Assembly: GCA_965198235.1 (NCBI GenBank) | Contig: OZ240248.1 | Span: 1,440,001 to 1,504,000 of the forward strand | Reading direction: 5' to 3' | DNA length: 64,000 bases | Origin: Candidatus Poribacteria bacterium | GTDB lineage: Bacteria > Poribacteria > WGA-4E > WGA-3G | Part shown: positions 1 to 64,000 of the stretch, piece after piece | Layout: each line of letters begins with the position of its first letter | Numbering within the stretch: the stretch's first letter is position 1 | Notes under the pieces: model-generated | Seen by the model: only the letters and a program-made list of their open reading frames with translations | Told to the model about the DNA's origin: nothing | Database searches by the model: none | Position numbers and translations under genes: made by a program

Positions 1-1146
1 TCACGCGAACTTGCCCTGCCAGCTGGATCCGAAAAACCAGAAGCGGTTTTTCTGCACCCGGGCGAACCAATTTTTGACGCGATCCGCAACCGCTTTTTGG
101 AAAAATTCAACGCCGAAGGCGAGCGCGGTGCAGTCTATTTCGATCCGCAAGCGGATCAACCGTATATCTTCTATTTGGCAAGAGTCCCTGTCGTGCGAAA
201 AACCGATAATGCTTCTCACCTTCTTGAGGAGATGCTTGTCGGAATTAAACGCTTTTCGGATGGACACTATGAAGAAACACCTGCACATCTTTTGTTGACT
301 CTAACACCACGAACAGTACAACAGAGCATACCAACGGCTCTGTCCGCTGAATGGATTAACCTCGCTGAAGAAACACAATCTGTTAAAAATTTCATCTGTG
401 AAAACTTCGGAAACCCGAAACTTTTCCACATCCGCGAGGAACTTCAGTCCGAAGTCGAAAACAGGAGAAGACACATCCAAATTTCATCTAATTTGCGAAA
501 GTCGGAACTTCTTGAACAACGACGTAACCTCAAAGATGCTGTTGCCAAAAGGGTACCTGCGGCACAGACGAAACTGAACAACTGTGAACACGAACTCGAA
601 GCACTCCCAACCAAACGCAAGGAAGCAGAAGCGAGTCTCATTGAGGAAATCGGAAACACCCAATTAGGTCCTGTAACTGTCTATGTTAGTGCTTTTGTTA
701 CCCTACCTCTATATGAGGAAATTCCGACAAAGATACTACGAGATGCCGAGGCAATCGCGATTAAGACTGCTATAGAATATGAAAGTAGGCATGGTGCTGA
801 GGTCAGAGATGTCTCTAATCCAAATCTCAAAAAGGGGTTTGATCTGGAATCCAGACACCCAACCGGTGAGGTGCGTTACATTGAAGTCAAAGGGCGGACA
901 GGGGTTACAAGCGTTGAGTTGACCGCAAATGAATGGCGACAAGCCGCGAATCACCGAGACCGCTACTGGCTCTATGTCGTCTATCATTGTGATACTGCTG
1001 AACCGCAGCTATACCGATGCCGAGATCCCTTTGGCCCCCTGATCGCAAAAGCCACAGGCAGCATACGGATCAATGCCGGGGACATCATGAAAAACTCAGA
1101 CACAGAGGCATTCAATTCAAACGTCAATCCAGCCATAAGGGGGTAG
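1..1146 (+). CDS. 3' part of a probable SNF2-type helicase gene with C-terminal DUF3883 (PD-(D/E)xK-like nuclease) domain; 5' end outside window
   Basis: Frame is open from base 1 (SRELALPAGSEKPEAVFLHPGEPIFD...). Coiled-coil region, then DUF3883-like motif GFDLESR...YIEVKGR...LTANEW...YWLYVV. The helicase part is inferred from the DUF1156/DUF499 neighbours. Confidence 0.75.
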   Translation, partial: SRELALPAGSEKPEAVFLHPGEPIFDAIRNRFLEKFNAEGERGAVYFDPQADQPYIFYLARVPVVRKTDNASHLLEEMLVGIKRFSDGHYEETPAHLLLTLTPRTVQQSIPTALSAEWINLAEETQSVKNFICENFGNPKLFHIREELQSEVENRRRHIQISSNLRKSELLEQRRNLKDAVAKRVPAAQTKLNNCEHELEALPTKRKEAEASLIEEIGNTQLGPVTVYVSAFVTLPLYEEIPTKILRDAEAIAIKTAIEYESRHGAEVRDVSNPNLKKGFDLESRHPTGEVRYIEVKGRTGVTSVELTANEWRQAANHRDRYWLYVVYHCDTAEPQLYRCRDPFGPLIAKATGSIRINAGDIMKNSDTEAFNSNVNPAIRG

Positions 1147-1151
1147 ATTAA

Positions 1152-2414
1152 ATGTTTCTCAAATCAATCCATTTGAACAATGTCAAATGTTTTTCTGACA
1201 TTGCTTTATCATTTGAAAACGAGAATGGCGACATCCGCAAGCGGACCCTCTTACTGGCTGAAAACGGCATGGGGAAGAGTACGCTTCTGAAAGCTATCGC
1301 CTTGGTAACTGGGGGTAGTGACGCGATAGCCGATCTGTTGGAGGAACCTTCCGACTGGATCCGGTACAAAACGCAGAGGTGTGAAATCTCAGCCGTTTTG
1401 GTTACAACGGAAGGAAAAGAACGCGAGATTCGCCTACGGATCGCGCCCAAAGATACCCGCGCCGATGTCATTGTGAAGAACAAACACAGTCTCGCGTGGT
1501 TTGATGACGCGCTAAACCAGAAAAAGAGAGACTATTTTGTTCTCGGTTTCGGCGCGTCCCGACATCTCAATACAGTCAAGGGTCGGAGAACAAACACATC
1601 AGTGTTTACAAACAAAAGAGCCCAGAGCGTTGCTACCCTGTTTGATCCCGACGCAGCCACTACGCCGCTTGATTCATGGGCAATGGACCTTGACTACCTT
1701 GAAAACCGCACTGGGTTAGAAACCGTCCGAAAAGTACTCAGTAACTTGCTACCGGGTATAAAGTTTCACGGCATTGATAAACAGAGAGGCCACTTGTTGT
1801 TTGATACTCCAGATGGCATTGTGCCGTTACACTGTCTCAGTGATGGCTATCTTGCGATGGCGGCTTGGATAGGGGACCTCTTATTCCGAGTTTTAGAGAA
1901 CTTTGGTGACTTAGACGGACAAACTCTTACTGCAAAGGGGCTACTTCTCATTGATGAAGTCGACCTGCATCTCCATCCAAAGCGGCAACGCGAGCTATTC
2001 GCGTTCCTTGATGAATGGCTGCCGAATTTTCAATTCGTTGCAACAACGCACTCGCCCATGGCCGCCCAACAGGCAAATGAAGGAGAACTTCACTGTTTGA
2101 TGCGCGAAAGGGGGAAAATTCACCTCTATCCATTTTCCGGTGCCCCCAACATGCTCCTCTTACACCAACTGCTAATGTCACCCGCGTTTGGGTTAGATAC
2201 CGATGCGTCGAAAGAGGTTGAGGATATGAAGAATCGATACCGCCACCTCCGCGACAAAGCGGATCTGTCGTCTAAGGAGCAAGAGGAGCTGAACCATCTG
2301 AAAGCGGCCCTAGCGGAACTCCCGACTGGCGGCAGGTCAAATATGAAACTAGCCGAGGAACACACGGAGCTTTTGCGGAAAATAGAGAAAGAGTTGCAGG
2401 AGGGCAAGTTGTGA
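1152..2414 (+). CDS. ABC/SMC-like ATPase (AAA_15/AAA_21 type, PtuA-like)
   Basis: Walker A AENGMGKS, signature LSDGY, Walker B/D-loop LLLIDEVDLHLHP, H-loop TTHSP. Confidence 0.85.
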   Translation: MFLKSIHLNNVKCFSDIALSFENENGDIRKRTLLLAENGMGKSTLLKAIALVTGGSDAIADLLEEPSDWIRYKTQRCEISAVLVTTEGKEREIRLRIAPKDTRADVIVKNKHSLAWFDDALNQKKRDYFVLGFGASRHLNTVKGRRTNTSVFTNKRAQSVATLFDPDAATTPLDSWAMDLDYLENRTGLETVRKVLSNLLPGIKFHGIDKQRGHLLFDTPDGIVPLHCLSDGYLAMAAWIGDLLFRVLENFGDLDGQTLTAKGLLLIDEVDLHLHPKRQRELFAFLDEWLPNFQFVATTHSPMAAQQANEGELHCLMRERGKIHLYPFSGAPNMLLLHQLLMSPAFGLDTDASKEVEDMKNRYRHLRDKADLSSKEQEELNHLKAALAELPTGGRSNMKLAEEHTELLRKIEKELQEGKL

Positions 2415-3289
2415 TACGCCTAAAAAGGATTCGTTCGGAAAATGTCATCCATCACAACTTTTACGGCAAAAGAAAACAGGCATTTGAAAAGGAATTATTG
2501 CTTAACCAGCGGCGTATCAGGCGCGGTAATATTGAAAAACACAATTTCAAAAGTGCTCGCTGGAAACCAGCGAAAGAACAACTTTTCGCTGAGACAGGTG
2601 GCAAATGTGCCTATTGTGAAGCACCAACTTCAGTGGTTGCCTTCGGGGATGTCGAGCATTATCGCCCCAAAAGCCTCTATTGGTGGCTCGCCTATTGCTA
2701 TGACAATTATCTTGCTTCGTGTCAGCTGTGTAATCAAAGATTCAAGAAAGATGTTTTCCCTATTCAAAATAGGAAGATGCCAGCCCCTGTAATTCGACGC
2801 AATACAACAAATGACTTTATAGAGGCTAAAGCAGGGCAGATTGCCCCTGACCCGCTGGATGCAGATCAGGTTGATGCCTTCATTCGGTTACATCAACAAG
2901 AACGTCCACTCCTGCTCAACCCTTATTTTGACGAGCCCGCTGAATACTTTGCATGGCACGCCGATGATGTGCTGAGAGAAGTAGAAATCACTGCTAACCG
3001 CGAAAGTCCCCGACTTGAAATTGTTGTTAACCCTGAGAATCCTGACCTTGAACCTATCGCGGCGGCATCTATCCAGTACTACGGCTTGAATCGCAAGGAA
3101 CTCAAAGCCCTAAGATACGATTTTTACCGTTCGTATAGTGTCTTTAGGATTACACTTGAAAATGACCGATCTCCTCCAGAAATTCGGAACGAGATCAGAA
3201 ACACTATAGAGAGAATGAAGTCACCAGGGGCACCATTTGCGGGTATGATTCGCTACTTCGACGCACCCTTTTCTGTCTCTGAACGTTAA
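2411..3289 (+). CDS. HNH endonuclease (PtuB-like) coupled to the ATPase
   Basis: CAYCE...DVEHYRPK...NYLASCQLCN zinc/HNH motif; LLLNPY and GLNR motifs; GTGA overlap with the upstream stop. Confidence 0.85.
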   Translation: MIRLKRIRSENVIHHNFYGKRKQAFEKELLLNQRRIRRGNIEKHNFKSARWKPAKEQLFAETGGKCAYCEAPTSVVAFGDVEHYRPKSLYWWLAYCYDNYLASCQLCNQRFKKDVFPIQNRKMPAPVIRRNTTNDFIEAKAGQIAPDPLDADQVDAFIRLHQQERPLLLNPYFDEPAEYFAWHADDVLREVEITANRESPRLEIVVNPENPDLEPIAAASIQYYGLNRKELKALRYDFYRSYSVFRITLENDRSPPEIRNEIRNTIERMKSPGAPFAGMIRYFDAPFSVSER

Positions 3290-3396
3290 AGTGTATGAGA
3301 CGAAATTTACAAAGGTTTTCAGTTTTCATCTATTTGTAAGAAAAATAACGTTTTTGTCAACAGATCTTGAGAATTTAGATCACAAAGGAAAACAAA

Positions 3397-6324
3397 TTGC
3401 CACGTAGACTCATCGAGGAAGCCTTTCCACTGAAAAAGGTCTCTGAAGACTCAAAACACGAAAAGAATGTACGCCACGGACATATCTCCACGCTTCACAT
3501 CTGGCCCGCACGCCGTCCACTCGCCGCGTGCCGTGCCGTGACAATAGCGACTTTGCTCCCAGATCCTGCAGATGCCTCCGAAAAAATGAAAGTGGAATAC
3601 ACACGCCTTTCTAGGTCGCCATTACCTGAAAAACAGCGGGAATATTTGTGTAACGACCTGATTGCTTCCTTAACGCGGTGGGGCGACGAAAATGGACAGG
3701 GTGATTGGGACGCGAAAGACCAGAAGGGACGATGGGTGAATAAACTCCGAATCGCCAGAGAACTTATTCTGATGGCTTATGATGGACATCCACCAAAAGT
3801 ACTGGATATGTTCGCAGGTGGGGGCTCGATTCCACTTGAAGCGATGCGCCTCGGTTGTGAAGTCACCGCAAGTGATTACAACCCTGTTGCGTGGTTCCTT
3901 CTCAAATGCACGCTTGAATATCCGCAGCGTCTCGCTGGAAAAACCACGCCACTCCCCGATCTCAATCTTGGTGAACGTCCTGATTTGCAAAAAGGCGATC
4001 TTGCTGATCATGTCCGTTTGTGGGGGCAGTGGGTCTTGGAAAATGCTCAAAAAGAACTTGCGCCCTACTATCCCGTGATTGACAGCAAGCCGACGGTCGC
4101 CTATCTCTGGGCACGAACCATTCCGTGTCAAGATCCAAAGTGTGGTGGAATAGTTCCATTGCTCAAAACACTGTGGGTCTCCAAGAAAGCGGAGAAAACC
4201 CTTAAGGACACGCCTGAAAACCGGGACCGCCCTGACTTCCTCTGGTTGAAAGAAACAAAGAATCAGACTAAAGTGGTCATCAATGGAAAACGTGCGATCA
4301 AGCTCTGCCCTGATTCCAAGACGAGGCGGGTTCGTTTTGAAATTTTCACTCCCGACAACGAAGACGATGTGGGCAAACCCACGATGTCACGAGCGACAGC
4401 AACTTGTCCATTTCCTGACTGTAGTTCACAGCAGCCTGATCATTACATCAAGCGATGTGGGCATGAAGGCAAACTCAAGGCACAGATGACAACAGTCGTT
4501 TATCAAGAGGAATACGGCAAGGAGTACCGCCCACCTACGCAGGAAGAGATTGATAAAGCCGAAATACCAGCAGTGGTGTTGGAAGCAATGGCTGATCAGA
4601 TTCCACACGGAATTCCTGATGAACCGATGCCCGGGCCTAAAACACTCGGATTTGTGGTTCCGCTCTACGGATTCAAGAAATGGTCAGATCTGTTCACAGA
4701 CAGGCAGTTGTTGGCGTTGATGACATTTGTGAAGTGGACCCAAGCAGCGCGATGTGAAATAAAGCGTAGCGTATATCCTTCGGAATGGATCAAGGCAATT
4801 GAGATGTATTTGGCCATTAACATTAATCGGCTAGCAGACTATGCTAGTACAATTTGTATCTGGGAGACTCATGCTAGTGAGGTAAAACATACCTTTGCAA
4901 GGTTTGCGCTTCCAATGACTTGGGATTTCGCAGAAGGGAACCCCTTATCGGACAAGACTAGATATTACAAAGGGGCAATTGAGTATGTTGGGCGTTTTCT
5001 CACGAAAACCTTGTCTGGATTGCGACCCAGGCAACTCGGTCTTGAGTTGCTCAATTTACCAGCACAAGTGCTGAGTAGCAGACCGATGAACACAATTATT
5101 ACAGATCCACCCTATTATGACGCTATTCCTTACGCAGATCTTTCCGATTTTTTTTACGTGTGGTTTCGTCGCTCAATTGGAGATCAATTCCCTGATGTTT
5201 TTGCCGAGGTACTCACACCAAAATCTGATGAGCTTGTCCAACATTCAGATCATTTTGACGGGGATAATAAAGCGGCGAAGGAGTTTTACGAATCTGGCAT
5301 GGCTGCCACTTTCCAGTCTGCCCACAACTCACTGATAGACAATGGACGAATCGTGATTGTCTTCGCCCACAAATCGCCGGAGGCATGGGAAACCCTTGTT
5401 AGGGCGATGATTGAATCGGGTTTGGTGGTTACGACATCTTGGCCTATTGATACGGAATTAAAGAATAGTACCAGTTCGCAAGGGAAGGCAGCTCTCGCTA
5501 CTTCGCTATGGCTCGTCTGCCGAAAGCGTCCTGCAAACGCAAAAAATGGGCGTTACAGTGAAGTCAAACGCTACATGCAGAAACGGATTACCGAACGCCT
5601 CCGCTATTTTTGGGACGCAGGGATTCGCGGGCCTGACTTCGTTTGGTCAGCAATCGGCCCCGCATTAGAGAGTTACTCCAGTTACAAGGGAGTCAGGCGG
5701 AATACAGGTGAACCTTTCACAGTGACAGAATTTCTCACTGATGTCCGGCGTATTGTAACCGATTTTGCCTTGGGTCAGATTCTGCACGGTGCAAGTACCG
5801 AGGCATTAGACGAATGGACCCGCTATTATCTGATGCACAAGGACTACTTCGGTACAGAAAACGCGCCCGTAGGTGAGTGTATTCTATTAGCGCAAGGATA
5901 CGGCGTATCGCTTGACGATTTGCGGGCAGTACAGACTGGCATTTTGAAGAAGGTTAGCTCCGGCAGTGCACTCAAGCTCCTTGGACACACCGAACGCACT
6001 TCGGATCGGATTGGTTATGCCCACACCTCTGGAAGAATTCCGATGATAGACATGATTCACAGAGTCATGAAACTCTGGGATGCGAACGAAAGTGCCTACA
6101 CCAACGCCTACTTCCACGAGCACGGACTAAAAGAAAACCCGCTTTTCAAGGCAGTCGTTCAGGCACTCATCGAAACAAGTCCCCAGGGTTCCAGTGAAAG
6201 ATCGCTCTTGGAGACGCTCATCGGTTATGAACCCGGCGAACCGGTCAGTGGCGTTTTGTTGCCAGGGCAGTCCAACTCAGAAGATGAAAGACAACTCACA
6301 TTTGAGGAACGTCTATCAGAATAG
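3397..6324 (+). CDS. DUF1156-family adenine-specific DNA methyltransferase
   Basis: N-terminal RRLIEEAFPL...LHIWPARRPLAACRA; SAM motif DMFAGGGSIPLEA; catalytic TDPPYYD; SD AAAGGA upstream of TTG. Confidence 0.9.
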   Translation: MPRRLIEEAFPLKKVSEDSKHEKNVRHGHISTLHIWPARRPLAACRAVTIATLLPDPADASEKMKVEYTRLSRSPLPEKQREYLCNDLIASLTRWGDENGQGDWDAKDQKGRWVNKLRIARELILMAYDGHPPKVLDMFAGGGSIPLEAMRLGCEVTASDYNPVAWFLLKCTLEYPQRLAGKTTPLPDLNLGERPDLQKGDLADHVRLWGQWVLENAQKELAPYYPVIDSKPTVAYLWARTIPCQDPKCGGIVPLLKTLWVSKKAEKTLKDTPENRDRPDFLWLKETKNQTKVVINGKRAIKLCPDSKTRRVRFEIFTPDNEDDVGKPTMSRATATCPFPDCSSQQPDHYIKRCGHEGKLKAQMTTVVYQEEYGKEYRPPTQEEIDKAEIPAVVLEAMADQIPHGIPDEPMPGPKTLGFVVPLYGFKKWSDLFTDRQLLALMTFVKWTQAARCEIKRSVYPSEWIKAIEMYLAININRLADYASTICIWETHASEVKHTFARFALPMTWDFAEGNPLSDKTRYYKGAIEYVGRFLTKTLSGLRPRQLGLELLNLPAQVLSSRPMNTIITDPPYYDAIPYADLSDFFYVWFRRSIGDQFPDVFAEVLTPKSDELVQHSDHFDGDNKAAKEFYESGMAATFQSAHNSLIDNGRIVIVFAHKSPEAWETLVRAMIESGLVVTTSWPIDTELKNSTSSQGKAALATSLWLVCRKRPANAKNGRYSEVKRYMQKRITERLRYFWDAGIRGPDFVWSAIGPALESYSSYKGVRRNTGEPFTVTEFLTDVRRIVTDFALGQILHGASTEALDEWTRYYLMHKDYFGTENAPVGECILLAQGYGVSLDDLRAVQTGILKKVSSGSALKLLGHTERTSDRIGYAHTSGRIPMIDMIHRVMKLWDANESAYTNAYFHEHGLKENPLFKAVVQALIETSPQGSSERSLLETLIGYEPGEPVSGVLLPGQSNSEDERQLTFEERLSE

Positions 6325-6487
6325 GCTTGACGCGATGCGTGCTTGATCGCAGGGACCAGGTCTCCTCGTCCGGTATTGAGTCACCCAGCAGTTTCGGAAA
6401 ACAAAACAATCCGCGAAATCTGCGTCCTCCGTGTCATTCCTGATAATCCGCGTTGTGATTCTCATAAAAATCATAGTTGATTTTCGA

Positions 6488-6517
6488 TTGACTTAGACGC
6501 GCAAATTGTGTTACACT
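6488..6517 (+). promoter_or_regulatory. sigma70-type promoter candidate
   Basis: TTGACT-N18-TACACT with TG upstream of the -10 box. Confidence 0.4.
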
Positions 6518-6627
6518 GCACTTTGTGGGAGGGATTTGTAACCTCGAAGTTTTGTATCGCAGCCGTGATTATCGCCCTAATTGCTCTATTCAGTGGATAA
6601 CCGTGAATTGTCCCAAATGATAATCCT

Positions 6628-6834
6628 ATGAGAAACCATCGACTCTATTTAAAACGCATCTTTGAGGCAATGGATGATATCCGAGCATTCATTGAAGGAA
6701 TGGACTGTGAGGCGTTTGCCGCAGACGATAAAACCGCTTCCGCTGCGGTCCTGAAGAACCAGCTCCCCTCGCTCCAACCGATTATTAAGCAAATTCTTAA
6801 AAACATGGAAAAGGAGCAGCATGATGGGTGCTAA
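6628..6834 (+). pseudogene. internally deleted DUF86/HepT-like RNase remnant
   Basis: DUF86-like N-terminus (RLYLKRIFEAMDDIRAFIEGM...DDKTASA) is fused directly to the C-terminal helix (LPSLQPIIKQIL); the central Rx4H region is absent. Confidence 0.6.
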
Positions 6835-9800
6835 CGCGTGGCACGACCACTGTATCTTAAGAGACGATGTCCGACAAGGCAAGCTTGAACCCGCGGAATT
6901 CGCAGCAGATCTCTACGCCGTGCGAACGGGAGATGCCCGTAAGGTCTATCGGATCCCCACTCTCTTTTTCGACCGCACCTACCCTACCCATAATCTCAAA
7001 ACGTTGGCGCGAGACGTTCTCCGACGGTTAGCCGGACAGGGCGGCAACCCTGTCATGACGCTTCAAGTCGCTTACGGTGGCGGAAAAACCCACTCGCTCA
7101 TCACGCTCTTGCATTTAGCAGAACACGGTCCTGAATTGCAAACGCATCCCACCGTGCAAGAATTTATGGCGTTCAGTGGTTTAGGGACGTTACCTCGGAC
7201 ACGCGTTGCTATCCTTCCGTTCGACGAATTTGATGTGAAAAAAGGGTTTTCGGTTGTAAGTCCGAACGGCAAACGAAAGCGGGTTCAAACGCCCTGGGGT
7301 GCCCTGGCATATCAACTCGCCGGCGATAAAGGACTCGCTATCGTTGCCGAGCATGAAGCCGATTATATTAACCCACAGGAACAGCCGCTTCGCGACTTGC
7401 TCAAAATCCCACAGGCGGAAGGGATGTCCACCCTCATCTTACTCGATGAAGCCCTCATGTATACGCGTGCCGCTGTCAATGATGATCCAAAGCGATTCGG
7501 AATTCTCCAAGATTTCTTCCAGGCACTTACACAGGCAGTTGAAAAGGTCAGTAATGCTTCAATCGTAGCAAGTCTCATTACCTCCGATATTATCGCCGAC
7601 GATCCAACCGGCGTTCGCGTCTTAAATATGTTGGAAGGGGTATTCCGTCGTTTAGAAGAAACCTTTGAACCTGTCTCACGAGAAGATATTTCAGAATTGC
7701 TCCGACGGCGACTGTTTGAATCTGTAGATCCTGAGAAAAAATGCCGTGCTATTGTGGACAGCATTATCGCAGCGAGACAGAGACTCTCGATGCGCGGAGC
7801 ACACACAGATCAGGATGCCTATGAAGGCCTCGTCAAATCCTATCCGTTTCACCCAGACCTCATTGAAGTCTTCTATCAAAAGTGGACGCAGCTGGATAAA
7901 TTTCAGGGGACGCGTGGCATGTTTCGGACATTCGCATTGATGCTGAGAGAAGCTGTCGAAAAAGACACGTCAGCGTTTATCGGACCCAATGCACTCCTCA
8001 CCACCGATACCGGACTGTCGGATGTTCTTCAAGAACTTGTTAGGGCGTGTGATGAAGGCACGCAGTGGACACCCATTCTCACCGGAGAACTCGAAAGAGC
8101 CCGCACCATTCAAAAAGATCTACCGTTGCTTACATCCCGCGAAATTGAAACCGCAGTCCTTTCCACCTTTTTGCATTCACAACCGTCTGGACATAAGGCA
8201 GAATTGGCAGATCTTCATCTCCTACTTGCACACGCAGACATTGATGCGATGTCGGTCGAAAAAGGACTTTCTGAGTGGCGAGATGCCTCTTGGTTTCTCA
8301 AAGAAAACGAGAATAGTTGGGCACTGGGGACGGCCTCCAATCTCACAAGAATGCACATCCGTGCAATGGCGAGAATCACCGAAGACCAAATTAACGAGAG
8401 TCTCGTGACACGAATAAAAGATGCCGCCCTCGGACGGAAAACAGATGAGGTTAAGGTCCACACGTTACCCCAGTCCCCTGCAGATGTTCCTGATACCCCC
8501 GAACTCCGCTTTGTGATTGCTGGTCCCGAATACGCAACGGTTCCCGGTGAGGATGTCTCGCCCGAACTCAAAGAATTTTTTCAAAGGACCTACCGGAACA
8601 ATGTCATCCTTCTTGTCCCCGAAAACGCACTATTGGCAGGATTGCGACAACGCATCCACAGAATCCTTGGATGGCAGAGCATTATTGAGAGTAAAGACGA
8701 GATGAGCCTCTTGAGTGAACAGCAGCCAGCACTCCTACAGGAACGTAAGCGAATAGATGAAACTGGTATTTTAGAGTCTGTCACATCGGCTTATAGCGTA
8801 CTAATTGCAATTGATGAGGATGGCGACATTGAAACGAGCTTGTTATCATCAGGTACAGAGTCGCCTTTTGAACGGATCAAAACCGCTCTGATCGCTGAAG
8901 ATAGATTGCTAACAACCTCGCTCGATCCAGACCTGCTCACCCCCGATAGTTTCTTTGATATATGGGGAGAGAACGAAACCGCCAAACCCATTCAAGGGCT
9001 CTATCAGATGTTTGCGAGCCTTCCCCGTCTCCCCCGATTGTTAAACCGGCAGGTGTTCATTGACACACTTCGACGCGGTGTTACAGAAGGTCAGATTGTG
9101 TTACGCACTGTGCGTCCAGACGGCTCTCAGCAGACTCACTGGCGCGAAGCACCCGCTACTGACGAGGATCTCTGGAAAAAGGAGTTAGAAACCGTTCCAA
9201 TTGAACACGCGGAACTCCACAATCTCAGTGCTGATTTATTAGCTCCGGGTCAATTGCCAGAGCTGTGGCAAGGCGATAATGTCCCGACAACAATAGGTGC
9301 AATTCGGGAATTCTTCAAGGGAGACGATGTTCCCAAACTCGCCTCTGATAACACTCTTTTCGACGCAATTCAATCTGCTGTTCAAAACGGCTTACTCATG
9401 GCGCGCCGCCAAGGTAAAGCCTATCTTAAAGAGAACATTCCTGACGCGGAGATAACCGACGATCTGGAATTGCTCGCGCCGCTACAATCTATCAGTGGCT
9501 CCGAACTCAGCCACAACAACCTGCCTGACGCATGGGAGAACGAAACGTCATCCGTCGGGAAGATAATGCACGCGTTAACTATACTCAAGGGCTCTCCAAT
9601 TCCGTGGTCATTGGTTGTTGATGCTGTCAACGAGGGACGCGATAAAAGGCTCTTTGAATTTATTGAGGGTAGTCCGCCGTGGCCCTGTGCTGTTGAAGAA
9701 GCCGATAAGGTCGGTTTAAAAGTATCCGAGGCACTTGTGAAAATAGCACCGAACGATCTCATCGGGAAAGATGCAAAAGCCGCGTGGGAATCTGGAAACC

Positions 9801-10171
9801 CTACACTTGGATTGATTAAAGAGACACTTGAATCCAATATAGGGGTTACTATATCTGATCATGTATTTCTCGAAGCCGCCAAAGGCGCAATTGAAAGTGG
9901 CTTAATCGTTTCGGACGGATCGTTAACCGACGACTTTTATCATGTTAAGGTCCGACAGGCAGCGTGGGTGGGCCATACTGAATCACCCCTTACGGAGATC
10001 GAAATTCAGGATTTGGCTGCAACAGTCGGTGACCTGATTGAAATCGCACCTGAACTCGACTTTCAGTTTCGCGTCACAATTACCGCCGAAGGGGAACCCC
10101 CATCCAGTGAGGTATTGGAAAAGATAAACGAGGCACTTCGCAAGGTCACGGATAAACTGAAGTTTGATTAG
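6821..10171 (+). CDS. DUF499-family AAA+ ATPase
   Basis: EFAADL motif, Walker A YGGGKTH, Walker B LILLDE, SYPFHP, FQGTRG; SD AAGGAG. Confidence 0.9.
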   Translation: MMGANAWHDHCILRDDVRQGKLEPAEFAADLYAVRTGDARKVYRIPTLFFDRTYPTHNLKTLARDVLRRLAGQGGNPVMTLQVAYGGGKTHSLITLLHLAEHGPELQTHPTVQEFMAFSGLGTLPRTRVAILPFDEFDVKKGFSVVSPNGKRKRVQTPWGALAYQLAGDKGLAIVAEHEADYINPQEQPLRDLLKIPQAEGMSTLILLDEALMYTRAAVNDDPKRFGILQDFFQALTQAVEKVSNASIVASLITSDIIADDPTGVRVLNMLEGVFRRLEETFEPVSREDISELLRRRLFESVDPEKKCRAIVDSIIAARQRLSMRGAHTDQDAYEGLVKSYPFHPDLIEVFYQKWTQLDKFQGTRGMFRTFALMLREAVEKDTSAFIGPNALLTTDTGLSDVLQELVRACDEGTQWTPILTGELERARTIQKDLPLLTSREIETAVLSTFLHSQPSGHKAELADLHLLLAHADIDAMSVEKGLSEWRDASWFLKENENSWALGTASNLTRMHIRAMARITEDQINESLVTRIKDAALGRKTDEVKVHTLPQSPADVPDTPELRFVIAGPEYATVPGEDVSPELKEFFQRTYRNNVILLVPENALLAGLRQRIHRILGWQSIIESKDEMSLLSEQQPALLQERKRIDETGILESVTSAYSVLIAIDEDGDIETSLLSSGTESPFERIKTALIAEDRLLTTSLDPDLLTPDSFFDIWGENETAKPIQGLYQMFASLPRLPRLLNRQVFIDTLRRGVTEGQIVLRTVRPDGSQQTHWREAPATDEDLWKKELETVPIEHAELHNLSADLLAPGQLPELWQGDNVPTTIGAIREFFKGDDVPKLASDNTLFDAIQSAVQNGLLMARRQGKAYLKENIPDAEITDDLELLAPLQSISGSELSHNNLPDAWENETSSVGKIMHALTILKGSPIPWSLVVDAVNEGRDKRLFEFIEGSPPWPCAVEEADKVGLKVSEALVKIAPNDLIGKDAKAAWESGNPTLGLIKETLESNIGVTISDHVFLEAAKGAIESGLIVSDGSLTDDFYHVKVRQAAWVGHTESPLTEIEIQDLAATVGDLIEIAPELDFQFRVTITAEGEPPSSEVLEKINEALRKVTDKLKFD

Positions 10172-10279
10172 GAAGATGTATTAATCCTATAGATATTCGA
10201 TTCGCGATTTCCTGTAAATTTCGTATTTTTTGAATAAAAGCAGCGTAGATTGGGTTAAAGTTAATATAGGAGGAAACAG

Positions 10280-10831
10280 ATGGCGAAGCAAAAAAAATTA
10301 AAAGGCATGAACAAGTATCAGAAAAAAGCACATCGCCGGCGTGAGGATCGGTTGCGAGGCAATGAGGTCGAATACTACCTCTCTCTCGCGTATTCTTCCA
10401 ATCCGGATGATCGCGTCGAGGCAATGGACAATCTCTGTCCCTGTCATGTTCGGAAAAGCATTGACAAAGTGTGGGTGGCACTCTACAAAGGCTTGGTCGA
10501 TCCCGATCTGCGCGTCCGCAAAGCCGCGTGGCACACACTCGAGGATGGCGGAAATCCGAACGATCCGAGACTGCAGCCGCTCCTTGAAAGAATCGCCAAA
10601 GAGGAGACCGATCAGAAACTCCGCCAAAATGCTCTTGACCTCATCGCCGCCACCCGAAACGTTGAGGAGCAGAAGGAAATGCTGTTGGGGCAGAAAGCAC
10701 ATACCTTTTCTGGACGATGCGATTGGTGTGGCGCGTCAAACGTGCCGGTTAGTTATGATTACGAGACCGAATTTGAAGCAAACGGCACCAAACGTTTCGC
10801 CTTAGTCTGTGAGGCGTGTGAAGCCGCATAG
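10280..10831 (+). CDS. HEAT-repeat protein with C-terminal zinc ribbon
   Basis: DPDLRVRKAAWHTL HEAT-like repeat; CDWC...CEAC; SD AGGAGG. Confidence 0.65.
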   Translation: MAKQKKLKGMNKYQKKAHRRREDRLRGNEVEYYLSLAYSSNPDDRVEAMDNLCPCHVRKSIDKVWVALYKGLVDPDLRVRKAAWHTLEDGGNPNDPRLQPLLERIAKEETDQKLRQNALDLIAATRNVEEQKEMLLGQKAHTFSGRCDWCGASNVPVSYDYETEFEANGTKRFALVCEACEAA

Positions 10832-10850
10832 CGGTTCGAGACTTGTTGGT

Positions 10851-11321
10851 ATGGCGACCCAAAATCAATTGTTTGAAGGGCACACCGATTTCATCGCGAC
10901 CCGCGGCGTTAAAGAATATCGAGAGACGATTCCTGTGTGGATAAATGCCCAGGATGTCGTGTTGGAAATCGGCTGCGAGTGGGGAACAACGACGAACCTG
11001 ATTGCACCCCATTGTAAAAAAGTTATTGGTACTGACATCAGTCTCAAATGTATTGAACGTGCAAGGGAACGGCACCCTGAACTCCATTTTGAAGTACTTG
11101 ACGGTTTTGATGTTAGAGCAGCACTCGAACTCGGCGAACCGTTCAGCAAAATTTACATTGATATGTCCGGAATGTCAGGCTACAACTCTCTGCTTGACAC
11201 AATTGCGCTGCTGACTTCCTACGCCACGGTCCTACGTCCGGAGGCAATCATCATTAAAAGTAGCGCGTTAAAACGTTTTGCCGGACACTGCAATCCGTGG
11301 CGTTCCCCAGTGAATCAGTAA
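10851..11321 (+). CDS. class I SAM-dependent methyltransferase
   Basis: VLEIGCEWG motif I and VIGTDIS motif II; ATG 10851 chosen to avoid overlap with the upstream gene. Confidence 0.75.
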   Translation: MATQNQLFEGHTDFIATRGVKEYRETIPVWINAQDVVLEIGCEWGTTTNLIAPHCKKVIGTDISLKCIERARERHPELHFEVLDGFDVRAALELGEPFSKIYIDMSGMSGYNSLLDTIALLTSYATVLRPEAIIIKSSALKRFAGHCNPWRSPVNQ

Positions 11322-11367
11322 AAAAAATCAGTACCCGGTTTTCTTTTTTGCCCTTGAGAAGAAAAAA

Positions 11368-11517
11368 TGAAGAAAAATCGATTCCGATGCAACAAAACAG
11401 ACAACATCCGAATTGATACGCGCGTTTTCCACTTTTAAAAAAAGTGAAGGGAAATCGATTTTGACGCAACAAAACAGACAACATCCGAATTGATAAACGC
11501 GTTTGCCGCTTTTTAAG
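11368..11517. repeat. two-copy tandem repeat, period 77 bp
   Basis: gcaacaaaacagacaacatccgaattgata occurs at 11389 and 11466 with similar flanks. Confidence 0.85.
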
Positions 11518-11739
11518 GGATAGTAGTCGGGTGTTTGTGGCGGTGGCCCAAATTAGAATACGAGCGTCTATGATGCAGAGGCTGCGTGTGAGAAGTCTTT
11601 GTATTTTTAGCCGCGAGAACGTAAGCCCGTAACATTGTCCCGCAAACCTATAGAGGCTTGCGCTAGGAGGGCTGGCTCTACGTCGAGGAATGTCAAGTAC
11701 GAAACCCACTCTCACCGAACCGCAAGGTAAATTAGAAAT

Positions 11740-12312
11740 ATGATTCCTGATGATGTATACGTACACCAAACAGTGGAGGGCGATGCCGAGGCGTTCAACG
11801 AACTCGTCAATCGGCATCATTCAAAGATTTATGGGCTTGCCTACCGAATGCTCGGCAATCCTGAAGATGCCGCCGACGCGACGCAGGAAACGTTTTTAGA
11901 GGCATACAAGTCAATTAAGGCGTTTCGATTTCAGTCGCAGTTTGGGACATGGCTATATAGTATCGGCATCAATACGTGCCAGCAGTATATCCGTAAATCG
12001 CAATCGCATGACCGCAAACTTGCCGCTTATACCAGAGAAACGGAAATGGATGGCGCGGTTTCTGAAACGGACTCACCCGAACGGGTGGTGGTGAATACCG
12101 AGCAGAGTGAAATGGTCCAAGGTGCTATCAATCGGCTACCACAAAAACAGCGCGAGGTCGTCACACTATACTATATGCAGCACCTCAAGTACCGGGAGAT
12201 CGCTGAGATCTTGAAGTGTTCGGAAGGCACCGTGGCTTCACGGTTGAATCAGGCACTGAAAAATCTCAAACGGAAGCTGAGCAAATATTATCTCTTGGAA
12301 GGAGGGTCTTAA
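11740..12312 (+). CDS. ECF sigma factor (RpoE/SigW-like)
   Basis: Region 2 DAADATQETFLEAY...FGTWLYSI; region 4 YREIAEILKCSEGTVASRL. Confidence 0.92.
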   Translation: MIPDDVYVHQTVEGDAEAFNELVNRHHSKIYGLAYRMLGNPEDAADATQETFLEAYKSIKAFRFQSQFGTWLYSIGINTCQQYIRKSQSHDRKLAAYTRETEMDGAVSETDSPERVVVNTEQSEMVQGAINRLPQKQREVVTLYYMQHLKYREIAEILKCSEGTVASRLNQALKNLKRKLSKYYLLEGGS

Positions 12313-13037
12313 TGAATTTGAATTGCGAACAGACTCTTAACAATTTGCCACACCTTGTCGTGAAGGGGGATGCGCGGACAACAGAACCGATTTCTGAAGG
12401 AATTTCGCGACGCACCCTTTTGGAGCATCTGCGGACCTGTCCAGAGTGCCAAAGAGAGTACGAAGCGTTGTGGCACACCGCGGATGTACTGGAGAATACA
12501 GAGGCACCAATTCCACCGCCGGAATTAGCCCGGAACATTCAACAGCGCGTCCGGCAACTCCATCGACAACAGCAGCTCGCATTCTTCGCGAGTCCCTTGG
12601 CGTGGTGTCTTGACCAATTAAAGTTGGATCTCTCTCCGAAGTTCGTCAACGCCATCGTCCTACTCTTCTTCCTGGTCGCTTCCGGTTTTGTCATGAAACT
12701 CACATTCTTTACAAATTCGCCGGAACCGGAGTTCGGTTTGACCGCAATGGAAAAAACACGGCTTCGACACGTCAGGATCTCACCGTCTCCATGGGCACTG
12801 ATTAAAAACACTGAAACGAAAGTAGAGAACCCGGGCACACCGCAGCAGTCTGTAATCGCTGCTCAACAGGTGCATGATTACTTCTTCAGTCCAACACAGG
12901 ATTCGTCGAAAATGTGGCGCACCGATACCATAGGTTATGAGGAACAGACAGGTGAAGCCAGCGTTGTTAATTATGCCCGAGATATTACGAGCGAGAAGCT
13001 GACTGTGTTTTGGAATCACATTAAAACAGAATTGTAG
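12312..13037 (+). CDS. zinc-finger (ZAS) anti-sigma factor with a transmembrane helix
   Basis: HLRTCPEC (HxxxCxxC); hydrophobic segment AIVLLFFLVASGFV; ATG overlaps the sigma stop (TAATG) after GGAGG. Confidence 0.8.
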   Translation: MNLNCEQTLNNLPHLVVKGDARTTEPISEGISRRTLLEHLRTCPECQREYEALWHTADVLENTEAPIPPPELARNIQQRVRQLHRQQQLAFFASPLAWCLDQLKLDLSPKFVNAIVLLFFLVASGFVMKLTFFTNSPEPEFGLTAMEKTRLRHVRISPSPWALIKNTETKVENPGTPQQSVIAAQQVHDYFFSPTQDSSKMWRTDTIGYEEQTGEASVVNYARDITSEKLTVFWNHIKTEL

Positions 13038-13039
13038 CC

Positions 13040-13135
13040 TTTTGATTGAACTGAGACCCAATCAAAAATTTCAATTTAACAATTCACCCTATATATGAAA
13101 GTTAAACTTTTGATTGAACTAAAGCCCAATCAAAA
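13040..13135. terminator. two copies of inverted repeat TTTTGATTG-N10-CAATCAAAA (terminator or operator)
   Basis: Copies at 13040-13067 and 13108-13135, immediately after the anti-sigma stop. Confidence 0.45.
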
Positions 13136-13167
13136 AGTATTCACGAAGAAAAAAAAGGAGTATATTC

Positions 13168-13614
13168 TTGAATCGCATTCACAGAATTCTTACCGCAATT
13201 ACCATCATATTGGTGGTTTCCGTTATTAGCAGCTGTTCAAAGATGAATAAACCATCTATTAGTGAAGATAGCGAAGAATCAGGCACTGAACTCTCGCTAA
13301 GCGAAAGTTACAATCAGATCCGAAACGGGGTCCGATTGATCATGGCTTACGACGCGCAAAGCAATTCCTTCAGAGGGACAGTGGAAAACACCACTGGCGA
13401 AACCTTGAAGCAAGTCGTAGTTGAAGTTCACTTGTCAAACGGAAAAGAGCTCGGGCCATCAATCCCAACCGACCTCGCCCCCGGTGAAAAAAAAGAAGTT
13501 GAACTGAAGGCAATCAGCACGAACTTTACCGCCTGGACTGCCCATCCTGAAGTGGGTGTAAGTGAAGGCCGTAGTGGTGAACACGAACGAGACGGGGACA
13601 GTGAACACGACTAA
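13168..13614 (+). CDS. putative lipoprotein (FxLYD-like Ig fold)
   Basis: Signal peptide ending ISSC; GTVENTTG...V.V.V.L...DLAPGEK pattern; SD AAGGAG. Confidence 0.6.
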   Translation: MNRIHRILTAITIILVVSVISSCSKMNKPSISEDSEESGTELSLSESYNQIRNGVRLIMAYDAQSNSFRGTVENTTGETLKQVVVEVHLSNGKELGPSIPTDLAPGEKKEVELKAISTNFTAWTAHPEVGVSEGRSGEHERDGDSEHD

Positions 13615-13886
13615 TACCACATGATTTTGAATTGTAAGGGCGGACCTCTGTATTCGCAGCGGTGAAACCCACAGTGAACACGACCGGGAAGGTGACAGTG
13701 AATTGTAAGGGTGGATCTCTGTATCCGTCCGCTTTTTTGTAAAGACGGCTTTGCATATCCGTTCCTTTGAAGACCTTGATCAGGCGTTTCTTCTCTTGGA
13801 TTTTAACGTTCCAAGGTTACAGGACAACTTAATAGTTCTGACGTTTCTGGTGCAAGTTTTGACTTGCAAACTACGCTAAAATTTAT

Positions 13887-13986
13887 AGGACTTACGCAGT
13901 TGGTTCATAAGTCCCCCTGATAAGGGGGATTTTGGGGGTTAACTATCAAAAAACCTCGCGCCGCATACTAAATTTGCGTAAGTCCT
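13887..13986. mobile_element. MITE-like element, 12-bp TIR AGGACTTACGCA, internal hairpin TCCCCCTGATAAGGGGGA
   Basis: Perfect inverted ends; second copy at 25949-26070. Confidence 0.75.
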
Positions 13987-14003
13987 GATTTATTTAAAAA
14001 AGA

Positions 14004-14032
14004 TTGACACACGATCGCGTTTTGTGTAGAAT
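14004..14032 (+). promoter_or_regulatory. near-consensus sigma70 promoter of the ABC operon
   Basis: TTGACA-N17-TAGAAT. Confidence 0.75.
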
Positions 14033-14039
14033 AACCCAA

Positions 14040-15062
14040 ATGGAAAAATCTTATGAAAAATCACTTCTGGAAGTTTCTGGCTTAAAAACAGTCTTTCCAA
14101 CAGACGATGGTATCGTAAATGCCGTGAACGATGTCAGTTTTGAAATTGGTCGCGGGCAGACCGTCGGCGTTGTCGGCGAAAGTGGCTGCGGGAAAAGCAT
14201 CACCGGACTATCGCTGCTTCAACTCGTGCCCTCACCGGGACGCATTGAAGCCGGCGAGATCCAATTTTATCGCAACCGTGAAGATGACCCCTTAGACATT
14301 GCACAGGTGTCGCCGAAGAGCGAATTGATGCGCCAAATCCGTGGCAACGAAATTGCCATCATTTTCCAGGAACCCATGACCTCCCTTAATCCAGTCTATA
14401 CTGTCGGAAACCAAATTGCCGAAGCAGTCGTCTTACACGAGCAGGTTAATAAGAAGACAGCGCGCGAACGCGCAATCGAAATGATCGCGCGCGTCGGTAT
14501 ACCTGCGCCTACACAACGCGTTGATGAATACCCGCACCAACTTTCCGGGGGCATGCGTCAACGTGTTATGATTGCAATGGCACTCTGTTGTTCACCGACA
14601 CTGCTCATTGCAGATGAACCCACAACTGCACTTGATGTGACGATTCAAGCGCAGGTGCTCGGTCTCATGCAGGAACTCCAAGCGGAAATGGGGATGGCAA
14701 TTATGCTCATCACCCACGACCTCGGTGTCATTGCCGATCTCGCTGATGAAGTCGTTGTCATGTACGCCGGGCGCGTCGTCGAAAAAGGCACCGTTGATGA
14801 CATCTTCTACAATCCTTTGCATCCGTACACGCAAGGATTGCTAAAGTCTATACCTGTCCTCGGAAGAACGCCGCAGAGAACCTTGCCCTCCATACCCGGA
14901 ACAGTGCCACACCCCTTGACGCTGCCGTCGGGGTGCTCGTTTCAACCCCGGTGTTCAGAACGGATGCCAGAATGTGAACGGATGCCAGAACTCGCGGTAA
15001 TCAATGGAAAAACGGAAAACAGTGGACACGCTGTCCGATGCTGGCTTCACACAGATTTTTAA
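14040..15062 (+). CDS. oppD: oligopeptide/dipeptide-type ABC transporter ATP-binding subunit (OppD/DppD-like)
   Basis: GESGCGKS, LSGGMRQR, LLIADEPTTALD, C-terminal HPYT...C...RC oligo_HPY domain. Confidence 0.9.
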   Translation: MEKSYEKSLLEVSGLKTVFPTDDGIVNAVNDVSFEIGRGQTVGVVGESGCGKSITGLSLLQLVPSPGRIEAGEIQFYRNREDDPLDIAQVSPKSELMRQIRGNEIAIIFQEPMTSLNPVYTVGNQIAEAVVLHEQVNKKTARERAIEMIARVGIPAPTQRVDEYPHQLSGGMRQRVMIAMALCCSPTLLIADEPTTALDVTIQAQVLGLMQELQAEMGMAIMLITHDLGVIADLADEVVVMYAGRVVEKGTVDDIFYNPLHPYTQGLLKSIPVLGRTPQRTLPSIPGTVPHPLTLPSGCSFQPRCSERMPECERMPELAVINGKTENSGHAVRCWLHTDF

Positions 15063-15160
15063 TTTATTGCTCCTGGGCTGCGCTCCATTCGATGAGTTTT
15101 GACTGGGTTTGGGAATTTTGACGTTTCTTTTCTTTTGGAAACATTAAACCAAAACGGTAG

Positions 15161-15500
15161 CCTGCAACAACGGCGCAGGCGGGTCTACGGGGAGGCAGAT
15201 GAATGCCCAAACCCAACTGACCGAACCGCAAGGAAAAATTAAAAACCTGCAACAACGACGCAGGCGGGTCTACGGGGAGGCAGATGAATGCCCAAACCCA
15301 ACTGACCGAACCGCAAGGAAAAATTAAAAACCTGCAACAGCGGCGCAGGTGGGTCTACGGGGAGGCAGATGAATGCCCAAACCCAACTGACCGAACCGCA
15401 AGGAAAAATTAAAAACCTGCAACAGCGGCGCAGGCGAATATACGTCGATTAACATTATTCGCTAATTCACCTAACCGAACCGCAAGGTATAATTAAAAAA
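15161..15500 (+). repeat. tandem array of 4 x 85-bp units of the CCGAACCGCAAGG element
   Basis: Units start at 15161, 15246, 15331 and 15416; the first three are nearly identical and the fourth has the same ends but a different middle. Confidence 0.95.
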
Positions 15501-16499
15501 ATGAAATTGCTTGAGGTGAACGATCTCAGAAAGTATTTTCCTATACAGAAAGGCATCTTGCAACGCACTGTCGGGTATGTCAAGGCGGTCGATGGTATCA
15601 GTTTTGATGTCCAACGCGGTGAAACGCTCGGTCTCGTCGGTGAAAGTGGCTGCGGGAAAACCACAGCAGGACGATGCCTACTCCGATTAATTCCACCTAC
15701 AAGCGGGAGTTTCATTTTTGGAGAGGAAGAGGTAGATTTAGCGAAATTGAACCACCGAGAGATGCGTCCCTATCGTAGACGTATCCAGATGATCTTCCAA
15801 GATCCGCATGCCTCGCTCAATCCACGGATGACGGTGGGAGATATCGTCGGTGAGCCGATGCGCGTCAATCAGACCGAAAAAGGAACAGCACTTCAAGACC
15901 GGATTGTTGAACTGTTGGAATCTGTAGGCTTAAGATCACAGGATATGCGCCGATACCCACACGCCTTCAGTGGCGGTCAACGCCAACGCATCGGTATTGC
16001 GCGGGCGTTAGCTCTTCAACCTGAACTCATCGTCGCAGATGAACCGGTCTCGGCATTGGATGTTTCCGTCCAAGCACAAATTCTCAATCTGCTGGCGGAG
16101 CTCCGTGAAAAGTTCCATCTCTCTTATATCTTTATCGCACACGATTTAAGTGTTGTTGAGCACATCAGCGACCGCGTCGCAGTCATGTATCTCGGCAAAA
16201 TCGTGGAGATTAGCGATGCCGAAACCCTCTATCAATCGCCGAAGCACCCTTATACGGAAGCGTTGATATCCGCCGTGCCACTTCCAGATCCGAGTGCGCA
16301 GCGCAAACGCGAACATATCCGTCTTGAAGGGGATGTCCCCGACCCATCTCAACCGCCTACTGGATGCTATTTTCACCCGCGGTGCCGTTACGCAACCGAT
16401 ATATGCAAACAGGAAACGCCAGAACTCCGTCAGATAGCACCCGGTGTTCAGGTGGCATGTCATCACAGTGATACGTTGGAGTTACAGGGAGTGGAGTGA
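15501..16499 (+). CDS. oppF: ABC transporter ATP-binding subunit (OppF/DppF-like)
   Basis: [29 protein letters not shown]. Confidence 0.92.
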
Positions 16500-17458
16500 T
16501 GTCAAAACAAAAGATGTCTGCAGACCAACTCTCCGCATGCAGAAAGCGACTGAAGCAACACTGGAAAAGCCGGATAGTGGACGAAAGTTTGCTCCATCGG
16601 GCATGGCACGTCGCGCATGAGGTCGCTGCACTACTCTATGAACAGTTCGATGCCACCCAAGTCGCTGTCTTCGGTTCACTCACAGAACCAATGTGGTTCA
16701 CGAAAGGGTCGGATATTGATATCGCTGTGTCAGGACTCTCCCATGATCTCTATGATAAGGCATACAAAAAAGTTATGAACTTTGATTCGGAATTCAAAAT
16801 AGACCTAATTAATTTTGATACATCACAAGGGCTTTTCCGAGAGCGGATAAAACATCAAGCGATTCCTATCGAAAAAAACATGCATGCCCCCACTGGCATG
16901 ACAGATGTGTGGTGGACGCTCTACAAACATCTTCAGGGACAGGTTTTCCCCGTTGACGACGGAGAAGTTTATGAAATGAATCGAAAAAGACTGACACAAC
17001 GCATCAACGATGAACTCACAAAAATAAATGAAATGCTTGAAAGAGTCACGAGAGGTTTGGAAAAACTTGAGGTGGTTCCTATTGATGTTAGAGAATTCAT
17101 CGAAAATACAATCGTTACAGATCTCGCCGATGTCTATAGAGGCATAGAGAGCATCTTTCTCCGGATTGCCCGTGAGGTGGATATGCACGTGCCGACTGGG
17201 AGTAGATGGCATAAAAATCTACTCGCACAAATGGTGGAACAGCGACCGGAACGACCACCCGTGATTTCCGAAAATACCTCTCTCCAATTGGAAAAACTTT
17301 TGGAGTTCCGCCACAAAGTCACTAATATCTATGGTAGACAATTGGTTTATGAAAAAACAGAAGAGCATGCAAAGTCGATTGACGAACTATTTGCAACCGT
17401 CTCTCAAGAGTTTAATGCCTTCACGGATTCTCTCGCGAAGCGTGAGGAGGATGTCTGA
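16496..17458 (+). CDS. fused minimal nucleotidyltransferase (MNT) + HepT-like HEPN protein
   Basis: N-half VAVFGSL...SDIDIAV; C-half P.G..WH..LL.QM...RPPVIS...[10 protein letters not shown]. Confidence 0.8.
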
Positions 17459-19406
17459 AATGCGAAGATTTCCAATAGAAATCCCTCAGACTGTAGCTAA
17501 AGTACTAATTATCTTGCTAATTTTCGTTGCTGGATGTTCAGAAAACCCATTGGAAGATACCTCCGATTTTCCGCGTGGAATTGAGGCAAAAGAGGCACCG
17601 ATGTGGGCAAAACTCGTCGCAGACGGCAAACTCCCGTCTCTCGCCGAACGACTTCCACAAAACCCACTCGTCGCCAAGACGAATTTCGATGGATACGAAC
17701 GCCCCGGTCCCTACGGCGGGACGTGGCACCGATTTCATACACATCCAGATCTGGGCACCTGGAAAATGACAGCGGGTTATGCACCACTCATCCGATGGAA
17801 ATTTGATGCTTCTGGTCTGGAACCCGGTCTTGCTGAAACATGGGAGTTCAATGAGGACGGAAGTATGTTGACGTTGTATCTCCGCAAGGGGGTCAAATGG
17901 TCGGACGGACATCCCTATACCTCTGCCTCATTCGCTTTCTATTATGACTTGTGCCTTGATGAACGGCACAAGTACAGCCCACCGGTTTGGTGTAAGGTAA
18001 ACGGTATTCCGATGGAAGTCGAAACGCCCGATGATTACACAATTGTAATGAAATTCGCAGGTCCCAACTGGCTCGTGCCGCTCTGGTTAGCGACCGGCTT
18101 TTGGTGGTGCAATCAGTATAATATTCCGAAGCACTACATGATGCAATTCCACCCAGACGGCAACGCCAAATATACCGATTTCATTCAATTCGAGAAGGAA
18201 AACATCCCACATCAGACCCCAGAGCGTCCGACGTTGTGGCCCTGGCGGGTGACAAAATATGAAAAGGGCGGCTTCCGTGTTGGGCTGGAGCGCAATCCCT
18301 ATTACTATGTCGTTGATGAACTCGGACGGCAGCTCCCTTACATTGACAGAGTCAAGACGAGTTTGGTGCCTGAGCCGCAGGTTCGCGTCCTCAAGATCCT
18401 CGCGGGGGAGATCGACTGCCAATACCGCGGGATGGAGCTCCGAGATCTCGCACTCTATTTGAAGGGACAGGAGAAAGGGGGCTATAAAGTACGTCGCTGG
18501 AAAAGCACGGCTGGCGCACAACCCGCTATCTTGATTAACTGGACCGCCCCCGACCCTGCGCTAAGACAACTCATTCGGGATCAACGTTTCCGCAAGGCGC
18601 TTGCATACGGCGTTGATCGCGAGAAGTGTAACGAAATCGCATGGCGCGGCTTGTTGGAACCCCAGGCGGCAACCGTCAGCCAAGAGGGATGGCACTTCGC
18701 TGATGAAGACGGGCAAACCCTCTTTGAGGAATGGAAACGCGCCGATGCAGACTTTGATATTGCCACAGGAAACCGACTTCTCGATGAAATGGGACTCACA
18801 GCACGCGATAAGGATGGCTATAGACTGCGTCCAGATGGCAAACGGATTGAGATACTCATGGATGTACCGAGTTCTAATCTCAACAGTCAAGAGAATGACA
18901 TCGGGCTGATTATTCAAGAAGGATGGGAGCAGCTCGGCTTGGAAACCCTGCTCTATACGCCTCCCGGTGCCGAATTAAGTTTGCGGCGCACGCTCGGTAA
19001 ATTCACAATCAGTATGCACGGTGAGGCGGAAATGGATCTCTTCACGTATCCTGATTGGGTGTTTCCGACACTCCCCAAGTACTGGCACCCGAAAGTAGGA
19101 AAATGGTATGAAACGGGGGGTGAAAAGGGTGAACCCGCCACCGGACCCTTAAAACGGTTGCTTGACTTATACGACGAAATTAAGCGAGAACCCGATAAAA
19201 AACAACGACATCAATATGTCCGGGATGCCGTCAGGATTCACATCGACGAAGGACCATTTCATCTCGGTTCCGCAGCGCGTTCGCCATCCCTTCTCGTCGT
19301 AGCGAACCATTTTCACAACGTCCCAAACGACGGCATTTTGGGTCCATGGGCGATTGTCACCCCCGCGACCAGTTATCCCGAACAGTGCTGGCTATCTAAG
19401 GAATAG
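17451..19406 (+). CDS. ABC substrate-binding lipoprotein, family 5
   Basis: Lipobox VAGC; EAPM...LPSLAERLPQNP; LRKGVKWSDGHP; ERNPYY...QLPYID; start placed after GAGGAGG. Confidence 0.9.
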   Translation: MSEMRRFPIEIPQTVAKVLIILLIFVAGCSENPLEDTSDFPRGIEAKEAPMWAKLVADGKLPSLAERLPQNPLVAKTNFDGYERPGPYGGTWHRFHTHPDLGTWKMTAGYAPLIRWKFDASGLEPGLAETWEFNEDGSMLTLYLRKGVKWSDGHPYTSASFAFYYDLCLDERHKYSPPVWCKVNGIPMEVETPDDYTIVMKFAGPNWLVPLWLATGFWWCNQYNIPKHYMMQFHPDGNAKYTDFIQFEKENIPHQTPERPTLWPWRVTKYEKGGFRVGLERNPYYYVVDELGRQLPYIDRVKTSLVPEPQVRVLKILAGEIDCQYRGMELRDLALYLKGQEKGGYKVRRWKSTAGAQPAILINWTAPDPALRQLIRDQRFRKALAYGVDREKCNEIAWRGLLEPQAATVSQEGWHFADEDGQTLFEEWKRADADFDIATGNRLLDEMGLTARDKDGYRLRPDGKRIEILMDVPSSNLNSQENDIGLIIQEGWEQLGLETLLYTPPGAELSLRRTLGKFTISMHGEAEMDLFTYPDWVFPTLPKYWHPKVGKWYETGGEKGEPATGPLKRLLDLYDEIKREPDKKQRHQYVRDAVRIHIDEGPFHLGSAARSPSLLVVANHFHNVPNDGILGPWAIVTPATSYPEQCWLSKE

Positions 19407-19518
19407 CGATCAGCCGTCGGTTTCCATCAGCAGTCAGAGACTGCTTGCAGTCCGAAGACCCATTCCCTCTTCGCTGGTGAGGTTTGTAACCCCGTCAATT
19501 TTCTGGTGTATAAGGACC

Positions 19519-19621
19519 GTAGGTTGGGTTGAACGGAACAGAGAAGGACAATTTCAATAACCTAAATACACTTCAAAACCATATACCGTCATGTCTACTC
19601 AAGGAACGAGTGAAACCCAAC
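19519..19621. repeat. REP-like element GTAGGTTGGGTTGA...GAAACCCAAC
   Basis: GTAG foot plus inverted GTTGGGTT/AACCCAAC ends; related copy in opposite orientation at 35058-35160. Confidence 0.7.
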
Positions 19622-19663
19622 TTAATACTGACAGCCAATAGCCAATAAAAAGGAGATACACCC

Positions 19664-20650
19664 ATAATTACCTATATCATTCGTCGATGTTTGATCGCAA
19701 TTCCGACACTCATGGCGATTTCCATTATCTCTTTTATCATCATCCAACTCCCGCAAGGCGATTACCTTGATCGGGAAATTCAGCGCTTAGAAGAGGAGTT
19801 CGGCGATAGCAGCTCACTGGCGCATGTTGAGGAATTGCGGGCACGCTACGGCTTGAACGAACCCTTGTGGAAACGCTACTTTATTTGGATAAGTGGCTTT
19901 GTGCGTGGCAACTTCGGCGAGTCGTTTGAGTATAAACGAGAGGTCGACGAACTGATATGGGATAGAATAGCCTTCACTCTGATTATTTCTGTCGGATCGC
20001 TCATTTTCACCTATGTTGTCGCTATCCCTCTCGGTGTCTATTCCGCAACGCATCAATACCAATGGTCGGATCATTTTCTCACCTTCCTCAGTTTCGTTGG
20101 GATGTCAATACCGGCGTTTCTCTTAGCATTATCGTTGATGGTTTTTGCATTTGACATCTTCGGCGTTCCGTTGTTTGGGCTGTTCTCCGCTTACTATGAA
20201 GGCGCGCCGTGGACCTGGGGCAAACTCAACGACCTTTTCAAGCACCTCTGGATCCCTGTCATTGTTGTCGGGATTAACGGGACTGCAAGTTTGATGCGAA
20301 TTATGCGCGGCAACCTACTTGACGTTCTGGGACAGCCTTTCGTCCAAACGGCGAGAGCAAAAGGACTTAAAGAGATCGTTGTGGTGAGTAAACATGCCGT
20401 GCGGATTGCAATCAATCCGCTTATCAGCATTTTGGGGATGAGTCTACCCGGCATTCTCTCCGGTTCCGCGATCGTCTCAATCGTCTTGGGGTTACCGACA
20501 GTCGGACCGATTCTCTTACGCAGTTTGTTGAACGAAGACATCTATCTTGCAGGGACGTTAATTATGATGCTGAGCCTCCTTCTGGTTATCGGCAACCTGT
20601 TCGCAGACATAGCCCTCGCTTGGGTAGATCCGAGGATTCGTTATGAATGA
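19664..20650 (+). CDS. oppB: ABC permease (OppB/DppB-like); probable start is a non-canonical ATA at 19664
   Basis: (I)ITYIIRRCLIAIPTL N-terminus; EAA-like TARAKGL motif; DPRIRY end; SD AGGAG at 19651. Confidence 0.88.
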   Translation: MITYIIRRCLIAIPTLMAISIISFIIIQLPQGDYLDREIQRLEEEFGDSSSLAHVEELRARYGLNEPLWKRYFIWISGFVRGNFGESFEYKREVDELIWDRIAFTLIISVGSLIFTYVVAIPLGVYSATHQYQWSDHFLTFLSFVGMSIPAFLLALSLMVFAFDIFGVPLFGLFSAYYEGAPWTWGKLNDLFKHLWIPVIVVGINGTASLMRIMRGNLLDVLGQPFVQTARAKGLKEIVVVSKHAVRIAINPLISILGMSLPGILSGSAIVSIVLGLPTVGPILLRSLLNEDIYLAGTLIMMLSLLLVIGNLFADIALAWVDPRIRYE

Positions 20651-21746
20651 GATACAAAGCATCCATGATCAGGCAATTGAAGCTATGGAAGAAGTTAAGG
20701 ATGCGGGCGAAATAGGACAACTCAGTTATCGCCAGCTGATATGGCGACGGTTTCGCAAAAATCGGATGGGGGTTATTGCGGGTGCCCTCTTGCTGGTCTT
20801 TTACATTCTCGCCATCGGTGCCGATTTCTTCGCGCCCTATCACTACAACGAAATCAATATGCGACTGCGGCACGTGCCGCCCCAACGTCTTCATTTCTCG
20901 GTCGAAGATGGGTTCTACGTTCACGGGTTAAAATCCGTCCGCAACCCAGACACTCTTGAGTTAGAATTCACTAAAGACTTGGCGAAACGTCATCCCGTTG
21001 AATTCTTTTTCAAGGATGCAGACGGCAGACGGCACCTCTTCAGTTCCGCTGGTCCCATGTTCCTGTTAGGCACCGATCGGATGGGACGCGACCTGCTATC
21101 GCGAATCATGTACGGGGCGCGCGTCTCAATGACACTCGGCTTAGTCGGTGTTTTTCTTAGCATCATTCTCGGTTCTATCCTCGGCACTGTATCTGGATAT
21201 TGGGGCGGATGGGTAGACAACCTCATCCAACGCGTTATTGAAATCCTTTCGGCGTTCCCGGACATCCCGCTGTGGATGGCACTCGGTGCCGCGCTACCGC
21301 CCGGTTGGTCGAGCATCCAAATCTACTTCGGTATCACCATTATTTTGTCGATTATACGTTGGGGCGGATTGGCACGGCAGGTGCGTGGAAAGGTCTTGTC
21401 ATATCGGGAGAGTGATTTCGTTATGGCGGCACGTGCTGCTGGTGCAGGGCATTGGCACATCATCACAAGACATTTGCTACCCGGGTGTTATAGTCATATC
21501 ATCGTTATTGCCACACTCGCTATTCCCGGCATGATTCTGGGGGAGACCGCACTCAGTTTTCTCGGTTTGGGCATCCGTCCGCCGATGACGAGTTGGGGTG
21601 TCCTATTGGAGGAGGCACAGCGTGTCACCGTCCTGCTCCATTATCCGTGGCTCATTTTCCCGGCAGTCCCGGTCCTCGTCGTTGTAATTGCCTTTAACTT
21701 CTTAGGAGATGCCCTCCGCGATGCTGCAGATCCGTACTCAGACTAA
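20643..21746 (+). CDS. oppC: ABC permease (OppC/DppC-like)
   Basis: LLGTDRMGRDLLSR, AARAAGA, FNFLGDALRDAADP. Confidence 0.92.
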   Translation: MNEIQSIHDQAIEAMEEVKDAGEIGQLSYRQLIWRRFRKNRMGVIAGALLLVFYILAIGADFFAPYHYNEINMRLRHVPPQRLHFSVEDGFYVHGLKSVRNPDTLELEFTKDLAKRHPVEFFFKDADGRRHLFSSAGPMFLLGTDRMGRDLLSRIMYGARVSMTLGLVGVFLSIILGSILGTVSGYWGGWVDNLIQRVIEILSAFPDIPLWMALGAALPPGWSSIQIYFGITIILSIIRWGGLARQVRGKVLSYRESDFVMAARAAGAGHWHIITRHLLPGCYSHIIVIATLAIPGMILGETALSFLGLGIRPPMTSWGVLLEEAQRVTVLLHYPWLIFPAVPVLVVVIAFNFLGDALRDAADPYSD

Positions 21747-21817
21747 AAGTCGATCGTGGGAGGGCTTTGTAAGCCCGATTTACAATATGCGTGTGCCGTC
21801 TCGGTCCCCGGGCCCGG

Positions 21818-22028
21818 TAGGTGCGGTTTTATGAAGTTTAAGAATTTAATTCGGTAATCCCAATTTTCCTCAGTCATGGTAGGTGCGGTTTCCTTGGGGA
21901 AATCCGCAGAAACACCCTATCAAAAACCCCAAGCAAAGTGTTTTTGCTTGGGCGTTTCGCAAAAACACCGCACCGGGCATCTCTACAACATTACCGAATT
22001 ATTTTTTATCCACATCCAACCGCACCGG
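21818..22028. mobile_element. nested stack of REP/MITE-like inverted repeats
   Basis: Outer GGTGCGGTT...AACCGCACC; middle AATTCGGTAAT (21848)...ATTACCGAATT (22000); inner second GTAGGTGCGG...CCGCACC; core CCAAGCAAA...TTTGCTTGG. Confidence 0.65.
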
Positions 22029-22293
22029 ACTCCTCACGAGCGTATTGCATTCCATCCCCCTCGCTGAAGAGGTACAACCAGAAGCCCTGCCTGTTACTGG
22101 GGAGGGGTGCCGACTGATAACCGATAACTGACTGCTAACCCCTGATGACTATTTCAGCCCCGTAGGGGCGACATCTGTGTAGAAGTAGGTATAATATAAC
22201 AACCAGGTTTCCCCGTAGGGGGTTTTTGCTTGGGTGTTTCTTCAGCATTTGTATAGGAACTTTTTCGCTAAATTGACACCTATGGAGAAGAAT

Positions 22294-23124
22294 ATGCCAA
22301 CAGATACAGACCTCGGATTCTTCGCAACAGATGTTTCGTTCACCGACAAATCAGCAATCGTGACAGGTTCCAGCCGCGGTATTGGACGCGCAATTGCGAT
22401 TGAATTGGCACGCCAAGGTGCTGACGTGCTTATCAACTACAACCAAAATCGGGATGCCGCCGAATCCGTCCAGCAAGAAGTGGAAACACTCGGCAGAAAA
22501 GCGGTTATTATCCAAGCCGACATCAGCGACCTCGATGCACACCAAAAACTACTCGATACCGCACACGACGCTTTCGGGAAAGTGGATATCCTCATCAACA
22601 ACGCCGGCATCACCCGTATCGCTGACATTCTTGAAGAAACACCGGAACAGTTCGACCTGATTGTCAACACCAACCTCAAAGCAACCCACTTCCTTACACA
22701 ACGCGTCGCAAATTACATGGTAGCAAACGAGATTCGTGGGTGTATTATCTATACCCTCTCGATTTCTGATATAATGGCATCCGACAACCGAACCGCCTAC
22801 TGTATCTCAAAAGCGGGGTTAGAGATGAGCATGCGCGCCTTTGCGGGACGCTTGGCAGCGCACGGCATTAAAGTGAACGGGATCGCTGCGGGTGTGATCG
22901 ATACAGACCTATCGCGCGTCCGTATACCGGATTATGAGGAAGCAGCGGAGAAAGGCTATATCTTCATGGTCCGCGCGGGTGCTCCTGAAGATGTCGCACA
23001 CGCCACTATTTCTGCGATGAAACTTTACGATACTGGAGTCGTCCTCCCCGCCGCCGGCGGTGTGATGACCCCCCTGTTAAATCTCAGATCCATGGCAGCC
23101 CTCAATATGAACAAAAAGAAGTAA
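22294..23124 (+). CDS. short-chain dehydrogenase/reductase (SDR)
   Basis: TGSSRGIG, NNAG, YxxxK (YCISK); start after GGAG at 22284. Confidence 0.9.
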   Translation: MPTDTDLGFFATDVSFTDKSAIVTGSSRGIGRAIAIELARQGADVLINYNQNRDAAESVQQEVETLGRKAVIIQADISDLDAHQKLLDTAHDAFGKVDILINNAGITRIADILEETPEQFDLIVNTNLKATHFLTQRVANYMVANEIRGCIIYTLSISDIMASDNRTAYCISKAGLEMSMRAFAGRLAAHGIKVNGIAAGVIDTDLSRVRIPDYEEAAEKGYIFMVRAGAPEDVAHATISAMKLYDTGVVLPAAGGVMTPLLNLRSMAALNMNKKK

Positions 23125-23126
23125 TC

Positions 23127-25808
23127 ATGGCTTTACACCCCGACTTTCCCGAATCTCCACACGCAATTATTGATCCCAAGGTCCGCTGGCTTCCAGATCA
23201 GTCCCTGCTGTTCGATTTGGAATATGGGATGCTACTCCCACCACTTGTGCAAAAGATTCGAGAGCAGGTCAAAACGTGGCGTGATGACAACTACAGTGGT
23301 GCTTCCGAAACAAGCAAAGCACTTCTCAATTGGTGGTTCAATACCCCTCACCTGCGAGAACAGGCCGACGGGACAATGACAGAATTTCAGTACTACTTCG
23401 CCCAGCGCGAAGCACTCGAAACCATCATCTACTTGTACGATGTTGTCAAGGTGAAAGACCAAGTTGATCTGTTCCGCTTTGATAGTTCCGGTGCCGTTTC
23501 GACAGGATTATTTGACGAAAACTGGCGACGGTTTGTGATAAAAATGGCGACAGGCACGGGCAAAACAAAGGTGATGAGTCTCGTAATCGCGTGGAGTTTC
23601 TTTCATAAGTTATATGAACAGGACTCGGAACTCTCGCGTAACTTCCTCGTCATTGCCCCTAATATCATTGTACTTGACCGGCTCTACCACGATTTCCAAG
23701 GTTTACGTATTTTCTATGAAGATCCGGTACTGCCTGATAACGGCTTTGAAGGAAATAATTGGCGTGACGATTTTCAACTCACCCTGCATGTACAGGACGA
23801 GGTGCGTGCCACTCATGCCACTGGCAACATTTTTCTCACAAACATCCACCGCGTCTATTCCAGCGATCAATCCCCGCCGGCACCCGATGATGAAAACAGT
23901 ATGGACTACTTCTTAGGCAAAAAACCGACAGGGGCAACAACAGATTCTAAGGTAGACCTCGGTGACATCGTCCGCAACATCGATGAACTGATGGTCCTCA
24001 ACGATGAAGCACACCATGTTCACGATCCCAAGTTGGCATGGTTCAAGTCCATTGAGGATATTCGCAACCGCCTCTTGCAGAAAGGCAGCGAATTGGCGTT
24101 GCAAGTAGATGTAAGTGCTACCCCCAAACATAGCAACGGTGCAATTTTTGTGCAGACGGTCGCCGATTATCCGCTTGTAGAGGCGATTTCGCAAAACATC
24201 GTCAAACACCCTGTTCTTCCTGATGCTGAAAGCCGAGCAAAACTTGTTGAACGCCAAAGCGTCAAGTACACCGAGAAATATGCAGACTACCTTGAACTCG
24301 GTATTGTTGAATGGCGCAAAGTTTATGCAGAACACGAAAAACTCGGTAAGAAAGCGATCCTGTTTGTGATGACCGATAATACGCGGAACTGCGATGAGGT
24401 GGCGATTTACCTCGAAAACCGCTACCCGGAGCTCAAAGATGCCGTTCTCGTCATTCACACCAAGCAAAACGGCGAAATCTCCGAGGCGACGTCTGGGAGA
24501 AACAGAGAGGAACTTGAGAAACTCCGTAAGCAAGCAAATGAAATTGATTCGTTGGAAAGCCCATACAAGGCAATCGTCTCCGTGTTGATGCTTAAAGAGG
24601 GATGGGATGTCAAGAACGTTACCACTATTGTTGGACTCCGCGCCTATTCCGCTAAACCCAATATCTTACCGGAGCAAACTCTTGGACGTGGGCTACGTCT
24701 GATGTACGCCGGAACCGAGAAGGAATCCGTAAGCGTCATCGGCACCGATGTCTTCATGGAATTTGTTGAGTCAATTAAATCGGAAGGGGTCGAATTGGAA
24801 CGCCAAGCCATGGGTGAAGGCACTAAACCTAAAGCACCTCTCGTAGTTGAGGTAGACAAGGCAAATGTCAACAAGGATCTTGACGCGCTTGATATTGACA
24901 TTCCGATATTAACGCGCCGCGTCTATCGGGAATACACGAACCTCGCGGACTTGGAAGTTGCGCGGGCCAATTTTACACCAGTGGCGTATCAAGCGTTTGA
25001 CGAGACATCGGAACGCGAAATTGTTTTCAAGGACATGACAACTGGCGAAGTTACACACACTACGGTGTTAGATGGTAGTGGAGCCGCGGATTACCGCAGC
25101 ACCCTCGGCTATTTCGCAGAGACTATCCGTAAAGACCTCCGACTCGTCAGCGGTTACGATGTCCTGTACGGAAAGGTTAAAGACTTTGTGCAGGATCAAC
25201 TCTTTGGTGAGACCGTGCCGCTGAACGACCCGAATACCTTATACAGTTTGTCAGAATTGCCTGCCACAAAGACTGTCATTGAAACCTTCAAACGCGCTAT
25301 CAACGACCTCACAGTCCGGGATAAAGGGGAAGCTGAGTTGAACGAGACTATCAGAGCGCAAGATACACGACCTTTTATGGTCAAAGAGCAGGAGTCCCTG
25401 ATTCCCCAAAAATCTGTATTCAATAGAATCACCGGCGATAGTCATTTTGAATTGGAATTCGCCGTATTTTTGGAAAACTGCCCTGATGTCCTCTCTTACG
25501 TCAAAAACTACCCCGGAGTACATTTCAAACTCGACTACATAAACGCCGATAGCGACCTCTCTAACTACTATCCAGATTTCCTCGTCAAGTTGACGGATGG
25601 ACGTATAATTGTTGTTGAAACGAAGGGCAGAGAAGATTTGGACGTGCCGCTCAAGATGCGCCGATTGTCACAATGGTGTGAGGATGTCAACAGAACCGCA
25701 ACAGATGTTGATTATAACTTCGTCTATGTTGACCAAGAGAGTTTTGACGTATACAGACCGGAAACCTTCCAGCAACTCCTTGATAGCTTCACGGAGTATA
25801 GAATTTGA
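23127..25808 (+). CDS. res: type III restriction enzyme Res subunit
   Basis: MATGTGKT, DEAHH, EGWDV, QTLGRGLR helicase motifs; C-terminal YYPDF...VETKG nuclease motif. Confidence 0.9.
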   Translation: MALHPDFPESPHAIIDPKVRWLPDQSLLFDLEYGMLLPPLVQKIREQVKTWRDDNYSGASETSKALLNWWFNTPHLREQADGTMTEFQYYFAQREALETIIYLYDVVKVKDQVDLFRFDSSGAVSTGLFDENWRRFVIKMATGTGKTKVMSLVIAWSFFHKLYEQDSELSRNFLVIAPNIIVLDRLYHDFQGLRIFYEDPVLPDNGFEGNNWRDDFQLTLHVQDEVRATHATGNIFLTNIHRVYSSDQSPPAPDDENSMDYFLGKKPTGATTDSKVDLGDIVRNIDELMVLNDEAHHVHDPKLAWFKSIEDIRNRLLQKGSELALQVDVSATPKHSNGAIFVQTVADYPLVEAISQNIVKHPVLPDAESRAKLVERQSVKYTEKYADYLELGIVEWRKVYAEHEKLGKKAILFVMTDNTRNCDEVAIYLENRYPELKDAVLVIHTKQNGEISEATSGRNREELEKLRKQANEIDSLESPYKAIVSVLMLKEGWDVKNVTTIVGLRAYSAKPNILPEQTLGRGLRLMYAGTEKESVSVIGTDVFMEFVESIKSEGVELERQAMGEGTKPKAPLVVEVDKANVNKDLDALDIDIPILTRRVYREYTNLADLEVARANFTPVAYQAFDETSEREIVFKDMTTGEVTHTTVLDGSGAADYRSTLGYFAETIRKDLRLVSGYDVLYGKVKDFVQDQLFGETVPLNDPNTLYSLSELPATKTVIETFKRAINDLTVRDKGEAELNETIRAQDTRPFMVKEQESLIPQKSVFNRITGDSHFELEFAVFLENCPDVLSYVKNYPGVHFKLDYINADSDLSNYYPDFLVKLTDGRIIVVETKGREDLDVPLKMRRLSQWCEDVNRTATDVDYNFVYVDQESFDVYRPETFQQLLDSFTEYRI

Positions 25809-25948
25809 TGTCATAACGTGAATTCGATAAAAGTGCTTTGTAGCACAAATTGTTAGTTTGTGGCATCGGGCTTTTCCCTCCGCCGCTGGTAAGGTTTCCC
25901 AATCTCGCCCCTATTCAATTGACAAATATGGTGAGTTTTAAAAATAAT

Positions 25949-26070
25949 AGGACTTACGCATTTCCTCTTAAAGTCCCCTGATAAGGGGGATTTAGGGGGT
26001 TAAATACAAGAAAATGACGACTTTTCAGCAAAATAGGTTTCCCTTCATCTGTTCAACTTGCGTAAGTACT
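25949..26070. mobile_element. second AGGACTTACGCA-TIR MITE
   Basis: aggacttacgca...tgcgtaagtact (1 mismatch); same CCCCTGATAAGGGGG hairpin as 13887-13986. Confidence 0.72.
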
Positions 26071-26635
26071 GAATAAGTAGACATCGTATAGATATTTTTT
26101 TACCGGTTTCTCCCATCCTATCAGAGAACTGACTGTCTCAGATGACAAAATCGTCACGTACGCCCCAAAAGATAAGCACCTCCGGCTCTCAAAATACTCA
26201 TACTCTAAGTTAATCCTATTTTCACATTCGTTTTTTCACGGAGAAGGCGAATATTGCCTCTTGGCAACCCACGGCCCGTCTACGTCCGTGAAAACCTCCG
26301 TGAAGCCTCCATGAAAGTCAGGATTTTTTTCGGAATATTTACAGTCAGATATACGATTATCTGTTCAGTGCCGAGAAAGTTTTATGGCTGATATAGATCG
26401 GTATGAAATTTTCATAGCAACTTTCATAGCACGCTTTGACGAAAACCGTCTAAAACCCAATACAGGTCAGGGTTTATCCCTTTTACGACACCTATTGATT
26501 TCTCAGCTTTGCTATGAAAACTGTGAAAATATCCTCGGCTTTGCGAATGTGTAGACATTTCAGGAAATACTGGATCCGTCCTTTTTCGCTGGCAAAGTTA
26601 GAAACCGAATGCCTCTACGGAAATCCGAAAACCGC

Positions 26636-26665
26636 TTGACATACCATACCAATTTGTGCTAAACT
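26636..26665 (+). promoter_or_regulatory. sigma70 promoter candidate for the ParA-HEPN cassette
   Basis: TTGACA-N18-TAAACT with TGn extension. Confidence 0.55.
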
Positions 26666-26712
26666 TTAAAAACATTCTCACAAGTTTTCTCATCTTTGAG
26701 AGGGGTGGCACT

Positions 26713-27819
26713 ATGACAGTTTACGCATTTTGGAACAATAAAGGAGGGGTTGGTAAGAGTTTTTTAAGCTTTGTTGCAGCAACAGAGTATGCCCGTACTT
26801 ACCCAGATACCGATGTCTATGTTATAGACCTTTGCCCTCAGGCAAATATCTCTGAGATGTTACTTCTGAATTCCGATATCTTAGTTGATCCCGACGACGA
26901 AATCTCTGACGATGGGATGTCCGACAACGAAAGTTATGAGGTAATACACAAAAGTTATGAGGTAATACACAAATTGATAGGGCAGACCCCTCGTGCTACG
27001 GTCGCAGGTTACCTTGAAGCACGGCTGAATTCTCCGTTCCGTACCATTGAGGATGTATCTCATTACGTATGTCGCCCTCGGGACTTCAACGCAAAAATTC
27101 CCGTAAATTTACTTCTGGTGTGCGGCGATAATCTGCTTGAAATTCTGTCAGAAGCGATTCGCCAGATGTCTCAGTTGGCACTTCCAGCAGATGCATGGAA
27201 ACAGGTACTCAACTGGATTAAGGATCTAACCTTTGCGTTGCGTAAGCGGAGCGGGAACAGAGATGCACTTTTCATCCTCGACTGTAATCCGAGTTTCGCT
27301 ATCTACACCCAATTGGCTCTTGTCGCTGCAGAAAACGTTATTGTGCCCTTTACGCCTGATGATAGTTCGCGTTGGGCTGTGGAGAATGTCGTAGCACTAC
27401 TTTATGGCCACGGTACGGGGGACCCGAAGATAGAAACTTATGCGAAAATCAACTTTGCCAACAGAGCAAAGGGCGAGGGTTTGGATATCCCGAAACTCCA
27501 CACCTTCATCAGTAATCGCGTAACTCTCTATCGCAGCAAAGCAAGCAAAGCATTTGAGGCGGTTAATGCATCTATTAAAGAAACACTAGAGGCTCTCCAC
27601 AAGAAACGTCGCCAGATCTATGCAAACCCAAAAGAGTTACCAAGTGAGAGACTCATAGAGATACCTGACTATCACAGTGCTTGTGTCGTTATGACGGTTA
27701 AAGGAATACCCTTAGATAGTCTTCACCCTGGACCGAATGTAGTTCACGGTAGACTCCAACTCAATTCCGGTCCAACTCAATTCCGAACCGTTAGAACGGT
27801 ATCGAAGTGCCCTTACTGA
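26713..27819 (+). CDS. ParA/Soj-family ATPase; C-terminus frameshifted by a 16-bp duplication
   Basis: WNNKGGVGKS deviant Walker A, IDLCPQAN, ILDCNPS; SD GAGGGG; duplications at 26930-26971 and 27755-27785. Confidence 0.82.
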   Translation: MTVYAFWNNKGGVGKSFLSFVAATEYARTYPDTDVYVIDLCPQANISEMLLLNSDILVDPDDEISDDGMSDNESYEVIHKSYEVIHKLIGQTPRATVAGYLEARLNSPFRTIEDVSHYVCRPRDFNAKIPVNLLLVCGDNLLEILSEAIRQMSQLALPADAWKQVLNWIKDLTFALRKRSGNRDALFILDCNPSFAIYTQLALVAAENVIVPFTPDDSSRWAVENVVALLYGHGTGDPKIETYAKINFANRAKGEGLDIPKLHTFISNRVTLYRSKASKAFEAVNASIKETLEALHKKRRQIYANPKELPSERLIEIPDYHSACVVMTVKGIPLDSLHPGPNVVHGRLQLNSGPTQFRTVRTVSKCPY

Positions 27820-27847
27820 ATTTGTAAATTGTCTTTAAAGGTTCCTT

Positions 27848-28435
27848 GTGCTATCACCAGCAGCATTGAAATATAGGACTACAGTAGACCGCATAGAGAC
27901 GCTTCACCGGACCGCAACGGACAAGCGATTGCATCCCATGTCCCATGATGAGATACAGGTTTACTACCGCGCAGCACTTACCGGTTACGTCGCAGCGTGG
28001 AACGCATACATAAAAAACATCGTGTACGACTTCTACGATGTGATACCGAATTCATCCCCTATTTACGCAGTCGCCCGACAAGCGGTGGAAAGATCAACGG
28101 AGAGATTCAATACGCCAAACTGGGAAAATACACAGAAATTTCTTGAACAATGCACAGGACATGATCCTATCAATGACTGGATCTGGAGTCGACGTGAAAT
28201 GAATGGCTTTCAGGTTCGTGTGAGATTGAATGAAATTTTACGTGTCTGCCATAGTCTGGCACACGGTTCTGATATGCCTGCTTACAATTGGACACAATCG
28301 CCGAGTGGCAGAGTCCGCCTAACCAGCAAAGCCATTCAAGACACTGAGGCTTTCTTCAAAAACCTTGTCAATATTACGGACAGTGGTATGAAAGAGCATA
28401 TTAATCTGACTTACGGGCTCACCGCTTCTTGGTAA
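27848..28435 (+). CDS. HEPN-domain protein (RiboL-PSP/MAE_28990-like), catalytic motif apparently degenerate
   Basis: VAAWNAYIK helix, FNTPN, and LNEILRVCHSLAHG where RHxxAHG is expected. Confidence 0.65.
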   Translation: MLSPAALKYRTTVDRIETLHRTATDKRLHPMSHDEIQVYYRAALTGYVAAWNAYIKNIVYDFYDVIPNSSPIYAVARQAVERSTERFNTPNWENTQKFLEQCTGHDPINDWIWSRREMNGFQVRVRLNEILRVCHSLAHGSDMPAYNWTQSPSGRVRLTSKAIQDTEAFFKNLVNITDSGMKEHINLTYGLTASW

Positions 28436-28468
28436 TCAAGCTGTGTTCTACTGATACATTAGTAAATT

Positions 28469-28939
28469 ATGAAAAATCTCATAATAGCAAACTACAAACT
28501 TTTAATCGTATTAATCGTCTTAGTGGTCTTATTAAGTCTCGTGTACATGGCAGTGGATCTTCCCTTCACTGATTTAGAGAACATCCTTTTGCAAATTATT
28601 TTCTTAGCAATAGGATGTAGTGTTTCATTCTTTGTCGGGCAAAAGTCAGTTGAAAAGGCGGCGAAAGAAGTTATTAAACCACACGCTCGGTCTGCGTTTC
28701 GGCGCCTGATCTTCCTCTATCTGACCCTCCGGCGGGCGGCAGCCGCAATAGAATCAGCACAGCATTCAGAATCTCAAGAAAACTACCAAGTGATACTTGC
28801 CCGGCTTGAAGAAATTGTCACTGCACAACTGATGACAGCAGATGATGCCCTAAGCGATTGGGATGATATTGTTCCGGAAGATGTGAAAGAGTTAAAACAG
28901 AAACTCCAATCTGAAGATATAATGGAGGATGGACAATGA
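28469..28939 (+). CDS. hypothetical membrane protein (2 N-terminal TM helices)
   Basis: Two hydrophobic stretches followed by a helical tail; ATGA overlap with the next gene. Confidence 0.6.
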   Translation: MKNLIIANYKLLIVLIVLVVLLSLVYMAVDLPFTDLENILLQIIFLAIGCSVSFFVGQKSVEKAAKEVIKPHARSAFRRLIFLYLTLRRAAAAIESAQHSESQENYQVILARLEEIVTAQLMTADDALSDWDDIVPEDVKELKQKLQSEDIMEDGQ

Positions 28940-29394
28940 CTGAACCAATTCGTGGAAAAATCGCACGAGTACTTAACGAACGAGAAATTGCGATAAATGT
29001 CGGAACTACACATGGCGTGACTGTTGGTATGTACTTTGATGTGATGGATGCCCATGATGAAGATGTAAGAGATCCTGATACGAACGAAGTATTGGGCTCT
29101 ATTGAGCGTCCGAAAGTCAGAGTCAAGGTTACTTACATTCAAGAAAGACTGTCTGTAGCATCTACATACAGATCAGAAAGCGTCAATATTGGAGGTTCTG
29201 GATATGATATCCTTGGACCGTTCTCTAGATCTCTTATGCCACCCAATTGGGTAACGAAGTATGAGACGTTAAAAAAGAAAGAGAAAATTAGCGATGAGCT
29301 CAATGAGGAAGATAGCCTTGCAAAAACTGGCGATCCCGTTGTTCAAGTCATTGAGACACAAGAGGCGGAACAGGAAGATGCCAATAGAAAATAA
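28936..29394 (+). CDS. hypothetical protein, FlgT C-terminal-like beta domain
   Basis: IAINVG..HGV.VGM.F.V...DPDTNEVLG pattern; SD GGAGG. Confidence 0.55.
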   Translation: MTEPIRGKIARVLNEREIAINVGTTHGVTVGMYFDVMDAHDEDVRDPDTNEVLGSIERPKVRVKVTYIQERLSVASTYRSESVNIGGSGYDILGPFSRSLMPPNWVTKYETLKKKEKISDELNEEDSLAKTGDPVVQVIETQEAEQEDANRK

Positions 29395-29411
29395 AAGGAA
29401 CAAGGATCGTT

Positions 29412-31691
29412 ATGCCACGACTCACTGAACAGGAACAACAAGAAATCATCCGCTTTATTGAGGCAGACAAACCGCTGCCCGACAAATACCGCTTCCTGCT
29501 GTTTGAAGACAAACGCGAGGTAGAACTCGTCTGGAACGGCAAGACCAACGAGGTCTGCAACATCGTCCTCCCCTTTCAGACAATTGAGCACGTAGACGAA
29601 CCCCGCTCCGAAAAACTTTCCGATGACAATCTGCAACTCGATTTGTTTGACACACGTGGCCGCCAACGCAAAGGTTGGACGAACAAGTTAATCTGGGGCG
29701 ACAACAAACTGGTTTTGTCATCACTCAAGAACGGACCGCTGCGCGAGGAGATTGAAGCACAAGGCGGGCTCAAATTCATCTATATCGATCCGCCTTTTGA
29801 CGTGGGCGCGGATTTTTCTATGGATATCGAAATTGGTGGTGAGACGCTCACCAAAAATCCAAACATCCTTGAAGAAATCGCCTATCGCGATACTTGGGGT
29901 AAGGGTACGGATTCGTTCCTTACAATGATTCACGAAAGGTTGATTCTGATGCGAGATTTACTGACAGAGGATGGCAGTATCTATGTGCATTGTGATTGGC
30001 GGGTGAATTCATCACTTCGGTTTGTATTGAATGAAGTCTTTCATGATTCAAACTTCGTCAATGAAATTATCTGGAGACGTAAGCAAGCGCAGGCATGGTC
30101 TTCTGACCAGTTTGGTATAACGAATGATACTTTATTATTATATGGGAAATCGAGCGACCGTGTTTTCAACCCAACTTATTCAAAGGATGACGATAACACA
30201 GAAAAATACATTAAAGAACGATTCAAATTTGATGATGGAGACGGTCGGAAATATATGAAGTCTCCTTTAGTGAACCCTTTAGTGCGTCCCAATCTGCAAT
30301 ACGAGTTTCATGGTGTAAAGCCTCCCAAGACTGGTTGGTTGTATAAAAAAGAGCGCATGGAGGAAATGTATCAGAACAACGAGTTAGTAATGCCGGATAG
30401 TCCAAACGCTCGAATATACCGAAAAATTTATCTTGATACCTATCCGGGGCAGATGGTTCAGAATGTGTGGGTTGATATCCCTATAGTTAATCCAATGGCC
30501 GATGAACGAGTCGATTATCCCACCCAAAAGCCGGAAGCCCTACTCGAACGCATCATTAGGGCCTCCTCCAATGAAGGCGACCTCATCGCCGACTTCTTCT
30601 GCGGTTCTGGCACCACTGCCGCCGTTGCTGAAAAACTGGGGCGCAAGTGGATCGCTACAGACCTTGGCAAATTCGCCATCCACACCACGCGCAAACGAAT
30701 GATCGGAGTCCAGCGTCAACTAAAATCAGATAGCACAGACTACCGTGCCTTTGAGATTATTAATCTCGGTAAATATGAACGTCAACACTACATCGGTGTT
30801 AATCCAAATCTCCGCGAGGAGGAACAGCAGAAACAATTGATAGAAAGGGAAAAGGCGTTCATTGACCTCATCCTATGTGCTTATGCTGCTGAAAAGACTG
30901 AGGGGTTTACCAGTTTTCAGGGGAAGAAAGCCGGTAGACTGATAGCAATCGGTCCCGTCAATTTACCGGTAACACGCCTACTCATAGAGGAGATCATTCT
31001 TGAATGCCGCAAACATCAAGTTACTCGGGTAGATATTCTCGGCTTTGAGTTTGAGATGGGTCTATTTCCTAACGTGTTAGATGAGGCGAAAAGCAGGGAC
31101 ATCAACATCGCACCGAAATACATCCCCGCTGAAGTATTTGACAAGCGTGCAGTGGAGCAGGGGCAGGTGGTATTTCACGATGTAGCGTTCATTGAAGTCA
31201 AACCTCACATCAAGGCAGGTGGGAAAGGTAAGCCCGCGACAGTAGCGTTAGAATTAACCGATTTTTCCGTCTTTTACTCACAAGATTCCATCTCCAACGC
31301 TGAGCAGACACTCAAGAACAGGAGCAGTCGCATCGTGTTGGAAAAAGGGCAAGTCGTAAAGGTGAGCAAAGATGCAGATGGGATTGTCAGTCGAGACATA
31401 TTGACTAAAGAATGGACAGACTGGATCGACTATTGATCAGTTGATTTTGACTTTGAGAGCAAACACGAGATTATCCGCATGCAAGATTCAAAAATGGGTG
31501 AGTGGGAAGAACAGTGGACAGGCGACTACGTCTTTGAAAATGAGTGGCAAAGTTTCCGCACTAAGAAAGACCGCTCATTGGAATTAACCAGCGTCGCCCA
31601 CGAATGCACACCCGGCCGCCGCAAACTTGCTGTCAAGGTCGTTGACATCTTTGGCAATGACACAATGACGATTGTAGAGGTATCGGTGTGA
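29412..31691 (+). pseudogene. mod: type III R-M Mod (N6-adenine MTase) interrupted by an in-frame TGA at 31434-31436
   Basis: IYIDPPF, YPTQKPE, DFFCGSGTT; reading continues in frame DWIDY*SVDFDFES...KVVDIFGNDT to 31691. Confidence 0.85.
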
Positions 31692-31733
31692 AATTGCCCC
31701 TAAACATAGAAAATATTTTTTCAGGAGATAATC

Positions 31734-32087
31734 GTGTCAGAAAATATTAGAATATCCATGTTTGAAGTTGTAGGCAACCCTTTCTGCGTTGCTTCTGATG
31801 ACGGTCAGAAGGTTTATGACTATCTTGACACCGCTCTTAAAGCGGATCGAGAGGTAGCACTTTCATTTCGCAACGTCACAGCACTGACGGGTGCTTTCCT
31901 GAACGCTGCGGTAGGTCAGTTATATGGCACATTCAATGAAGAAAAAATCCATTCTCTGTTGAAAGTTGAAGATGCTGAACAAGACGATCTGGTACTATTG
32001 AATAGTGTTATCAATAAAGCCAAGTTGTACTTCAAAGATCCGAAAAGATATAACCAAGCGATTCGGGAAGCCATAGAGGATGGATAA
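31734..32087 (+). CDS. STAS-like domain protein (DUF4325)
   Basis: DGQKVY...VALSFRNV..LT.AFLNAAVGQLY; SD AGGAG. Confidence 0.75.
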   Translation: MSENIRISMFEVVGNPFCVASDDGQKVYDYLDTALKADREVALSFRNVTALTGAFLNAAVGQLYGTFNEEKIHSLLKVEDAEQDDLVLLNSVINKAKLYFKDPKRYNQAIREAIEDG

Positions 32088-32216
32088 CAATGATGCATAA
32101 AGCATGACCAGTCGATTCTCATCTTGGTTATTATAACGCAGGTTGCCATCTTTGTAGCATAATCTTTTAGATTGTGCCTGCGTGTGTCGCAAATTAAATG
32201 AAGTTTAAAAAAATAT

Positions 32217-32324
32217 TTCGGTAATCATAGAAGACCGATTCCCAATCAAGAAACGTCTGTAATCCTGTAAATCACAGAATCACAGAAATCACAGTTCAGA
32301 CAATGGACCCTCCACATTACCGAA
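32217..32324. mobile_element. MITE-like element with TTCGGTAAT TIR
   Basis: ttcggtaat...attaccgaa, same ends as 21848-22000; interior has aatcacag microrepeats ending in ttcagaca. Confidence 0.6.
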
Positions 32325-32437
32325 TTAAAAAATTAATCTTCATACAGTTTACGCTACAAAACCCCGCGGATACCCAACGGCTTTCAATAAACCGAAGACC
32401 GGCTACCATTCCTCAACTTTGAAGAGCTGTTCTATTT

Positions 32438-34303
32438 TCACGTAAACAGTGGAAATTCGAGTTGTTGTGGTTCTGTCTGTGTAGGCTTCGGTTGCCGGAT
32501 CTGTTCTGTTTCAGTTTTAGGCACGGTGTATGTTTCCGGTTTTTGCATCGGTTTCGGATAGGAGCCTGTATCTTTTCTATATCCATACCTATATCCATCG
32601 CGATGTCTGAAGCGTCTTAATTGGCTGAGGTTACCTGATTCACGTTTGTCTTTTGTATCTTTATAAAAATTATTTACACGGCATTCTTGCGGTTTCCCTG
32701 GAGGGGTCTTCTCAAAGCAGTTAATTACACCTTCTACGCGCCCGCTCTTCTTTGTTAGATAGACATGGTCGCCTCTGTGAAAACCGTTAATGTGAGATGC
32801 TTTGAAAATTTTCTGACGGAACCCTGGAAATTTTCCGCCTTTGGTACACCCAAAGCGATATTTGAGGTTATTCCGGCTTCCGTAGCCAAGGGCATGTATC
32901 ACAAATACAGGGACTTTCGCACAGGCTTCTTGTGGTGTGTTTTCAACGGCGGCTGCATCATAATAATGTGTCTTCGGCAGCCCAGCACTGTTACGGTTGT
33001 AGGCTGTCCGTCCTCCAGAACCACAAAATACAGGGAGTTGTGTCGCCTGTAGGGTCTCTACAAGTTTCCACCGAATCGTATTCACTGCCGCCGCGTCTGA
33101 TAACGAGAATCCGCGCTTTGATTTTGATAATACCGTCTTTTTTATTTTCTTTGCAATCTCTGGATGCCGCTTTTCTAATTCTTTACCCCAAAGTCCACCC
33201 TTTTTCTGGTTACACGTGTGACATGCCATCGTGAGGTTGTCGAGCCTGTCTGAACCGCCAAGGGCTTGTGGATAAATGTGTTCTATCTCTAAACGCTGCC
33301 CACCTTTGCCACAATAAGCACATTTTCGCTTCGTTAATTCCAATAAATACTCTCTCTTTTCACGTCTATATAAGGGCCCCCGTTGATATTCAATACCGTG
33401 AATATCGGGGTTCTCTAACAGTTGCATATCAAACTTGACTTCCTCAATAGCTAGACGTTTTATCGAATAGAGATTTGTCAATCTGCGTGTCCATGTTTCT
33501 AAGTTGAATACACGAGACATAAGACTCGGTGCAATCCAGCCGTTATCAGCACGTTTTTTGTGTCCAATACGCTCACGTTTCCAACGATACTTCGTGGGTG
33601 GCGTATTCTTCAACTTTGCTTTCAGGGCACTTCGTAAGAACCCTAACGTTTTCGACATCAGGGCATCGCGTTCCGCTTTTTTATCACGCATCATGATATG
33701 GTGAATCAGCTCGTCTCTTGTAAGACGTGCGACCTCTGCGTTCGTCATCTCAGGCATGAATTCTTTACGGGTACGGGATTTGATACGAGTATAACGATAC
33801 CGCTTGTCTTTCAATTGCGCAGACGACACTCTCACAAACTTGTTCTTCGTTTTTGACGAGTCTTTCGATAGATCGGACTCGTCTTCAGCACGTCTGTACC
33901 TCCATCCTTCAGTTTCCGTGAGAACAGGCACTTTACGTCCACGATTCGCCCAGCGCGCTGGCCGGTGTCGTAAATTTCGGGTTCTCCGCCCACGACGAAA
34001 GCCCGCTCTCTCTTTCAAAGCCTTCTTTATCTGGATCCCCCGATGATGAAGTTCTGCCTTCATGACAATGTTGTTCTCATTGTCTAAAATCGCAATCCCT
34101 GATGTTCGGGAACCTGGGTCCCAATTTAGAGAATAAACACCCGTTACGATCTCGTCCTCTGGTATCACGCGCTTGAGGATAATTGCAAACGGATATTTGC
34201 ACCATACTGCCGCCTCCCCATCACGAAGCAAACGACGGGCAACTGCGGGATGGCAGGGTTCCAAGACTTTCTTTTCAGAATCTATAACCGCAACTTTAAA
34301 CAT
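32438..34303 (-). CDS. iscB: IscB RNA-guided endonuclease (OMEGA), enlarged and CRISPR-associated
   Basis: PLMP-like VLEPCHPAVARRLL...YPFAIIL; RuvC-I WDPGSRTSG; bridge helix RRGRRTRNLRHRPARWANR; GWIAPSL; RuvC-II IEEVKFD...GIEYQRG; HNH CAYC...EIEHIYP...GGSD..DNL..ACHTCN; RuvC-III THYYDA. Confidence 0.95.
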   Translation of the reverse strand: MFKVAVIDSEKKVLEPCHPAVARRLLRDGEAAVWCKYPFAIILKRVIPEDEIVTGVYSLNWDPGSRTSGIAILDNENNIVMKAELHHRGIQIKKALKERAGFRRGRRTRNLRHRPARWANRGRKVPVLTETEGWRYRRAEDESDLSKDSSKTKNKFVRVSSAQLKDKRYRYTRIKSRTRKEFMPEMTNAEVARLTRDELIHHIMMRDKKAERDALMSKTLGFLRSALKAKLKNTPPTKYRWKRERIGHKKRADNGWIAPSLMSRVFNLETWTRRLTNLYSIKRLAIEEVKFDMQLLENPDIHGIEYQRGPLYRREKREYLLELTKRKCAYCGKGGQRLEIEHIYPQALGGSDRLDNLTMACHTCNQKKGGLWGKELEKRHPEIAKKIKKTVLSKSKRGFSLSDAAAVNTIRWKLVETLQATQLPVFCGSGGRTAYNRNSAGLPKTHYYDAAAVENTPQEACAKVPVFVIHALGYGSRNNLKYRFGCTKGGKFPGFRQKIFKASHINGFHRGDHVYLTKKSGRVEGVINCFEKTPPGKPQECRVNNFYKDTKDKRESGNLSQLRRFRHRDGYRYGYRKDTGSYPKPMQKPETYTVPKTETEQIRQPKPTQTEPQQLEFPLFT

Positions 34304-34324
34304 AAATGTTCTCTCAATAAGGTA

Positions 34325-34542
34325 TAATTCTTCTACTAAAAGCAGAAGATATTGACCTTTAGAGGTAAAGTGAGCCTCGTCAATGTTATCCGTGCTTTAT
34401 TCAGGGTTGACAGCGTATTGTAAAGCCATTTACATTGCACCCGACAGAGCTTTAGGCTGGCGTCATGCACCCAAAGGTGTCTATATCACCGGTAACGTAG
34501 TTGAAAACTTAGACTAGATACCACTTGAGCATGGAGTTGCAA
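34325..34542 (-). ncRNA. omegaRNA (HEARO-like) scaffold beginning with an anti-repeat (tracrRNA-like)
   Basis: Minus strand reads, in order: CTAGTCTAAG, AACTACGTT, ATAGACACC..TGGGTGC, GCCAGCC.AAAGCTCTG, AACATTGACGAGG, CACTTTACC, then hairpin TCTTCTGCT-TTT-AGTAGAAGA. These match my recollection of conserved omegaRNA blocks, directly upstream of iscB. Ends are approximate. Confidence 0.85.
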
Positions 34543-34636
34543 ATTTGCCGTCAATCTCCCGGTGAATTCACACTATCGGAGGTCGACAGCAAAATTCTTA
34601 AGAGGATTGCCGGTGACACCTACATTCTTGCATAGC

Positions 34637-35210
34637 GTTGCAACGCAAACATGCCCAAGCGATAACTGCATCTCGATGTGATAGTCGCGCCCGACATCAG
34701 AGTTGCAACGCAAACATGCCCAAGCGATAACTCACAACGATGTAGATCGCTTTCTTCGGCTGATAGGGTTCCAACGCAAACATGCCCAAGCGATAACTGA
34801 CGATATGATTAGACAAACTGGCAATGTAATCACGTTCCAACGCAAACATGCCCAAGCGATAACTCTTTCTCTGGATCGTATTGGGAATCGAGGTACGTAG
34901 GTTGCAGTTCAAACAGGCCCATAGGTGTCAATTTTAGAAAATATATCCGTCTTTTATGGGACTTGCGTGCTATATCTTGTCTGAATCACGGATGACACGG
35001 ATTTCGCAGATTTCGCAGATTTTGGAGTTCTCTGTCCGTGCGAGGTCTTTAGTAAGTGTTGGGTTTCACTGAGTATGTCTGTGATGGCAAGTATATGAAC
35101 GGTGGCTTAGTTTTCTATGAGTTGAAAGCATTTGTGGTTATCCGTTCAACCCAACCTACGATACTAAATTGACACCTATGGTTGCAACGCAAACATGCCC
35201 AAGCGATAAC
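34637..35210 (-). CRISPR. CRISPR array, 30-nt repeat GTTATCGCTTGGGCATGTTTGCGTTG(C/G)AAC (minus strand), 4 unique spacers, interrupted by a MITE
   Basis: Full repeats at 34637-34666, 34702-34731, 34768-34797, 34834-34863 and 35181-35210; partial degenerate repeat at 34901-34920 (16/20); spacers of 35, 36, 36 and 37 nt, mutually unrelated. Confidence 0.95.
34920..35180. mobile_element. composite MITE with CATAGGTGTCAATTT(T)AG TIRs inside the CRISPR array
   Basis: cataggtgtcaattttag at 34920 and ctaaattgacacctatg ending at 35180; same TIR end at 22268-22285; interior holds two other repeat families. Confidence 0.78.
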
Positions 35211-35294
35211 GAGCGTAGGGGGCAAGGCTGGTTCTATAATGGACACTACACATCACCGTATTTGTGAAAGCAGTTGAGACCTCCCAAATCCAAG

Positions 35295-36224
35295 CTACCC
35301 CCAAACGCCGATGTCCTGTAATATCGACTTTTTGATTTTGCAGACCATCGTATACGCCGGATCGAAGACGTTCCCCATATCGTATTCTACCGCTTGCCCT
35401 AAAAGGATGTGTGCGGCACGTTTTTCTAAACCGAGTTCACCCAACCACCGAAGAAGTTCCGTCGTGGCGTGTTGCACCGCTTGATCCAACGGACGTGCAT
35501 TTCCCGCTGCTAAAATATAATCGCTGTTTTCCGCACGGGGCCAGTTGATGCTTTTTCCTTTAAGCACTTCAACCGTAAACTGCACATCGAAAGAGATTTC
35601 GATCCCAGTCCCGACGATTTCGCCATCACCCTGCACGGCGTGTCCATCACCGAGATGAAAGAGCCCACCGGGGACGAAAACCGGGAAGTAGACGGTAACA
35701 CCCTCCTTGAAACCGCGATAATCCATGTTTCCGCCGTGTGTAGAGGAAGTCGCCGTTGAAATCGCTTGTCCTCGCGGCGGTGCCACCCCGAAACATCCCA
35801 CCATCGGTTCAAGCGGCAGCGTGAGTTTACCCAACTGCGTCACTGAGGTCATCAATGTCGCCGTCCATTTTTCCACATCGACATGCCACTCTGCGAGACC
35901 ACGACCACCTTCCGGCATCTCGGACGCTACATAGTCGGGATCGAGGACATTGGGAGCAACGGTCATAGCCGTCCGTCCGATCGAGCGATTCGGAACTATC
36001 CGATCGAAATGAACTGCTAACGTATCCCCGGGTTCTGCCGATTCAATATAAAAAGGACCTGTTTGTGGGTTGCCTCTTTCAGTTACCTGTGTATCGTTGG
36101 CATCGTAGCCCGCGTTATCCACGGTTGTTGTGAAAACGGTGTCGCCGCTTTCAATATGGAGCACCGGTTCGTGCGCGCCAATTGCTGTATAATAGACCGT
36201 CGGTTCAAAGTGATGTGTCGCCAT
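35295..36224 (-). CDS. acetamidase/formamidase family protein
   Basis: NPQTGPFYIESAEPGD, GGNMD, GDGHAVQGDGEI.GTGIE. Confidence 0.92.
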   Translation of the reverse strand: MATHHFEPTVYYTAIGAHEPVLHIESGDTVFTTTVDNAGYDANDTQVTERGNPQTGPFYIESAEPGDTLAVHFDRIVPNRSIGRTAMTVAPNVLDPDYVASEMPEGGRGLAEWHVDVEKWTATLMTSVTQLGKLTLPLEPMVGCFGVAPPRGQAISTATSSTHGGNMDYRGFKEGVTVYFPVFVPGGLFHLGDGHAVQGDGEIVGTGIEISFDVQFTVEVLKGKSINWPRAENSDYILAAGNARPLDQAVQHATTELLRWLGELGLEKRAAHILLGQAVEYDMGNVFDPAYTMVCKIKKSILQDIGVWG

Positions 36225-36313
36225 TTTTTAATTTTTCCTTGCGGTTCGTTCAGGTGGATTGGATAAATAACGTTACCCGCCGTATATCCGCCTGCGCCGT
36301 TGTTGCAGGCTAC
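36225..36313 (-). repeat. single CCGAACCGCAAGG-family element abutting the amidase start codon
   Basis: Minus strand: gtagcctgcaacaacggcgcaggcgg...cgaaccgcaaggaaaaattaaaaa-ATG; same ends as the 15161 units. Confidence 0.85.
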
Positions 36314-36736
36314 AATTTTGCTTTATTTTTTCCAAGATAAAAGAAACGTCAAAATTCCGAAGCATCGTTGAGACTTAAACAGAAACCTGCCCGTAATGGA
36401 ATGGAGGGGTTTTTGCTTGGGTGTTTCTTTGCCCAGGAGCAATAAATTAAAAAGCAATGTGAATAATATATCACGTTCGAGAGGCATCGTCAAGATAAGA
36501 ACATTAACCCATACGACGATTGGATATTGAGCGGTTTTCATAGTCGGGTTCCCTAAAATCCGCGAAATCTGTGTAATCCGTATAATCCGCGATTCAGACA
36601 ATTAACACCCGACACGAGCCACTTAATCCTTAAATTTCATGTAATCATGCCGACTTTGCTGACTGCTGATGGAAACCGACAGCCAATTACTGATAACTGA
36701 TAATCGGATACCTCTACAGGTCTCCCGAAAAATGAT

Positions 36737-36765
36737 TTGACATCCCTAAACCCTTGTGTTAAACT
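36737..36765 (+). promoter_or_regulatory. sigma70 promoter
   Basis: TTGACA-N17-TAAACT with TGn extension. Confidence 0.65.
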
Positions 36766-36797
36766 CTTTAAAAATTCAAAGTCGAAGAAGGAGCATC

Positions 36798-38258
36798 ATG
36801 AAACAAACCTTTAAAAATGTAATAAAAAACCGAACAAGTAGGACAGTCTTAACTATTTTTTTATTTCTTATTTTCGTTGTAAACGCCAATGCCGCACACA
36901 ACTGGACAGAACAAATTGCCGCCTTCAAACCGATGGTGGTGAATGTCGAAACCTCCTCTGAGATAGTCTTTGAGACAGAGGCAAAAGGCACGAGTTTCGC
37001 TACTGGTTTTGTTGTAGACGCAGAACGTGGAATTATCGCCACAAACCGACATGTCACCGGTAGCAGTCCCGCCTATGTCAAAATCAACTTTCACGATGGT
37101 AGTTTTACGGAAGCGCGTATCCTTTACTACGATCCAACCCACGACTTCGGGTTTTATCAGATTGATCCCACTGAGGTTGATTTTGAACTCCAAGCCGTTG
37201 AACTCGGTGAATGGAGCGAACTTGCCCTCGGTGATGAGCTTCTACTCATCGGCAACAACGAGAAAGAGGAGTATTCAATCAAATTCGGGACGATCGCGAA
37301 CCTCAACGTCAACAAAGGCGACCGTCACTCCAGTTATATCCACACCACATTCGACCGGACGGGTGGCTCAAGCGGGAGTCCTGTGTGGAATACCAAAGGT
37401 GAGGTCATCGCTATTCACGCACGCGGCACGGATACTTCCAGTTTTGAACTGCCGATTGATTACCTCTACGATGCCCTTGAATTGATTCGCAACAAAACGT
37501 CAATCCAGCGCGGCGAGATCGGTGTTGATTTAGAACTTATCTCTATTGGAGAAGCCATCAAACACTTCAATTTCCCAACTGCTTTACGAAAAGAGATAGG
37601 TCCCTCCAAAGCTGGAACGCCCAAGGTTATTCAGATTGAATCCATTGTCCCGCGGACAACAGGCGAGACCATCCTCCGCGCATCCGATATTATCTATCGT
37701 ATTGATAATGAGCTTATCAGGGATGACCTCTATACCTTTGATGCTATCCTGAACCGGAATGTCGGAGAGAGCGTCAACTTGGAAATCTACCGGAACGGCG
37801 AGAACCTGAAACTTGATGTGCCTGTGGAGGCCTTAGAGGCGAAGAAGGTGCGGCGATTCGTCAGATTCGGCGGGGCTGTCTTTCACGATATTACGCCGCA
37901 GCTCCGACGGATACTCTTCTTAGAAGCCGATGGTGTCTATTTACCGCACGCCGCTGCGGGCAGTAGCTTCTCACGTGTCGGTTTACAGGAGCGGAACGGG
38001 AACTCTAAGGTAGTGATTCTTGATATAAACGGAAAACAGATTCGCAACCTCGATGATTTCATTGAGGCGTGCAAAACCATTATTGATGGACAGCACACCT
38101 ACGTTGTCGTCCGAGATTTCAATCTGTTCGATAGTTCGCCGACCCCGAAAAGTTTGACGGTCAACCTCAAATTTGGTCCATTGCAGCAGTTTGAATGGAA
38201 TCAAGAGGCATTGGATTGGGAAGAGGTGGTTGCTGATGGCTATTCTACTGAAAATTGA
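36798..38258 (+). CDS. secreted trypsin-like serine protease with PDZ-like domains (HtrA/Nma111-like)
   Basis: Signal peptide ending ANA; triad TNRHV, HDFG, GGSSGSP; start after AAGGAG. Confidence 0.85.
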   Translation: MKQTFKNVIKNRTSRTVLTIFLFLIFVVNANAAHNWTEQIAAFKPMVVNVETSSEIVFETEAKGTSFATGFVVDAERGIIATNRHVTGSSPAYVKINFHDGSFTEARILYYDPTHDFGFYQIDPTEVDFELQAVELGEWSELALGDELLLIGNNEKEEYSIKFGTIANLNVNKGDRHSSYIHTTFDRTGGSSGSPVWNTKGEVIAIHARGTDTSSFELPIDYLYDALELIRNKTSIQRGEIGVDLELISIGEAIKHFNFPTALRKEIGPSKAGTPKVIQIESIVPRTTGETILRASDIIYRIDNELIRDDLYTFDAILNRNVGESVNLEIYRNGENLKLDVPVEALEAKKVRRFVRFGGAVFHDITPQLRRILFLEADGVYLPHAAAGSSFSRVGLQERNGNSKVVILDINGKQIRNLDDFIEACKTIIDGQHTYVVVRDFNLFDSSPTPKSLTVNLKFGPLQQFEWNQEALDWEEVVADGYSTEN

Positions 38259-39081
38259 TAGCCACTCCAATGAAATCAGATGCGGAATGCTTCTCGAAAA
38301 TTCGGGCATAATTGGCGTGAATCCCTTTCCACGTAATACCTATTCCACCTGTTAGTGCCCCATTTGAGATACCGAGACGGATAGGGAGTATCGGGAAAGG
38401 ATGCCATTCCGCGCCGGTGTATAATTCTGGAGTCCTGCCTTCGGTAGAAAGGGCGAAATCAACTGAAAATTCGCAGGGCGTGCTTTGCAACCAGTGATCC
38501 GCGTAACGATAGGAGATACCGAGTGTCAACCATTGGATGCCATAACCTTCCAGATTCTGCGCGAGGCACCCGAACTTGAGATTCGGACGTGGTTTGAAAA
38601 GCAAACCGAGATCATACGACATCTCGTAGCCGAAGAATTGATAGACATCGGATGGGTGTCTTCGTTTAAACTTGAGACTTAATCCCGCGGCGGCATACGG
38701 ACCGAGTTGACGCGCAATGCCATAATAATTGAAATCGGGAACACCGCTGTCGACACCGATAGCGATTTTGTTTCCCCAAAATAGACTGTAATCGCGGTAA
38801 CTATAAGCGATACCCTTCGGGTCGAATCGGTAATCGCTTCGGTCGTGAAGCTTGTTGACTGCAAAGAGTTTCACACCCTGCCACTGAATGAGTCCCGCTG
38901 GGTTCCAAAAGCCTGCACTGGCATCGTCGGCGACAGCAGTAAAGGCATTGCCCATCCCTAATGCACGCGCACCGACATAGAGCGGTCGCGCCGATTCAAA
39001 GGGTCTTTTATCAGGGGATGTCTCCGCACATACTGGGACTATCAACCAGAGAAGACATAGAGTAGCGTAGGTCGTTTTCAT
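38245..39081 (-). CDS. PorV/UPF0164-like outer-membrane beta-barrel protein
   Basis: Signal peptide; GARALGMGNAFTAVADDASAGFWNPAGL motif; alternating beta pattern at the C-terminus. Confidence 0.65.
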   Translation of the reverse strand: MKTTYATLCLLWLIVPVCAETSPDKRPFESARPLYVGARALGMGNAFTAVADDASAGFWNPAGLIQWQGVKLFAVNKLHDRSDYRFDPKGIAYSYRDYSLFWGNKIAIGVDSGVPDFNYYGIARQLGPYAAAGLSLKFKRRHPSDVYQFFGYEMSYDLGLLFKPRPNLKFGCLAQNLEGYGIQWLTLGISYRYADHWLQSTPCEFSVDFALSTEGRTPELYTGAEWHPFPILPIRLGISNGALTGGIGITWKGIHANYARIFEKHSASDFIGVAINFQ

Positions 39082-39211
39082 TCTGGGTAATTTAGCATGA
39101 AATACGCAATATCGCAAGGGAATGGTATCGGTTTTGATCCCAACTCGGCTCCAATACAAAGCTTAAAAGCACGAGTTGCGGGTCAAAATTTGCCTTGCAG
39201 TAAGAGTTAAC

Positions 39212-39319
39212 AGAGAAACAATCTTAAAACCGTACATGTCCCCAACTCGGTCGCGATTCACCGAAAACCATCGTGGAACGTAGTGGAACGATGCCCAGGA
39301 GCCTAATAGTTAAAGAAAA
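39212..39319 (+). repeat. dispersed repeat ending at a start codon (second copy 48219-48359)
   Basis: aacaatctt..accgtacatg...gcgattcaccgaaaaccatcgtggaacg...tggaacgatgcccaggag shared by both copies. Confidence 0.8.
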
Positions 39320-40018
39320 ATGAACACGCCACCCGGCACGCTTTACCTCGTTAGCACACCAATCGGAAATTTAGAAGATATTACCTTGCGCGCACTACGT
39401 ATCCTCAAAGAGGTGGACCTCGTCGCCGCTGAGGATACCCGTCAAACACGTCGACTGCTAACGCATTACAATATTCGAACACCGCTCACAAGTTACTTTG
39501 AGGCTAACCAGCAGGTGAAAGGAGACAAACTGATCGAACGTCTGAAGGCAGGTGAGACAATCGCGCTCGTTTCAGATGCTGGCACGCCGATCATTTCTGA
39601 TCCGGGGTATCCGCTCTTACGCGGATGCATCGAGGCAGAAATTCCAATCATTCCTATTCCTGGGGCATCGGCGGTCGTCACAGCGGCATCCATCTCCGGG
39701 CTACCCCTACATAACTTTACTTTTGAAGGTTTCCTCTCTCCAAAATCTGGGAAAAGAAAACGTCAGTTGCGTGTACTCGCTGATGAAGAAAGAACGTTAA
39801 TTCTCTTTGAATCCCCGCATCGGCTCCGACGTTTCCTTGAAGATGTCCTTGAAGTGATGGGTGAACGGGACATTGTCATCGCACGCGAGTTGACAAAACG
39901 GTTTGAAGAGGTATTTCGTGGGAATGTTAGTAAAGCGCTGGAGAAATTCCGAAATACCGAGCCGCGAGGGGAATTTACCATTGTTATTTCCGGCGTAAGG
40001 AGAAAAGATGACAACTGA
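39320..40018 (+). CDS. rsmI: 16S rRNA (cytidine1402-2'-O)-methyltransferase
   Basis: LYLVSTPIGNLEDIT.RA...AAEDTR, SDAGTP.ISDPG, FESPHR, RELTK. Confidence 0.96.
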   Translation: MNTPPGTLYLVSTPIGNLEDITLRALRILKEVDLVAAEDTRQTRRLLTHYNIRTPLTSYFEANQQVKGDKLIERLKAGETIALVSDAGTPIISDPGYPLLRGCIEAEIPIIPIPGASAVVTAASISGLPLHNFTFEGFLSPKSGKRKRQLRVLADEERTLILFESPHRLRRFLEDVLEVMGERDIVIARELTKRFEEVFRGNVSKALEKFRNTEPRGEFTIVISGVRRKDDN

Positions 40019-40946
40019 TACAATCGCACAAATCGCAGTTATCGGTGCAGGACTGATGGGACACGGCATCGCGCAGGAGTTTGCAAGCGCGGGATACCGC
40101 GTCCATTTGCACGATGTCACCAACGAGCAACTCGAAATCGCTCTCACCCAAATTGAGCAAAATCTAAATGTACTCGCTGCAAATGCCATTATTCAAGAGG
40201 ACGGTATTTTCCAAACCCTACAGCGAATTCAGACCTCTACAGAACTCGAAGCAGTCGCAGAAGATGCAGACTTTGTAGTGGAAGCCATTACTGAGAATTT
40301 GGCACTAAAACAGCAGATATTCGGTAAATTAGACACAATATGTCCACCGCACACAGTTTTGGCGAGCAATACGACGGCATTAATGCCGAGCCAAATCGGT
40401 GTAGACGCGAAACGCAAGGATCAGATACTCAATACCCACTATTTTAATCCACCTTATCTGATTCCGCTCGTCGAACTAATTCGTAGTCCTGATACATCTG
40501 ATGAAACGGTTGAAGTGACGTTTGAACTCCTAACAACGATCGGTAAAACACCTGCAATTATTGAAAAAGAAGCACTCGGTTTCGTTGGACCGCGACTGCA
40601 AGCCGCTTTGATTCGGGAAGCGTTCGCTATTGTGGAGCAAGGTATCGCCAGCGCAGAGACCGTGGATCTCGTTGTACGCAACAGTTTTGGACGAAGACTC
40701 AGCGTCGCCGGTCCCTTTGAGGTCTTTGAACTCGCAGGGTGGGACCTCGTCCTTGCCGCTTTTGAAGAACTCTATAAGGATCTCAACAGTTCATCTGACA
40801 TCAATCCGCTCCTCCGACAGATGGTTGAATCCGGTAAACTCGGCGTAAAATCTAAGAAAGGCTTCTACAGTTGGACGGATAAGGAGATACAGCAGCTTCG
40901 GGAACGAATGAATCATGCTTTGATACAGCAAGCAAAAGATGCGTAA
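40008..40946 (+). CDS. 3-hydroxyacyl-CoA dehydrogenase family protein
   Basis: GAGLMGHGIA, VVEAITENL..K, LASNT, HYFNPP..IPLVE. Confidence 0.92.
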   Translation: MTTDTIAQIAVIGAGLMGHGIAQEFASAGYRVHLHDVTNEQLEIALTQIEQNLNVLAANAIIQEDGIFQTLQRIQTSTELEAVAEDADFVVEAITENLALKQQIFGKLDTICPPHTVLASNTTALMPSQIGVDAKRKDQILNTHYFNPPYLIPLVELIRSPDTSDETVEVTFELLTTIGKTPAIIEKEALGFVGPRLQAALIREAFAIVEQGIASAETVDLVVRNSFGRRLSVAGPFEVFELAGWDLVLAAFEELYKDLNSSSDINPLLRQMVESGKLGVKSKKGFYSWTDKEIQQLRERMNHALIQQAKDA

Positions 40947-41646
40947 GGTAGCAGACAAACTCCACTCGATTTCTGTCCACAAAAAGCGTCGCGTTATATT
41001 ACTGCTTGTGGTGCTGATTGGGTTAGTCCTTGGTGGAGTCTATCATAGACAAGTTTGGGAATATTTCCTCGAGCTCATCGCAGCTTTTCAGAGTATCGAG
41101 ACAGCGCGAGCGTACATCGCGAGTTATGGCGCACTCGCGCCTGTTGTATCGGCGATACTCATGGTCTTTCAGAGCGTGATTGCGCCTTTGCCAGCGTTTT
41201 TGATTACCTTTGCAAACGGCACACTCTTTGGGTTTTGGTGGGGTTCACTTTTGTCATGGAGTAGTTCGATGGTTGGCGCGGCGTTCTGCTTCTATATTGC
41301 CCGCTATCTCGGTATTCAACGTGTTACGCAACTCATCAGTCAACCGGCAGTTGAAAAGGCAAATGATTTCGTTGAAAAATATGGCATTTACGCTATTCTT
41401 ATTGCTCGCTTAATTCCGTTCATCTCTTTTGATGTTATCAGCTATTTTGCAGGAGCAACCCGGATGCGGTTTCTCGGATTTTGGGTTGCCACTGGGATCG
41501 GTCAAATGCCAGCCACCTTGGTTTATTCTTACCTCGGTGAGAGTGCATCGCCACACATCAAATGGATTCTTTTCGTTTTTGGTATCGTCATCGCGATCTC
41601 AATTGTAAGATGGCTCCTGAAAACCCGAACTTTTAGGGAAGATTAA
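40939..41646 (+). CDS. TVP38/TMEM64 (DedA/VTT) membrane protein
   Basis: APLPAF.IT..NG..FG; ARLIPFISFD..SY.AG. Confidence 0.9.
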   Translation: MRKVADKLHSISVHKKRRVILLLVVLIGLVLGGVYHRQVWEYFLELIAAFQSIETARAYIASYGALAPVVSAILMVFQSVIAPLPAFLITFANGTLFGFWWGSLLSWSSSMVGAAFCFYIARYLGIQRVTQLISQPAVEKANDFVEKYGIYAILIARLIPFISFDVISYFAGATRMRFLGFWVATGIGQMPATLVYSYLGESASPHIKWILFVFGIVIAISIVRWLLKTRTFRED

Positions 41647-41647
41647 G

Positions 41648-41745
41648 TGGGAGGGCTTGGAAACCCCTCCCACAAAGATTTGAGGTGGAGTCATCGGAGT
41701 TGGAAACCCCTCCCACAAAGATTTGAGGTTAAACCCTCTCCTACA
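41648..41745. repeat. REP-like hairpin GTGGGAGGG...CCCTCCCAC with local duplications (possible terminator)
   Basis: ttggaaacccctcccacaaagatttgagg occurs twice; related starts near 6525 and 21756. Confidence 0.6.
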
Positions 41746-41768
41746 ACCATTACCAAAGGAGATTCAAA

Positions 41769-42743
41769 ATGGTTCGCATAGGTGTAGTCGGAGTCGGTGG
41801 CATGGGAAACGCCCATTGCAACTCGCTCCCTAATGTTGAAAATTGTGAATTTGTAGGTGTAGCAGATCTCCGCTTGGACGCAGCAGAGGCTGTCGCCCAA
41901 CAGCATCAGATTCGCGCGTTCCAAGACTATCACAAATTATTTGATGTTGTGGACGCTATTGTTGTCGCAACACCGCCTATCGCACATACACAGGTAGTCG
42001 TTGATGCCGCTGAAGCAGGAGTGCATGCTTTCTGCGAAAAACCGCTCTCATTGACGCTTGCCGAGGCAGATACGATGATTGAGGCATCGGATAAGGCGGG
42101 GACGCACCTGATGGTAGGGCAGGTGTTACGCTTTTATCCTGTCCACGAACTCGGTAGACAGATGGTCGATGCTGGCGATATTGGCGACATTACCTATATC
42201 GAAACCGATTACACGGGTCCCTATAATGCCCCGCGCAATCGTCCCGAAAGTTGGTACGGCACTGTCGGTGGACTTCTGGAAAACGGCATCCACAAATCCG
42301 ATCTGATTAATTGGTTCGGTGGCACTGCACTCACTGTTGCTGCCGAGGTGGGCAGCTTCTCTGGGCATGACGATTGGGAAGATTACACCGTCTCGCTCAT
42401 CCGTTACGATTCCGGAGCGGTGGGGATTTTACGATGGGGCGGCTTCCTCGGCGCACGAGGCACCAACGAAACCATTATTGACGGCTCCGAAGGCTCGCTC
42501 CGCTTAGATATGGCAGCCGATCTCGCCTATCACAAAAAGCGAGGCGACGAGTGGAGAGAAATCGTTCCTGACCGAGATGGACCGCACGGGGTCGTCGGTG
42601 AATTAACCCATTTTGTCAACTGTGTCCGAGATAACAAAACGCCTATGATTGACGGTAGGGGTGGAAAACACGCCGTAGAGGTCGTTTTGGCGACCTATCA
42701 ATCTGCGAAAGAGAAAACCAAGGTTGCTCTGCCGATGCAGTAA
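41769..42743 (+). CDS. Gfo/Idh/MocA oxidoreductase
   Basis: GVGGMG, CEKPL, GGLLENGIH. Confidence 0.92.
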   Translation: MVRIGVVGVGGMGNAHCNSLPNVENCEFVGVADLRLDAAEAVAQQHQIRAFQDYHKLFDVVDAIVVATPPIAHTQVVVDAAEAGVHAFCEKPLSLTLAEADTMIEASDKAGTHLMVGQVLRFYPVHELGRQMVDAGDIGDITYIETDYTGPYNAPRNRPESWYGTVGGLLENGIHKSDLINWFGGTALTVAAEVGSFSGHDDWEDYTVSLIRYDSGAVGILRWGGFLGARGTNETIIDGSEGSLRLDMAADLAYHKKRGDEWREIVPDRDGPHGVVGELTHFVNCVRDNKTPMIDGRGGKHAVEVVLATYQSAKEKTKVALPMQ

Positions 42744-42906
42744 GAGTGTTGGGCTATTGGCTTTCAGTATTCTGCCATCCACGGTTTCTGTTTTTCAATA
42801 ATGGAACCATCGGTTATCAGTTGCCAGTGGGGTCGTGAGGCTTAGCGGGCATCAGGGACTTCTTTAACCGATAACTGACCGCTGATAACTGACTACTATA
42901 TTAAAA

Positions 42907-43776
42907 ATGCTCTTCCTTATTCTCAATATTGTCCTGCTCTCCGGATTCGGGCTCTTTCTCAAACATGCCAAAGATAATCAACAACGCTTAAACCCAATCG
43001 GTTTTGTCAATTACCTCAGTGCTTTTTTCATCAGCGTCTGGGTCCTGTCACAGGAACAGGATTTTGAGTTCTCAAAGTTAACCTTCGTGTTAGGTATATC
43101 AAACGGTGTGACGTACGCTGCCGGGTTTGAGTTGTTTACGCTTGGGATCCGACTCAGTGGGATTGTCGTCACCGCCGCGCTCGTCAGACTATCCATCGTG
43201 ATACCGATTTTGGTGTCGATGCTGTTCTGGAAAGAGATTCCCAATCTGTGGCAAACTGTAGGGCTTCTCTTAACTTTCGTGGCGATTCCACTCCTCAGCC
43301 AGCGGGAAAAAGAACCGACTTATAAATTTACACCTGACAGACCGGAAGTGAATCAAGGTTTGGGATTCGCCGTCGTTATCACTATTCTGGTTATCACCGG
43401 CATTTCGCGACTCACCATGAAAGCCTTCAACGAGATGTGTCCTGTTGATGAGAAATCGCTCTATATGAGTCTGCTTTTCGGTGTCGCCACACTTATTTAT
43501 TTCGGGATATGCCTCTATCAGAGAACATGGCCGAATTGGTGGGAGGTCTTCTACGGTACGTTGATAGGTATCTGTAATGTCGCTGGAAGTTGGGCACTCC
43601 TCATCGCACTGGACAAGGTGAGCGCGTTGATTGCCTTTCCGATGTCAAGTTCCGGGGGCGTGCTGTTTACGATGTTCGTTGGCATGGTATTCCTCCGTGA
43701 GCGGTTGGGGCGAATTCCTCTCATCGGCGCGGTACTCGCAATGATCGCACTGATTTTCGTCAATTTGAAGCTCTGA
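42907..43776 (+). CDS. EamA/DMT-family transporter
   Basis: About 10 hydrophobic helices in two repeats, FWKE and FLRE motifs. Confidence 0.8.
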   Translation: MLFLILNIVLLSGFGLFLKHAKDNQQRLNPIGFVNYLSAFFISVWVLSQEQDFEFSKLTFVLGISNGVTYAAGFELFTLGIRLSGIVVTAALVRLSIVIPILVSMLFWKEIPNLWQTVGLLLTFVAIPLLSQREKEPTYKFTPDRPEVNQGLGFAVVITILVITGISRLTMKAFNEMCPVDEKSLYMSLLFGVATLIYFGICLYQRTWPNWWEVFYGTLIGICNVAGSWALLIALDKVSALIAFPMSSSGGVLFTMFVGMVFLRERLGRIPLIGAVLAMIALIFVNLKL

Positions 43777-43849
43777 CTCACGGTCTTGAGGATCTCACAA
43801 TCCAGAATCCGCTTCTACCTCGAATTAAGGCTGTAGAGCAAAGACAAAT

Positions 43850-43878
43850 TTGACTTTGGACGCAAAATGTGGTATCAT
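43850..43878 (+). promoter_or_regulatory. sigma70 promoter
   Basis: TTGACT-N17-TATCAT with TGn extension. Confidence 0.6.
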
Positions 43879-43906
43879 TTATCAAAAATAGGGATTCTGA
43901 AGAAGA

Positions 43907-44383
43907 ATGCGAGAGAGCGTAGAGCTTGTCATCCGAGGTGTCCATCTGATAGCGGCGATAGTCTGGTTCGGGGGTGTTATCTTTTCTACCTTCGTCGCGA
44001 TACCGATTCTACAGCGCAACTTACCGCCGCAAAACCTGTTAGCAATTCACAATCGTTTTCGGGTCTTAATACGGTTGATGATTCATGTTCTACTGACGAC
44101 GGGCGCGATGGTATTTTTTATTGTTGCATGGAATAATGGCTTTTTTGCAGGGGATAGTGATGGTAATTTCAGATCCTATATGTTAGCTTTTGTCGCGAAG
44201 CTTGCGGCGTTTGGCGTAATGACACTCTTTTGGGGGGTGTACAGCTCGGTCTATCGGCGGCACCTCGAAATCACCCCGCCTGATGCAGATGCGCAGTCTC
44301 ATCATAATCCCTATATCAACGTCTGGAAAAGTCTGATGTTGGTAGCAGGCTTAATTGTTTTCGCACTCACATTGCTATTGTAG
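43907..44383 (+). CDS. 4-TM membrane protein (CopD/DUF4149-like)
   Basis: HLIAAIVWFGG motif; K in the third helix. Confidence 0.6.
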   Translation: MRESVELVIRGVHLIAAIVWFGGVIFSTFVAIPILQRNLPPQNLLAIHNRFRVLIRLMIHVLLTTGAMVFFIVAWNNGFFAGDSDGNFRSYMLAFVAKLAAFGVMTLFWGVYSSVYRRHLEITPPDADAQSHHNPYINVWKSLMLVAGLIVFALTLLL

Positions 44384-44482
44384 TTTCGACGGAGCCTTTA
44401 ATTATTAAGTAGTGTGTTGATATACATCGAAAACCCGTTTTTGACATCGGAAAAAACGGAGCAAAAACCAGTCGTTAAAAAA

Positions 44483-45847
44483 ATGCAAAATACAAAAGTT
44501 CAGGCAGTTTCATGGAATATTACCCGATTGTGTAATCTAAAGTGTACACACTGCTATCTTCCAGCCGGATTTGTTGATACAAACGAGTTGGCAAATGGAG
44601 ACTTCCACCTATCCGATATTCAAGGCTCACATGAATACTCCAGGGATGCGGAATTAAGCCAGGCACAATGTTTTCGCGTTATTGATGAAATCGCCGAAAT
44701 CAATCCGCACATCCTCCTTATTCTCACTGGTGGTGAACCTCTATTACGCCCGGATATCTTGGAGATATCGAAATATGCCTCCGATACCGGGTTTCTTGTT
44801 GTAATGGGTACAAACGGTGTTTTGTTGAACGATAGCGTCGTTGAAAAGATGCAGCAGCACGGTGTCACCGGTGCAGGCATTAGTCTTGACTCTATCCAAC
44901 CTACGAACCACGATCGGTTTCGAGGGATGGAGGGTGCGTGGAAAGCGACGATGAACGGTGTAGAGGCACTCAAACGCGCACAACTCGATTTCCTCGTTCA
45001 GACCTCCGTAACGCAGTGGAATTACGATGAAATTCCAGAAATTGTGGAGTTCGCGTATCAACTCGGTGCGAAGGTGCTAAATCTCTACTTCCTTGTCCGA
45101 ACCGGAAGGGGTAAGACGGTGATGGACATTACACCAGCGCAATATGAGAAGATGCTTGAGACACTTTTCAAGTTGCAGGCAGCTTATGCTGGAAAAATGC
45201 TCATCGCCGCGAAATGCGCACCGCACTACAAACGCGTCATCTATGAACAACAGTCTGACTCTGCGTTTCTTCAGGGATACCCCAGTGGTACCTGCCCATG
45301 TGGAATTTACTACTGCCGTATCACACCTGAAGGCGAACTGACCCCTTGTCCCTATCTACCTGTTAGCGTCGGTAACCTCAAGGATGAGAGTTTTGTCAAA
45401 CTCTGGAATGCGTCAGAAACCTTCCAAAACTTACGGAATCGAGATTTGCTTGAAGGGAAGTGCGGCGCGTGTGAATTCAGAGAGGTGTGCGGCGGCTGTA
45501 GGGCACGTGCCTATGCAACGACCGGCAACTATCTCGCCGAAGACGCGTCGTGTGAATATCAGCCCGGACAAAGAAGCGAGGTTTCAAACCTCGCCAGCGT
45601 CACACCGCCTGTTCAAATAGAGAAAAAGATTGCTTTCGCAACGGAAATCGATTACGATTTACAGTGGATGCCGGCAGCAGAAGAGAGATTGAAGCGGGTA
45701 CCCTCGTTTGCACGTGGGATGGTAGTCAAAAGCGTTGAAAGATACGCACGCGAACACGGTCATCGCGAGGTTACCCCTGAACTGATGCAAGCTGTCAAGA
45801 AACGATTTGATAAAACCGGTATTCCATCCTTCAGACCGAAACGCTAA
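44483..45847 (+). CDS. radical SAM/SPASM protein (AhbD/NirJ-like) with C-terminal PCP_red-like domain
   Basis: CNLKCTHC, LTGGEPLLR, SPASM cysteines (C...PC...CGAC..C.GCRARA...C); tail WMPAAEERLKRVPSFAR. Confidence 0.85.
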   Translation: MQNTKVQAVSWNITRLCNLKCTHCYLPAGFVDTNELANGDFHLSDIQGSHEYSRDAELSQAQCFRVIDEIAEINPHILLILTGGEPLLRPDILEISKYASDTGFLVVMGTNGVLLNDSVVEKMQQHGVTGAGISLDSIQPTNHDRFRGMEGAWKATMNGVEALKRAQLDFLVQTSVTQWNYDEIPEIVEFAYQLGAKVLNLYFLVRTGRGKTVMDITPAQYEKMLETLFKLQAAYAGKMLIAAKCAPHYKRVIYEQQSDSAFLQGYPSGTCPCGIYYCRITPEGELTPCPYLPVSVGNLKDESFVKLWNASETFQNLRNRDLLEGKCGACEFREVCGGCRARAYATTGNYLAEDASCEYQPGQRSEVSNLASVTPPVQIEKKIAFATEIDYDLQWMPAAEERLKRVPSFARGMVVKSVERYAREHGHREVTPELMQAVKKRFDKTGIPSFRPKR

Positions 45848-45904
45848 TGTAAGATAGTAGGCACACTCCGTTGTGCCGTCGCAACAACCATAGAGGAAAC
45901 TTAT

Positions 45905-46630
45905 ATGCTCACAACGGAACAGATAACATTTTTTCAGGAACATGGATACCTGATTCTTGAAAACTTCATTGATTCGGAGATAGTTGATGGATGGCGGACA
46001 CAGGTATGGGAGCATTTTAATTCCAGCTTGGAAACGCCGGAGACGTGGCCCAACGACTATGAGATTCAGGGATTCAGCTTCTCGCCGTTATTTGGACACC
46101 TACCTGTGATGCAGGAGATTACCGAGCAACTCGGTGGTGGACAATTTTTTACAGGCGGTGGCGGCTCACCAATTATCAAGTGGCCCAATCCTGAAGAAAA
46201 GTGGGCAATGCCCACGGACGGACACATCGATGCGTATGGTGCTGTCGCTGGCTGGAGTCCCTTTATGCTGGGTGCAACAACCTATCTCTATGATGCTGAA
46301 CCCAAGGGTGGTGCGTTCATCTTTTGGCCCCGAAGTCACCAGTCAACGCACAAGTACTTCCTCCAATATCCGGAGCAGATAGACGGCAGTTTCTACGATA
46401 TTGAGGGTTGGGATTGGCACGTACTTGCGGATTTATCCCCAGAGGGACCTCATGAGTTTATCGGTGCTGCGGGTGATGTTGTGCTGTGGCACGCGTTTCT
46501 CTGCCACACCGGGTCAGCAAATGTGAAAGATGTTCCTCGTTTTGGTCTCTTCGCACGGTATGCACATGAAAAACGGGAGGAGATTAAATACGAAATTCCA
46601 GAAGACCTCTGGAAATATTGGGCAATTTAA
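45905..46630 (+). CDS. phytanoyl-CoA dioxygenase (PhyH)-family protein, copy 1
   Basis: LT.EQI.FF.E.GYL; HID...GDVVLWH..L.H.GS.N...R. Confidence 0.8.
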   Translation: MLTTEQITFFQEHGYLILENFIDSEIVDGWRTQVWEHFNSSLETPETWPNDYEIQGFSFSPLFGHLPVMQEITEQLGGGQFFTGGGGSPIIKWPNPEEKWAMPTDGHIDAYGAVAGWSPFMLGATTYLYDAEPKGGAFIFWPRSHQSTHKYFLQYPEQIDGSFYDIEGWDWHVLADLSPEGPHEFIGAAGDVVLWHAFLCHTGSANVKDVPRFGLFARYAHEKREEIKYEIPEDLWKYWAI

Positions 46631-46683
46631 GGAGTGGTTGTCAGTTATCAGCCATCAGCCCTTTACTGGTAGAGGAAATTTGT

Positions 46684-47403
46684 ATGCTTACAGCAGAACA
46701 GATAGCATTTTTTCAGGAACATGGGTACTTAATCCTTAAAGGTTTAATCGATCCTGAAGTAATTGATAGATGGCGGACACAGGTATGGAAGCATTTTAAT
46801 TCCAGTTTGGAAACACCGGACACATGGCCCAACGATTACGTGGTGCAGAATTTCAGTTTCTCGCCATTGTTTGGACAACTGCCTGTGATGCAGGAGATTA
46901 CCGAGCAGCTCGGTGGCGGGCAATTTACAGGTGGTGGTGGTTCACCGCTCGTCAAATGGCCCAACCCTGAAGAAGAGTGGACAATGCCCGGTAGTGGACA
47001 CATCGATGCTTACGGTCCCGGTGGCTGGAGCCCTTTTATGCTGGGGGCAACAACCTACCTCTATGATGTCGAACCCGGCGGCGGTGCGTTCATCTTTTGG
47101 CCCCGAAGTCACCAGTCAACGCACAAGTACTTCCTTCAATATCCGGAGCAAATTGATGGCAGTTTCTACGATATTGAGGATTGGGGATGGCATGTGCTTT
47201 CGGATTTATCACCAGAGGGACCTTGTGAGTTTATCGGTGCCACGGGTGATGTTGTGTTGTGGCACGCGTTTTTGTGCCATACCGGTTCAGCGAATGTCAA
47301 AGATGTTCCCCGTTTTGGAATCTTCGCACGCTACTCCCATAAAAAACGGGAGGAGATTAAATACGAAATTCCAGAAGACCTCTGGAAATATTGGGTTATT
47401 TGA
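46684..47403 (+). CDS. PhyH-family protein, copy 2 (tandem paralog)
   Basis: Highly similar to 45905-46630; start at ATG 46684 after GAGG. Confidence 0.8.
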   Translation: MLTAEQIAFFQEHGYLILKGLIDPEVIDRWRTQVWKHFNSSLETPDTWPNDYVVQNFSFSPLFGQLPVMQEITEQLGGGQFTGGGGSPLVKWPNPEEEWTMPGSGHIDAYGPGGWSPFMLGATTYLYDVEPGGGAFIFWPRSHQSTHKYFLQYPEQIDGSFYDIEDWGWHVLSDLSPEGPCEFIGATGDVVLWHAFLCHTGSANVKDVPRFGIFARYSHKKREEIKYEIPEDLWKYWVI

Positions 47404-47447
47404 GCAATGGCTGTCAGCCATTAGTTATCAGTTCTTGATCAGAGGGC

Positions 47448-47720
47448 GTAAGCCCAAGCAACGCGCCGGGCTGGATATACGGGAAGGAACGTTCTCGTAA
47501 AATCCATCCTCACCGAACCGCAAGGTAAGTTAGAAGAATGTAAGCCCAAGCAACGCGCCGGGCTGGATGTCCGGGAAGGGGCGTTCTCGTAAAACCCGTC
47601 CTCACCGAACCGCAAGGTAAAATAAAAAAATGTAAGCCCAAGCAACGCGCCGGGCTGGATGTCCGGGAAGGAACGTTCTCGTAAAACCCGTCCTCACCGA
47701 ACCGCAAGGTAAATTTAAAA
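47448..47720 (+). repeat. 3 x 92-bp tandem CCGAACCGCAAGG-family units
   Basis: gtaagcccaagcaacgcgccgggc starts at 47448, 47540 and 47632; each unit ends ccgaaccgcaagg + A-rich tail. Confidence 0.95.
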
Positions 47721-47732
47721 TAGGAGTGAAAA

Positions 47733-48146
47733 ATGAACGAACAAACAAATTCACACGAGCGGCTTACGAATGTAGAAGAACGCTTGACACGTCTGGAAAG
47801 TCTGCTCGTCAGTATCAACGAAAAGTTGGAGCAGCGTTCCGATGTCGGTGAAGTTGATACCGAGAAGGCTGAAGAGTTCAGGCAGTGGGTGACGAATTAC
47901 GTCTCGATGCGACTGCAGCAACTCGTGCCAGAGACCTGCGACCACCCTGATGAAGTCTCACTTCAGGACGGTCCTTTCCTTGATAACACCACAGTGCCTT
48001 GTACGGAGGAAGTCGAGCATCGGGTTAAGCGGATACCAATTCCGTTTGTCCGTGAGATGGTTGTCCAGCGTGTCGCTGAAAATGCACGACAAGCCGGTAT
48101 TGAACGTGTGGATATTGAGTTTTTCGAGAAAGCGGCGACATTTTGA
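47733..48146 (+). CDS. coiled-coil + PCP_red-like domain protein
   Basis: N-terminal heptads; TEEVEHRVKRIPIPFVREMV...ARQAG..RVD; SD AGGAG. Confidence 0.6.
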   Translation: MNEQTNSHERLTNVEERLTRLESLLVSINEKLEQRSDVGEVDTEKAEEFRQWVTNYVSMRLQQLVPETCDHPDEVSLQDGPFLDNTTVPCTEEVEHRVKRIPIPFVREMVVQRVAENARQAGIERVDIEFFEKAATF

Positions 48147-48359
48147 CAATGCGAAGCCACGGAGGAGTTTCCTCTGCCCAATTTTGATTGGAAGGACTTC
48201 TTAAAGGCACCACTGTAGAGAGAACAATCTTAACCGTACATGTTCCCAACCCTGTTGCGATTCACCGAAAACCATCGTGGAACGAAATTATGCCTTAAAT
48301 GGCATAATTTGTCTTTGCTTTACATTTGGAACGATGCCCAGGAGACCATAATTAAAAAA

Positions 48360-48740
48360 ATGGAATGGGTTTTCAACACCTTCTCAGAATATCTTGAGAA
48401 TGACTTTAAAAAACGCATCGGGAAACTGGATCCCACTGTTGCGGACCTTTGGCAAGCCTTTCAGGTGCTTTTTCCTGCTACGTCGGCACAGTTACTCGTG
48501 CAAGAACCTGTCGGCAATACAGTACGGTTTAAACCGCTCGCCTTCTATCACGCAGACGAAATGGGTCCGTTGATTGAAGCCCCGTTGGAGTATCTCAGGA
48601 AAAATTTCGGGGGCGGCAAATTCAAAATCAACTTCTATCACGGTATGCAGTTCATCGCGACCATTAATTTCAAACCAGAGGGCCCTGAAATCTGGCGCGA
48701 GCTACCTGAGTTGGAAGGAAACCCCGTTTCCGATCAATAA
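48360..48740 (+). CDS. hypothetical protein
   Basis: The ORF portion upstream of 48360 lies in a repeat, so the start is moved to ATG 48360 (MEWVF...). Confidence 0.55.
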   Translation: MEWVFNTFSEYLENDFKKRIGKLDPTVADLWQAFQVLFPATSAQLLVQEPVGNTVRFKPLAFYHADEMGPLIEAPLEYLRKNFGGGKFKINFYHGMQFIATINFKPEGPEIWRELPELEGNPVSDQ

Positions 48741-48916
48741 CGCTAACGAAGTTCCGCTACTGAAGCACAATTTATCTTTCTATTACATTCTGCAACTACG
48801 GTTAGAAATCGGTAAACCTGATTAACAACTGATGTTATGTCCACCACGGCGTACATCACGAGGACAATAGACGAAATTGTGCTACTCAAACACAATTTCT
48901 CTTTGCTATACATTTC

Positions 48917-49351
48917 ATGAGCCAGCAACAGGAATTTGGGGCATGCCCCTCGTGTGGAAATGCGAACCTCCGTCGGTTGGATGATAATTCATGGTTCTGT
49001 TTGGATTGTGACTGGGATAACTTAAATGTCATTTCCAAAGGGAACGACGAATTGCTCTCCTCTCTCCTTCACGGAGACATCCATTCGCGGCGGCTCGCCG
49101 CGCAGGCGTTGATTAATATCGGCGACGCTGACCGACATCTTGCCTCTTCAACGGATACAAATGCACTACTGGAAGCACTGGACGACGAAGATGCCGATGT
49201 ACGCTACTTCGTCGCGGTTGCCCTCGGTAAACTGGAAGTGAGCCTCAGTCTCAGCAAACTTAAACAACTCGCCCGAGACGATGCCTCCGCACTCGTGCGG
49301 GAAGGGGCTAAGACCGCTGTTGAGTTGATAGAATCGCGCCAGTTGTCTTAA
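48917..49351 (+). CDS. zinc-ribbon + HEAT-repeat protein
   Basis: CPSC...CLDC; LLEALDDEDADVRYFVAVALG. Confidence 0.75.
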   Translation: MSQQQEFGACPSCGNANLRRLDDNSWFCLDCDWDNLNVISKGNDELLSSLLHGDIHSRRLAAQALINIGDADRHLASSTDTNALLEALDDEDADVRYFVAVALGKLEVSLSLSKLKQLARDDASALVREGAKTAVELIESRQLS

Positions 49352-49374
49352 AGGCTATCGGTTATCGGCCATCA

Positions 49375-49789
49375 GCCCTTGGCGAGAGCGCGAAAACCCA
49401 ACCAACGGGCCGGGTTGGATATACGGAAAGGATCGTTCTTGAGACAACCCGCCTAACTGAACCGCAAGGGAAATTAAAAAAAGTGGAGATGCCAAAAGGA
49501 GTTATCGGCTGTCAACTATTAGCCATGAGCCTTTGGCGAGAGCGCGGAAACCCAACCAACGGGCCGGGTTGGATATACGGAAAGGATCGTTCTTGAGACA
49601 ACTTGCCTAACCGAACCGCAAGGGAAATTAAAAAAAGTGGAGATGCCAAAAGAAGTTATCGGCTGTCAACTATTAGCCATGAGCCTTTGGCGAGAGCGCG
49701 AAAACCCAACCAACGGGCCGGGTTGGATATACGGAAAGGATCGTTCTTGAGACAACCCGCCTGACCGAACCGCAAGGAAAATTAAAAAG
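49375..49789 (+). repeat. about 2.7 x 154-bp tandem units containing the GAACCGCAAGG element
   Basis: ggcgagagcgcg starts at 49381, 49535 and 49689; the last unit ends at ATG 49790. Confidence 0.95.
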
Positions 49790-50854
49790 ATGGAAAAAAT
49801 TCGACTTGGTTATATTGGCTGTGGGTTCATGGCACAGAAGGTCCACATCCCAAATTTTACGAGCATCCCGGACTGTGAACTCATCGGGCTCGCAGAGGTA
49901 CGTACTGCGCTCGGGAAAAAAGTCCAAAGCCGTTTCAGTATTCCCCAACTTTACCGGGACCACGGTGAACTTGCACAAAACGCCGATATTGAAGCAGTTG
50001 CGGTATCTGCTGACTTCGCATTGCAAGGTGAAATCGCGAAGGATCTCCTTTTAGCAGGTAAGCACGTCTTCATGGAGAAACCCATGGCTGTCTCCGTTGA
50101 ACAAGCCGAGGCTATTGTGGCGGCATCACAAAAGTCTGGCAAAAAGTTGATGGTCGGCTACATGAAACGCTATGATGCCGGAAACGAGATCGTCAAAGCA
50201 AAAGTCACTCAATTCCGAGAAACGGGTGAACTCGGACGCTTGACGTATGCCCGAAATCACGGATTCGGTGGGGATTGGGTGTGTAATCTCGATACTCACA
50301 TGGATGGGACAACAGAAACAAAACCGAGCGCGCCTGTCAAAACCCCAGAGTGGATACCCGAACAGTGGCGCGGCTCTTATTTGGGATACCTACAACAGTA
50401 TACGCACAATATCAATCTGATGCGTTGGTTTCTTGATGCTGGCGACAAAGTGAGCATCAGAGTCGTTGATTTGGACGCGAACGGATATTCTGGTGTTGTT
50501 ATCTTCGATATGGATGGCATCCGTGTAACGTTAGAAACTGGACATGTCTCTCATTACCGCTGGGATGAGCATAGTCAAATCTACTTTGAGAACGGATGGG
50601 TTCATACGTGGGCACCGCCGTTGCTCTTGAAAAACACGCCTGCAGAGGTCGAAGTCTACCGCGCCGGAGAAGAACAAGAAATCACCCGTCCGATTCCGAG
50701 ACCGAGTTGGACCTGGGCATATCACAGAGAGGCGGAGTATTTTGTAGCGAACGTTCGCAACGATGAACCCTTCCGCTCTTCAGCCGAAGATACACTCACA
50801 GATGTCAGACTTTTTGAGGACATCTACCGGATCTTCATCGAACAGCAAAAATAG
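49790..50854 (+). CDS. Gfo/Idh/MocA oxidoreductase
   Basis: IGCGFMA, GKHVFMEKPMA, VGYMKRYD. Confidence 0.92.
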   Translation: MEKIRLGYIGCGFMAQKVHIPNFTSIPDCELIGLAEVRTALGKKVQSRFSIPQLYRDHGELAQNADIEAVAVSADFALQGEIAKDLLLAGKHVFMEKPMAVSVEQAEAIVAASQKSGKKLMVGYMKRYDAGNEIVKAKVTQFRETGELGRLTYARNHGFGGDWVCNLDTHMDGTTETKPSAPVKTPEWIPEQWRGSYLGYLQQYTHNINLMRWFLDAGDKVSIRVVDLDANGYSGVVIFDMDGIRVTLETGHVSHYRWDEHSQIYFENGWVHTWAPPLLLKNTPAEVEVYRAGEEQEITRPIPRPSWTWAYHREAEYFVANVRNDEPFRSSAEDTLTDVRLFEDIYRIFIEQQK

Positions 50855-51024
50855 TTATGGATTATCAGTTATCGGTTACTAAAGTTTGGGCAATTTGGAT
50901 GATATTCTTGCGGACTTATCAAGGTGTGATGCCTGCTCTAACTCAAAAACCTATTTAATATCCTGCGTTTTTATTTTTTTACAGACATCTGGCAGAAAAA
51001 GGTGTTTCGATGGCAGCAAAGGGC

Positions 51025-51100
51025 AGCCCCAGCGGGGCGGCATGTGTATAGAAATGCTGTCTGCCCCAAGAATAAAGCCCCAGCGGGGCGGCATGTGTAT
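51025..51100. repeat. 25-bp direct repeat agccccagcggggcggcatgtgtat x2 (hairpin-containing)
   Basis: Copies at 51025 and 51076, between convergent genes. Confidence 0.75.
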
Positions 51101-51274
51101 CTAAAAATCTTAGATCAATGTCCAAAGTATTTCCGTTGAATCGGACCCATCACACGAGAACCCTTAAAAAATTGTCCAAAGTTTAGTATCAATTAAAGAG
51201 GTCTCGGTTAAACAACAGCGTTTTTCACTTGGATAGAAGCCACCTCTTAACTGAAAACTAGTAACTGGAAACCC

Positions 51275-53596
51275 TCATTTGCGCAGTAAAATTTCCGTTT
51301 CATTAATGTTCACCGCGAGTTCATAGTTCGCCTGCAAGTATGCCGCGATCAGCGGATGCCGTTCCTCGACGGGGATATCGTCAACAGCGTCGAACCAACC
51401 TCCCGTTTTAAAGATCACTAAACGTGTTTTGTCCTTTTCGAGGGCTGAGATAACCTCCTGCTGCATTGCCGGTGTCGATGCGTATGAGGCTTGATGGAAT
51501 CGGGTAACGCTCAGTCGGTCTGCGAAGAAGTAGTAGGCACCCTGACTCGTAAAATCGAAAATCTTTTCGTTCTGTGCTGTATTTTCCTGAATATAAGCGA
51601 CTACCTTTTGAACCTGTTCAACTTGATCGTCCGGGATGTCCACCTTTCCTGCGCGTGCTAATTCCTGCGTTACAACGCCTTGTTTGAACGGATTCTGACG
51701 CAACCTTTGCCATTTCTCACGAAAACCTACCAACGGCTGATGGGCTTCCCCAACATACCAACAGAATATTGCTGTCGGAATCAGCACCCACGCTGCCTTC
51801 AATGCGGACTGCCAATGTCCGCCGCCTCTTAAAAACGATAGACCCGCACGGAACATTCTGAAAATGCCTCTCTCTAACGGAAATAGACAGAGCAGCCATA
51901 AAAAGGTTGCACCGTAAATCAGATGTCCGCCATCTGAACGTCCCAATGCAGTTCGGAAGAATGCGATGCCACCGAGCAATAGAAGTAGAAATTTCATCGC
52001 GTTCGGTTCCGACGCAGTACCACATAAGCACCGATATGTCAGGTAAGCTGCGACAATCAGAAAAATACAAACGGGCAGATACCATCGAAATCCTTCGTTG
52101 AAGACGAAAGCGTGCCAACCCTCTGTTGACAATAGGGCAAGTGTTTCGGATAGAGATGGAAAAGCGAGTCCCCATGTTATGAGTTGATAGCGACACTGGA
52201 TATAGGAATTCCAAATTACATCATCCAAGGCACCGTGCAATAGAAAATAGATACCTACCGAGAGAAAGCCTAACAACACTCCGCTGCCATAACTGATTAA
52301 GGGTAGCAGATATTCTTTTTTATTTTTTTCCCGCTGGCTTCGCCTGCTTCCACTCTCTGTTCCAAAGCCGCCTTGGAACACATATATAACCAGGAACAAT
52401 CCGATGGCACCCAGCGTATAGAGCCCGATTTCAGTGCTATACCAGAACGCTAAACTCGTGAAGAGTCCAGCGAGGAGCAACTTCCATACAAATGTAGGGA
52501 CCTTGTTCGTGCGAGTCCTTTGGAAGTGCGTAAGGGAATTCGCTACGAAGGCGAAACTAATTAAGCCGAGGCTATGCCTCGGAGATACCCAAAATTCCGT
52601 TCCAGAGGCAATAAGCACACAGATAAAGGCAGTAAAGAATCTACCACGGAATACTTGCAAACCGAGCAGGTAGAGCGCGATATAGCCAAGCGGATCTAAT
52701 ACATCTTCCATTGAACGCACACCGAACAGGGTCGGTTCAAAGAGTTGACTACCAAACCATGCCAAGTAAGCGTTTTGAAAAAGTCCGTGCTGGATATAGA
52801 TGTCACGAAACGGCACCCCGCCGTGCAGCATTTCATTGAGAGGGACGAGCCGCTCGCCTTCGTGGAATAAATCTATTTTACCGTGGATGTCTCCAGAGTA
52901 GGTAAGGAGATAGATGAAAATCGGGAGGATAATGTATTCAAGTCCACCGCGCCAAACCTTTGTGGTTCTATAGCTTCCAGAAGCGGAGGCACTGTCCTTT
53001 TCGCTGGAAAGGTTTGCCGCGTTTTCGCTGGCGAGGTTTGGAACCTCGCCCGTGCTAGAAGTCCATAGCCCTGGGAAGTACCGCTTATACAGCAACACCA
53101 ATTTGAACAAAATGGATAAACTAATCGGTAGGAGTAAGCCTGTTAGCATGCCCTGACCGATGTGGTAGACCTGTAACCAACAGAGCCACAACGGGATGGA
53201 TGCCAATACGTTTGCTTTCAGGACACGCTGTATCGGTTGGGCGGTTCGTTCAGCGCACCAGCGCGAATAGATACACCACGCGAGCCAGTACAGATATATT
53301 GCCGCTGGGATGCCAAGCAGTGCCAACAGATAGTAAAAGTATTCCTGTTGTTTCGGATACGCATTAACACTGAGCCAGCCGACGACACCGGAATTCGAGC
53401 GGTATTCAAAAACAAGATTTCTGCTGAGGGTTACCCCGATGGCGATTGCGAGGGAAGCGGCGGAAAACGTAAGAAGTCCAACGTAGGACCTGAAGGCATG
53501 GGCTTTGACAACGCGCATGTCCGGCATAAATTGCTGGCATTTGTAGAGCAAGTTTTGGTTTGCAAGCTGCACCAAAAGAACTCGCAAGCGTTGCAT
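51275..53596 (-). CDS. large multi-pass membrane protein (possibly GT-C-type glycosyltransferase-like)
   Basis: More than 12 hydrophobic helices; DLFHEGE...GGVPFRD...HG loop; soluble C-terminal domain. Confidence 0.55.
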   Translation of the reverse strand: MQRLRVLLVQLANQNLLYKCQQFMPDMRVVKAHAFRSYVGLLTFSAASLAIAIGVTLSRNLVFEYRSNSGVVGWLSVNAYPKQQEYFYYLLALLGIPAAIYLYWLAWCIYSRWCAERTAQPIQRVLKANVLASIPLWLCWLQVYHIGQGMLTGLLLPISLSILFKLVLLYKRYFPGLWTSSTGEVPNLASENAANLSSEKDSASASGSYRTTKVWRGGLEYIILPIFIYLLTYSGDIHGKIDLFHEGERLVPLNEMLHGGVPFRDIYIQHGLFQNAYLAWFGSQLFEPTLFGVRSMEDVLDPLGYIALYLLGLQVFRGRFFTAFICVLIASGTEFWVSPRHSLGLISFAFVANSLTHFQRTRTNKVPTFVWKLLLAGLFTSLAFWYSTEIGLYTLGAIGLFLVIYVFQGGFGTESGSRRSQREKNKKEYLLPLISYGSGVLLGFLSVGIYFLLHGALDDVIWNSYIQCRYQLITWGLAFPSLSETLALLSTEGWHAFVFNEGFRWYLPVCIFLIVAAYLTYRCLCGTASEPNAMKFLLLLLGGIAFFRTALGRSDGGHLIYGATFLWLLCLFPLERGIFRMFRAGLSFLRGGGHWQSALKAAWVLIPTAIFCWYVGEAHQPLVGFREKWQRLRQNPFKQGVVTQELARAGKVDIPDDQVEQVQKVVAYIQENTAQNEKIFDFTSQGAYYFFADRLSVTRFHQASYASTPAMQQEVISALEKDKTRLVIFKTGGWFDAVDDIPVEERHPLIAAYLQANYELAVNINETEILLRK

Positions 53597-53643
53597 GGTT
53601 CTCGCCTCAAGGAAGGTCGTGATGGAAAATCGCTTCTACCGTG

Positions 53644-54108
53644 TTAGGTTTCCCCAAGCGGGCCGTCAACCTCAATAAAATCTTTCGCTGTTGCATCCCA
53701 GGCGAAAGCCTTCACCGCGCGTATTTCGGTGTCGTAAACTGAGATAACCAAATATATGGCTTCCGGATAAGCGGGTTCACCCCATACGGTTGCATCTGCC
53801 TTGTCTTTTTCGGAGAAGTACGCCTTGTGGTTTGGGTGTGAGTGGTAGAACGCCTTAATCTGCCGTTGCTGTGTATCAGCCTCTTTGTGAACGGCGATTA
53901 AATCGTCAGGGTGTATGACGTACGCTGTGCGGGCATCGCGCGGATATGTGTCAGGATCTTCCTGATGCAATTCGTTCTGTATGTTCCGGCATTTCCGGAC
54001 AAATTCTTGTGCCTCAGCTCCCAAAATGACACCACAGCATTCATTGGGAAACTCCGATTTCGCGTGGTCACAAATCGCGCTGAGGATTTCTGGTTTCAAA
54101 GTTAACAT
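53644..54108 (-). CDS. JAMM/MPN+ metallopeptidase (Mec-like)
   Basis: PNECCG; YHSHP...FSEKD (HxH-x7-S-x2-D). Confidence 0.9.
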   Translation of the reverse strand: MLTLKPEILSAICDHAKSEFPNECCGVILGAEAQEFVRKCRNIQNELHQEDPDTYPRDARTAYVIHPDDLIAVHKEADTQQRQIKAFYHSHPNHKAYFSEKDKADATVWGEPAYPEAIYLVISVYDTEIRAVKAFAWDATAKDFIEVDGPLGET

Positions 54109-54250
54109 TTTTTAACGATTATGTCTGAACGGGGTGTCTGCTGTCCACCCCGTTCTAAAATTGTTAAGAAACTTACCTTGGGTTATGAAAGGTCCTTTAC
54201 TGATTTTATATCTGCAAGGGCATCGGACGCAGCAGCTCAGAAGCAGATAG

Positions 54251-54532
54251 TTAAAAAAGTCCGCCAGCGATCGCGGGAATAATTGAGATTTCAGCATCAT
54301 CACCGACAGCGGTTGTTTTTCCATCGAGGAAGCGGATATCTTCATCGTTGAGGTAGATATTTACAAACCGACGGATGTTTCCGCCTTCATCACAGAGACG
54401 CTCTTTCATCCCTGGATAGTTTACTTCAAGGTTATCAATAATGCCTTCAATATTGGCACCTTTTGCTTCAACCTCTGCCAAGTTTTGGGTCAAGCGTCTC
54501 AGCGGGGTTGGAATACGGACTGTTACAGACAT
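54251..54532 (-). CDS. MoaD/ThiS/CysO ubiquitin-like sulfur carrier with a GG-LF C-terminus
   Basis: VRIPTPLR, RRFVNIYLNDEDIRFL, IIPAIAGGLF; SD AAGGAG. Confidence 0.9.
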   Translation of the reverse strand: MSVTVRIPTPLRRLTQNLAEVEAKGANIEGIIDNLEVNYPGMKERLCDEGGNIRRFVNIYLNDEDIRFLDGKTTAVGDDAEISIIPAIAGGLF

Positions 54533-54645
54533 GAAATATATTTTCTCCTTTCTGAGTGGCATTCTCAGCAGTCAGAAACCTTCAGCCAGCGAAGGAGGAG
54601 GACTTCCGTTTTCAGCTGGAGTCTCTTGTTGACGGCTGATAGCCT

Positions 54646-55452
54646 TTAAATTGAGTAATGCAATCCACACTCTTTGGTGTTTTCTTCTGTAGACGGCGCG
54701 TTCTGCCAACGCCACCGTCCCGCACGCTTCGGTTCTCCCGGCTTTATTGGTGTTGTGCAGATGATGCACCCCAGTGATTCATAATACTGACCCTGGGTAT
54801 CCGCTTCAAGCAATGGATTCACAGGAATTTCGTTCTCACGGACAAACTGCCACACCTCGTCAGTTGTCCACTGAATAAGTGGACTGACCTTAAGCACCGG
54901 ATGTGTCGTTGAGGATATGATTTCCGATCTTCGGAGTTGTTGTCTCGCATCCGACTGATCTCGCCGTAAACCCGTTATCCAGACATCCAATGTTTCCAAG
55001 AGCCGTTGCATCGGACGAACTTTTCGGATGTGACAACAGTATTCCTGCTTCGCTTTACTGTCAAAAAACAGATATTCGCCATGCTCTGTCACTATCTGAT
55101 GTACTTCTTGCGGATCAGGCTGAATCTGTTCAATCTGGATACCGTAACGCGCTTCCACTTCTTCAAGGAAGGTGTACGTTTCGGGGAAGAGTCGAAGCGT
55201 ATCAAGCGTACAGACCCGGAACGGCAATTGGTTTTCAGCAGCCAAGTGAATCAACACCATACCCGAAAGTTGTCCGCTTGTGACAATGGCGGCGCGCTCG
55301 TTGAATCGCTTAAACAGAGAGAAAAGAATTTCTTGGGGATCCTCCGTCAAGGCAATTTCTTGACAGAGAGCGTGATCTACTGAATAGTTCAATTCTTCGT
55401 CAATTGGCTTCTCGATGATTGCCAATCCTTTTTGGCGCAGCTTGCAAGCCAA
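54646..55452 (-). CDS. cysH: APS/PAPS reductase (4Fe-4S type); start uncertain
   Basis: LDT..LFPETY, CCHIRKV, WITGLRRDQ, SLGCIICT, GRWRW, ECGLH. Confidence 0.9.
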   Translation of the reverse strand: MACKLRQKGLAIIEKPIDEELNYSVDHALCQEIALTEDPQEILFSLFKRFNERAAIVTSGQLSGMVLIHLAAENQLPFRVCTLDTLRLFPETYTFLEEVEARYGIQIEQIQPDPQEVHQIVTEHGEYLFFDSKAKQEYCCHIRKVRPMQRLLETLDVWITGLRRDQSDARQQLRRSEIISSTTHPVLKVSPLIQWTTDEVWQFVRENEIPVNPLLEADTQGQYYESLGCIICTTPIKPGEPKRAGRWRWQNAPSTEENTKECGLHYSI

Positions 55453-55520
55453 AACTTGCTCTACGAAAGAAGTGTAGGGAATCGAGGCACACAGCTGGGT
55501 TTCCCTACAGTTGGGACAGT

Positions 55521-56471
55521 TTAAGGGAGTGCCTCCATGATGTCCGATTCGATTTCAAAGTAACGACTCAAACTGAAATAACGTTCCCCTGTGTCGGGGA
55601 GAATAGTAACGACAGTTTTATCCGGTCCTTGGTCTTTGGCAATCTGTAAGGCAGCGTACACATTCGCGCCCGACGACATACCGACTAACAAACCCTCGCT
55701 CGTTGCAATTAATTTCATCGTTTGATAAGCTGCTTCCTCGGAGACCGTGATGACTTCATCAATGACATCTACATTGAGCACTTCGGGGATCATTCCCGCA
55801 CCAAGACCATCGATTCGCGTCGGATTCGGAGGACCACCGGAAAGCACGGCTGAAACCCGCGGTTCCACTGCGACAACTTTCACATGCGGGCATTCTGTCT
55901 TCAACACTTCCCCAACGCCTGTCAATGTACCACCTGTTCCAACCCCCGTAACGAAAAAATCGATGTCGCTACCGATTGATTTGAGAATTTCGACTGCAGT
56001 CGTACGCCGGTGGATCTCTGGGTTCGCCGGGTTCGTGAACTGGTTCGGCATATAGTGCCGCGAGTGCCGTCTGACAATCTCTTCTGCCTCCCAAATGGCA
56101 CTTGCCATACCACTGTGTTCTGGCGTTAGCACAATTTTCGCACCGAAGGCGGAGAGGAGTTCGTATTTCTCACGACTGACGTTTTCTGGCATCGTCAAAG
56201 TGACAGGATAGCCTTTCGCTATACCGACGATAGAGAGTCCTAAACCCGTGTTGCCAGCTGTAGGTTCAACGATAGTATCGCCTTTTCTAAGGAGGCCGCG
56301 TTCTTCGGCATCAACTACCATCGCATAACTAATCCGGTCCTTGATACTGCCACCGGGGTTGTAGGCTTCCAATTTCGCGAAAATAGTCGCATCATCCTTA
56401 CCGGACAAGGCATTCAGACGGATCGTTGGTGTATTCCCGATGAGGTCAGTCAGATTTTTAGCGATTCTCAT
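55521..56471 (-). CDS. cysK: cysteine synthase (CysK/CysM family)
   Basis: NPGGSIKDR (PLP lysine), EPTAGNTG, GVGTGGT, DTGERY. Confidence 0.93.
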   Translation of the reverse strand: MRIAKNLTDLIGNTPTIRLNALSGKDDATIFAKLEAYNPGGSIKDRISYAMVVDAEERGLLRKGDTIVEPTAGNTGLGLSIVGIAKGYPVTLTMPENVSREKYELLSAFGAKIVLTPEHSGMASAIWEAEEIVRRHSRHYMPNQFTNPANPEIHRRTTAVEILKSIGSDIDFFVTGVGTGGTLTGVGEVLKTECPHVKVVAVEPRVSAVLSGGPPNPTRIDGLGAGMIPEVLNVDVIDEVITVSEEAAYQTMKLIATSEGLLVGMSSGANVYAALQIAKDQGPDKTVVTILPDTGERYFSLSRYFEIESDIMEALP

Positions 56472-56551
56472 TTTTCAGGCACATAACAATACACGATACC
56501 GCTGCCACATCCCTATTTTAAGCGTAATTACCTTAAAAAATTCCACTTTAA

Positions 56552-56580
56552 AGTATAACATATACACAGCAAAAAGTCAA
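56552..56580 (-). promoter_or_regulatory. sigma70 promoter of the sulfur operon
   Basis: Minus strand TTGACT-N17-TATACT with TGn extension. Confidence 0.65.
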
Positions 56581-56652
56581 ATTTTTCACAGACGGAACAG
56601 GACAATCTGTTTTCGGATATGCGCTATAACGGGGCGTTATTTTTGTCCTTTC

Positions 56653-57459
56653 TTACTTCTGATTTTCACGCCATTTCGCAAAGTCTGCCTCGATCTCCTC
56701 CGACCATTTCCGATCTATTTCGCCTGGCGTGTACACACCTTCGCGTAGCCGTTGATGCCCGAACCGATCTCGGAGCGCCACCTCTTCGCCTTGCTCAACG
56801 ACCTGTTGCACGAAGTGCGGTGGAATAAAAATGACCCCGCCACGCCGCCCTAAAACCACATCTCCCGGTAAAACTGTCGCTTCCGCGATACGAATAGGGA
56901 TATTGATACCGGTAAGTGTGACGTTCGCAATGCCTGTTGGATCTACACCCCGCACGAACGTCGCGAAATCAGGCAATTCGTAGATGCCATCCAGGTCCCG
57001 GATGCCACCCTCAATTACCACGCCTGTCCCTGTTTTCGCATAGATGGAATTGCCGAGATTATCACCAGCGAAGGTGCCGTCTTTAACTTTGCCAAAGAGG
57101 TCAACGACGATGACATCATCGCGGACGAGCGTATCGATCACCCATGAGTTTTGACCGCCGACACGTCCCTCTTTTTCACCTTGTGCAGAGATAGCATCGT
57201 TGAAGTCAGGACGGATCGGCACAAATGCACATGTCACTGCTCTACCGACAAGAATCCGATCGGGATGAAGATTCATCCAATCGCCAGCGAATTGAAACTT
57301 ATAGTTGTTACCATTCAGGACACCCCACGCCTGCTCGATACTAATAGCCTTCATCCGTTGAAGAATATCATCGGGGACGCGCGGTCGTCCATCAGGAAAC
57401 CGGTCGCCTTCCCATAAATGTGTCATCGCGAGGATGCTTTCTTTGTGGATAAGTTGCAT
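56653..57459 (-). CDS. RraA/HMG aldolase family protein
   Basis: GRAVT, VIVVD, GVVIEGGIRD, V.PGDVV.G..GV.FIP; start MQLIH after GAAGG. Confidence 0.85.
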   Translation of the reverse strand: MQLIHKESILAMTHLWEGDRFPDGRPRVPDDILQRMKAISIEQAWGVLNGNNYKFQFAGDWMNLHPDRILVGRAVTCAFVPIRPDFNDAISAQGEKEGRVGGQNSWVIDTLVRDDVIVVDLFGKVKDGTFAGDNLGNSIYAKTGTGVVIEGGIRDLDGIYELPDFATFVRGVDPTGIANVTLTGINIPIRIAEATVLPGDVVLGRRGGVIFIPPHFVQQVVEQGEEVALRDRFGHQRLREGVYTPGEIDRKWSEEIEADFAKWRENQK

Positions 57460-57503
57460 ATCACGTTCCTTCTCTGAAACAACCTCGCGATACCGAGATT
57501 GTC

Positions 57504-57528
57504 GTAGGGGCGAGGTCACCTCGCCCTA
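57504..57528. repeat. REP-like GTAG hairpin GTAGGGGCGAGG-tca-CCTCGCCCTAC
   Basis: Near-perfect palindrome; related copy near 58607-58627. Confidence 0.7.
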
Positions 57529-57538
57529 CAGACCAGCC

Positions 57539-58393
57539 CTACAGACCAGCGTTTTCCCACACCTGATCCAGTGATTCCGCAGTAGCTTTCGCCGCGTCTG
57601 CGGGTTCCATGCCGTTCACCTTTTGGCTAAACGGTTCCGGGGTCACGGGTCCCTCATAGCCGATGTCCGTCAGGATTTGCATCAGTTCAGTAAGCGGGAT
57701 TACCCCGGTTTCGGCGGGAAGACACCTGATATTGTCGATCTGGTCATCTGGGTCAATGCCGGCAGGCGCATCGTTAATGTGGACGTAAACGACATCCGAT
57801 ACAGAGAGTTTGCGAACGTCGTCAGTCGTCGAACGGCAGGTGTACCAGTGCCATGTATCGAACAGCAGTCCTACGTTTCCTGTACCGACAGCGGCGGCAA
57901 GCCCTAACATCGCATCCATCGAATAGGCGAAGAGGTACTTGGAACCTGTGCGACTCGTTGCCGGTCCAATGAACTCAAGCCCGATGGAGTGTCCATGTTC
58001 TTTGAGAATCTCGGCGATAGGACGCAGCCGTTTGACAGAGAAATCCCAATTTTCCTGATACGTCATGTCGTTGGAAGCAGGTCCCACAACAGTGGTTGAC
58101 CGATAGCAACCGAGTTCTGCGGCGAGTGCTGCGCGTTCGGGCAGCTGCGCTAAACCGGCGTAGTAGTCAGCATCGGGACCACGCCAATTCACACCGAACC
58201 CCCATCCGCCCATAGCAACGCCTGCTTCTGACCAGAGGTCTTTGACGTATTGGGCAGAGTGTTCCTGTGCGAGTTGGTTGGCTTCGTCAATGTTCAGGTC
58301 GAGACCTTCAAAACCGGCATTTTTTGCTAACGTTAAGCCTTCTGTCATATTTGCCCGGATGCCGATTGCACCGGTACTCAGATTTTTAAACAT
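57539..58393 (-). CDS. sugar phosphate isomerase/epimerase (xylose isomerase-like TIM barrel)
   Basis: GLEF, LLFDTWH, VHINDA, R.LP..G.I, EPF metal ligands. Confidence 0.88.
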   Translation of the reverse strand: MFKNLSTGAIGIRANMTEGLTLAKNAGFEGLDLNIDEANQLAQEHSAQYVKDLWSEAGVAMGGWGFGVNWRGPDADYYAGLAQLPERAALAAELGCYRSTTVVGPASNDMTYQENWDFSVKRLRPIAEILKEHGHSIGLEFIGPATSRTGSKYLFAYSMDAMLGLAAAVGTGNVGLLFDTWHWYTCRSTTDDVRKLSVSDVVYVHINDAPAGIDPDDQIDNIRCLPAETGVIPLTELMQILTDIGYEGPVTPEPFSQKVNGMEPADAAKATAESLDQVWENAGL

Positions 58394-58630
58394 ATTTTAA
58401 TTTTTCCTTGCGGATAAGTCATGGCATCCGCGAGTTTAACGGCTTGTGTGTTCGAGTCGCCCGCGCCGTTGTTGCGGGCTTGCGGTTCGATTGTAGGGAA
58501 AAACTGGACAGATGCTCAAACCCATTTTTGATTTACCTTGCGGATAAGTAACACTGTCTGGCTATTGGCGTTTTCCGTGTTCGAGTCGTCTGCACCATTG
58601 TTGCAGGCGAGGTAACCTCGCCCCTACGAT
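58394..58630 (-). repeat. cluster of CCGCAAGG-family element variants
   Basis: ccttgcggataagt occurs twice (near 58406 and 58537); the first abuts the start codon through aaggaaaaattaaaat-ATG. Confidence 0.7.
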
Positions 58631-58880
58631 TCTGATGCTGTGCCGTACATATCCTTATTTCAGTCCCAACCTCAGCAGAAACCCGCTCGTAATGAAATGG
58701 AGAGCGGCCCAGGTGGCCATAGATTATAGTGAAACCCGAAAATAAGTGAATACTTGTAGGGGCCGGTCTTGTGCCTGCCCAAAACACTCGCTAACCTGGT
58801 CCTCCGTGTCCAAATAATTGTGGGCTTTACTATAAAAGCCTGCGCGTAAGCGTAGCGGAGCGCAGTTCAGAGGACCATAG

Positions 58881-59591
58881 TTAAAAAAACGATTTTTCGC
58901 CCCTTAAAACTTTCGCAGCAACAGCCCACGGATAATCGGTGTCTTCCGCGTTTGCGTCGCGATACGTGGGGATCCAGACCCAGCGTTCTTCGCCGGATGT
59001 GTTAGGATGGCTGGAATGAAGCGTCAAATCGTGGAAAAAGACGGCACCGCCTGCTTCAATCTCCGCTGTGAAGGCAAGACTTTCGTCAATTGCACCCGGA
59101 CGGAGTCGGTTCCCGAACCCGTGTCCGTCACTGGCATCGCCATCGTGAACAATGGCAGATTTATGGGAACCCGGAAAGAGTTTGAGACACCCGTTTTTAA
59201 CGGTCGCATCGTCAAGGGCGACCCAGATCGAGAGTTTGTGTGCCCCGTACCAATAGGACCAATCTTGGTGCCAGGGGCTAGCGAAGGTCGTCGTCTCGCT
59301 CTTAAAAACGACCTTATCGCTCAGGAACTCAATATCCGGCGCGAGGATACCTTCTAAAATATCGAGTATCCGTGCATCACCGACTGCGACTTGGAAGACC
59401 GGACTCCGTGCAGCTAAACCGACGTAAACACCGTGTCCAGCGACTGCACCTGTTTCTGCCTTAACAGCTTCCAGAATGTCAATACACTCTAATTTGAGCC
59501 GTTGGACTTCACTTCGCGAGAATAAATTTGGTGCGATAGCAAAACCGTCTCTTGAGAAATCGTCGCGGAGCGTTGTGAGGTCGAGGGTCAT
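58881..59591 (-). CDS. PhyH-family dioxygenase
   Basis: PWHQD, WVALDDAT..NGCL...PGSH, H..TLH.S.PN...R. Confidence 0.92.
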   Translation of the reverse strand: MTLDLTTLRDDFSRDGFAIAPNLFSRSEVQRLKLECIDILEAVKAETGAVAGHGVYVGLAARSPVFQVAVGDARILDILEGILAPDIEFLSDKVVFKSETTTFASPWHQDWSYWYGAHKLSIWVALDDATVKNGCLKLFPGSHKSAIVHDGDASDGHGFGNRLRPGAIDESLAFTAEIEAGGAVFFHDLTLHSSHPNTSGEERWVWIPTYRDANAEDTDYPWAVAAKVLRGEKSFF

Positions 59592-59594
59592 TTT

Positions 59595-60668
59595 TTAAAC
59601 CTCTCCAGCGTCTTCAATCTGAACTTCACGTCCCGTCTCAGCACTTGTGAGTAGACCTTCCATCATCTGCTGAACAATCAATCCGTGGCGGAGGGGTGCC
59701 TTGCACTTTACGTCGTCTAAGATAGATTCAATGAAGTGATCGGCGATCGCATCCCACGCTTCGTTGTATTTACCCGGTGGCAGATTGACGCTTATATCCT
59801 CAGACGTGCCGGATTCGTCCGTACGGTAGAGCTGCAAAGGACTCATCGTCGCACCGGCTTCTGTGCCGAAGAGTTCTATCTGGAATTCATCGGGTTGATG
59901 CGATGCCCAGAAGCTTTCCACCTGTAAGCCGAGTCCGTTTTCAAACGTAATAAACCCGCCTGCGTAGTCGTCTGACTCGTACTGTTCGTAGGTTTCTTTT
60001 GGGGGTCGGCTACGATTCCAGTACCCACGACCCCGCGGTCCAAATTTCGCACCGGCGGCACCGAGCACTGCGATCGGTTTCGGCAGTCCGAGAATCCACC
60101 ACGCTGCGTCAAGGACGTGGACACCCATATCACGGAAGGCACCGCCTCCCTGCTTAATAAAACCGAGATTCCATGCAGGGATACCGTTGCGGCGGACACT
60201 CCGGGCACGGGCGTAGTAAAGTTCACCAAAATAATTATCGCGTGCGAGGTTGCCGAGGTATTGGCAGCTATCTCCGAAACGCGTGGAAAGCGACATCATA
60301 TTGACAACGCCTGCTGCTTCTGCTTCCGTAACGAGTTTTTGCGCGGCTTCCTCGGAATCGGCGAGTGGTTTCGTTACCATGACGTGTTTGCCGTTCCGTA
60401 CTGCTTCCAATGCTATCGGCACGTGCCACTGATTCGGTGTGCCAACAAATACCGCGTCGATATCGGCGGCTTTACACATCTCTTTGTAATCTGTGTAGAA
60501 TTTAACCTCGCTCGGTAGATCCTTGGCGAAGGCTTTCATCCGGTCTTCAAGCAAGTCACAAAGCGCGACAACATTGCCTCGCGGGTTTCTGGCGAGCGCC
60601 GCTCCATTGGGTCTACCTATACCCATACCGACGACGGCGATTCGGACAGGGTTTTTTGCTGCTGCCAT
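59595..60668 (-). CDS. Gfo/Idh/MocA oxidoreductase
   Basis: VVGMG, GKHVMVTKPL, GGGAFRDMGVH. Confidence 0.92.
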   Translation of the reverse strand: MAAAKNPVRIAVVGMGIGRPNGAALARNPRGNVVALCDLLEDRMKAFAKDLPSEVKFYTDYKEMCKAADIDAVFVGTPNQWHVPIALEAVRNGKHVMVTKPLADSEEAAQKLVTEAEAAGVVNMMSLSTRFGDSCQYLGNLARDNYFGELYYARARSVRRNGIPAWNLGFIKQGGGAFRDMGVHVLDAAWWILGLPKPIAVLGAAGAKFGPRGRGYWNRSRPPKETYEQYESDDYAGGFITFENGLGLQVESFWASHQPDEFQIELFGTEAGATMSPLQLYRTDESGTSEDISVNLPPGKYNEAWDAIADHFIESILDDVKCKAPLRHGLIVQQMMEGLLTSAETGREVQIEDAGEV

Positions 60669-60776
60669 TTTTTTAATTTTCCTTGCGGTTGGTTCAGAGA
60701 GGTTGTGTGAAAAACAGTCCTTTCGGTATATCCGCCTTCCACTTCGTTTCAGGCTACGCGTTTTTTAATTTTCCTT
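60669..60776 (-). mobile_element. CCGCAAGG-family element bracketed by a 16-bp direct repeat
   Basis: ttttttaattttcctt at 60669-60684 and 60761-60776. Confidence 0.75.
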
Positions 60777-61338
60777 AATACGGACGACCCCGTGAATTCA
60801 AAGGCGAACTCACTTCGTTTTTGACAGACTTAATTGTCCTGAGATACGCCCAGATCGCCTTCAGATCTTCATCGTTCATTTGGGCGTAATGCTTCGTCGG
60901 CATCGGCGGAAAGATCTTCCGATTGCCTGCCACGCCTTGATGGAGTCCAGTACGCATCGCTTGGATGAACATTGTCTCTGTCCATTCACCCAATCCTGTT
61001 TCATTGTCCGGGGTCAAATTTGAAGCGAAGCTCGTTCCAAACGGACCGGAGAATGCTGTCATTTGCGTTGATGTAAGAATGAAGATGCCTTGTTGCATCA
61101 TGCTGAAATTGTAGCGTGGATAAGACGCGTTCGCTGGATGCCCCGCGAGGTACATGTCCATGTTATATTCAGCACCAGCGCGTGGTGTATGGCAATGCCC
61201 GCACGCACCCACCGTGTCCACGAGGTATTTCCCGCGTTGCACCATATCGCTTTGGCTTTGAACAGAGTTGATGCTCAGCGCAATAATGCTACCTACAACG
61301 AGCAACGTCGCGCAAAAGATTAAGAAATTTCGGTACAT
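60775..61338 (-). CDS. exported monoheme cytochrome c
   Basis: Signal peptide; RGKYL...CGHCHTP; NLTPD.ETG.G.W; PPMP. Confidence 0.9.
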   Translation of the reverse strand: MYRNFLIFCATLLVVGSIIALSINSVQSQSDMVQRGKYLVDTVGACGHCHTPRAGAEYNMDMYLAGHPANASYPRYNFSMMQQGIFILTSTQMTAFSGPFGTSFASNLTPDNETGLGEWTETMFIQAMRTGLHQGVAGNRKIFPPMPTKHYAQMNDEDLKAIWAYLRTIKSVKNEVSSPLNSRGRPY

Positions 61339-61443
61339 TCAGGAACTCTCCTTTGGATTCAAACCTGAACCTAATTTAGCAAATTCCGCAAATAGATGCA
61401 ATAAAAATAAAAATGGCGCGGTTGAAAACCGCGCCTGTACCTT

Positions 61444-61570
61444 AAGGTAAAATTAAAAAGTAGTCCGTAATGAAATGGAGGGGTTTTTGCTTGGGTGTTT
61501 CTTCAGATATACGGGAAGGCACGTCATAGATCCCAACCCACTTGACCGAACCGCAAGGTAAAATTAAAAA
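61444..61570 (+). mobile_element. CCGAACCGCAAGG-family element bracketed by a 16-bp direct repeat
   Basis: aaggtaaaattaaaaa at 61444-61459 and 61555-61570. Confidence 0.75.
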
Positions 61571-64000
61571 TTAGAAACTATAAGATAACTTCGCGTAGTA
61601 AAGTCCACCATTGAAACCGAAAGGTGCAGACCTTCTGGAGTATGTGAAAACGCCAGGCGAGTCCGCAATGACGTGTCCTGTGCTATCCTCTAATTTTCCA
61701 CTACGCGACTGACCAATTTCATTAAGGTCGGGCAGCTGATCAAACAGATTATTCACACCAATAGTCAACGAAAGCCCTTCATTGAGTTGATAGTTACTCT
61801 GGACATCAGTAAGCCATTTTCCATCATAAGTTTGCCGTGCCGGATCGGCACCACTTCCTTCTTGAACGGTGTAACTCCCGAAGTAGCGCAAGGCACCCCC
61901 TATAGTGAGATCGCCGATGATGTAATCCGCGCTCAGGTTAAGCCGGGTGTTCGGCTGCCACTCCTCAATCATGGAGCGATCCTGCGAAGGGAAGAGGATC
62001 TCCTCAAGCCCGATAAGGATTTCTGGTGCATCCACATCACCGATAACTTCGGTATCTGCCCATGTGAACGCAACCTTCAAATTGAGAAGGGATTCGTTGG
62101 TGAACGCATGTAGATAACCCGCGGCAACATCAACGCCTTGTGTACGAGTCTGTGCCACGTTTGTGAACGCCTGTGCACTGCTCGCCCCTGCAGCAACTAA
62201 GGTAGGGATGTTATCGGCACTGAAATTGCCACTGAGGACGATACGATCATCAATTTGGATGAGAAAACCGTCTACAGTGAGCCACATCTTCTCAAATGGT
62301 TTCAACACGAAACCACCCGAGACGTTGAATGCCGTCTCCTCTTTGAGTTCAGGTATACCGAGTGCACGTGCGGCATCGCTGTCGTTACGGAACGTGCCGA
62401 GTTCGCGGGGTAACACTTCAGTAGTATCTCCGTCACCATCAAGATCCGTCGCATCTACCAAGAATTGCGTGCTAATGTTATTGAAGTAGAGTTGTTGCAG
62501 TGAAGGCGCACGGAAACCGGTGCTGCCCGCCGCACGGACCGCAACCTGTTTCGTCAAATCGTAACGAGCCGTCGCTTTTCCTGTGACGGTGGCACCGAAG
62601 TCGCTATACTGCTCACCGCGCACCGCTGCACCAACGAGTAAACCTGTTCCCGGTTGTCCACTGAGATAGGATTCAAAATCAGCATAACCTGCTATATTTG
62701 TCCTACTTTCGTCCACTTCGTTGTCTGGCCGGAAACCGGGGAATACTTGGATACCGCCAGTGGCACCCGGTGCCCCAAGTCCGGCGTTAATCCATGAGAG
62801 GGGTTCGCCAGCGTGGATACCGTAACCTTCCCGACGGAACTCGATACCGCCTGCGAGGTTCACCAGCGAGGACTGATAGTCAAGAGGATAGGTGACATCC
62901 AAGTTAAACGCCGTTTGCGAAAGCTCAAATCCGCCAGCATCCGCGGAAGTCGGACTGCTCGCACCGTAAGAGGCGTTCAGAGAGTTGGAAATGAAAAAGT
63001 CGAATGTATTCAAGCCGTAATTAATGCTGGCATCGACATTCAAATCGGTCACCTCATGCGTCCATGCCATACCTAAGGCGAGAGAGGTGTCACCAATATC
63101 AGTGTTGATTTCTGGTAGGAATCCATCCGGATAGATTTCGGTGACAGTCCGCGATGCTTGGTTGGCTCTGCGATAAAAACCGGCACTGTTGTTTTGGCGT
63201 GAAGAGTGTCCGCCAAAGGAGTAGAGTTCTAAACCCGCAGCGAGCGGGAGTCCGAAATTATAAAATCCAATTTTTTGTGACGAATCGGAATCTCCAACGC
63301 GGAAGTTCTGACGTTCAAAGGTGTATTCGCGCGGATCGAACCATACCGGTTTCCTGGTTACAGTCCCATCATCATTTTCGATTTCAAGCATCTTATCCGG
63401 GGGACTCCCTTGGTCGACATCTATCCAGTCATACTGGCGTTCGCCTGTGAGACCTGCACGGTTGGTCCGTTCTCTATCACGCCATTCAGCAGTGAGATTG
63501 AGGAAACCGGATTCACCGACTTTCATACCGTAGTTGGCGTTCCCGTTCCGTGTGTCGCCATCGCCTTCATAGGTTTGTCCCCAATAAAGGTCAGCATTGC
63601 CTATATTAACATCGTCTTTCAGCACAATATTGATGACACCCGCGATAGCATCCGAACCGTACTGTGCCGCCGCACCGTCGCGGAGTACTTCAATACGCTC
63701 TATCGCCGCGGACGGAATCGCGTTAAAGTCTGTGCCAGCGGTGCCTCGTCCCACCGACGTGTTTACGTGCAACAAGGCACTTTTGTGCCGACGTTTGCCG
63801 TTGACAAGCACAAGTGTCTGATCGGGTCCCAAGCCACGCAGTGTTGCGGGACGTAGGGCATCTGTGCCATCGCTAATGCTTGAACTTGAAAAATTGAAGG
63901 AGGGGACTAACATCTGAAGGACGCGACCCGTTTCAGATTGACCGGTAAGGCTGAGTTGCTCTCTGTTAACGACTTCTATTGGAACAGGGGCTTGTAAAGC
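61571..64000 (-). CDS. TonB-dependent receptor (5' end beyond window)
   Basis: Plug motifs LRGLGPDQTLVLVNGKR and IERIEVLRDGAAAQYGSDAIAGVINI; GFRAPSL; C-terminal YAKLSYSF. Confidence 0.95.
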   Translation of the reverse strand, partial: ALQAPVPIEVVNREQLSLTGQSETGRVLQMLVPSFNFSSSSISDGTDALRPATLRGLGPDQTLVLVNGKRRHKSALLHVNTSVGRGTAGTDFNAIPSAAIERIEVLRDGAAAQYGSDAIAGVINIVLKDDVNIGNADLYWGQTYEGDGDTRNGNANYGMKVGESGFLNLTAEWRDRERTNRAGLTGERQYDWIDVDQGSPPDKMLEIENDDGTVTRKPVWFDPREYTFERQNFRVGDSDSSQKIGFYNFGLPLAAGLELYSFGGHSSRQNNSAGFYRRANQASRTVTEIYPDGFLPEINTDIGDTSLALGMAWTHEVTDLNVDASINYGLNTFDFFISNSLNASYGASSPTSADAGGFELSQTAFNLDVTYPLDYQSSLVNLAGGIEFRREGYGIHAGEPLSWINAGLGAPGATGGIQVFPGFRPDNEVDESRTNIAGYADFESYLSGQPGTGLLVGAAVRGEQYSDFGATVTGKATARYDLTKQVAVRAAGSTGFRAPSLQQLYFNNISTQFLVDATDLDGDGDTTEVLPRELGTFRNDSDAARALGIPELKEETAFNVSGGFVLKPFEKMWLTVDGFLIQIDDRIVLSGNFSADNIPTLVAAGASSAQAFTNVAQTRTQGVDVAAGYLHAFTNESLLNLKVAFTWADTEVIGDVDAPEILIGLEEILFPSQDRSMIEEWQPNTRLNLSADYIIGDLTIGGALRYFGSYTVQEGSGADPARQTYDGKWLTDVQSNYQLNEGLSLTIGVNNLFDQLPDLNEIGQSRSGKLEDSTGHVIADSPGVFTYSRRSAPFGFNGGLYYAKLSYSF

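Follow-up and report, generated by a model that had tools for sequence, protein, structure and literature searches.

A Candidatus Poribacteria sponge symbiont hosts a locus in which a CRISPR array, an omegaRNA carrying an anti-repeat, and an enlarged IscB lie together on the minus strand. We think it probable, at roughly 0.78, that the locus is a CRISPR-associated IscB system (CasIscB type), domesticated in the chromosome, whose natural job is defense against a tailed phage of Poribacteria. In this reading, a single RNA locus and a single protein make up its two parts. Judged from the sequences compared here, it would be a rare but already known type of system, visible at immune work in nature. 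The window, that is, the whole 64,000-nucleotide stretch of DNA that was analyzed, holds five 30-nt repeats, four spacers of 35 to 37 nt, the omegaRNA, and an intact 621-aa IscB, arranged as follows.

32438-34303 (-): iscB, 621 aa, with PLMP/RRXRR N terminus, RuvC-I, bridge helix, insertion, RuvC-II, HNH, RuvC-III, and a C-terminal domain with disordered tail
33554-33940 (-): insertion region of IscB, without structural match when taken alone
34365-34587 (-): core of the omegaRNA, matched by Rfam HEARO with less than the gathering score; core helices covary in nine loci
34516-34543 (-): tracrRNA-like stretch of the omegaRNA, the anti-repeat, with complementarity to the CRISPR repeat
34544-34636 (-): conserved 93-nt segment from the last repeat to the anti-repeat, hairpin kept at about 34544-34596
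34637-34666 (-): repeat 5, omega-proximal, predicted to pair in cis with the anti-repeat
34667-34701 (-): spacer 4 (35 nt), without a match in the phage database or Poribacteria genomes
34702-34731 (-): repeat 4, from the repeat search
34732-34767 (-): spacer 3, 36 nt, 36/36 match to a phage major-head-protein gene
34768-34797 (-): repeat 3, one mismatch
34798-34833 (-): spacer 2 (36 nt), without a match in the phage database or Poribacteria genomes
34834-34863 (-): repeat 2, one mismatch
34864-34900 (-): spacer 1, 37 nt, phage head gene match with 2 to 5 mismatches
34901-34920 (-): degenerate remnant of an old repeat, its 3' 20 nt
34919-35180 (-): MITE-like dispersed repeat within the array, 262 nt, with 12- to 13-nt inverted ends
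35181-35210 (-): repeat 1, which forms the distal anchor and keeps its position in the three orthologous loci

The iscB open reading frame is intact, and its product is an IscB with RuvC and HNH motifs, as the original prediction had it. The NCBIfam guided_IscB model gives 334 bits against a cut-off of 175, Pfam RRXRR (PF14239) matches the N terminus at residues 4 to 125 of 621 with 169.5 bits, and HNH Pfam models match residues 328 to 370, inserted in a split RuvC domain. The catalytic residues D62, E287, H342, H446, and D449, together with four HNH cysteines, fall at positions that are invariant, or almost so, across 38 aligned proteins, and the top Foldseek matches of the 621-aa protein are IscB-omegaRNA-DNA complexes.

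The repeat GTTATCGCTTGGGCATGTTTGCGTTGCAAC occurs as five minus-strand copies (three exact, two with one mismatch), where shuffles of the window led us to expect none by chance. These five are its only copies in the 5.17-Mb genome, and in six genomes checked, the repeat family is confined to IscB loci. The five full 30-nt repeats and four spacers had been recognized before; the refinement is that the 317-nt gap between full repeats 1 and 2 is not one spacer but holds a MITE-like element, with 65 further BLAST matches in the genome, the repeat remnant, and spacer 1. The array is short and split by this element. It adjoins iscB, carries unique spacers, and would be read on the same strand, given the complementarity of repeat and anti-repeat and the motif found 3' of the protospacers.

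The RNA-level evidence ties the array to the nuclease. For the RNA of about 220 nt with omegaRNA blocks that had been noticed before, the whole Rfam HEARO model matches 34365-34587 on the minus strand with 68.4 bits (E 6.4e-13), short of the gathering score of 83. RNAduplex places an anti-repeat within the omega-like RNA in 9/9 loci, always 93 to 95 nt after the last repeat, despite differing repeats. Moreover, RNAalifold independently predicted that repeat columns 1-16 form a helix with anti-repeat columns 191-206, in which six pairs show compensatory changes. Since repeat and anti-repeat covary, the comparison of the nine loci indicates that the array belongs to the IscB and bears out the earlier proposal that array, omegaRNA/tracr hybrid, and enlarged IscB form one unit. 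In L022 and L024, sister IscBs without arrays, a single repeat-like copy stands at the position of the last repeat, and the CRISPR repeats of this family appear to have arisen from the omegaRNA stem, on its 5' side. Two studies provide RNA-library contigs that cover iscB together with the omegaRNA and the last repeat; they hint at transcription of the locus, although they do not reveal its strand and may include DNA. Contig ends at 34665/34666 and uncovered parts of the array are most likely due to assembly breaks at repeats. A promoter and terminator scan returned six promoter-like sites for 5.4 expected, with no excess over shuffles.

We propose a mechanism in which the array and the omegaRNA would be transcribed in the direction of iscB. 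Each repeat would pair through its 5' 16 nt with the anti-repeat, which replaces the 3' strand of the first omegaRNA helix, so that each spacer would come to lie exactly in the guide position of a normal omegaRNA. Folding in cis, the last spacer and repeat could make up a complete single guide RNA, of which the 93-nt segment is a candidate leader or loop, while earlier spacer-repeat units would have to pair in trans, in the manner of crRNA and tracrRNA. Going by the intact catalytic residues and by characterized IscBs, the ribonucleoprotein is expected to cut, via RuvC and HNH, DNA that matches the repeat-proximal part of the spacer and bears a near-NGG 3' motif. New spacers appear to enter the array omega-proximally, through an enzyme not encoded at the locus.

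The spacers point to the natural targets. Spacers 1 and 3 have matches in about 20 other Poribacteria genomes, in the gene for a phage major head protein. Spacer 3 is identical to it over 36/36 nt in two of these, spacer 1 matches the same gene with 2 to 5 mismatches about 1.19 kb from the spacer 3 site, and both sites lie on one contig in about 14 genomes. The target gene (453 aa; PHROG 3922 major head protein, E 1.6e-13) adjoins genes for a head protease, a portal, and a large terminase. Some match exists in 29/175 other genomes of the phylum, part of which are repeat or array matches rather than protospacers, and the window's own genome has none outside the array itself. The four syntenic loci differ in nearly all of their spacers, and the array must therefore have turned over since their split. 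Because the spacers match phage head genes, the locus does look like the multi-guide defense nuclease that had been suggested.

Across the family, 13 of 140 spacers, from six arrays, match these phage-like contigs. NGG lies directly 3' of the protospacer in 9 of the 13 best matches (10 with an equally good alternative for one of them) and is missing at three, which suggests an NGG-like 3' TAM at the position where IscBs read theirs. Phage-matching spacers with this flank are an indirect pointer to DNA cleavage that would be guided by array spacers and dependent on the TAM. A 5'-TT flank seen at two protospacers was dropped as a candidate when 11 to 13 protospacers did not uphold it, leaving no 5' motif. 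The 264-nt array compared in distant mode with 50,697 phage records gave no match at E ≤ 1. The L046 and L021 arrays contain one duplicate spacer and one duplicate offset by one base, and a 24-nt piece of the twice-acquired L021 spacer had no match in IMG/VR. The long L018 array, compared with 176 genomes (best two candidates per genome), produced one clear protospacer; the isolated single repeats that it also hit are probably other IscB loci.

The locus is no longer a transposon: both of its flanks are syntenic across four species, at a single chromosomal site, and the window lacks a Y1 tnpA, the closest copy being about 424 kb off. It is single-copy in its genome and does not reside in an IS200/IS605 element. 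Synteny and the absence of tnpA thus substantiate the earlier suggestion that the locus may be domesticated. Its flank genes encode a DNA methylase, a HEPN protein, and a DUF4325 protein; since the flank gave no restriction enzyme, the restriction-modification island first proposed is only partly borne out. Among the nonsyntenic IscB loci, no neighbor gene besides iscB is shared.

At the REC position, the protein carries a lineage-specific, nested insertion of 125 aa, which is modeled with moderate confidence and probably contacts the guide-target duplex. Within the family, such insertions grow by nested steps of 26, then 78, then about 134 aa. Enlargement goes along with arrays, which accompany 10/10 enlarged IscBs with upstream sequence and 0/11 short IscBs of the same set. 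Poribacteria in fact display a series, from single-guide IscBs (some on phage-like contigs) through a short IscB with a four-repeat array to enlarged IscBs whose arrays reach 28 repeats. A JGI metagenome scan yielded 80 loci, all at most 49% identical and with no close relatives among them, 6 of which have small arrays.

How the array is supplied with spacers is the subject of our most speculative proposals. As had been noted, cas1 and cas2 do not adjoin the locus; the Cas1 of the genome is 1.26 Mb away, and in 10 other related genomes any Cas1 lies at least about 95 kb from the IscB locus. The genome encodes a type I-G system (Cas4g/Cas1g at 627 bits, Cas3, Cas6, and a 56-repeat array), and our leading guess is that Cas1-Cas2 of the host, here of type I-G, inserts spacers in trans. 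Of the four genomes bearing an orthologue, one lacks Cas1 and one has a Cas1 fragment only; the one without Cas1 is complete and nevertheless holds a spacer identical to phage over 38/38 nt. When the I-G PAM was sought as a check on the use of the I-G Cas4/Cas1 in trans, 55 I-G spacers gave no match to phage pieces, and 614 nt of the I-G array used as query matched I-G arrays in 74/111 other family genomes, from which no PAM was derived. It is conceivable, if rather doubtful, that a parallel reinvention took place, in which those lineages of sponge-symbiont IscBs that acquire a REC-position insertion likewise acquire arrays from the 5' strand of the first omegaRNA helix and take up NGG-flanked phage spacers omega-proximally without a dedicated adaptation module; Cas1 might then be unneeded, or IscB might choose the protospacer.

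Several features could suggest that the locus is a decaying relic, in which nuclease and RNA persist while the array takes no spacers and confers no current protection. The MITE-like element splits the array beside a degenerate repeat remnant, two of the four spacers left have no target, just 4 of 65 genomes in the genus contain a 620- to 621-aa orthologue, a frameshift interrupts L025 (a short related IscB that has a small array), and intact Cas1 is missing from two orthologue-bearing genomes. We regard this reading as unlikely, given that the frame is intact with its catalytic residues, that dN/dS against the three orthologues is 0.27 to 0.31, and that iscB and the omegaRNA are 92 to 94.5% identical to their orthologues while the flanks are 84 to 90% identical. 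Moreover, all four spacers are followed by an intact repeat, spacer 3 is identical to extant phage sequences, and the four syntenic loci share almost none of their spacers. That the array instead serves the type I-G system, or transposition or homing of the element, seems extremely improbable. The genome does contain the I-G system, and the guides of canonical IscBs, in the portion of PMC10734217 available, serve the transposon; yet the 37-nt I-G repeat bears no relation to the IscB repeat of 30 nt, with which the anti-repeat covaries, the locus is syntenic and free of tnpA, and the spacers find their matches in phage structural genes, with none in their own genome.

The original prediction further viewed the locus as an IscB-to-Cas9 intermediate with three Cas9-like traits. 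Array, anti-repeat, and insertion at the REC position are indeed present, and TbaIscB is the best solved relative by sequence (114 bits versus 60 to 71 bits for other IscBs), which would suit a true intermediate on the stem lineage to Cas9. Such a position is nonetheless very unlikely, and the claim is not upheld. By HMM, the protein scores as an IscB and fails the Cas9 sequence models (45.2 bits for NCBIfam Cas9d, cut-off 375; 30 bits for TIGR01865, cut-off 100). The insertion resembles no solved REC domain: modeled alone (AlphaFold2 pLDDT 63.5), it had no PDB match at E ≤ 0.001 (best Foldseek E 3.6), and its best ESM Atlas score, 0.76, offered no lead, a negative comparison weakened by the low confidence of the model. 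In the tree, which covers this family only, insertions require at least seven changes and arise in two clades, inside a Poribacteria-centered IscB group, and array-free sisters in the phylum keep one guide. Insertions that arise several times within this group point to a parallel lineage rather than to the Cas9 stem.

The CasIscB reading that we prefer has precedents. DelIscB of Altae-Tran et al. 2021 is reportedly a CRISPR-associated IscB. The account of that study given here follows PMC11610941, PMC12660989, PMC10734217, and PMC13180657; DelIscB ("CasIscB") has been engineered (PMC12660989), and IscBs with diverse REC-like inserts are also in print (Kannan et al. 2025, PMC13180657). The kind of system, which could not at first be said to be catalogued, thus is, and with both types published the locus is not a shown Cas9 ancestor. 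As described in the accessible portion of PMC12660989, DelIscB shares with our locus an upstream array, a noncoding RNA with omegaRNA core and anti-repeat, and no adjoining cas1/cas2, but it has 457 aa, a NAC TAM, and no P1-interaction domain, versus 621 aa, the nested 125-aa insertion, and a putative NGG-like TAM here. A 23-residue DelIscB fingerprint taken from the same portion matched none of 121 proteins (best, 5/23), so DelIscB is not a close relative. In the Kannan et al. tree, as far as the available part of PMC13180657 goes, CasIscBs are left out; in the present family, unlike the IscBs treated there, insertion goes with CRISPR arrays and is nested stepwise. This Poribacteria clade may already figure in the locus list of Altae-Tran et al. 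2021 or in the IscB tables of Kannan et al. In the literature searched, supplements excluded, we found no report of natural phage targets, array turnover, an NGG TAM, or Poribacteria CasIscBs.

OgeuIscB, in the part of PMC10734217 at hand, has its TAM 3' of the target, as we propose here. It and other canonical IS200/IS605 IscB-omegaRNA systems also share the domain order, the catalytic residues, a guide directly 5' of the first helix, and the HEARO-type RNA core, which is putative in our locus. In contrast to them, our locus has a multi-spacer array instead of a single flank-derived guide, a first helix that could form between two RNAs, a fixed chromosomal site with neither tnpA nor mobility, and a large insertion in place of the OgeuIscB beta-hairpin linker. 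Cas9d and TbaIscB resemble it in compact size and in an omega-like large guide RNA, and adaptation genes are, to our knowledge, often absent near type II-D Cas9 and TbaIscB. Unlike Cas9d, the protein keeps the PLMP/RRXRR N terminus.

A 621-aa nuclease with a putative NGG-like TAM may be of interest for genome editing. Reconstructions of the step from the single guide of a transposon nuclease to the spacer library of an immune effector usually draw on a few metagenomic loci and on engineered proteins. Here, one phylum presents the whole series from single guide to array side by side, with phage targets and a readable TAM. Three questions therefore become testable, namely, the origin of the repeats, whether growth at the REC position goes along with array use, and how an array without linked cas1/cas2 is supplied with spacers.

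Our analysis confirmed what the original prediction had described on the minus strand of the window, namely a CRISPR array, an omegaRNA and an enlarged iscB gene. Read along this strand, the array runs from repeat 1 through a 262-nt insert and a repeat remnant into four spacer-repeat units:

35181-35210, minus strand: repeat 1, full 30-nt repeat, most distal
34919-35180, minus strand: MITE-like insert, 262 nt
following the 262-nt insert, minus strand: degenerate repeat remnant, 20 nt
34864-34900, minus strand: spacer 1 (distal)
34834-34863, minus strand: repeat 2
34798-34833, minus strand: spacer 2
34768-34797, minus strand: repeat 3
34732-34767, minus strand: spacer 3
34702-34731, minus strand: repeat 4
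34667-34701, minus strand: spacer 4 (proximal)
34637-34666, minus strand: repeat 5
32438-34303, minus strand: iscB, 621 aa

Shuffles of the window gave zero repeats of this kind, and a whole-genome search of the 5.17-Mb genome found five copies of the 30-nt repeat, all of them in this array. The 262-nt insert has inverted ends of 12 to 13 nt, gives 65 other complete or partial BLAST hits genome-wide (the best at 83% over 243 nt) and includes a tandem repeat of 9 nt (35000-35022). We read this element as a dispersed, MITE-like repeat that inserted into the array, and not as a spacer.

Downstream of the array, the omegaRNA is matched by the full Rfam HEARO model at 34365-34587 (E 6.4e-13; 68.4 bits, below the gathering score of 83). 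Among 44 related loci in genome contigs, 10 carry an array of at least three repeats; nine of these arrays lie directly upstream of iscB, all in Candidatus Poribacteria, and none was found at the 31 loci from other phyla. The number of repeats per array ranges from 4 to 28, at 30 nt each; spacers measure 34 to 40 nt, and the arrays end 300 to 425 nt before the start codon. The repeat sequence varies among loci, and RNAduplex places an anti-repeat 93 to 95 nt past the last repeat in 9/9 loci. The same helix was recovered by RNAalifold from the alignment alone, with compensatory changes at six pairs. Where a normal omegaRNA has its first helix, these loci have the repeat/anti-repeat helix, which puts the spacer in the usual guide position. 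Furthermore, the array-free Poribacteria IscB loci L022 and L024 have exactly one repeat-like copy at this place, and the same internal segment and anti-repeat come after it. Therefore, the CRISPR repeat of the Poribacteria IscB family corresponds to the 5' strand of the omegaRNA stem, and the last spacer-repeat unit effectively amounts to a full omegaRNA. A search of six genomes found this repeat family at IscB loci only.

RRXRR and HNH domains are present in the encoded protein, which scores 334 bits on the NCBIfam IscB equivalog, above the cut-off of 175, and only 45 bits on Cas9d, for which the cut-off is 375. The proposal that it is an IscB-to-Cas9 intermediate is thus not borne out. In phmmer searches against the PDB, residues 2-125 align with the PLMP/RuvC-I/bridge-helix part of TbaIscB and residues 250-466 with its RuvC-II/HNH/RuvC-III part, while residues 126-249 do not align to TbaIscB. 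An alignment of nine Poribacteria IscBs revealed a nested series of insertions at this stretch: 26 aa in the short IscBs, 78 aa in L018, L019 and L046, and about 134 aa in the lineage of the window, where roughly 55 aa more are inserted; L021 has a different, 151-aa form. The AlphaFold2 model of the window IscB (mean pLDDT 74.8) as a whole best matches IscB complexes, and the added part is predicted as beta-strands and four short helices, the latter at residues 186-232 with pLDDT above 90. Modelled alone (pLDDT 63.5), the insertion had no PDB match at E <= 0.001, and a comparison with the ESM Atlas gave no lead. Elsewhere in the same genome, six further ORFs of 185 to 413 aa (L007-L012) match only the RRXRR N-terminal part (E 1e-8 to 2e-5), and there are three weak HEARO hits; these are probably ordinary IscB/IsrB-type elements.

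We inspected a tree of 75 rows (121 proteins thinned to 63, with those shorter than 440 aa dropped, plus 12 locus-derived rows), computed with the insertion columns removed in a quick IQ-TREE run with SH-aLRT support only. In this tree, the window belongs to a clade of 41 rows, every one with an insertion. The short form P0059 branches at the base of this clade, and SH-aLRT for these 42 rows combined is 99. A second clade consists mostly of short IscBs and includes several separate large insertions, and the presence of the insertion requires at least seven changes on the tree. Among loci with upstream sequence (L181 and L193, which lack it, were left out), arrays accompany 10/10 enlarged IscBs versus 0/11 short ones. 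Since the rows are kin, this link between size and array is an association and not a test. The one short IscB with an array, L025, is frameshifted. Another short Poribacteria IscB is followed directly by an unrelated CRISPR array (L023:7440-8236) of 11 repeats, each 37 nt long.

The window genome belongs to the Poribacteria. Three other species-level genomes share the gene order on either side of the locus, with 84 to 90% identity in the flanks, compared with 92 to 94.5% for iscB and the RNA. That the unit (32438-34666) is closer to its orthologues than are its flanks could reflect either recent exchange between species or strong constraint. Among the four orthologues, dN/dS is 0.27 to 0.33, at a dS of only 0.10 to 0.14. 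The upstream neighbors encode an acetamidase-like protein and an HtrA-like protease. Downstream of iscB (27848-32087 and 31438-32429), genes for a DUF4325 protein, a 674-aa N6/N4 DNA methylase and a HEPN RiboL-PSP protein make up an apparent small defence island; of the three orthologous loci, two lack about 1 kb adjoining iscB. No Y1 transposase lies closer than about 424 kb. Elsewhere in the Poribacteria, the unit occurs in unrelated contexts, and no neighboring ORF of at least 70 aa is common to those loci at E <= 1e-8. An IscB homologue (E <= 1e-40) is present in 20/176 genomes of the phylum, and a 92 to 93% orthologue in three other genomes (G156, G176 and G178), all of the same genus. 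A periodic k-mer scan also detected short periodic repeats in the window at 15181-15476 and 47448-47701 (periods of about 98 and 127 nt, 3 to 4 copies). Contigs from three RNA-library runs of two studies cover parts of the locus, including a 299-nt contig identical to 34368-34666 and a 2767-nt contig of a 95.5% relative that extends from iscB through the last repeat. They are only a weak hint of expression, as they give neither strand nor level and the libraries may include DNA.

The arrays appear to be renewed. The four syntenic loci have the distal anchor repeat in common and almost no spacers, apart from one remnant at the distal end of L015 and L016. Degenerate repeats occur at the distal end in L015, L019, L021, L025 and L046, the four proximal repeats of L015 have a private variant in common, one spacer is present twice in L046, and two spacers of L021 differ by a one-base shift. 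Taken together, these patterns suggest that spacers are genuinely acquired at the omega-proximal end. In L015, the 52-nt interval after the first degenerate repeat (L015:5115-5166) was rejected as a spacer; it holds a Poribacteria dispersed repeat of about 30 nt, found at more than 60 places in the window genome. As for adaptation genes, the window genome has a complete-looking type I-G system 1.26 Mb from the locus (L059; G000:C1:2718693-2738100), with a Cas4g/Cas1g fusion (627 bits), Cas3, Cas6 and a 56-repeat array; an HsdR-like gene adjoins it. Its 37-nt repeat is unrelated to that of the IscB array and belongs to a family present in 74/111 other genomes of the family. Genomes G002-G005, whose IscB arrays have 13 to 28 repeats, each carry two to three Cas1 genes, all of them at least about 95 kb from the IscB locus. 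No Cas1 was found in G156 (one contig; 9 repeats; one spacer 38/38 identical to a phage contig), and only a Cas1 fragment in G178.

The four window spacers have no match in their own genome outside the array. In a search of 176 genomes of the phylum, sites in two genomes agree with spacer 3 at 36/36 positions and others match it at 89 to 97%; on these contigs, spacer 1 has a site with 84 to 95% identity at a distance of about 1.19 kb. A single 453-aa gene contains the two sites. It had no Pfam hit and matches PHROG 3922, a major head protein (E 1.6e-13); the adjoining genes have matches to head maturation protease, portal and large terminase. The targeted contigs are 45 to 140 kb long and are separate small contigs in nearly closed assemblies. 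In total, 13/140 spacers match them, from six IscB arrays (those of the window, L015, L016, L017, L018 and L025), and the target of one L015 spacer, on the opposite strand, overlaps that of spacer 3.

Protospacers were read in the iscB sense, and the three bases 3' of each were scored. This flank is NGG in 9/13 best hits, or 10/13 if L017 spacer 4 is represented by its equally good variant, against a chance expectation by our own arithmetic of about 1 in 16 per site; TGC, AAG and GTC are the flanks without it, and the 5' flanks of the 13 protospacers have no common motif. The motif adjoins the repeat-proximal spacer end, which is the TAM side of characterised IscBs; PMC10734217 gives a 3' TAM for OgeuIscB. 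Mismatches to phage variants cluster at the repeat-distal end of several spacers, which would fit a short, TAM-proximal effective guide.

This kind of system is already known, since CRISPR-associated IscBs that have a repeat/anti-repeat ncRNA but lack adaptation genes were reported in 2021 (PMC12660989, PMC10734217), and IscBs with diverse REC-like inserts have been screened in a study that set "CasIscBs" aside (PMC13180657). One of the 2021 CRISPR-associated IscBs, the engineered DelIscB, has 457 aa and a TAM of NAC (PMC12660989, PMC10734217), in contrast to the 621 aa and NGG-like flank of the window IscB. In the searchable literature, we found no mention of the Poribacteria IscB clade, which may be listed in the primary 2021 paper or in supplements, nor any report of the insertion-array link, of natural phage targets or of an NGG-like flank.

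Short, single-guide members of the same IscB-omegaRNA family are also present on the targeted head-gene contigs G118:C178 (95.9 kb) and G061:C1, 22 to 50 kb from the protospacers. The defensive role that had been suggested for the locus is well supported by the sequence evidence, as spacers lead to contigs with a phage head module: the system would defend Poribacteria against a tailed phage. The phage-like element may itself be a carrier of the IscB lineage now used against it by its hosts.

What the first reader, a model, noticed from the sequence alone, without database searches (positions are those of the whole stretch)
34517..34666. Anti-repeat at the 5' end of the omegaRNA forms a lower-stem/bulge/upper-stem duplex with the CRISPR repeat
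Seen: minus-strand 34542->34517 reads UUGCAAC-UC-CAUGCUCAAGUGGUAUC. The repeat RNA is GUUAUCGCUUGGGCAUG-UUUGC-GUUGCAAC. Repeat nt 1-17 pair with the last 17 nt of the anti-repeat at 16/17 positions (13 Watson-Crick, 3 G-U, one U-U). An asymmetric 5x2 internal loop follows, then a 7-bp GUUGCAA/UUGCAAC stem. Three of the four DNA-level differences in the lower stem remain paired as G-U only on this strand, which supports both orientation and selection on RNA pairing. The anti-repeat runs straight into the CUAGUCUAAG block, where the 3' strand of the first omegaRNA stem normally lies. Inference: the repeat has replaced the 5' strand of that stem, so any spacer-repeat unit could load as a crRNA with a 5' guide, as in Cas9.
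Basis: partly seen in the sequence, partly recalled or inferred. Interest (0 to 1): 0.9.

Follow-up and report, generated by a model that had tools for sequence, protein, structure and literature searches.

The report
IscB guide RNA pairs CRISPR repeat
A small Cas9-ancestor nuclease (IscB) in a sponge-symbiont genome has a guide-RNA segment that base-pairs with the repeats of the mini-CRISPR array next to it, a rare but already described hybrid, and here the array seems to borrow the spacer-loading signals of a separate type I-B CRISPR system.

Summary
Minus-strand 34542-34517 pairs with the 30-nt repeat at 16 of 17 positions plus a 7-bp stem. This combination is unique in the window. It covaries with the repeat in 12 related Poribacteria loci (90% of cells paired against 29-42% in slid controls).

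The gene downstream is an IscB (NCBIfam NF040563 above cut-off; Cas9 and Cas9d models below cut-off). The RNA is a HEARO/omegaRNA.

The interpretation needs correction in three respects:
- The anti-repeat is not the 5' end of the RNA. The terminal repeat, a conserved 94-nt linker and the anti-repeat fold in cis as the first omegaRNA stem.
- Trans loading of upstream units is not shown.
- No canonical RNase III was detected in 41 Poribacteria genomes.

CRISPR-associated IscB with a repeat/anti-repeat duplex is already published (Altae-Tran 2021, known here through citing papers; DelIscB 2025).

The new element is that the linker resembles a type I-B CRISPR leader:
- It has the same junction motif and hairpin as leaders beside cas1b.
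- Variant repeats lie at the ORF-distal end.
- One spacer is shared with a I-B array in the same genome.
- Long IscB arrays occur only in genomes with Cas1b.

I infer that spacers are loaded in trans beside the scaffold. This window's genome lacks Cas1b, and its array is short and interrupted.

The parts
32438..34303 (-). iscB gene, 621 aa. It has an N-terminal PLMP-type domain, a RuvC-I/bridge helix (RRXRR), an insertion of about 135 aa at the REC position (about residues 122-256), RuvC-II, HNH, RuvC-III, a TAM-interaction region and a P/Q/T-rich tail.
   Evidence: Pfam gives RRXRR at 8e-50 and HNH at 3.5e-11. NCBIfam NF040563 guided_IscB scores 334.2 bits against a cut-off of 175; Cas9d scores 45.2 against 375 and Cas9 30 against 100. 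The top Foldseek hits are IscB structures. The nearest solved sequence is TbaIscB. The insertion is visible in alignment A2.
34365..34516 (-). omegaRNA (HEARO) core downstream of the anti-repeat. It begins with CUAGUCUAAG.
   Evidence: Rfam RF02033 matches 34587-34365 at 68.4 bits, E 2.9e-13, below the gathering score of 83. The region is conserved in 12 loci.
34517..34542 (-). Anti-repeat, which serves as the 3' strand of omegaRNA stem P1. It has a lower stem (17 nt), a 2-nt bulge side and an upper stem (7 nt).
   Evidence: establish sequence and pairing. Covariation is shown: in helix 1, 6 of 16 pairs change on both sides; in helix 2, 1 of 8.
34544..34593 (-). Hairpin B of the linker (TTTGCTGTCGACCTCC...GGGAGATTGACGGCAAA). 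It is homologous to a hairpin in the leaders of type I-B CRISPR arrays of Poribacteria.
   Evidence: helix 3: 91.6% of cells paired, 3 pairs changed on both sides. One search gives the alignment with three I-B leaders. In one search, 55 hits fall as 10 at IscB loci, 27 beside cas1b and 9 beside I-B-type arrays. The 14-mer TTGCTGTCGACCTC occurs once in the 5.17-Mb genome.
34594..34636 (-). Proximal linker: the junction motif GCTAT (34636-34632) directly after the terminal repeat, then a small hairpin-A region.
   Evidence: [G/C]CTAT follows the terminal repeat in 10 of 12 IscB loci. GCTAT follows the leader-proximal repeat of 2 of 3 I-B arrays examined.
34637..34863 (-). CRISPR array of four 30-nt repeats (34666-34637, 34731-34702, 34797-34768, 34863-34834) and three spacers of 35, 36 and 36 nt. 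The two ORF-distal repeats carry a C-to-G change (GTTGGAAC).
   Evidence: No spacer has a second match in the genome beyond 14-17 nt.
34901..34920 (-). Degenerate remnant of the 3' part of a repeat (GGGCCTGTTTGAACTGCAAC), followed by a 37-nt spacer.
34921..35180 (.). MITE-like insertion with terminal inverted repeats (CATAGGTGTCAATTT / AAATTGACACCTATG). It splits the array.
   Evidence: One search gives 35 BLAST hits in the genome, this copy among them. In one search many RNA-library contigs have loose ends at 34919 and 35181-35182.
35181..35210 (-). Isolated perfect repeat copy (R0) on the far side of the insertion.

Best explanation
This is a CRISPR-associated IscB locus. The segment 34542-34517 is the 3' strand of the first stem (P1) of the IscB guide RNA (omegaRNA/HEARO), and the 5' strand of that stem is a CRISPR repeat.

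Shown. The pairing is real, unique in the window and maintained by compensatory change across a Poribacteria clade. The terminal repeat, a 94-nt linker and the anti-repeat fold in cis, so the spacer next to the terminal repeat sits exactly where an omegaRNA guide sits.

Inferred, step 1. The linker is a CRISPR leader read backwards. It carries the junction motif and the hairpin of the leaders of type I-B arrays in the same phylum.

Inferred, step 2. A co-resident I-B Cas1-Cas2(-Cas4) inserts new spacers at the repeat next to this linker. The array therefore grows at the omegaRNA-proximal end, and the newest spacer automatically becomes the cis guide.

Inferred, step 3. The array is transcribed towards iscB, antisense to the I-B direction. 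This puts the spacer 5' of the repeat handle and places the I-B PAM side of the protospacer where an IscB TAM lies.

Open. Older units may pair with the anti-repeat in trans, but this is undetermined, and any processing is probably not by a canonical RNase III.

This window. The genome lacks Cas1b, and its array is short, carries variant repeats and is split by a MITE-like element. This copy is probably no longer acquiring spacers, while iscB itself keeps all catalytic residues.
For: Pairing and uniqueness.

Covariation on 12 loci:
- 90.0% of 432 cells are paired, against 29.2-42.4% when partners are slid by 1-3 columns.
- 10 pairs have changes on both sides; the shuffle mean is 4.6, and 0 of 500 shuffles reach the observed value.

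Cis fold: recovered in 12 of 12 single-sequence folds.

HEARO match, with the anti-repeat at the model's P1 3' strand.

IscB identity. Catalytic D62, E287, H342, N365, H446 and D449 are invariant in 12 sequences. In the 95-sequence alignment H342, N365 and D449 are invariant and D62, E287 and H446 are at 90% or more.

Arrays lie upstream of the gene in 9 of 13 Poribacteria loci, plus the window.

Leader homology:
- GCTAT at the repeat junction and the hairpin TTGCTGTCGACCTC...GAGGTCGAC are found in I-B leaders of three genomes.
- A 100-nt IscB linker searched in 176 genomes gave 55 hits. 10 are at IscB loci. 27 lie within about 1 kb downstream of a Cas1b gene (coordinates compared). 9 lie beside I-B-type arrays only. 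9 are unresolved.
- The operon cas3-cas4-cas1b-cas2-leader-array was typed (Cas1b 453 bits against a cut-off of 304).

Polarity:
- Variant repeats sit at the ORF-distal end in 7 of 10 arrays.
- No array has its variants only at the proximal end.
- In L001 a G-to-A change marks the four most proximal repeats, as expected if each new repeat copies the terminal one.
- The only spacer similarity between sister arrays (L001 and L002) is at the distal end.

Shared spacer: one 37-nt spacer of the IscB array of L007 recurs at 36 of 37 positions, with the same ends and co-oriented with respect to leader and repeat, in the roughly 170-repeat I-B array of the same genome.

Foreign origin of spacers: one L004 spacer matches 36 of 36 a phage-like contig of another genome. 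Its neighbours hit PHROG baseplate hub/tail lysozyme at 7e-17 and tape measure weakly.

Distribution:
- Arrays with 12 or more repeats occur in 5 genomes, and 5 of 5 have Cas1b above cut-off, against 73 of 176 in the phylum.
- Among 5 genomes with 3-7 repeats, 2 have it.
- The window's genome does not have it.
Against: - No experiment and no read-level RNA data support the model. RNA-library contigs cover the locus and bridge repeat, linker, anti-repeat and ORF, but contigs show no ends, and DNA carry-over cannot be excluded.
- The shared spacer is 1 of about 130 IscB-array spacers examined. It could come from recombination.
- The two protospacers found give no common flank (TGCTAGAG and CCTGAGAC), so PAM/TAM compatibility is untested.
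- One of those two is a perfect match to a chromosomal cohesin/dockerin gene of the same genome. This is awkward for an active nuclease.
- The Cas1b correlation rests on 5 genomes in 4 genera, and kin are not independent.
- The I-B and IscB repeats share only length, ends and about 12-15 of 30 positions by hand alignment.
- Hairpin B could equally be conserved as RNA. cmscan aligns it to the first inner hairpin of HEARO, so the direction of borrowing between leader and omegaRNA is not settled.
- No sigma-70-like promoter above chance was found for either the array or a separate tracr-like RNA.
Confidence: 0.7

Rival explanations
1. The anti-repeat is the 5' end of a separate tracrRNA-like omegaRNA. 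Every spacer-repeat unit of the array pairs with it in trans, the duplex is cut by RNase III, and the units load as crRNAs as in type II CRISPR-Cas9.
For: - The duplex geometry (lower stem, bulge, upper stem, guide 5' of the repeat) is Cas9-like.
- Arrays of up to 27 identical repeats with unique 35-40-nt spacers exist in relatives.
- One spacer matches a phage-like contig. This suggests that more than one spacer matters.
Against: - A conserved linker joins the terminal repeat and the anti-repeat, and they fold in cis in 12 of 12 loci.
- No promoter-like site above chance lies between them.
- No RNase III above cut-off was found in 0 of 41 Poribacteria genomes, and the catalytic-domain Pfam PF14622 is absent from the window's 96%-complete genome.
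- Identical repeats are expected from repeat duplication at integration, so they are not evidence of trans use.
Confidence: 0.2
2. Fossil model. An omegaRNA-iscB module once fused to the leader end of a type I-B array, or captured a leader-repeat unit. The repeat/anti-repeat stem is needed only in cis, and the array is now a passive remnant. There is no ongoing acquisition, and the spacers upstream of the terminal one have no function.
For: - In this window the array has 4 repeats plus remnants, variant repeats and a MITE-like insertion.
- The genome lacks Cas1b.
- Two relatives carry a single repeat with the same linker and anti-repeat (L008 and L010).
Against: - Sister loci whose proteins are 92-93% identical to the window's carry entirely different ORF-proximal spacers.
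- Long arrays have 17-27 perfectly identical repeats.
- Long arrays co-occur with Cas1b in 5 of 5 genomes.
- A spacer is shared with the resident I-B array.
All four observations point to active turnover in at least some genomes.
Confidence: 0.12
3. The complementarity is an incidental inverted copy of a repeat, or a transcriptional attenuator for iscB, with no role in guide RNA structure.
For: - By duplex energy alone the site is barely better than the best unrelated site in the window (-30.4 against -29.3).
- The 3' end of the repeat (GTTGCAAC) is itself a palindrome.
Against: - Compensatory changes occur across 12 loci.
- The anti-repeat has a fixed position at the P1 3' strand of a HEARO RNA.
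- The U-U at repeat position 2 is conserved in most loci (by eye).
- A homologous DR/anti-repeat hairpin is part of a working guide in DelIscB (PMC12660989, passages).
Confidence: 0.03

Closest known systems
CRISPR-associated IscB ('CasIscB'), e.g. DelIscB. Sources: Altae-Tran et al. 2021 Science, which is not held and is known here only through citing papers; and Zhang et al. 2025 Nat Commun, PMC12660989, passages read.
   Same: - An IscB nuclease has an upstream ncRNA that contains spacers, repeats and an anti-repeat.
- The DR/anti-repeat hairpin encloses a loop of about 100 nt. In DelIscB this loop can be replaced by GAAA without loss of cleavage. That fits a loop which is not needed for the RNP.
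- There are no adjacent adaptation genes.
   Different: - The protein is 621 aa against 457 aa, with an insertion of about 135 aa at the REC position.
- The clade is confined to Poribacteria in my searches.
- Relatives have arrays of up to 27 repeats.
- The loop here carries the junction motif and hairpin of type I-B leaders. I found no mention of such a link in the passages read or in two literature searches.
- The supplementary figure of the DelIscB ncRNA could not be seen.
Canonical transposon-borne IscB with omegaRNA/HEARO RNA (Rfam RF02033; OgeuIscB structures 7XHT, 7UTN, 8CSZ).
   Same: - The protein family is the same (NF040563 above cut-off; the top fold hits are IscB structures).
- The RNA core is the same (HEARO E 2.9e-13).
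- The topology is the same: guide, then P1 5' strand, inner hairpins, P1 3' strand.
   Different: - The P1 5' strand is a CRISPR repeat present in several copies.
- P1 is 24 bp with an internal loop rather than about 8 bp.
- No TnpA or IS200/IS605 context was seen. The neighbours are an acetamidase, a DNA methylase, a DUF4325 protein and a protease.
- The Rfam score is below the gathering threshold.
[quoted passage not shown]
   Same: - It has a repeat:anti-repeat duplex with lower stem, bulge and upper stem.
- The guide is 5' of the repeat.
- A REC-position insertion lies between an ARWANR motif and an IAPSL motif. These correspond to the FNNR and LTP anchor motifs described in PMC13180657.
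- The nearest solved sequence is TbaIscB (E 4.6e-32).
   Different: - It retains the N-terminal PLMP-type domain and the large omegaRNA.
- The Cas9d and Cas9 models score far below cut-off.
- No separate tracrRNA gene or promoter is evident.
- No RNase III was detected in the host.
Trans use of one adaptation module by arrays of another CRISPR type (for example type III or orphan arrays fed by type I Cas1-Cas2). This is recalled from general knowledge and not checked in a paper here.
   Same: An effector without its own cas1-cas2 depends on a co-resident module. The arrays share leader features, repeat length (30 nt) and spacer length (35-40 nt).
   Different: The borrowing effector is an OMEGA/IscB nuclease. 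The array would be read antisense to the donor system's direction, and the leader would lie inside a guide-RNA stem-loop.

Membership tests
IscB (OMEGA RNA-guided endonuclease) | The sequence matches the curated IscB family model above its cut-off. | tested here: met
   NF040563 guided_IscB (equivalog) scores 334.2 bits against a cut-off of 175, in two stretches split by the insertion.
IscB (OMEGA RNA-guided endonuclease) | Split RuvC with an inserted HNH, an arginine-rich bridge helix and an N-terminal PLMP-type domain. | tested here: met
   Pfam RRXRR PF14239 covers residues 4-125 from profile position 1 (8e-50), and HNH covers 328-369. D62, E287, H342, N365, H446 and D449 are invariant in the 12-sequence alignment. 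In the 95-sequence alignment H342, N365 and D449 are invariant and D62, E287 and H446 are at 90% or more. The N-terminal LEPCHP segment is conserved. The name 'PLMP' is taken from PMC10734217.
IscB (OMEGA RNA-guided endonuclease) | An omegaRNA (HEARO) is encoded directly upstream on the same strand. | tested here: met
   RF02033 matches 34587-34365 on the minus strand, E 2.9e-13, 68.4 bits. This is below the Rfam gathering score of 83 because the first stem is not matched.
IscB (OMEGA RNA-guided endonuclease) | Residence in an IS200/IS605-type transposon with TnpA and transposon ends. | tested here: not met
   The six neighbouring ORFs scanned have no transposase. The omegaRNA 5' side is a CRISPR array instead of a transposon end. 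The literature also reports that many IscB genes lack TnpA (PMC9755519).
CRISPR-associated IscB (CasIscB) | A CRISPR array lies next to the omegaRNA, and an anti-repeat is complementary to the repeat. | tested here: met
   The same arrangement is found in 9 of 13 Poribacteria loci.
CRISPR-associated IscB (CasIscB) | RNA-guided DNA cleavage programmed by array spacers. | not testable with these tools
   This needs a biochemical or interference assay.
Cas9 / type II-D Cas9d | The sequence matches Cas9 or Cas9d family models above their cut-offs. | tested here: not met
   NF049971 Cas9d scores 45.2 bits against 375. TIGR01865 Cas9 scores 30 bits against 100. Both match the HNH region only.
Cas9 / type II-D Cas9d | A REC lobe replaces much of the RNA scaffold, and the PLMP domain is lost. 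| tested here: not met
   An insertion of about 135 aa is present at the REC position. In the AF2 model residues 188-230 are helical with pLDDT above 90, while the whole model has mean pLDDT 73.5. The N-terminal domain and the full HEARO core are retained.
crRNA:tracrRNA system (type II mode of guide biogenesis) | A separately transcribed tracrRNA and RNase III processing of the repeat:anti-repeat duplex. | tested here: inconclusive
   No promoter-like site above chance lies between the terminal repeat and the anti-repeat. RNase III TIGR02191 is above cut-off in 0 of 41 genomes, and PF14622 is absent from the window's genome. RNA-library contigs cannot show RNA ends.
Functional CRISPR array (adaptive) | Identical repeats, unique spacers of uniform length, polarity with degenerate repeats at one end, and a leader. 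| tested here: met
   One search shows, for example, 26 of 26 and 27 of 27 identical repeats, spacers of 35-40 nt, and variants at the ORF-distal end in 7 of 10 arrays. A leader-like junction and hairpin are shown. In this window the array is short and interrupted.
Functional CRISPR array (adaptive) | Adaptation genes (cas1-cas2) available and spacers of foreign origin. | tested here: inconclusive
   No cas1 lies near any IscB array. The window's genome has only one Cas1, in a 546-aa frame 1.26 Mb away with a different 37-nt repeat. Relatives with long arrays have a type I-B Cas1b elsewhere in the genome. One spacer matches a phage-like contig, one matches a I-B spacer and one matches a host gene.

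The most novel reading that the evidence does not exclude
An IscB nuclease has plugged itself into the spacer-acquisition machinery of an unrelated type I-B CRISPR system. A I-B-type leader sits inside the loop of the first stem of its guide RNA, so Cas1b-Cas2 writes each new spacer directly next to the omegaRNA scaffold. The array is then read backwards, which turns the newest I-B-style spacer into a cis single guide and puts the I-B PAM on the TAM side. This would be a natural, still-segregating intermediate in the birth of a type II-like adaptive system from an OMEGA element. Within one phylum it would show single-repeat, mini-array and long-array stages, together with a growing REC-position insertion.
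Probability: 0.45. Interest if true: 0.85.

Novelty: new variant of a known kind. Interest (0 to 1): 0.62.

Why it matters
How Cas9 systems acquired arrays, tracrRNA and adaptation from transposon-borne IscB is known only in outline.

This clade offers graded stages in related genomes:
- one repeat;
- four repeats;
- 12-27 repeats;
- a REC-position insertion ranging from absent to about 145 aa.

It also offers a concrete, testable mechanism for how an OMEGA nuclease could obtain new guides without its own cas1-cas2. The mechanism is a borrowed type I-B leader placed between the repeat and the anti-repeat.

If confirmed, it would explain why the loop of the DR/anti-repeat hairpin is dispensable for cleavage in the characterised CRISPR-associated IscB. 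It would also predict a rule linking the donor system's PAM to the IscB TAM.

Practically, the family adds compact IscB variants of 510-620 aa with natural REC-like inserts and a simple repeat/anti-repeat junction for single-guide design.

Tried and rejected
1. Duplex energy as a chance test. The anti-repeat (-30.4) is only marginally better than the best unrelated 40-mer (-29.3) among 25,584 windows. I relied instead on colinear pair counts and covariation.

2. Spacer targets in GenBank phages. The arrays of L004 and L007 gave no match in 50,697 records in distant mode. The three window spacers have no second site in their own genome.

3. Array of L005 against 176 genomes. Only other arrays were hit, and no protospacer.

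4. PAM/TAM. Two protospacers give no shared flank. A search with 8 kb of the I-B array to collect I-B protospacers was swamped by repeat-to-repeat hits in 97 of 176 genomes and gave no usable protospacers. It did serve to locate I-B-type arrays.

5. Promoter and terminator scan of 34200-35350. It found 3 promoter-like sites against 2.1 expected, none on the minus strand in the linker, and no terminator-like site.

6. RNA evidence. Four metatranscriptome runs from two studies hold the locus, one at 0 differences. All are contigs that break at the repeats. They show no RNA ends, no strand and no level, and DNA carry-over cannot be excluded. Parts without cover are not interpreted.

7. My first idea was that the repeat is simply the duplicated ancestral P1 5' strand of the omegaRNA (note 2). 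I weakened it once the linker proved to be I-B-leader-like. The single-repeat loci L008 and L010 may be collapsed arrays rather than ancestors. The direction of descent is not settled.

8. The fold of the REC-position insertion was not compared on its own. Foldseek aligns the whole multi-domain model with low TM (0.25-0.29), so only family-level similarity is claimed.

9. Literature.
- Altae-Tran 2021 (PMC8929163) is not held. What it shows is taken from passages of citing papers and from recall.
Supplementary Fig. 1a of PMC12660989 (DelIscB ncRNA) and the supplementary tables of PMC13180657 may bear on whether a leader-like loop or these Poribacteria loci were already noted.
- Searches for 'Poribacteria' with 'IscB' found 0 papers. 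Searches for 'IscB' with 'spacer acquisition', 'leader' and 'Cas1' found 7 papers, judged by title and abstract start to be reviews, surveys or a genome catalogue. Neither search found a description of this link.

Full report
**What is at the coordinates**

On the minus strand the window holds, in order:
- an isolated 30-nt repeat (35210-35181);
- a 260-bp insertion;
- a repeat remnant;
- four repeats with three 35-36-nt spacers (34863-34637);
- a 94-nt linker (34636-34543);
- about 200 nt of structured RNA;
- a 621-aa ORF (34303-32438).

The ORF is an IscB. Pfam gives RRXRR at 8e-50 plus HNH. NCBIfam guided_IscB scores 334 bits against a cut-off of 175, while the Cas9d and Cas9 models score 45 and 30 bits against cut-offs of 375 and 100. 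The best Foldseek matches of an AlphaFold2 model (mean pLDDT 73.5) are IscB-omegaRNA complexes, and the nearest solved sequence is TbaIscB.

The RNA matches Rfam HEARO (the IscB omegaRNA) at E 2.9e-13.

**The observation**

The sequence and the pairing are exactly as described: 16 of 17 pairs (13 Watson-Crick, 3 G-U, one U-U), a 5x2 internal loop and a 7-bp stem. Cofolding returns that structure at -30 kcal/mol, also in the context of the full RNA.

Energy alone does not set it apart from the best chance site (-29.3). The colinear pattern does. Outside the antisense of the repeats themselves, only two sites in the window reach 16 of 17, and only this one also has the upper stem.

**Relatives and covariation**

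A scan of species-representative genomes found 44 related loci. 13 of them come from records titled Poribacteria, with 39-93% protein identity.
- Nine of those 13, plus the window, have an array directly upstream, with 4 to 27 repeats.
- One locus has no upstream DNA on its contig.
- Two have a single repeat-like segment followed by the same linker and anti-repeat (L008 and L010).
- One has a reduced RNA without them (L009).

I aligned the stretch from the terminal repeat to the start codon in 12 loci and named three helices: the lower stem, the upper stem and the long linker hairpin.
- 90.0% of 432 cells are standard pairs, against 29-42% when partners are slid by 1-3 columns.
- 10 of 39 pairs show changes on both sides, 6 of them in the 16-pair lower stem.
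- None of 500 shuffles reaches the observed covariation score, percentage paired or number of double changes.
- The measure 'further pair types' is weaker, with 31 of 500 shuffles reaching it.

The sequences are related, so the shuffles overstate significance. The slid controls are the fairer comparison.

Two loci (L005, L032) have a two-hairpin insertion within the 3' strand and pair only at the two ends of the lower stem. They account for many of the unpaired cells.

**Correction of the anatomy**

In 12 of 12 loci, the single-sequence minimum-energy fold of the stretch from the terminal repeat through the anti-repeat closes the two in cis around the linker. The linker itself forms a small hairpin and a long conserved hairpin. 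This is the topology of the HEARO 5' domain, a stem enclosing two hairpins.

The anti-repeat is therefore internal, not the 5' end. The spacer next to the terminal repeat sits where an omegaRNA guide sits.

Published work on a CRISPR-associated IscB, DelIscB, describes the same arrangement. A DR/anti-repeat hairpin has a loop of about 100 nt that can be replaced by a tetraloop. The authors state that it is unknown whether the RNA is processed into crRNA- and tracrRNA-like parts (PMC12660989, passages). Other papers also mention that some IscBs are CRISPR-associated and that some carry REC-like insertions (PMC10734217; PMC13180657). The kind is therefore known.

**The linker looks like a CRISPR leader**

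While looking for spacer targets, I found that one spacer of the IscB array of L007 recurs at 36 of 37 positions, with identical ends, in a second array of the same genome. That array has about 170 repeats of 30 nt. It lies directly downstream of cas3, cas4, cas1b (453 bits against a cut-off of 304) and cas2, and its degenerate repeat is at the far end. It is a type I-B array with its leader next to cas2.

When read on the strand on which the shared spacer has the IscB sense, the I-B array and the IscB array have the same layout:
- old end first;
- repeats beginning GTTT;
- the newest repeat last;
- then GCTAT;
- further on, a hairpin TTGCTGTCGACCTC...GAGGTCGAC. This is 14 of 14 identical to window 34593-34580 over its 5' arm and is present once in the window's genome.

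Two further I-B leaders from genomes with IscB arrays show the same hairpin, and one of them also shows GCTAT.

I searched a 100-nt IscB linker in all 176 Poribacteria genomes held and obtained 55 hits.
- 10 are IscB loci.
- 27 lie within about 1 kb downstream of a Cas1b gene listed.
- 9 lie beside I-B-type arrays listed.
- 9 I could not place.

In every case that I checked, the array precedes the hairpin in the orientation of the query.

**Polarity and turnover**
- Within each IscB array the repeats are identical, for example 26 of 26 and 27 of 27.
- Variants sit at the ORF-distal end in 7 of 10 arrays.
- Two arrays have no variant, and one has a single variant in the middle.
- In L001 a G-to-A change marks the four repeats nearest the linker. 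This is what duplication of the terminal repeat at each integration would produce.
- Sister loci whose proteins are 92-93% identical to the window's share no ORF-proximal spacer. The only spacer similarity is at the distal ends of L001 and L002.

**Spacer origins**
- One L004 spacer matches 36 of 36 a site on an 80-kb contig of another genome. The neighbouring ORFs hit PHROG baseplate hub/tail lysozyme (7e-17) and, weakly, tape-measure families.
- One L012 spacer matches perfectly a cohesin/dockerin-type gene on another contig of its own genome assembly, with 89-91% matches in two relatives. This looks like a self-targeting accident and counts against an always-active nuclease.
- GenBank phages gave nothing.

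**Distribution**

A repeat pattern found IscB-type repeats in 13 of 176 genomes. Cas1b above cut-off is present in 73 of 176.

| IscB-type repeats per array | Genomes | With Cas1b above cut-off |
|---|---|---|
| 12 or more | 5 (in 4 genera) | 5 |
| 3-7 | 5 | 2 |
| 1 | 3 | 1 |

The window's genome has only one Cas1, in a 546-aa frame. It lies beside a different array of 56 repeats of 37 nt, 1.26 Mb away. The numbers are small and the genomes are kin, so this is suggestive only.

**Processing**

RNase III (TIGR02191) is above cut-off in 0 of 41 Poribacteria genomes. The weak hits are a dsRNA-binding-like domain in a 177-aa frame without a nuclease domain, and PF14622 is absent from the window's genome. 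The search tool warns that absence in incomplete genomes is not proof, but the window's genome is 96% complete in 2 contigs. A Cas9-style RNase III route is therefore doubtful.

RNA-library contigs from two studies cover the locus and bridge the terminal repeat, linker, anti-repeat and ORF. They cannot show ends, strand or true expression. No promoter-like site above chance was found.

**Protein**

Between an ARWANR motif and an IAPSL motif lies an insertion. These are the anchor positions that PMC13180657 calls FNNR and LTP. The insertion is absent from the array-less relatives. It is about 50 aa in L004, L032 and L005, about 135 aa here and about 145 aa in L007. In the model, residues 188-230 form confident short helices. 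L011 and L012 have arrays without this insertion, so the link is loose.

A database search found 611 relatives at E <= 1e-10 among the 8000 candidates scored. None of the 120 listed carries a name.

**Verdict**

The duplex is real and selected.

It implies that spacers enter beside the scaffold through a borrowed adaptation module.

That part is inference from comparative data, and I put it at roughly even odds. In this particular genome the module is missing and the array looks decayed.

Noticed in passing
window 34921-35180: A MITE-like element of about 260 bp with terminal inverted repeats splits the IscB array. BLAST gives 35 hits across the genome, this copy among them. RNA-library contigs from other contexts end at both of its borders.
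   Followed up: partly
window 32295-32328, 35231-35264 and 36593-36626: Three copies of a 34-nt direct repeat (TTCAGACAAT..., 68-71% alike) were found. The first two lie just outside the iscB stop codon and just outside the outermost repeat, so they bracket the whole IscB-array module. They may be part of a dispersed repeat family or may mark the limits of a mobile unit.
   Followed up: no
window 29412-31436 and 31734-32087: A 674-aa N6/N4 DNA methylase and a DUF4325 (STAS-like) protein lie just downstream of iscB. This may be a small defence neighbourhood.
   Followed up: no
own genome G000:C1:2732009-2738066 (outside the window): This is the only Cas1 of the genome (546-aa open frame, the length of the NCBIfam Cas4g/Cas1g fusion model). 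It lies next to an array of 56 repeats of 37 nt (CTTGAAACGAAAAGCATCTCGATTACGAGATTGAAAC). Typing it as I-G is my inference and was not tested.
   Followed up: partly
41 Poribacteria genomes: No canonical RNase III was detected. Only a conserved protein of about 177 aa with a dsRNA-binding-like domain was found. If real, this is unusual for bacteria and worth a separate look.
   Followed up: partly
L012:2835-2869, matching L128:3025-3060: A spacer of an IscB array matches perfectly a cohesin/dockerin/FlgD-Ig secreted-protein gene on another contig of the same genome assembly. The gene lies next to a formylglycine-generating enzyme gene in a relative. This is an apparent self-targeting spacer.
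   Followed up: partly
L053, L056, L071 (metagenome contigs), upstream of the IscB genes: These are other CRISPR-associated IscB loci of a different design. Repeats of about 28 nt comprise the short P1 5' strand (GTCAC) plus the first inner hairpin of the omegaRNA. The single 3' partner is only about 6 nt (GGTGAC). L068 and L095 have 37-nt repeats ending in TTGCAAC. These look like independent births of arrays.
   Followed up: no
L009:5466-6237: An array of 11 repeats of about 37 nt lies downstream of an array-less Poribacteria IscB gene. It is a different repeat family.
   Followed up: no
L005 and L032, within the anti-repeat: A two-hairpin insertion of about 50 nt splits the 3' strand of the lower stem. 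Only repeat nt 1-7 and 14-17 can then pair, yet these loci have arrays of 13-21 repeats.
   Followed up: no
L011:4001-5182: The IscB reading frame of the four-repeat locus ends after 393 codons, although the tblastn match runs on to about 449. The cause may be a frameshift or a decaying gene.
   Followed up: no

Follow-up and report, generated by a model that had tools for sequence, protein, structure and literature searches.

A CRISPR-associated IscB locus in Poribacteria with phage-matching spacers and a flank akin to type III-A leaders

Introduction

Minimal CRISPR systems built around IscB or Cas9d lack adaptation genes. The CRISPR-associated form of IscB was reportedly first described by Altae-Tran and colleagues in 2021. 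Studies of the closest described systems state that associations of IscB with CRISPR arrays arose repeatedly and independently (PMC10734277), use the term 'CasIscB' (PMC13180657), and present, in DelIscB, the same layout of repeat and anti-repeat as described below together with a TAM of NAC, the processing of the RNA into two parts being left open (PMC12660989). Other studies describe Cas9d (type II-D) systems without Cas1, Cas2 and Cas4 (PMC11706934) and with adaptation genes in only a few cases (PMC9755519). In the literature on CRISPR-associated IscB that we covered, to which Altae-Tran 2021 and its supplements, outside that scope, may add, we found no natural targets, array polarity or borrowed leader.

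Here we analyze a locus from a sponge symbiont, a metagenome-assembled genome (MAG) of Candidatus Poribacteria, within a window of 64 kb (the whole stretch of DNA that was analyzed). The locus consists of a CRISPR array, an omega RNA resembling a tracrRNA, whose anti-repeat covaries with the repeats, and a gene for an IscB protein of 621 aa, in this order. It is like the CRISPR-associated IscB systems in having the nuclease, an array and no adaptation genes, and in that an anti-repeat lies within the non-coding RNA that immediately precedes the ORF. It differs from DelIscB in the size of the effector, which has 621 aa with a REC-like insertion of ~130 aa as against 457 aa, and in a predicted TAM of approximately NGG where the published account of DelIscB gives NAC. 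CRISPR-associated IscB is an already known type; what appears to be new is a link between the flank of the array and the leaders of type III-A arrays.

Domain architecture of the effector

The effector gene (32438..34303, minus strand; protein P0001) was assigned by Pfam, NCBIfam and alignment. Its product displays the architecture of the IscB (OMEGA) family, viz., an N-terminal PLMP/RRXRR region and a split RuvC domain with an inserted HNH domain (Pfam RRXRR, 8e-50, and HNH), and it passes the NCBIfam guided_IscB model with 334 bits against a cut-off of 175. The Cas9 family models, in contrast, failed (Cas9d with 45 bits against a cut-off of 375, and TIGR01865 with 30 bits against 100). The catalytic columns of RuvC and HNH are invariant in the IscB alignment, in which the REC-like insertion is seen to span residues 122-255. 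The best solved relative is TbaIscB, followed by other IscB chains; an AlphaFold2 model of the protein is of poor quality, with a mean pLDDT of 66 and values of 35-67 in the insertion. Judged by its sequence, the effector is a member of the IscB family and not of the Cas9 or Cas9d families.

The locus shares with Cas9d (type II-D) systems a compact effector beside an array and a tracrRNA, as well as a PAM on the 3' side, but differs from them in that the IscB model passes and in that a PLMP-type N-terminal domain and a large omega-type scaffold are kept. We read the likeness to type II, namely the crRNA:tracrRNA duplex and the 3' PAM, as one of mode of working and not of membership. Canonical IscB (OgeuIscB/HEARO) has the same protein core, and its RNA corresponds to the scaffold of this locus over the downstream two thirds. 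However, the canonical elements are mobile, and this locus does not behave as a mobile IS200/IS605-type element, being fixed and syntenic in four species. Across the 11 loci compared, no neighboring gene other than iscB was conserved.

Organization of the array and its non-coding RNA

The array comprises five near-identical direct repeats of 30 nt on the minus strand (34637-34666, 34702-34731, 34768-34797, 34834-34863 and 35181-35210) and four unique spacers of uniform length, as is the case in genuine CRISPR arrays. Repeats 1-4 and spacers 1-3 form an uninterrupted stretch (34637..34863, minus strand), in which each spacer is followed by its own repeat when read on the minus strand. The spacers measure 35 nt (spacer 1, 34667-34701), 36 nt (spacer 2, 34732..34767, minus strand), 36 nt (spacer 3, 34798-34833) and 37 nt (spacer 4, 34864..34900, minus strand), which bears out the four unrelated spacers of regular length reported by the initial annotation. 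Its further readings of a G at 35211, beside the outermost repeat, and of a G>C change common to repeats 3 and 4 also hold; the latter lies at repeat position 4 and is absent from repeats 1, 2 and 5. A simple duplication at the leader end leaves unexplained a pattern in which repeats 3 and 4 carry the variant and the apparently newer repeats 1 and 2 do not.

Spacer 4 is separated from the fifth, distal repeat (35181..35210, minus strand) by two elements on which the initial annotation was silent. The first is a partial copy of the start of the repeat (34901..34920; 20 nt, 16/20 identical), a segment that is also like a palindromic motif preceding other copies of the second element. The latter is a MITE-like insertion of 260 nt within the array (34921..35180), which is bounded by terminal inverted repeats, occurs in the genome with 29 copies of its terminal inverted repeat at 2 mismatches or fewer along with many partial copies, and is absent from the orthologous arrays. 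Beyond the fifth repeat lies a species-conserved flank and not a further spacer. A scan of the minus strand for promoters and terminators returned nothing useful outside the MITE.

Downstream of the array on the minus strand is an omega-RNA-derived scaffold (34365..34587, minus strand), which the Rfam HEARO model recovers with 68.4 bits (E 1e-12), short of its gathering score of 83. In the outermost HEARO helix, the 5' strand is left without a partner in cis at this locus. For comparison, the RNA of a canonical IscB in the genome G143, used as a control, scores 134 bits and has an intact outer helix. The present scaffold thus differs from a canonical omega RNA in having neither its own 5' guide nor the 5' strand of the outer helix, a strand that the array would supply in trans, and we propose that it acts as a tracrRNA. 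Within it, an anti-repeat (34516..34543, minus strand) pairs with the minus-strand-read repeat over 17 + 7 bp, with a predicted duplex energy of -30.4 kcal/mol (RNAduplex). In 8/8 loci, the distance from the last repeat to the beginning of the anti-repeat is 93-95 nt and compensatory changes are seen, and when the comparison is extended to 12 loci the repeats of each clade match that clade's own anti-repeat. In the predicted folds, MFE and centroid alike, the anti-repeat is paired in cis with repeat 1. A CRISPR-associated IscB is defined by an IscB effector, an array beside it and an upstream non-coding RNA that contains an anti-repeat, and all three are found here.

These relationships suggest a working model in which the array, the scaffold and iscB would all be transcribed on the minus strand, RNA processing would yield crRNAs that each consist of a spacer followed by a repeat, and the repeat would pair with the scaffold's anti-repeat as a crRNA does with a tracrRNA. 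The repeat nearest to the scaffold, by pairing in cis, might give rise to a natural single guide. In an RNA library, iscB, the scaffold and each of the repeat-spacer-repeat units are covered by contigs free of differences; strand and ends are not readable from them, and the coverage is weak evidence because DNA carry-over is possible. The contig of a related strain ends within repeat 1.

Phage targets and the adjacent motif

A comparison of the spacers with viral DNA, which the initial annotation had recommended, revealed matches of two spacers, 2 and 4, to the gene for the major capsid protein of a Poribacteria phage. Spacer 2 is identical over 36/36 nt to sequences in two contigs (G062:C78 and G106:C2) and matches eight more with 1-5 mismatches; spacer 4 matches ten contigs with 2-6 mismatches (best, 35/37) at a site ~1.18 kb from the target of spacer 2, in the same gene and on the same strand. 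The target ORF matches the PHROG major head protein (1.6e-13) and adjoins genes for a portal, a protease and a large terminase. No homologue of the target phage capsid or terminase was found in this genome. Three spacers of the orthologous array of a sister species (G087) match phage contigs at 37/37, 38/38 and 35/36, and one G087 spacer overlaps spacer 2 by 19 nt on the opposite strand of the capsid gene.

Across the four orthologous arrays (the present one and those of the sister species G087, G107 and G109), 11/18 spacers match phage-like contigs, as against 1/521 spacers of the type I-G arrays of this genome (Fisher p 1.5e-17). The phage contigs were recruited with the spacers of this array and of a further genome, G014, and the matches of these two arrays are by construction, since their spacers found the contigs; the 9/14 matching spacers of G087, G107 and G109 are independent of the recruitment. 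Alignment of protospacer flanks, likewise recommended, shows a G at position +3 on the 3' side in 10/11 matches (p 5e-6) and a purine at +2 in 9/11; the 5' flanks of the same 11 matches display no motif. The target-adjacent motif thus appears to lie 3' of the protospacer and to be close to NGG, and an IscB with the catalytic residues of RuvC and HNH in place would be expected to cut phage DNA bearing it.

Targets in foreign mobile DNA with a consistent flanking motif, as seen for spacers 2 and 4, are what a genuine array is expected to have, and they set the locus apart from canonical IscB, in that the spacers target phage and not the element's own donor site. They also bear on the suggestion of an array without a function in immunity that arose through duplication of transposon ends or from host DNA next to it. 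The transposon origin of IscB and the lack of adaptation genes nearby would agree with such a history, to which we nevertheless give practically no credence: two spacers match a phage capsid gene, the 3' flank motif is consistent, the locus keeps a fixed, syntenic place in four species, and no spacer matches anything else in its own genome beyond 17 nt. The case envisaged by the initial annotation, in which spacers match only the flanks of iscB insertions or host DNA, is contradicted by the same phage targets and genome search.

No match was obtained for the whole array among the INPHARED phages, or for spacers 1 and 3 in their own genome, INPHARED, the phage contigs or IMG/VR (searched with 22-nt cores). 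A scan of JGI metagenomes with a junction pattern returned nothing, and one with a 17-nt core of the repeat gave 51 single matches and no array, which we read as chance.

Diversification of the arrays across related species

Orthologous, syntenic loci in G087, G107 and G109 have flanks with 85-95% identity to those of the present locus, and this homology stops exactly at the arrays. Apart from one decayed distal spacer common to G087 and G109, no spacer is shared between orthologous arrays. Spacer content thus differs between related genomes at the same locus, again as expected of a genuine array; between species, at least, the spacers are not invariant, invariance across strains being the other outcome that had been named as fatal to the initial annotation. 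More generally, arrays are found directly upstream of IscB in 9/13 Poribacteria loci versus 0/31 loci of other phyla; two further IscB-adjacent arrays occur in the genomes G002 and G155. In the IscB arrays, the repeat measures 30 nt and the spacers range from 35 to 40 nt (0/116 are longer).

Degenerate repeats lie distal to IscB in the arrays of G087, G107, G014, G001a, G006 and G089. Given this distal decay, spacers appear to enter at the IscB-proximal repeat, where the transcript of the array would have its 3' end. A variant is common to the four proximal repeats of G087. The phage-derived spacers, their turnover from species to species and the trailer-like decay of one end support the integrase-type acquisition that the initial annotation had deduced from regular spacer lengths.

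The same turnover could be produced by recombination, with whole arrays or blocks swapped in from other IscB-CRISPR loci, including donors on phage-like or plasmid-like contigs, and with the conserved repeats and scaffold as the homology. IscB genes do occur on two phage-like contigs that bear targets (G167:C1 and G049:C178), the variant in repeats 3-4 and not in 1-2 or 5 fits a mosaic, and G087 and G109 have unique arrays with fresh matches and no intact cas1. We consider this route unlikely, however, as the phage-borne IscB copies examined are without arrays, no block of spacers is common to two arrays bar the decayed distal spacer mentioned above, and the repeats of each clade match their own anti-repeat.

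Provenance of the spacers

Family searches confirm that cas1, cas2 and cas4 are missing from the 64-kb window. The Cas1, Cas2 and Cas4 families have one match each in the genome, at 2.731-2.734 Mb of contig C1; this type I-G locus, 1.26 Mb away from the window, has a Cas4g/Cas1g fusion and Cas2 and is the only Cas1-Cas2 locus present. The genome-wide check for other arrays and cas1 genes advised by the initial annotation yielded this type I-G locus, with 521 spacers and a 37-nt repeat; no Cas1b-type gene or 30-nt III-A array was found in this genome. The 521 spacers, compared with the genome and all loci examined, gave one match, of 33/38, and yielded no PAM.

As the sole Cas1-Cas2 of the genome, the resident I-G module might be thought to supply the IscB array with spacers in trans, and its spacer range of 34-49 nt overlaps the 35-37 nt seen here. 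We nevertheless regard this source as quite unlikely. Neither the leader nor the trailer of the I-G system resembles the IscB flank (z ~0), the repeats differ in length (37 nt versus 30 nt), 54/521 I-G spacers exceed 40 nt versus 0/116 in IscB arrays (p 2e-5), and the phage contigs are matched by 1/521 I-G spacers versus 11/18 of the orthologous IscB arrays. Moreover, G014 has a 26-spacer IscB array with only unfused Cas1 genes, and G087 is without cas1.

The flank of the array instead resembles the leaders of Poribacteria type III-A (Csm) arrays, which accompany unfused cas1-cas2 genes and have 30-nt repeats and spacers of 32-45 nt with a mode of 36-37; Cas1b, Cas4 and Csm1-5 were typed in G014, the one genome from which the Cas1b typing derives. 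The resemblance resides in an inverted-repeat block (34547..34592), which in minus-strand orientation folds into the tracrRNA's first hairpin, and which is followed up to repeat 1 by a leader-like flank (34593..34636) that is nearly identical in four same-genus loci. Local alignments of the block to III-A leaders reach z 10-22 over shuffles, and do so only when both are oriented alike with respect to the first repeat; controls give z ~0-3, with one at 5.1, and regions upstream of array-less IscB genes stay below z 3.4. A MAFFT alignment of the block with III-A leaders has at least 24 invariant columns. Thirteen further copies of the block lie 0.5-1 kb beyond unfused cas1 genes, and one 13-mer of it is unique in this genome.

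The two kinds of array thus share their repeat length, spacer range and a leader block of 48-64 nt in the same orientation. They differ in the position of the block, which, counted from the first repeat, is found at -90 to -44 here versus -132 to -86 in III-A leaders, the IscB flank being ~35 nt shorter and lacking the stretch that holds the TATAAT box of the III-A leaders. They differ further in that pairing with the anti-repeat requires the IscB array to be read from the other strand, and in that the repeat sequences are largely different (~12-13/30 positions alike), so that recognition by the same integrase is not assured. As the block is also a tracrRNA hairpin, its conservation might reflect binding by IscB, or regulation, rather than integration.

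The leader homology, the 30-nt repeats and the spacer mode of 36-37 nt together make a Cas1b-type Cas1-Cas2 acting in trans the likeliest integrase, with new spacers entering at the IscB-proximal repeat, whose flank would serve as a shortened homologue of the III-A leader. We lean, with somewhat more than even confidence, toward reading the locus as a working array of a CRISPR-associated IscB filled at its proximal leader in this manner. Given that the present genome lacks a Cas1b-type module and has only the type I-G one, its four spacers were probably inherited, and the array is probably static now or inefficiently fed. The initial annotation's proposal of Cas1-Cas2 borrowed in trans gains ground in that the flank is homologous to a III-A leader; it fares less well in that the resident module is a I-G one with an unrelated leader, the Cas1b-type module is absent from the genome, and neither cas1 nor cas2 is found in G087 (one contig, 95% complete). 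In G109 the only trace of Cas1 is a fragment of 129 aa.

The gene content of G087 could alternatively mean that spacers enter without Cas1-Cas2, e.g., from IscB cleavage products joined by host repair, in a self-sufficient system of two parts. The absence of any conserved neighbor but iscB across 11 loci would be in line with this, as would the 19-nt opposite-strand overlap between spacer 2 and the G087 spacer, which could mean acquisition near a cut. Nevertheless, strictly regular units with cleanly duplicated repeats are the mark of an integrase, the leader homology to cas1-cas2 arrays points the other way, and MAGs can miss cas-bearing plasmids; we hold such entry to be highly improbable.

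Two other candidate links were considered and rejected. A type I-D GTN motif read backwards would equal the NAC of DelIscB; it was dropped, the locus being type I-G and the flank being about NGG. In G143, an IscB is directly followed by cas4/1-cas2, which we read as a chance adjacency because the omega RNA of this IscB is canonical, its cis helix being intact, and lies behind a cobalamin riboswitch.

Supply in trans by a Cas1b-type Cas1-Cas2 can be joined to a wider scenario, in which the IscB arrays would be captured arrays of the unfused-cas1 (Cas1b-type) kind, read backwards. We entertain it tentatively, with more doubt than belief. A III-A leader fragment fused to a 5'-truncated omega RNA would have become the first hairpin of the tracrRNA, and Cas4-Cas1b-Cas2 in trans would still insert spacers at this fragment. 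A type-I-style 5' CCN selected at acquisition would turn into a 3' NGG because IscB reads the opposite strand, and the newest spacer would land in the position of the natural single guide. The REC-like insertion would have grown stepwise within the phylum, through lengths of 0, ~14, ~60, ~130 and ~150 aa. Were this scenario true, the Poribacteria would hold an independent and still legible replay of the origin of Cas9 systems; were the leader link a shared hairpin only, the locus would be just one more CRISPR-associated IscB.

The Poribacteria offer a natural series for how arrays without adaptation genes get filled, with array turnover between species, phage targets with an NGG-type motif, a borrowed piece of leader at the apparent insertion end, and a III-A-type integrase present in some genomes and absent from others, one genome being without any integrase. 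This series makes the question of integrase, insertion end and motif directly testable. The locus also offers a compact nuclease with a simple predicted TAM.

A base common to the four spacers

All four spacers start with T on the plus strand, as first observed in the initial annotation, where the constant base was variously put down to a 31-nt repeat, an acquisition bias or chance. By simple arithmetic, the expectation that all four spacers agree in their base at a given end is ~0.02. The T belongs to the protospacer in both matched targets, and it is therefore not a 31st base of the repeat. Nor is a bias borne out by the related arrays, in which T is the first spacer base in 12/26 (G014), 2/7 (G087), 0/5 (G107) and 0/3 (G109) spacers. 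By these comparisons, the shared terminal T is a matter of chance.

Organization of the IscB locus and its array

The minus-strand ORF at 32438-34303 codes for a 621-aa protein with Pfam RRXRR and HNH domains, which scores 334 bits against the NCBIfam guided_IscB model (cut-off 175) and 45 bits against the Cas9d model (cut-off 375), and whose closest solved structures are TbaIscB and other IscB chains. In an alignment of IscB proteins the catalytic columns are invariant, and a REC-like insertion sits between the conserved motifs FNNR and LTP (named as in PMC13180657). This insertion measures 0 aa in canonical IscB, ~14 aa in phage-borne array-less copies, ~60 aa in one array-bearing clade, ~130 aa here, and ~150 aa in G006 (G-numbers denote other Poribacteria genomes); the confidence of our structure model in this region is too low for naming its fold. 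Apart from iscB itself, no neighboring gene is conserved across 11 loci. A small DUF4325 gene separates iscB from a gene ~1 kb beyond it (29412-31436) coding for a 674-aa N6/N4 DNA methyltransferase (PADLOC type III MTase, 2.8e-97).

The array comprises five copies of a 30-nt repeat (34637-34666, 34702-34731, 34768-34797, 34834-34863, and 35181-35210), with four mutually unrelated spacers of 35, 36, 36, and 37 nt. We confirmed at these coordinates the features recorded in the initial annotation, viz., a T as the first plus-strand base of all four spacers, a G>C change common to repeats 3 and 4, and a G at 35211. The interval separating spacer 4 from repeat 5 holds, first, 20 nt that partly copy the repeat start (34901-34920; 16/20 identical) and, second, a 260-nt MITE-like element (34921-35180) with terminal inverted repeats, which the orthologous arrays in relatives do not have. 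Allowing ≤2 mismatches, the genome contains 29 copies of this terminal inverted repeat, and most other genomic copies of the element are preceded by a short palindromic motif resembling the CRISPR repeat start; hence, the element may have mistaken the repeat for its usual target site.

A predicted split omega RNA

Between the ORF and the array, the minus strand contains an omega RNA (HEARO) match (34365-34587; Rfam 68.4 bits, under the gathering score of 83), in which the 5' strand of the outermost helix is unpaired; as a control, the HEARO of a canonical IscB from the relative G143 scores 134 bits with this helix intact. The 3' strand of the outer helix (34516-34543, minus strand) is an anti-repeat, complementary to the minus-strand repeat over 17 + 7 bp. 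In 8/8 loci the best repeat/anti-repeat duplex begins 93-95 nt past the last repeat (-25 to -38 kcal/mol), and changes on the two sides compensate each other across these loci; a further comparison covered 12 loci. Repeat 1 pairs with the anti-repeat in the MFE as well as the centroid structure of a single RNA that runs from spacer 1 through repeat 1 and the linker to the tracrRNA-like scaffold. This pairing suggests a split omega RNA, of which the array contributes the crRNA portion and the scaffold the tracrRNA portion. The layout is the same as that described for CRISPR-associated IscB in PMC12660989, and adaptation genes are lacking, as reported for type II-D systems in PMC11706934 and PMC9755519. 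The system is a CRISPR-associated IscB, a kind already known. RNA-library contigs cover iscB, the scaffold, and every repeat-spacer-repeat unit with zero differences, their strand, ends, and level being unreadable and DNA carry-over being possible; a contig with the phage protospacer of spacer 2 is present in another sample.

The canonical IscB of G143 (L121, a 5.3-kb locus on G143:C394) and its full omega RNA immediately follow a cobalamin riboswitch (114 bits), with genes for a Cas4-Cas1 fusion and Cas2 coming directly after the IscB.

Phage targets of the spacers and their NGG-like flank motif

The initial annotation had proposed comparing the spacers with viral, plasmid, and same-habitat metagenome DNA and aligning the target flanks; a comparison with Poribacteria genomes recovered targets for two of them. 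Spacer 2 has 36/36 identical matches in G062:C78 and G106:C2 and near-identical ones in many more of the 176 Poribacteria genomes. Spacer 4 targets the same strand of the same ORF, ~1.18 kb from the spacer 2 site; this ORF matches a PHROG major head protein (1.6e-13) and adjoins portal, protease, and large terminase genes (1e-27). These genes sit on 80-141 kb contigs, and inside chromosomes in some genomes; this genome holds no homolog of the targeted capsid or terminase, and the four spacers of the array have no match longer than 17 nt elsewhere in it. No target for spacers 1 and 3 was found in the Poribacteria genomes or the phage and viral databases.

For the flank motif we used the spacers of four orthologous arrays, namely this one and those of the sister species G087, G107, and G109, leaving out decayed units flanked by degenerate repeats. 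Of these spacers, 11/18 match phage-like contigs at ≥80% of their length; because the contigs were located via this array's spacers and those of G014, the matches of these two arise by construction, and the 9/14 matching spacers from the three sister species do not. Three G087 spacers match at 37/37, 38/38, and 35/36 positions. By comparison, only 1/521 type I-G spacers from five genomes match the same contigs (p=1.5e-17). In the minus-strand reading, G occupies +3 of the 3' flank in 10/11 protospacers (p=5e-6) and 9/11 have a purine at +2, with no motif in the 5' flank. The location of the motif on the 3' side fixes the guide strand, and the target-adjacent motif is predicted to be approximately NGG, located as IscB and Cas9 would be expected to have it.

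The matched targets also bear on the constant T, for which the initial annotation had considered a 31-nt repeat, acquisition bias, or chance. The base belongs to the protospacer in both targets, and the corresponding base in relatives is T in 12/26, 2/7, 0/5, and 0/3 spacers. The shared T is a chance coincidence, not part of a 31-nt repeat and not the product of a bias.

Spacer 2 and one G087 spacer overlap by 19 nt on opposite strands of the phage capsid gene (L129:8475-9836), each with an NGG-type flank. At loci L165-L176, the phage-like contigs G167:C1 (141 kb) and G049:C178 (96 kb) hold the targeted capsid and terminase genes along with one or two IscB genes that are without arrays and have an insertion of only ~14 aa.

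Array turnover and polarity

The syntenic loci of G087, G107, and G109 are 93-95% identical to this one in the IscB and scaffold DNA and 85-92% in the array-side flanks, with homology among the four stopping exactly at the arrays; no spacers are shared, save one decayed distal spacer in G087 and G109. Degenerate repeats occur at the IscB-far end of the arrays of G087, G107, G014, G001a, G006, and G089, and one variant is common to the four proximal repeats of G087. We take these patterns to mean that the distal end serves as the trailer, with new spacers going in beside the scaffold, where the array transcript has its 3' end. The variant of repeats 3 and 4 in this array, missing from the newer repeats 1 and 2, does not fit such proximal entry.

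Adaptation genes and leader homology to type III-A arrays

As the initial annotation had stated, no cas1, cas2, or cas4 occurs in the window: the sole genomic match of each family is at C1:2.731-2.734 Mb, in a type I-G locus with a Cas4g/Cas1g fusion (627 bits; cut-off 560), a Cas3-type helicase, and Cas6. The listing of other arrays and cas1 genes, which it had also advised, yields this one locus with its array of 56 repeats of 37 nt, a simple array finder recovering no further array in the genome. Since Cas1 is present in 132/176 genomes of the phylum, plain co-occurrence with IscB arrays tells little. G087, a single-contig genome with 95% completeness, lacks both cas1 and cas2; Cas1 in G109 is limited to a 129-aa fragment; and G014, with a 26-spacer IscB array, has exclusively unfused Cas1 genes.

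The phylum also has type III-A as a second CRISPR class, which in G014 was typed for Csm1-5, Cas4, Cas1b (457 bits; cut-off 304), and Cas2. In its arrays (G014, G107, G109) the repeats are 30 nt long and the spacers 32-45 nt (mode 36-37), a geometry matching that of the IscB arrays with their 30-nt repeats and 35-40-nt spacers. Spacers over 40 nt number 54/521 in I-G arrays versus 0/116 in IscB arrays (p=2e-5).

Further, a leader-like block in the IscB-proximal flank (34547-34592) aligns with III-A leaders over 46-64 nt, and does so solely when both have the same orientation with respect to the first repeat. Against shuffles, z is 10-22 for this genome, G014, G107, and G089, 6-9 for G006, and ~2-4 for G001a; controls (I-G leader and trailer, own distal flank, flanks of another 30-nt array) give ~0-3, with one at 5.1, and regions upstream of array-less IscB genes stay below 3.4. 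A MAFFT alignment of the block has at least 24 invariant columns, the IscB flank being without the ~35 nt that hold the TATAAT box in III-A leaders. With a 71-nt query the block was found in 27/176 genomes; of these matches, seven are IscB loci and thirteen are found past unfused cas1 genes at a distance of 0.5-1 kb. One 13-mer from the block occurs nowhere else in this genome. The block is also an inverted repeat whose minus-strand reading gives the tracr RNA its first hairpin, and it could be kept for that hairpin alone; the repeats of the IscB and III-A arrays are alike at only ~12-13/30 positions.

These comparisons lead us to conclude that this array, together with part of its leader, shares ancestry with the arrays of the phylum that have unfused, Cas1b-type cas1-cas2, and an unfused Cas1b-type integrase is the likeliest supplier of spacers. 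Of the earlier proposal of integrase-type acquisition in trans, the integrase-style mechanism stands, probably operating in trans, with a donor other than the one Cas1-Cas2 of this genome. The Cas1b-type integrase is absent from this genome and G087 and broken in G109; in these three, the arrays may be inherited without further change, or recombination may renew them. In the searchable literature, which does not reach the founding 2021 paper, we found no report of natural phage targets, an NGG-type motif, reversed polarity, or leader homology.

A second stretch resembling the tracr 5' end occurs in the G109 III-A leader (L234:9300-9335), ~230 nt before the first repeat and opposite in orientation to the main block. 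A 140-kb contig with phage structural genes (G089:C1) carries a III-A-type array with 19 copies of a 30-nt repeat (L154:4341-5584) and a leader block copy 1.5 kb from it. Isolated single copies of the IscB-array repeat (2 mismatches), with no IscB near and a similar flank after each, occur in G016:C78 (L041) and G066:C52 (L042). Elsewhere in the window, tandem ~98-nt units, for which Rfam has no family at gathering score, occur four times at 15181-15477 and three times at 47448-47702; they have a conserved tail in common, and each run stops just before the ATG of a downstream ORF.
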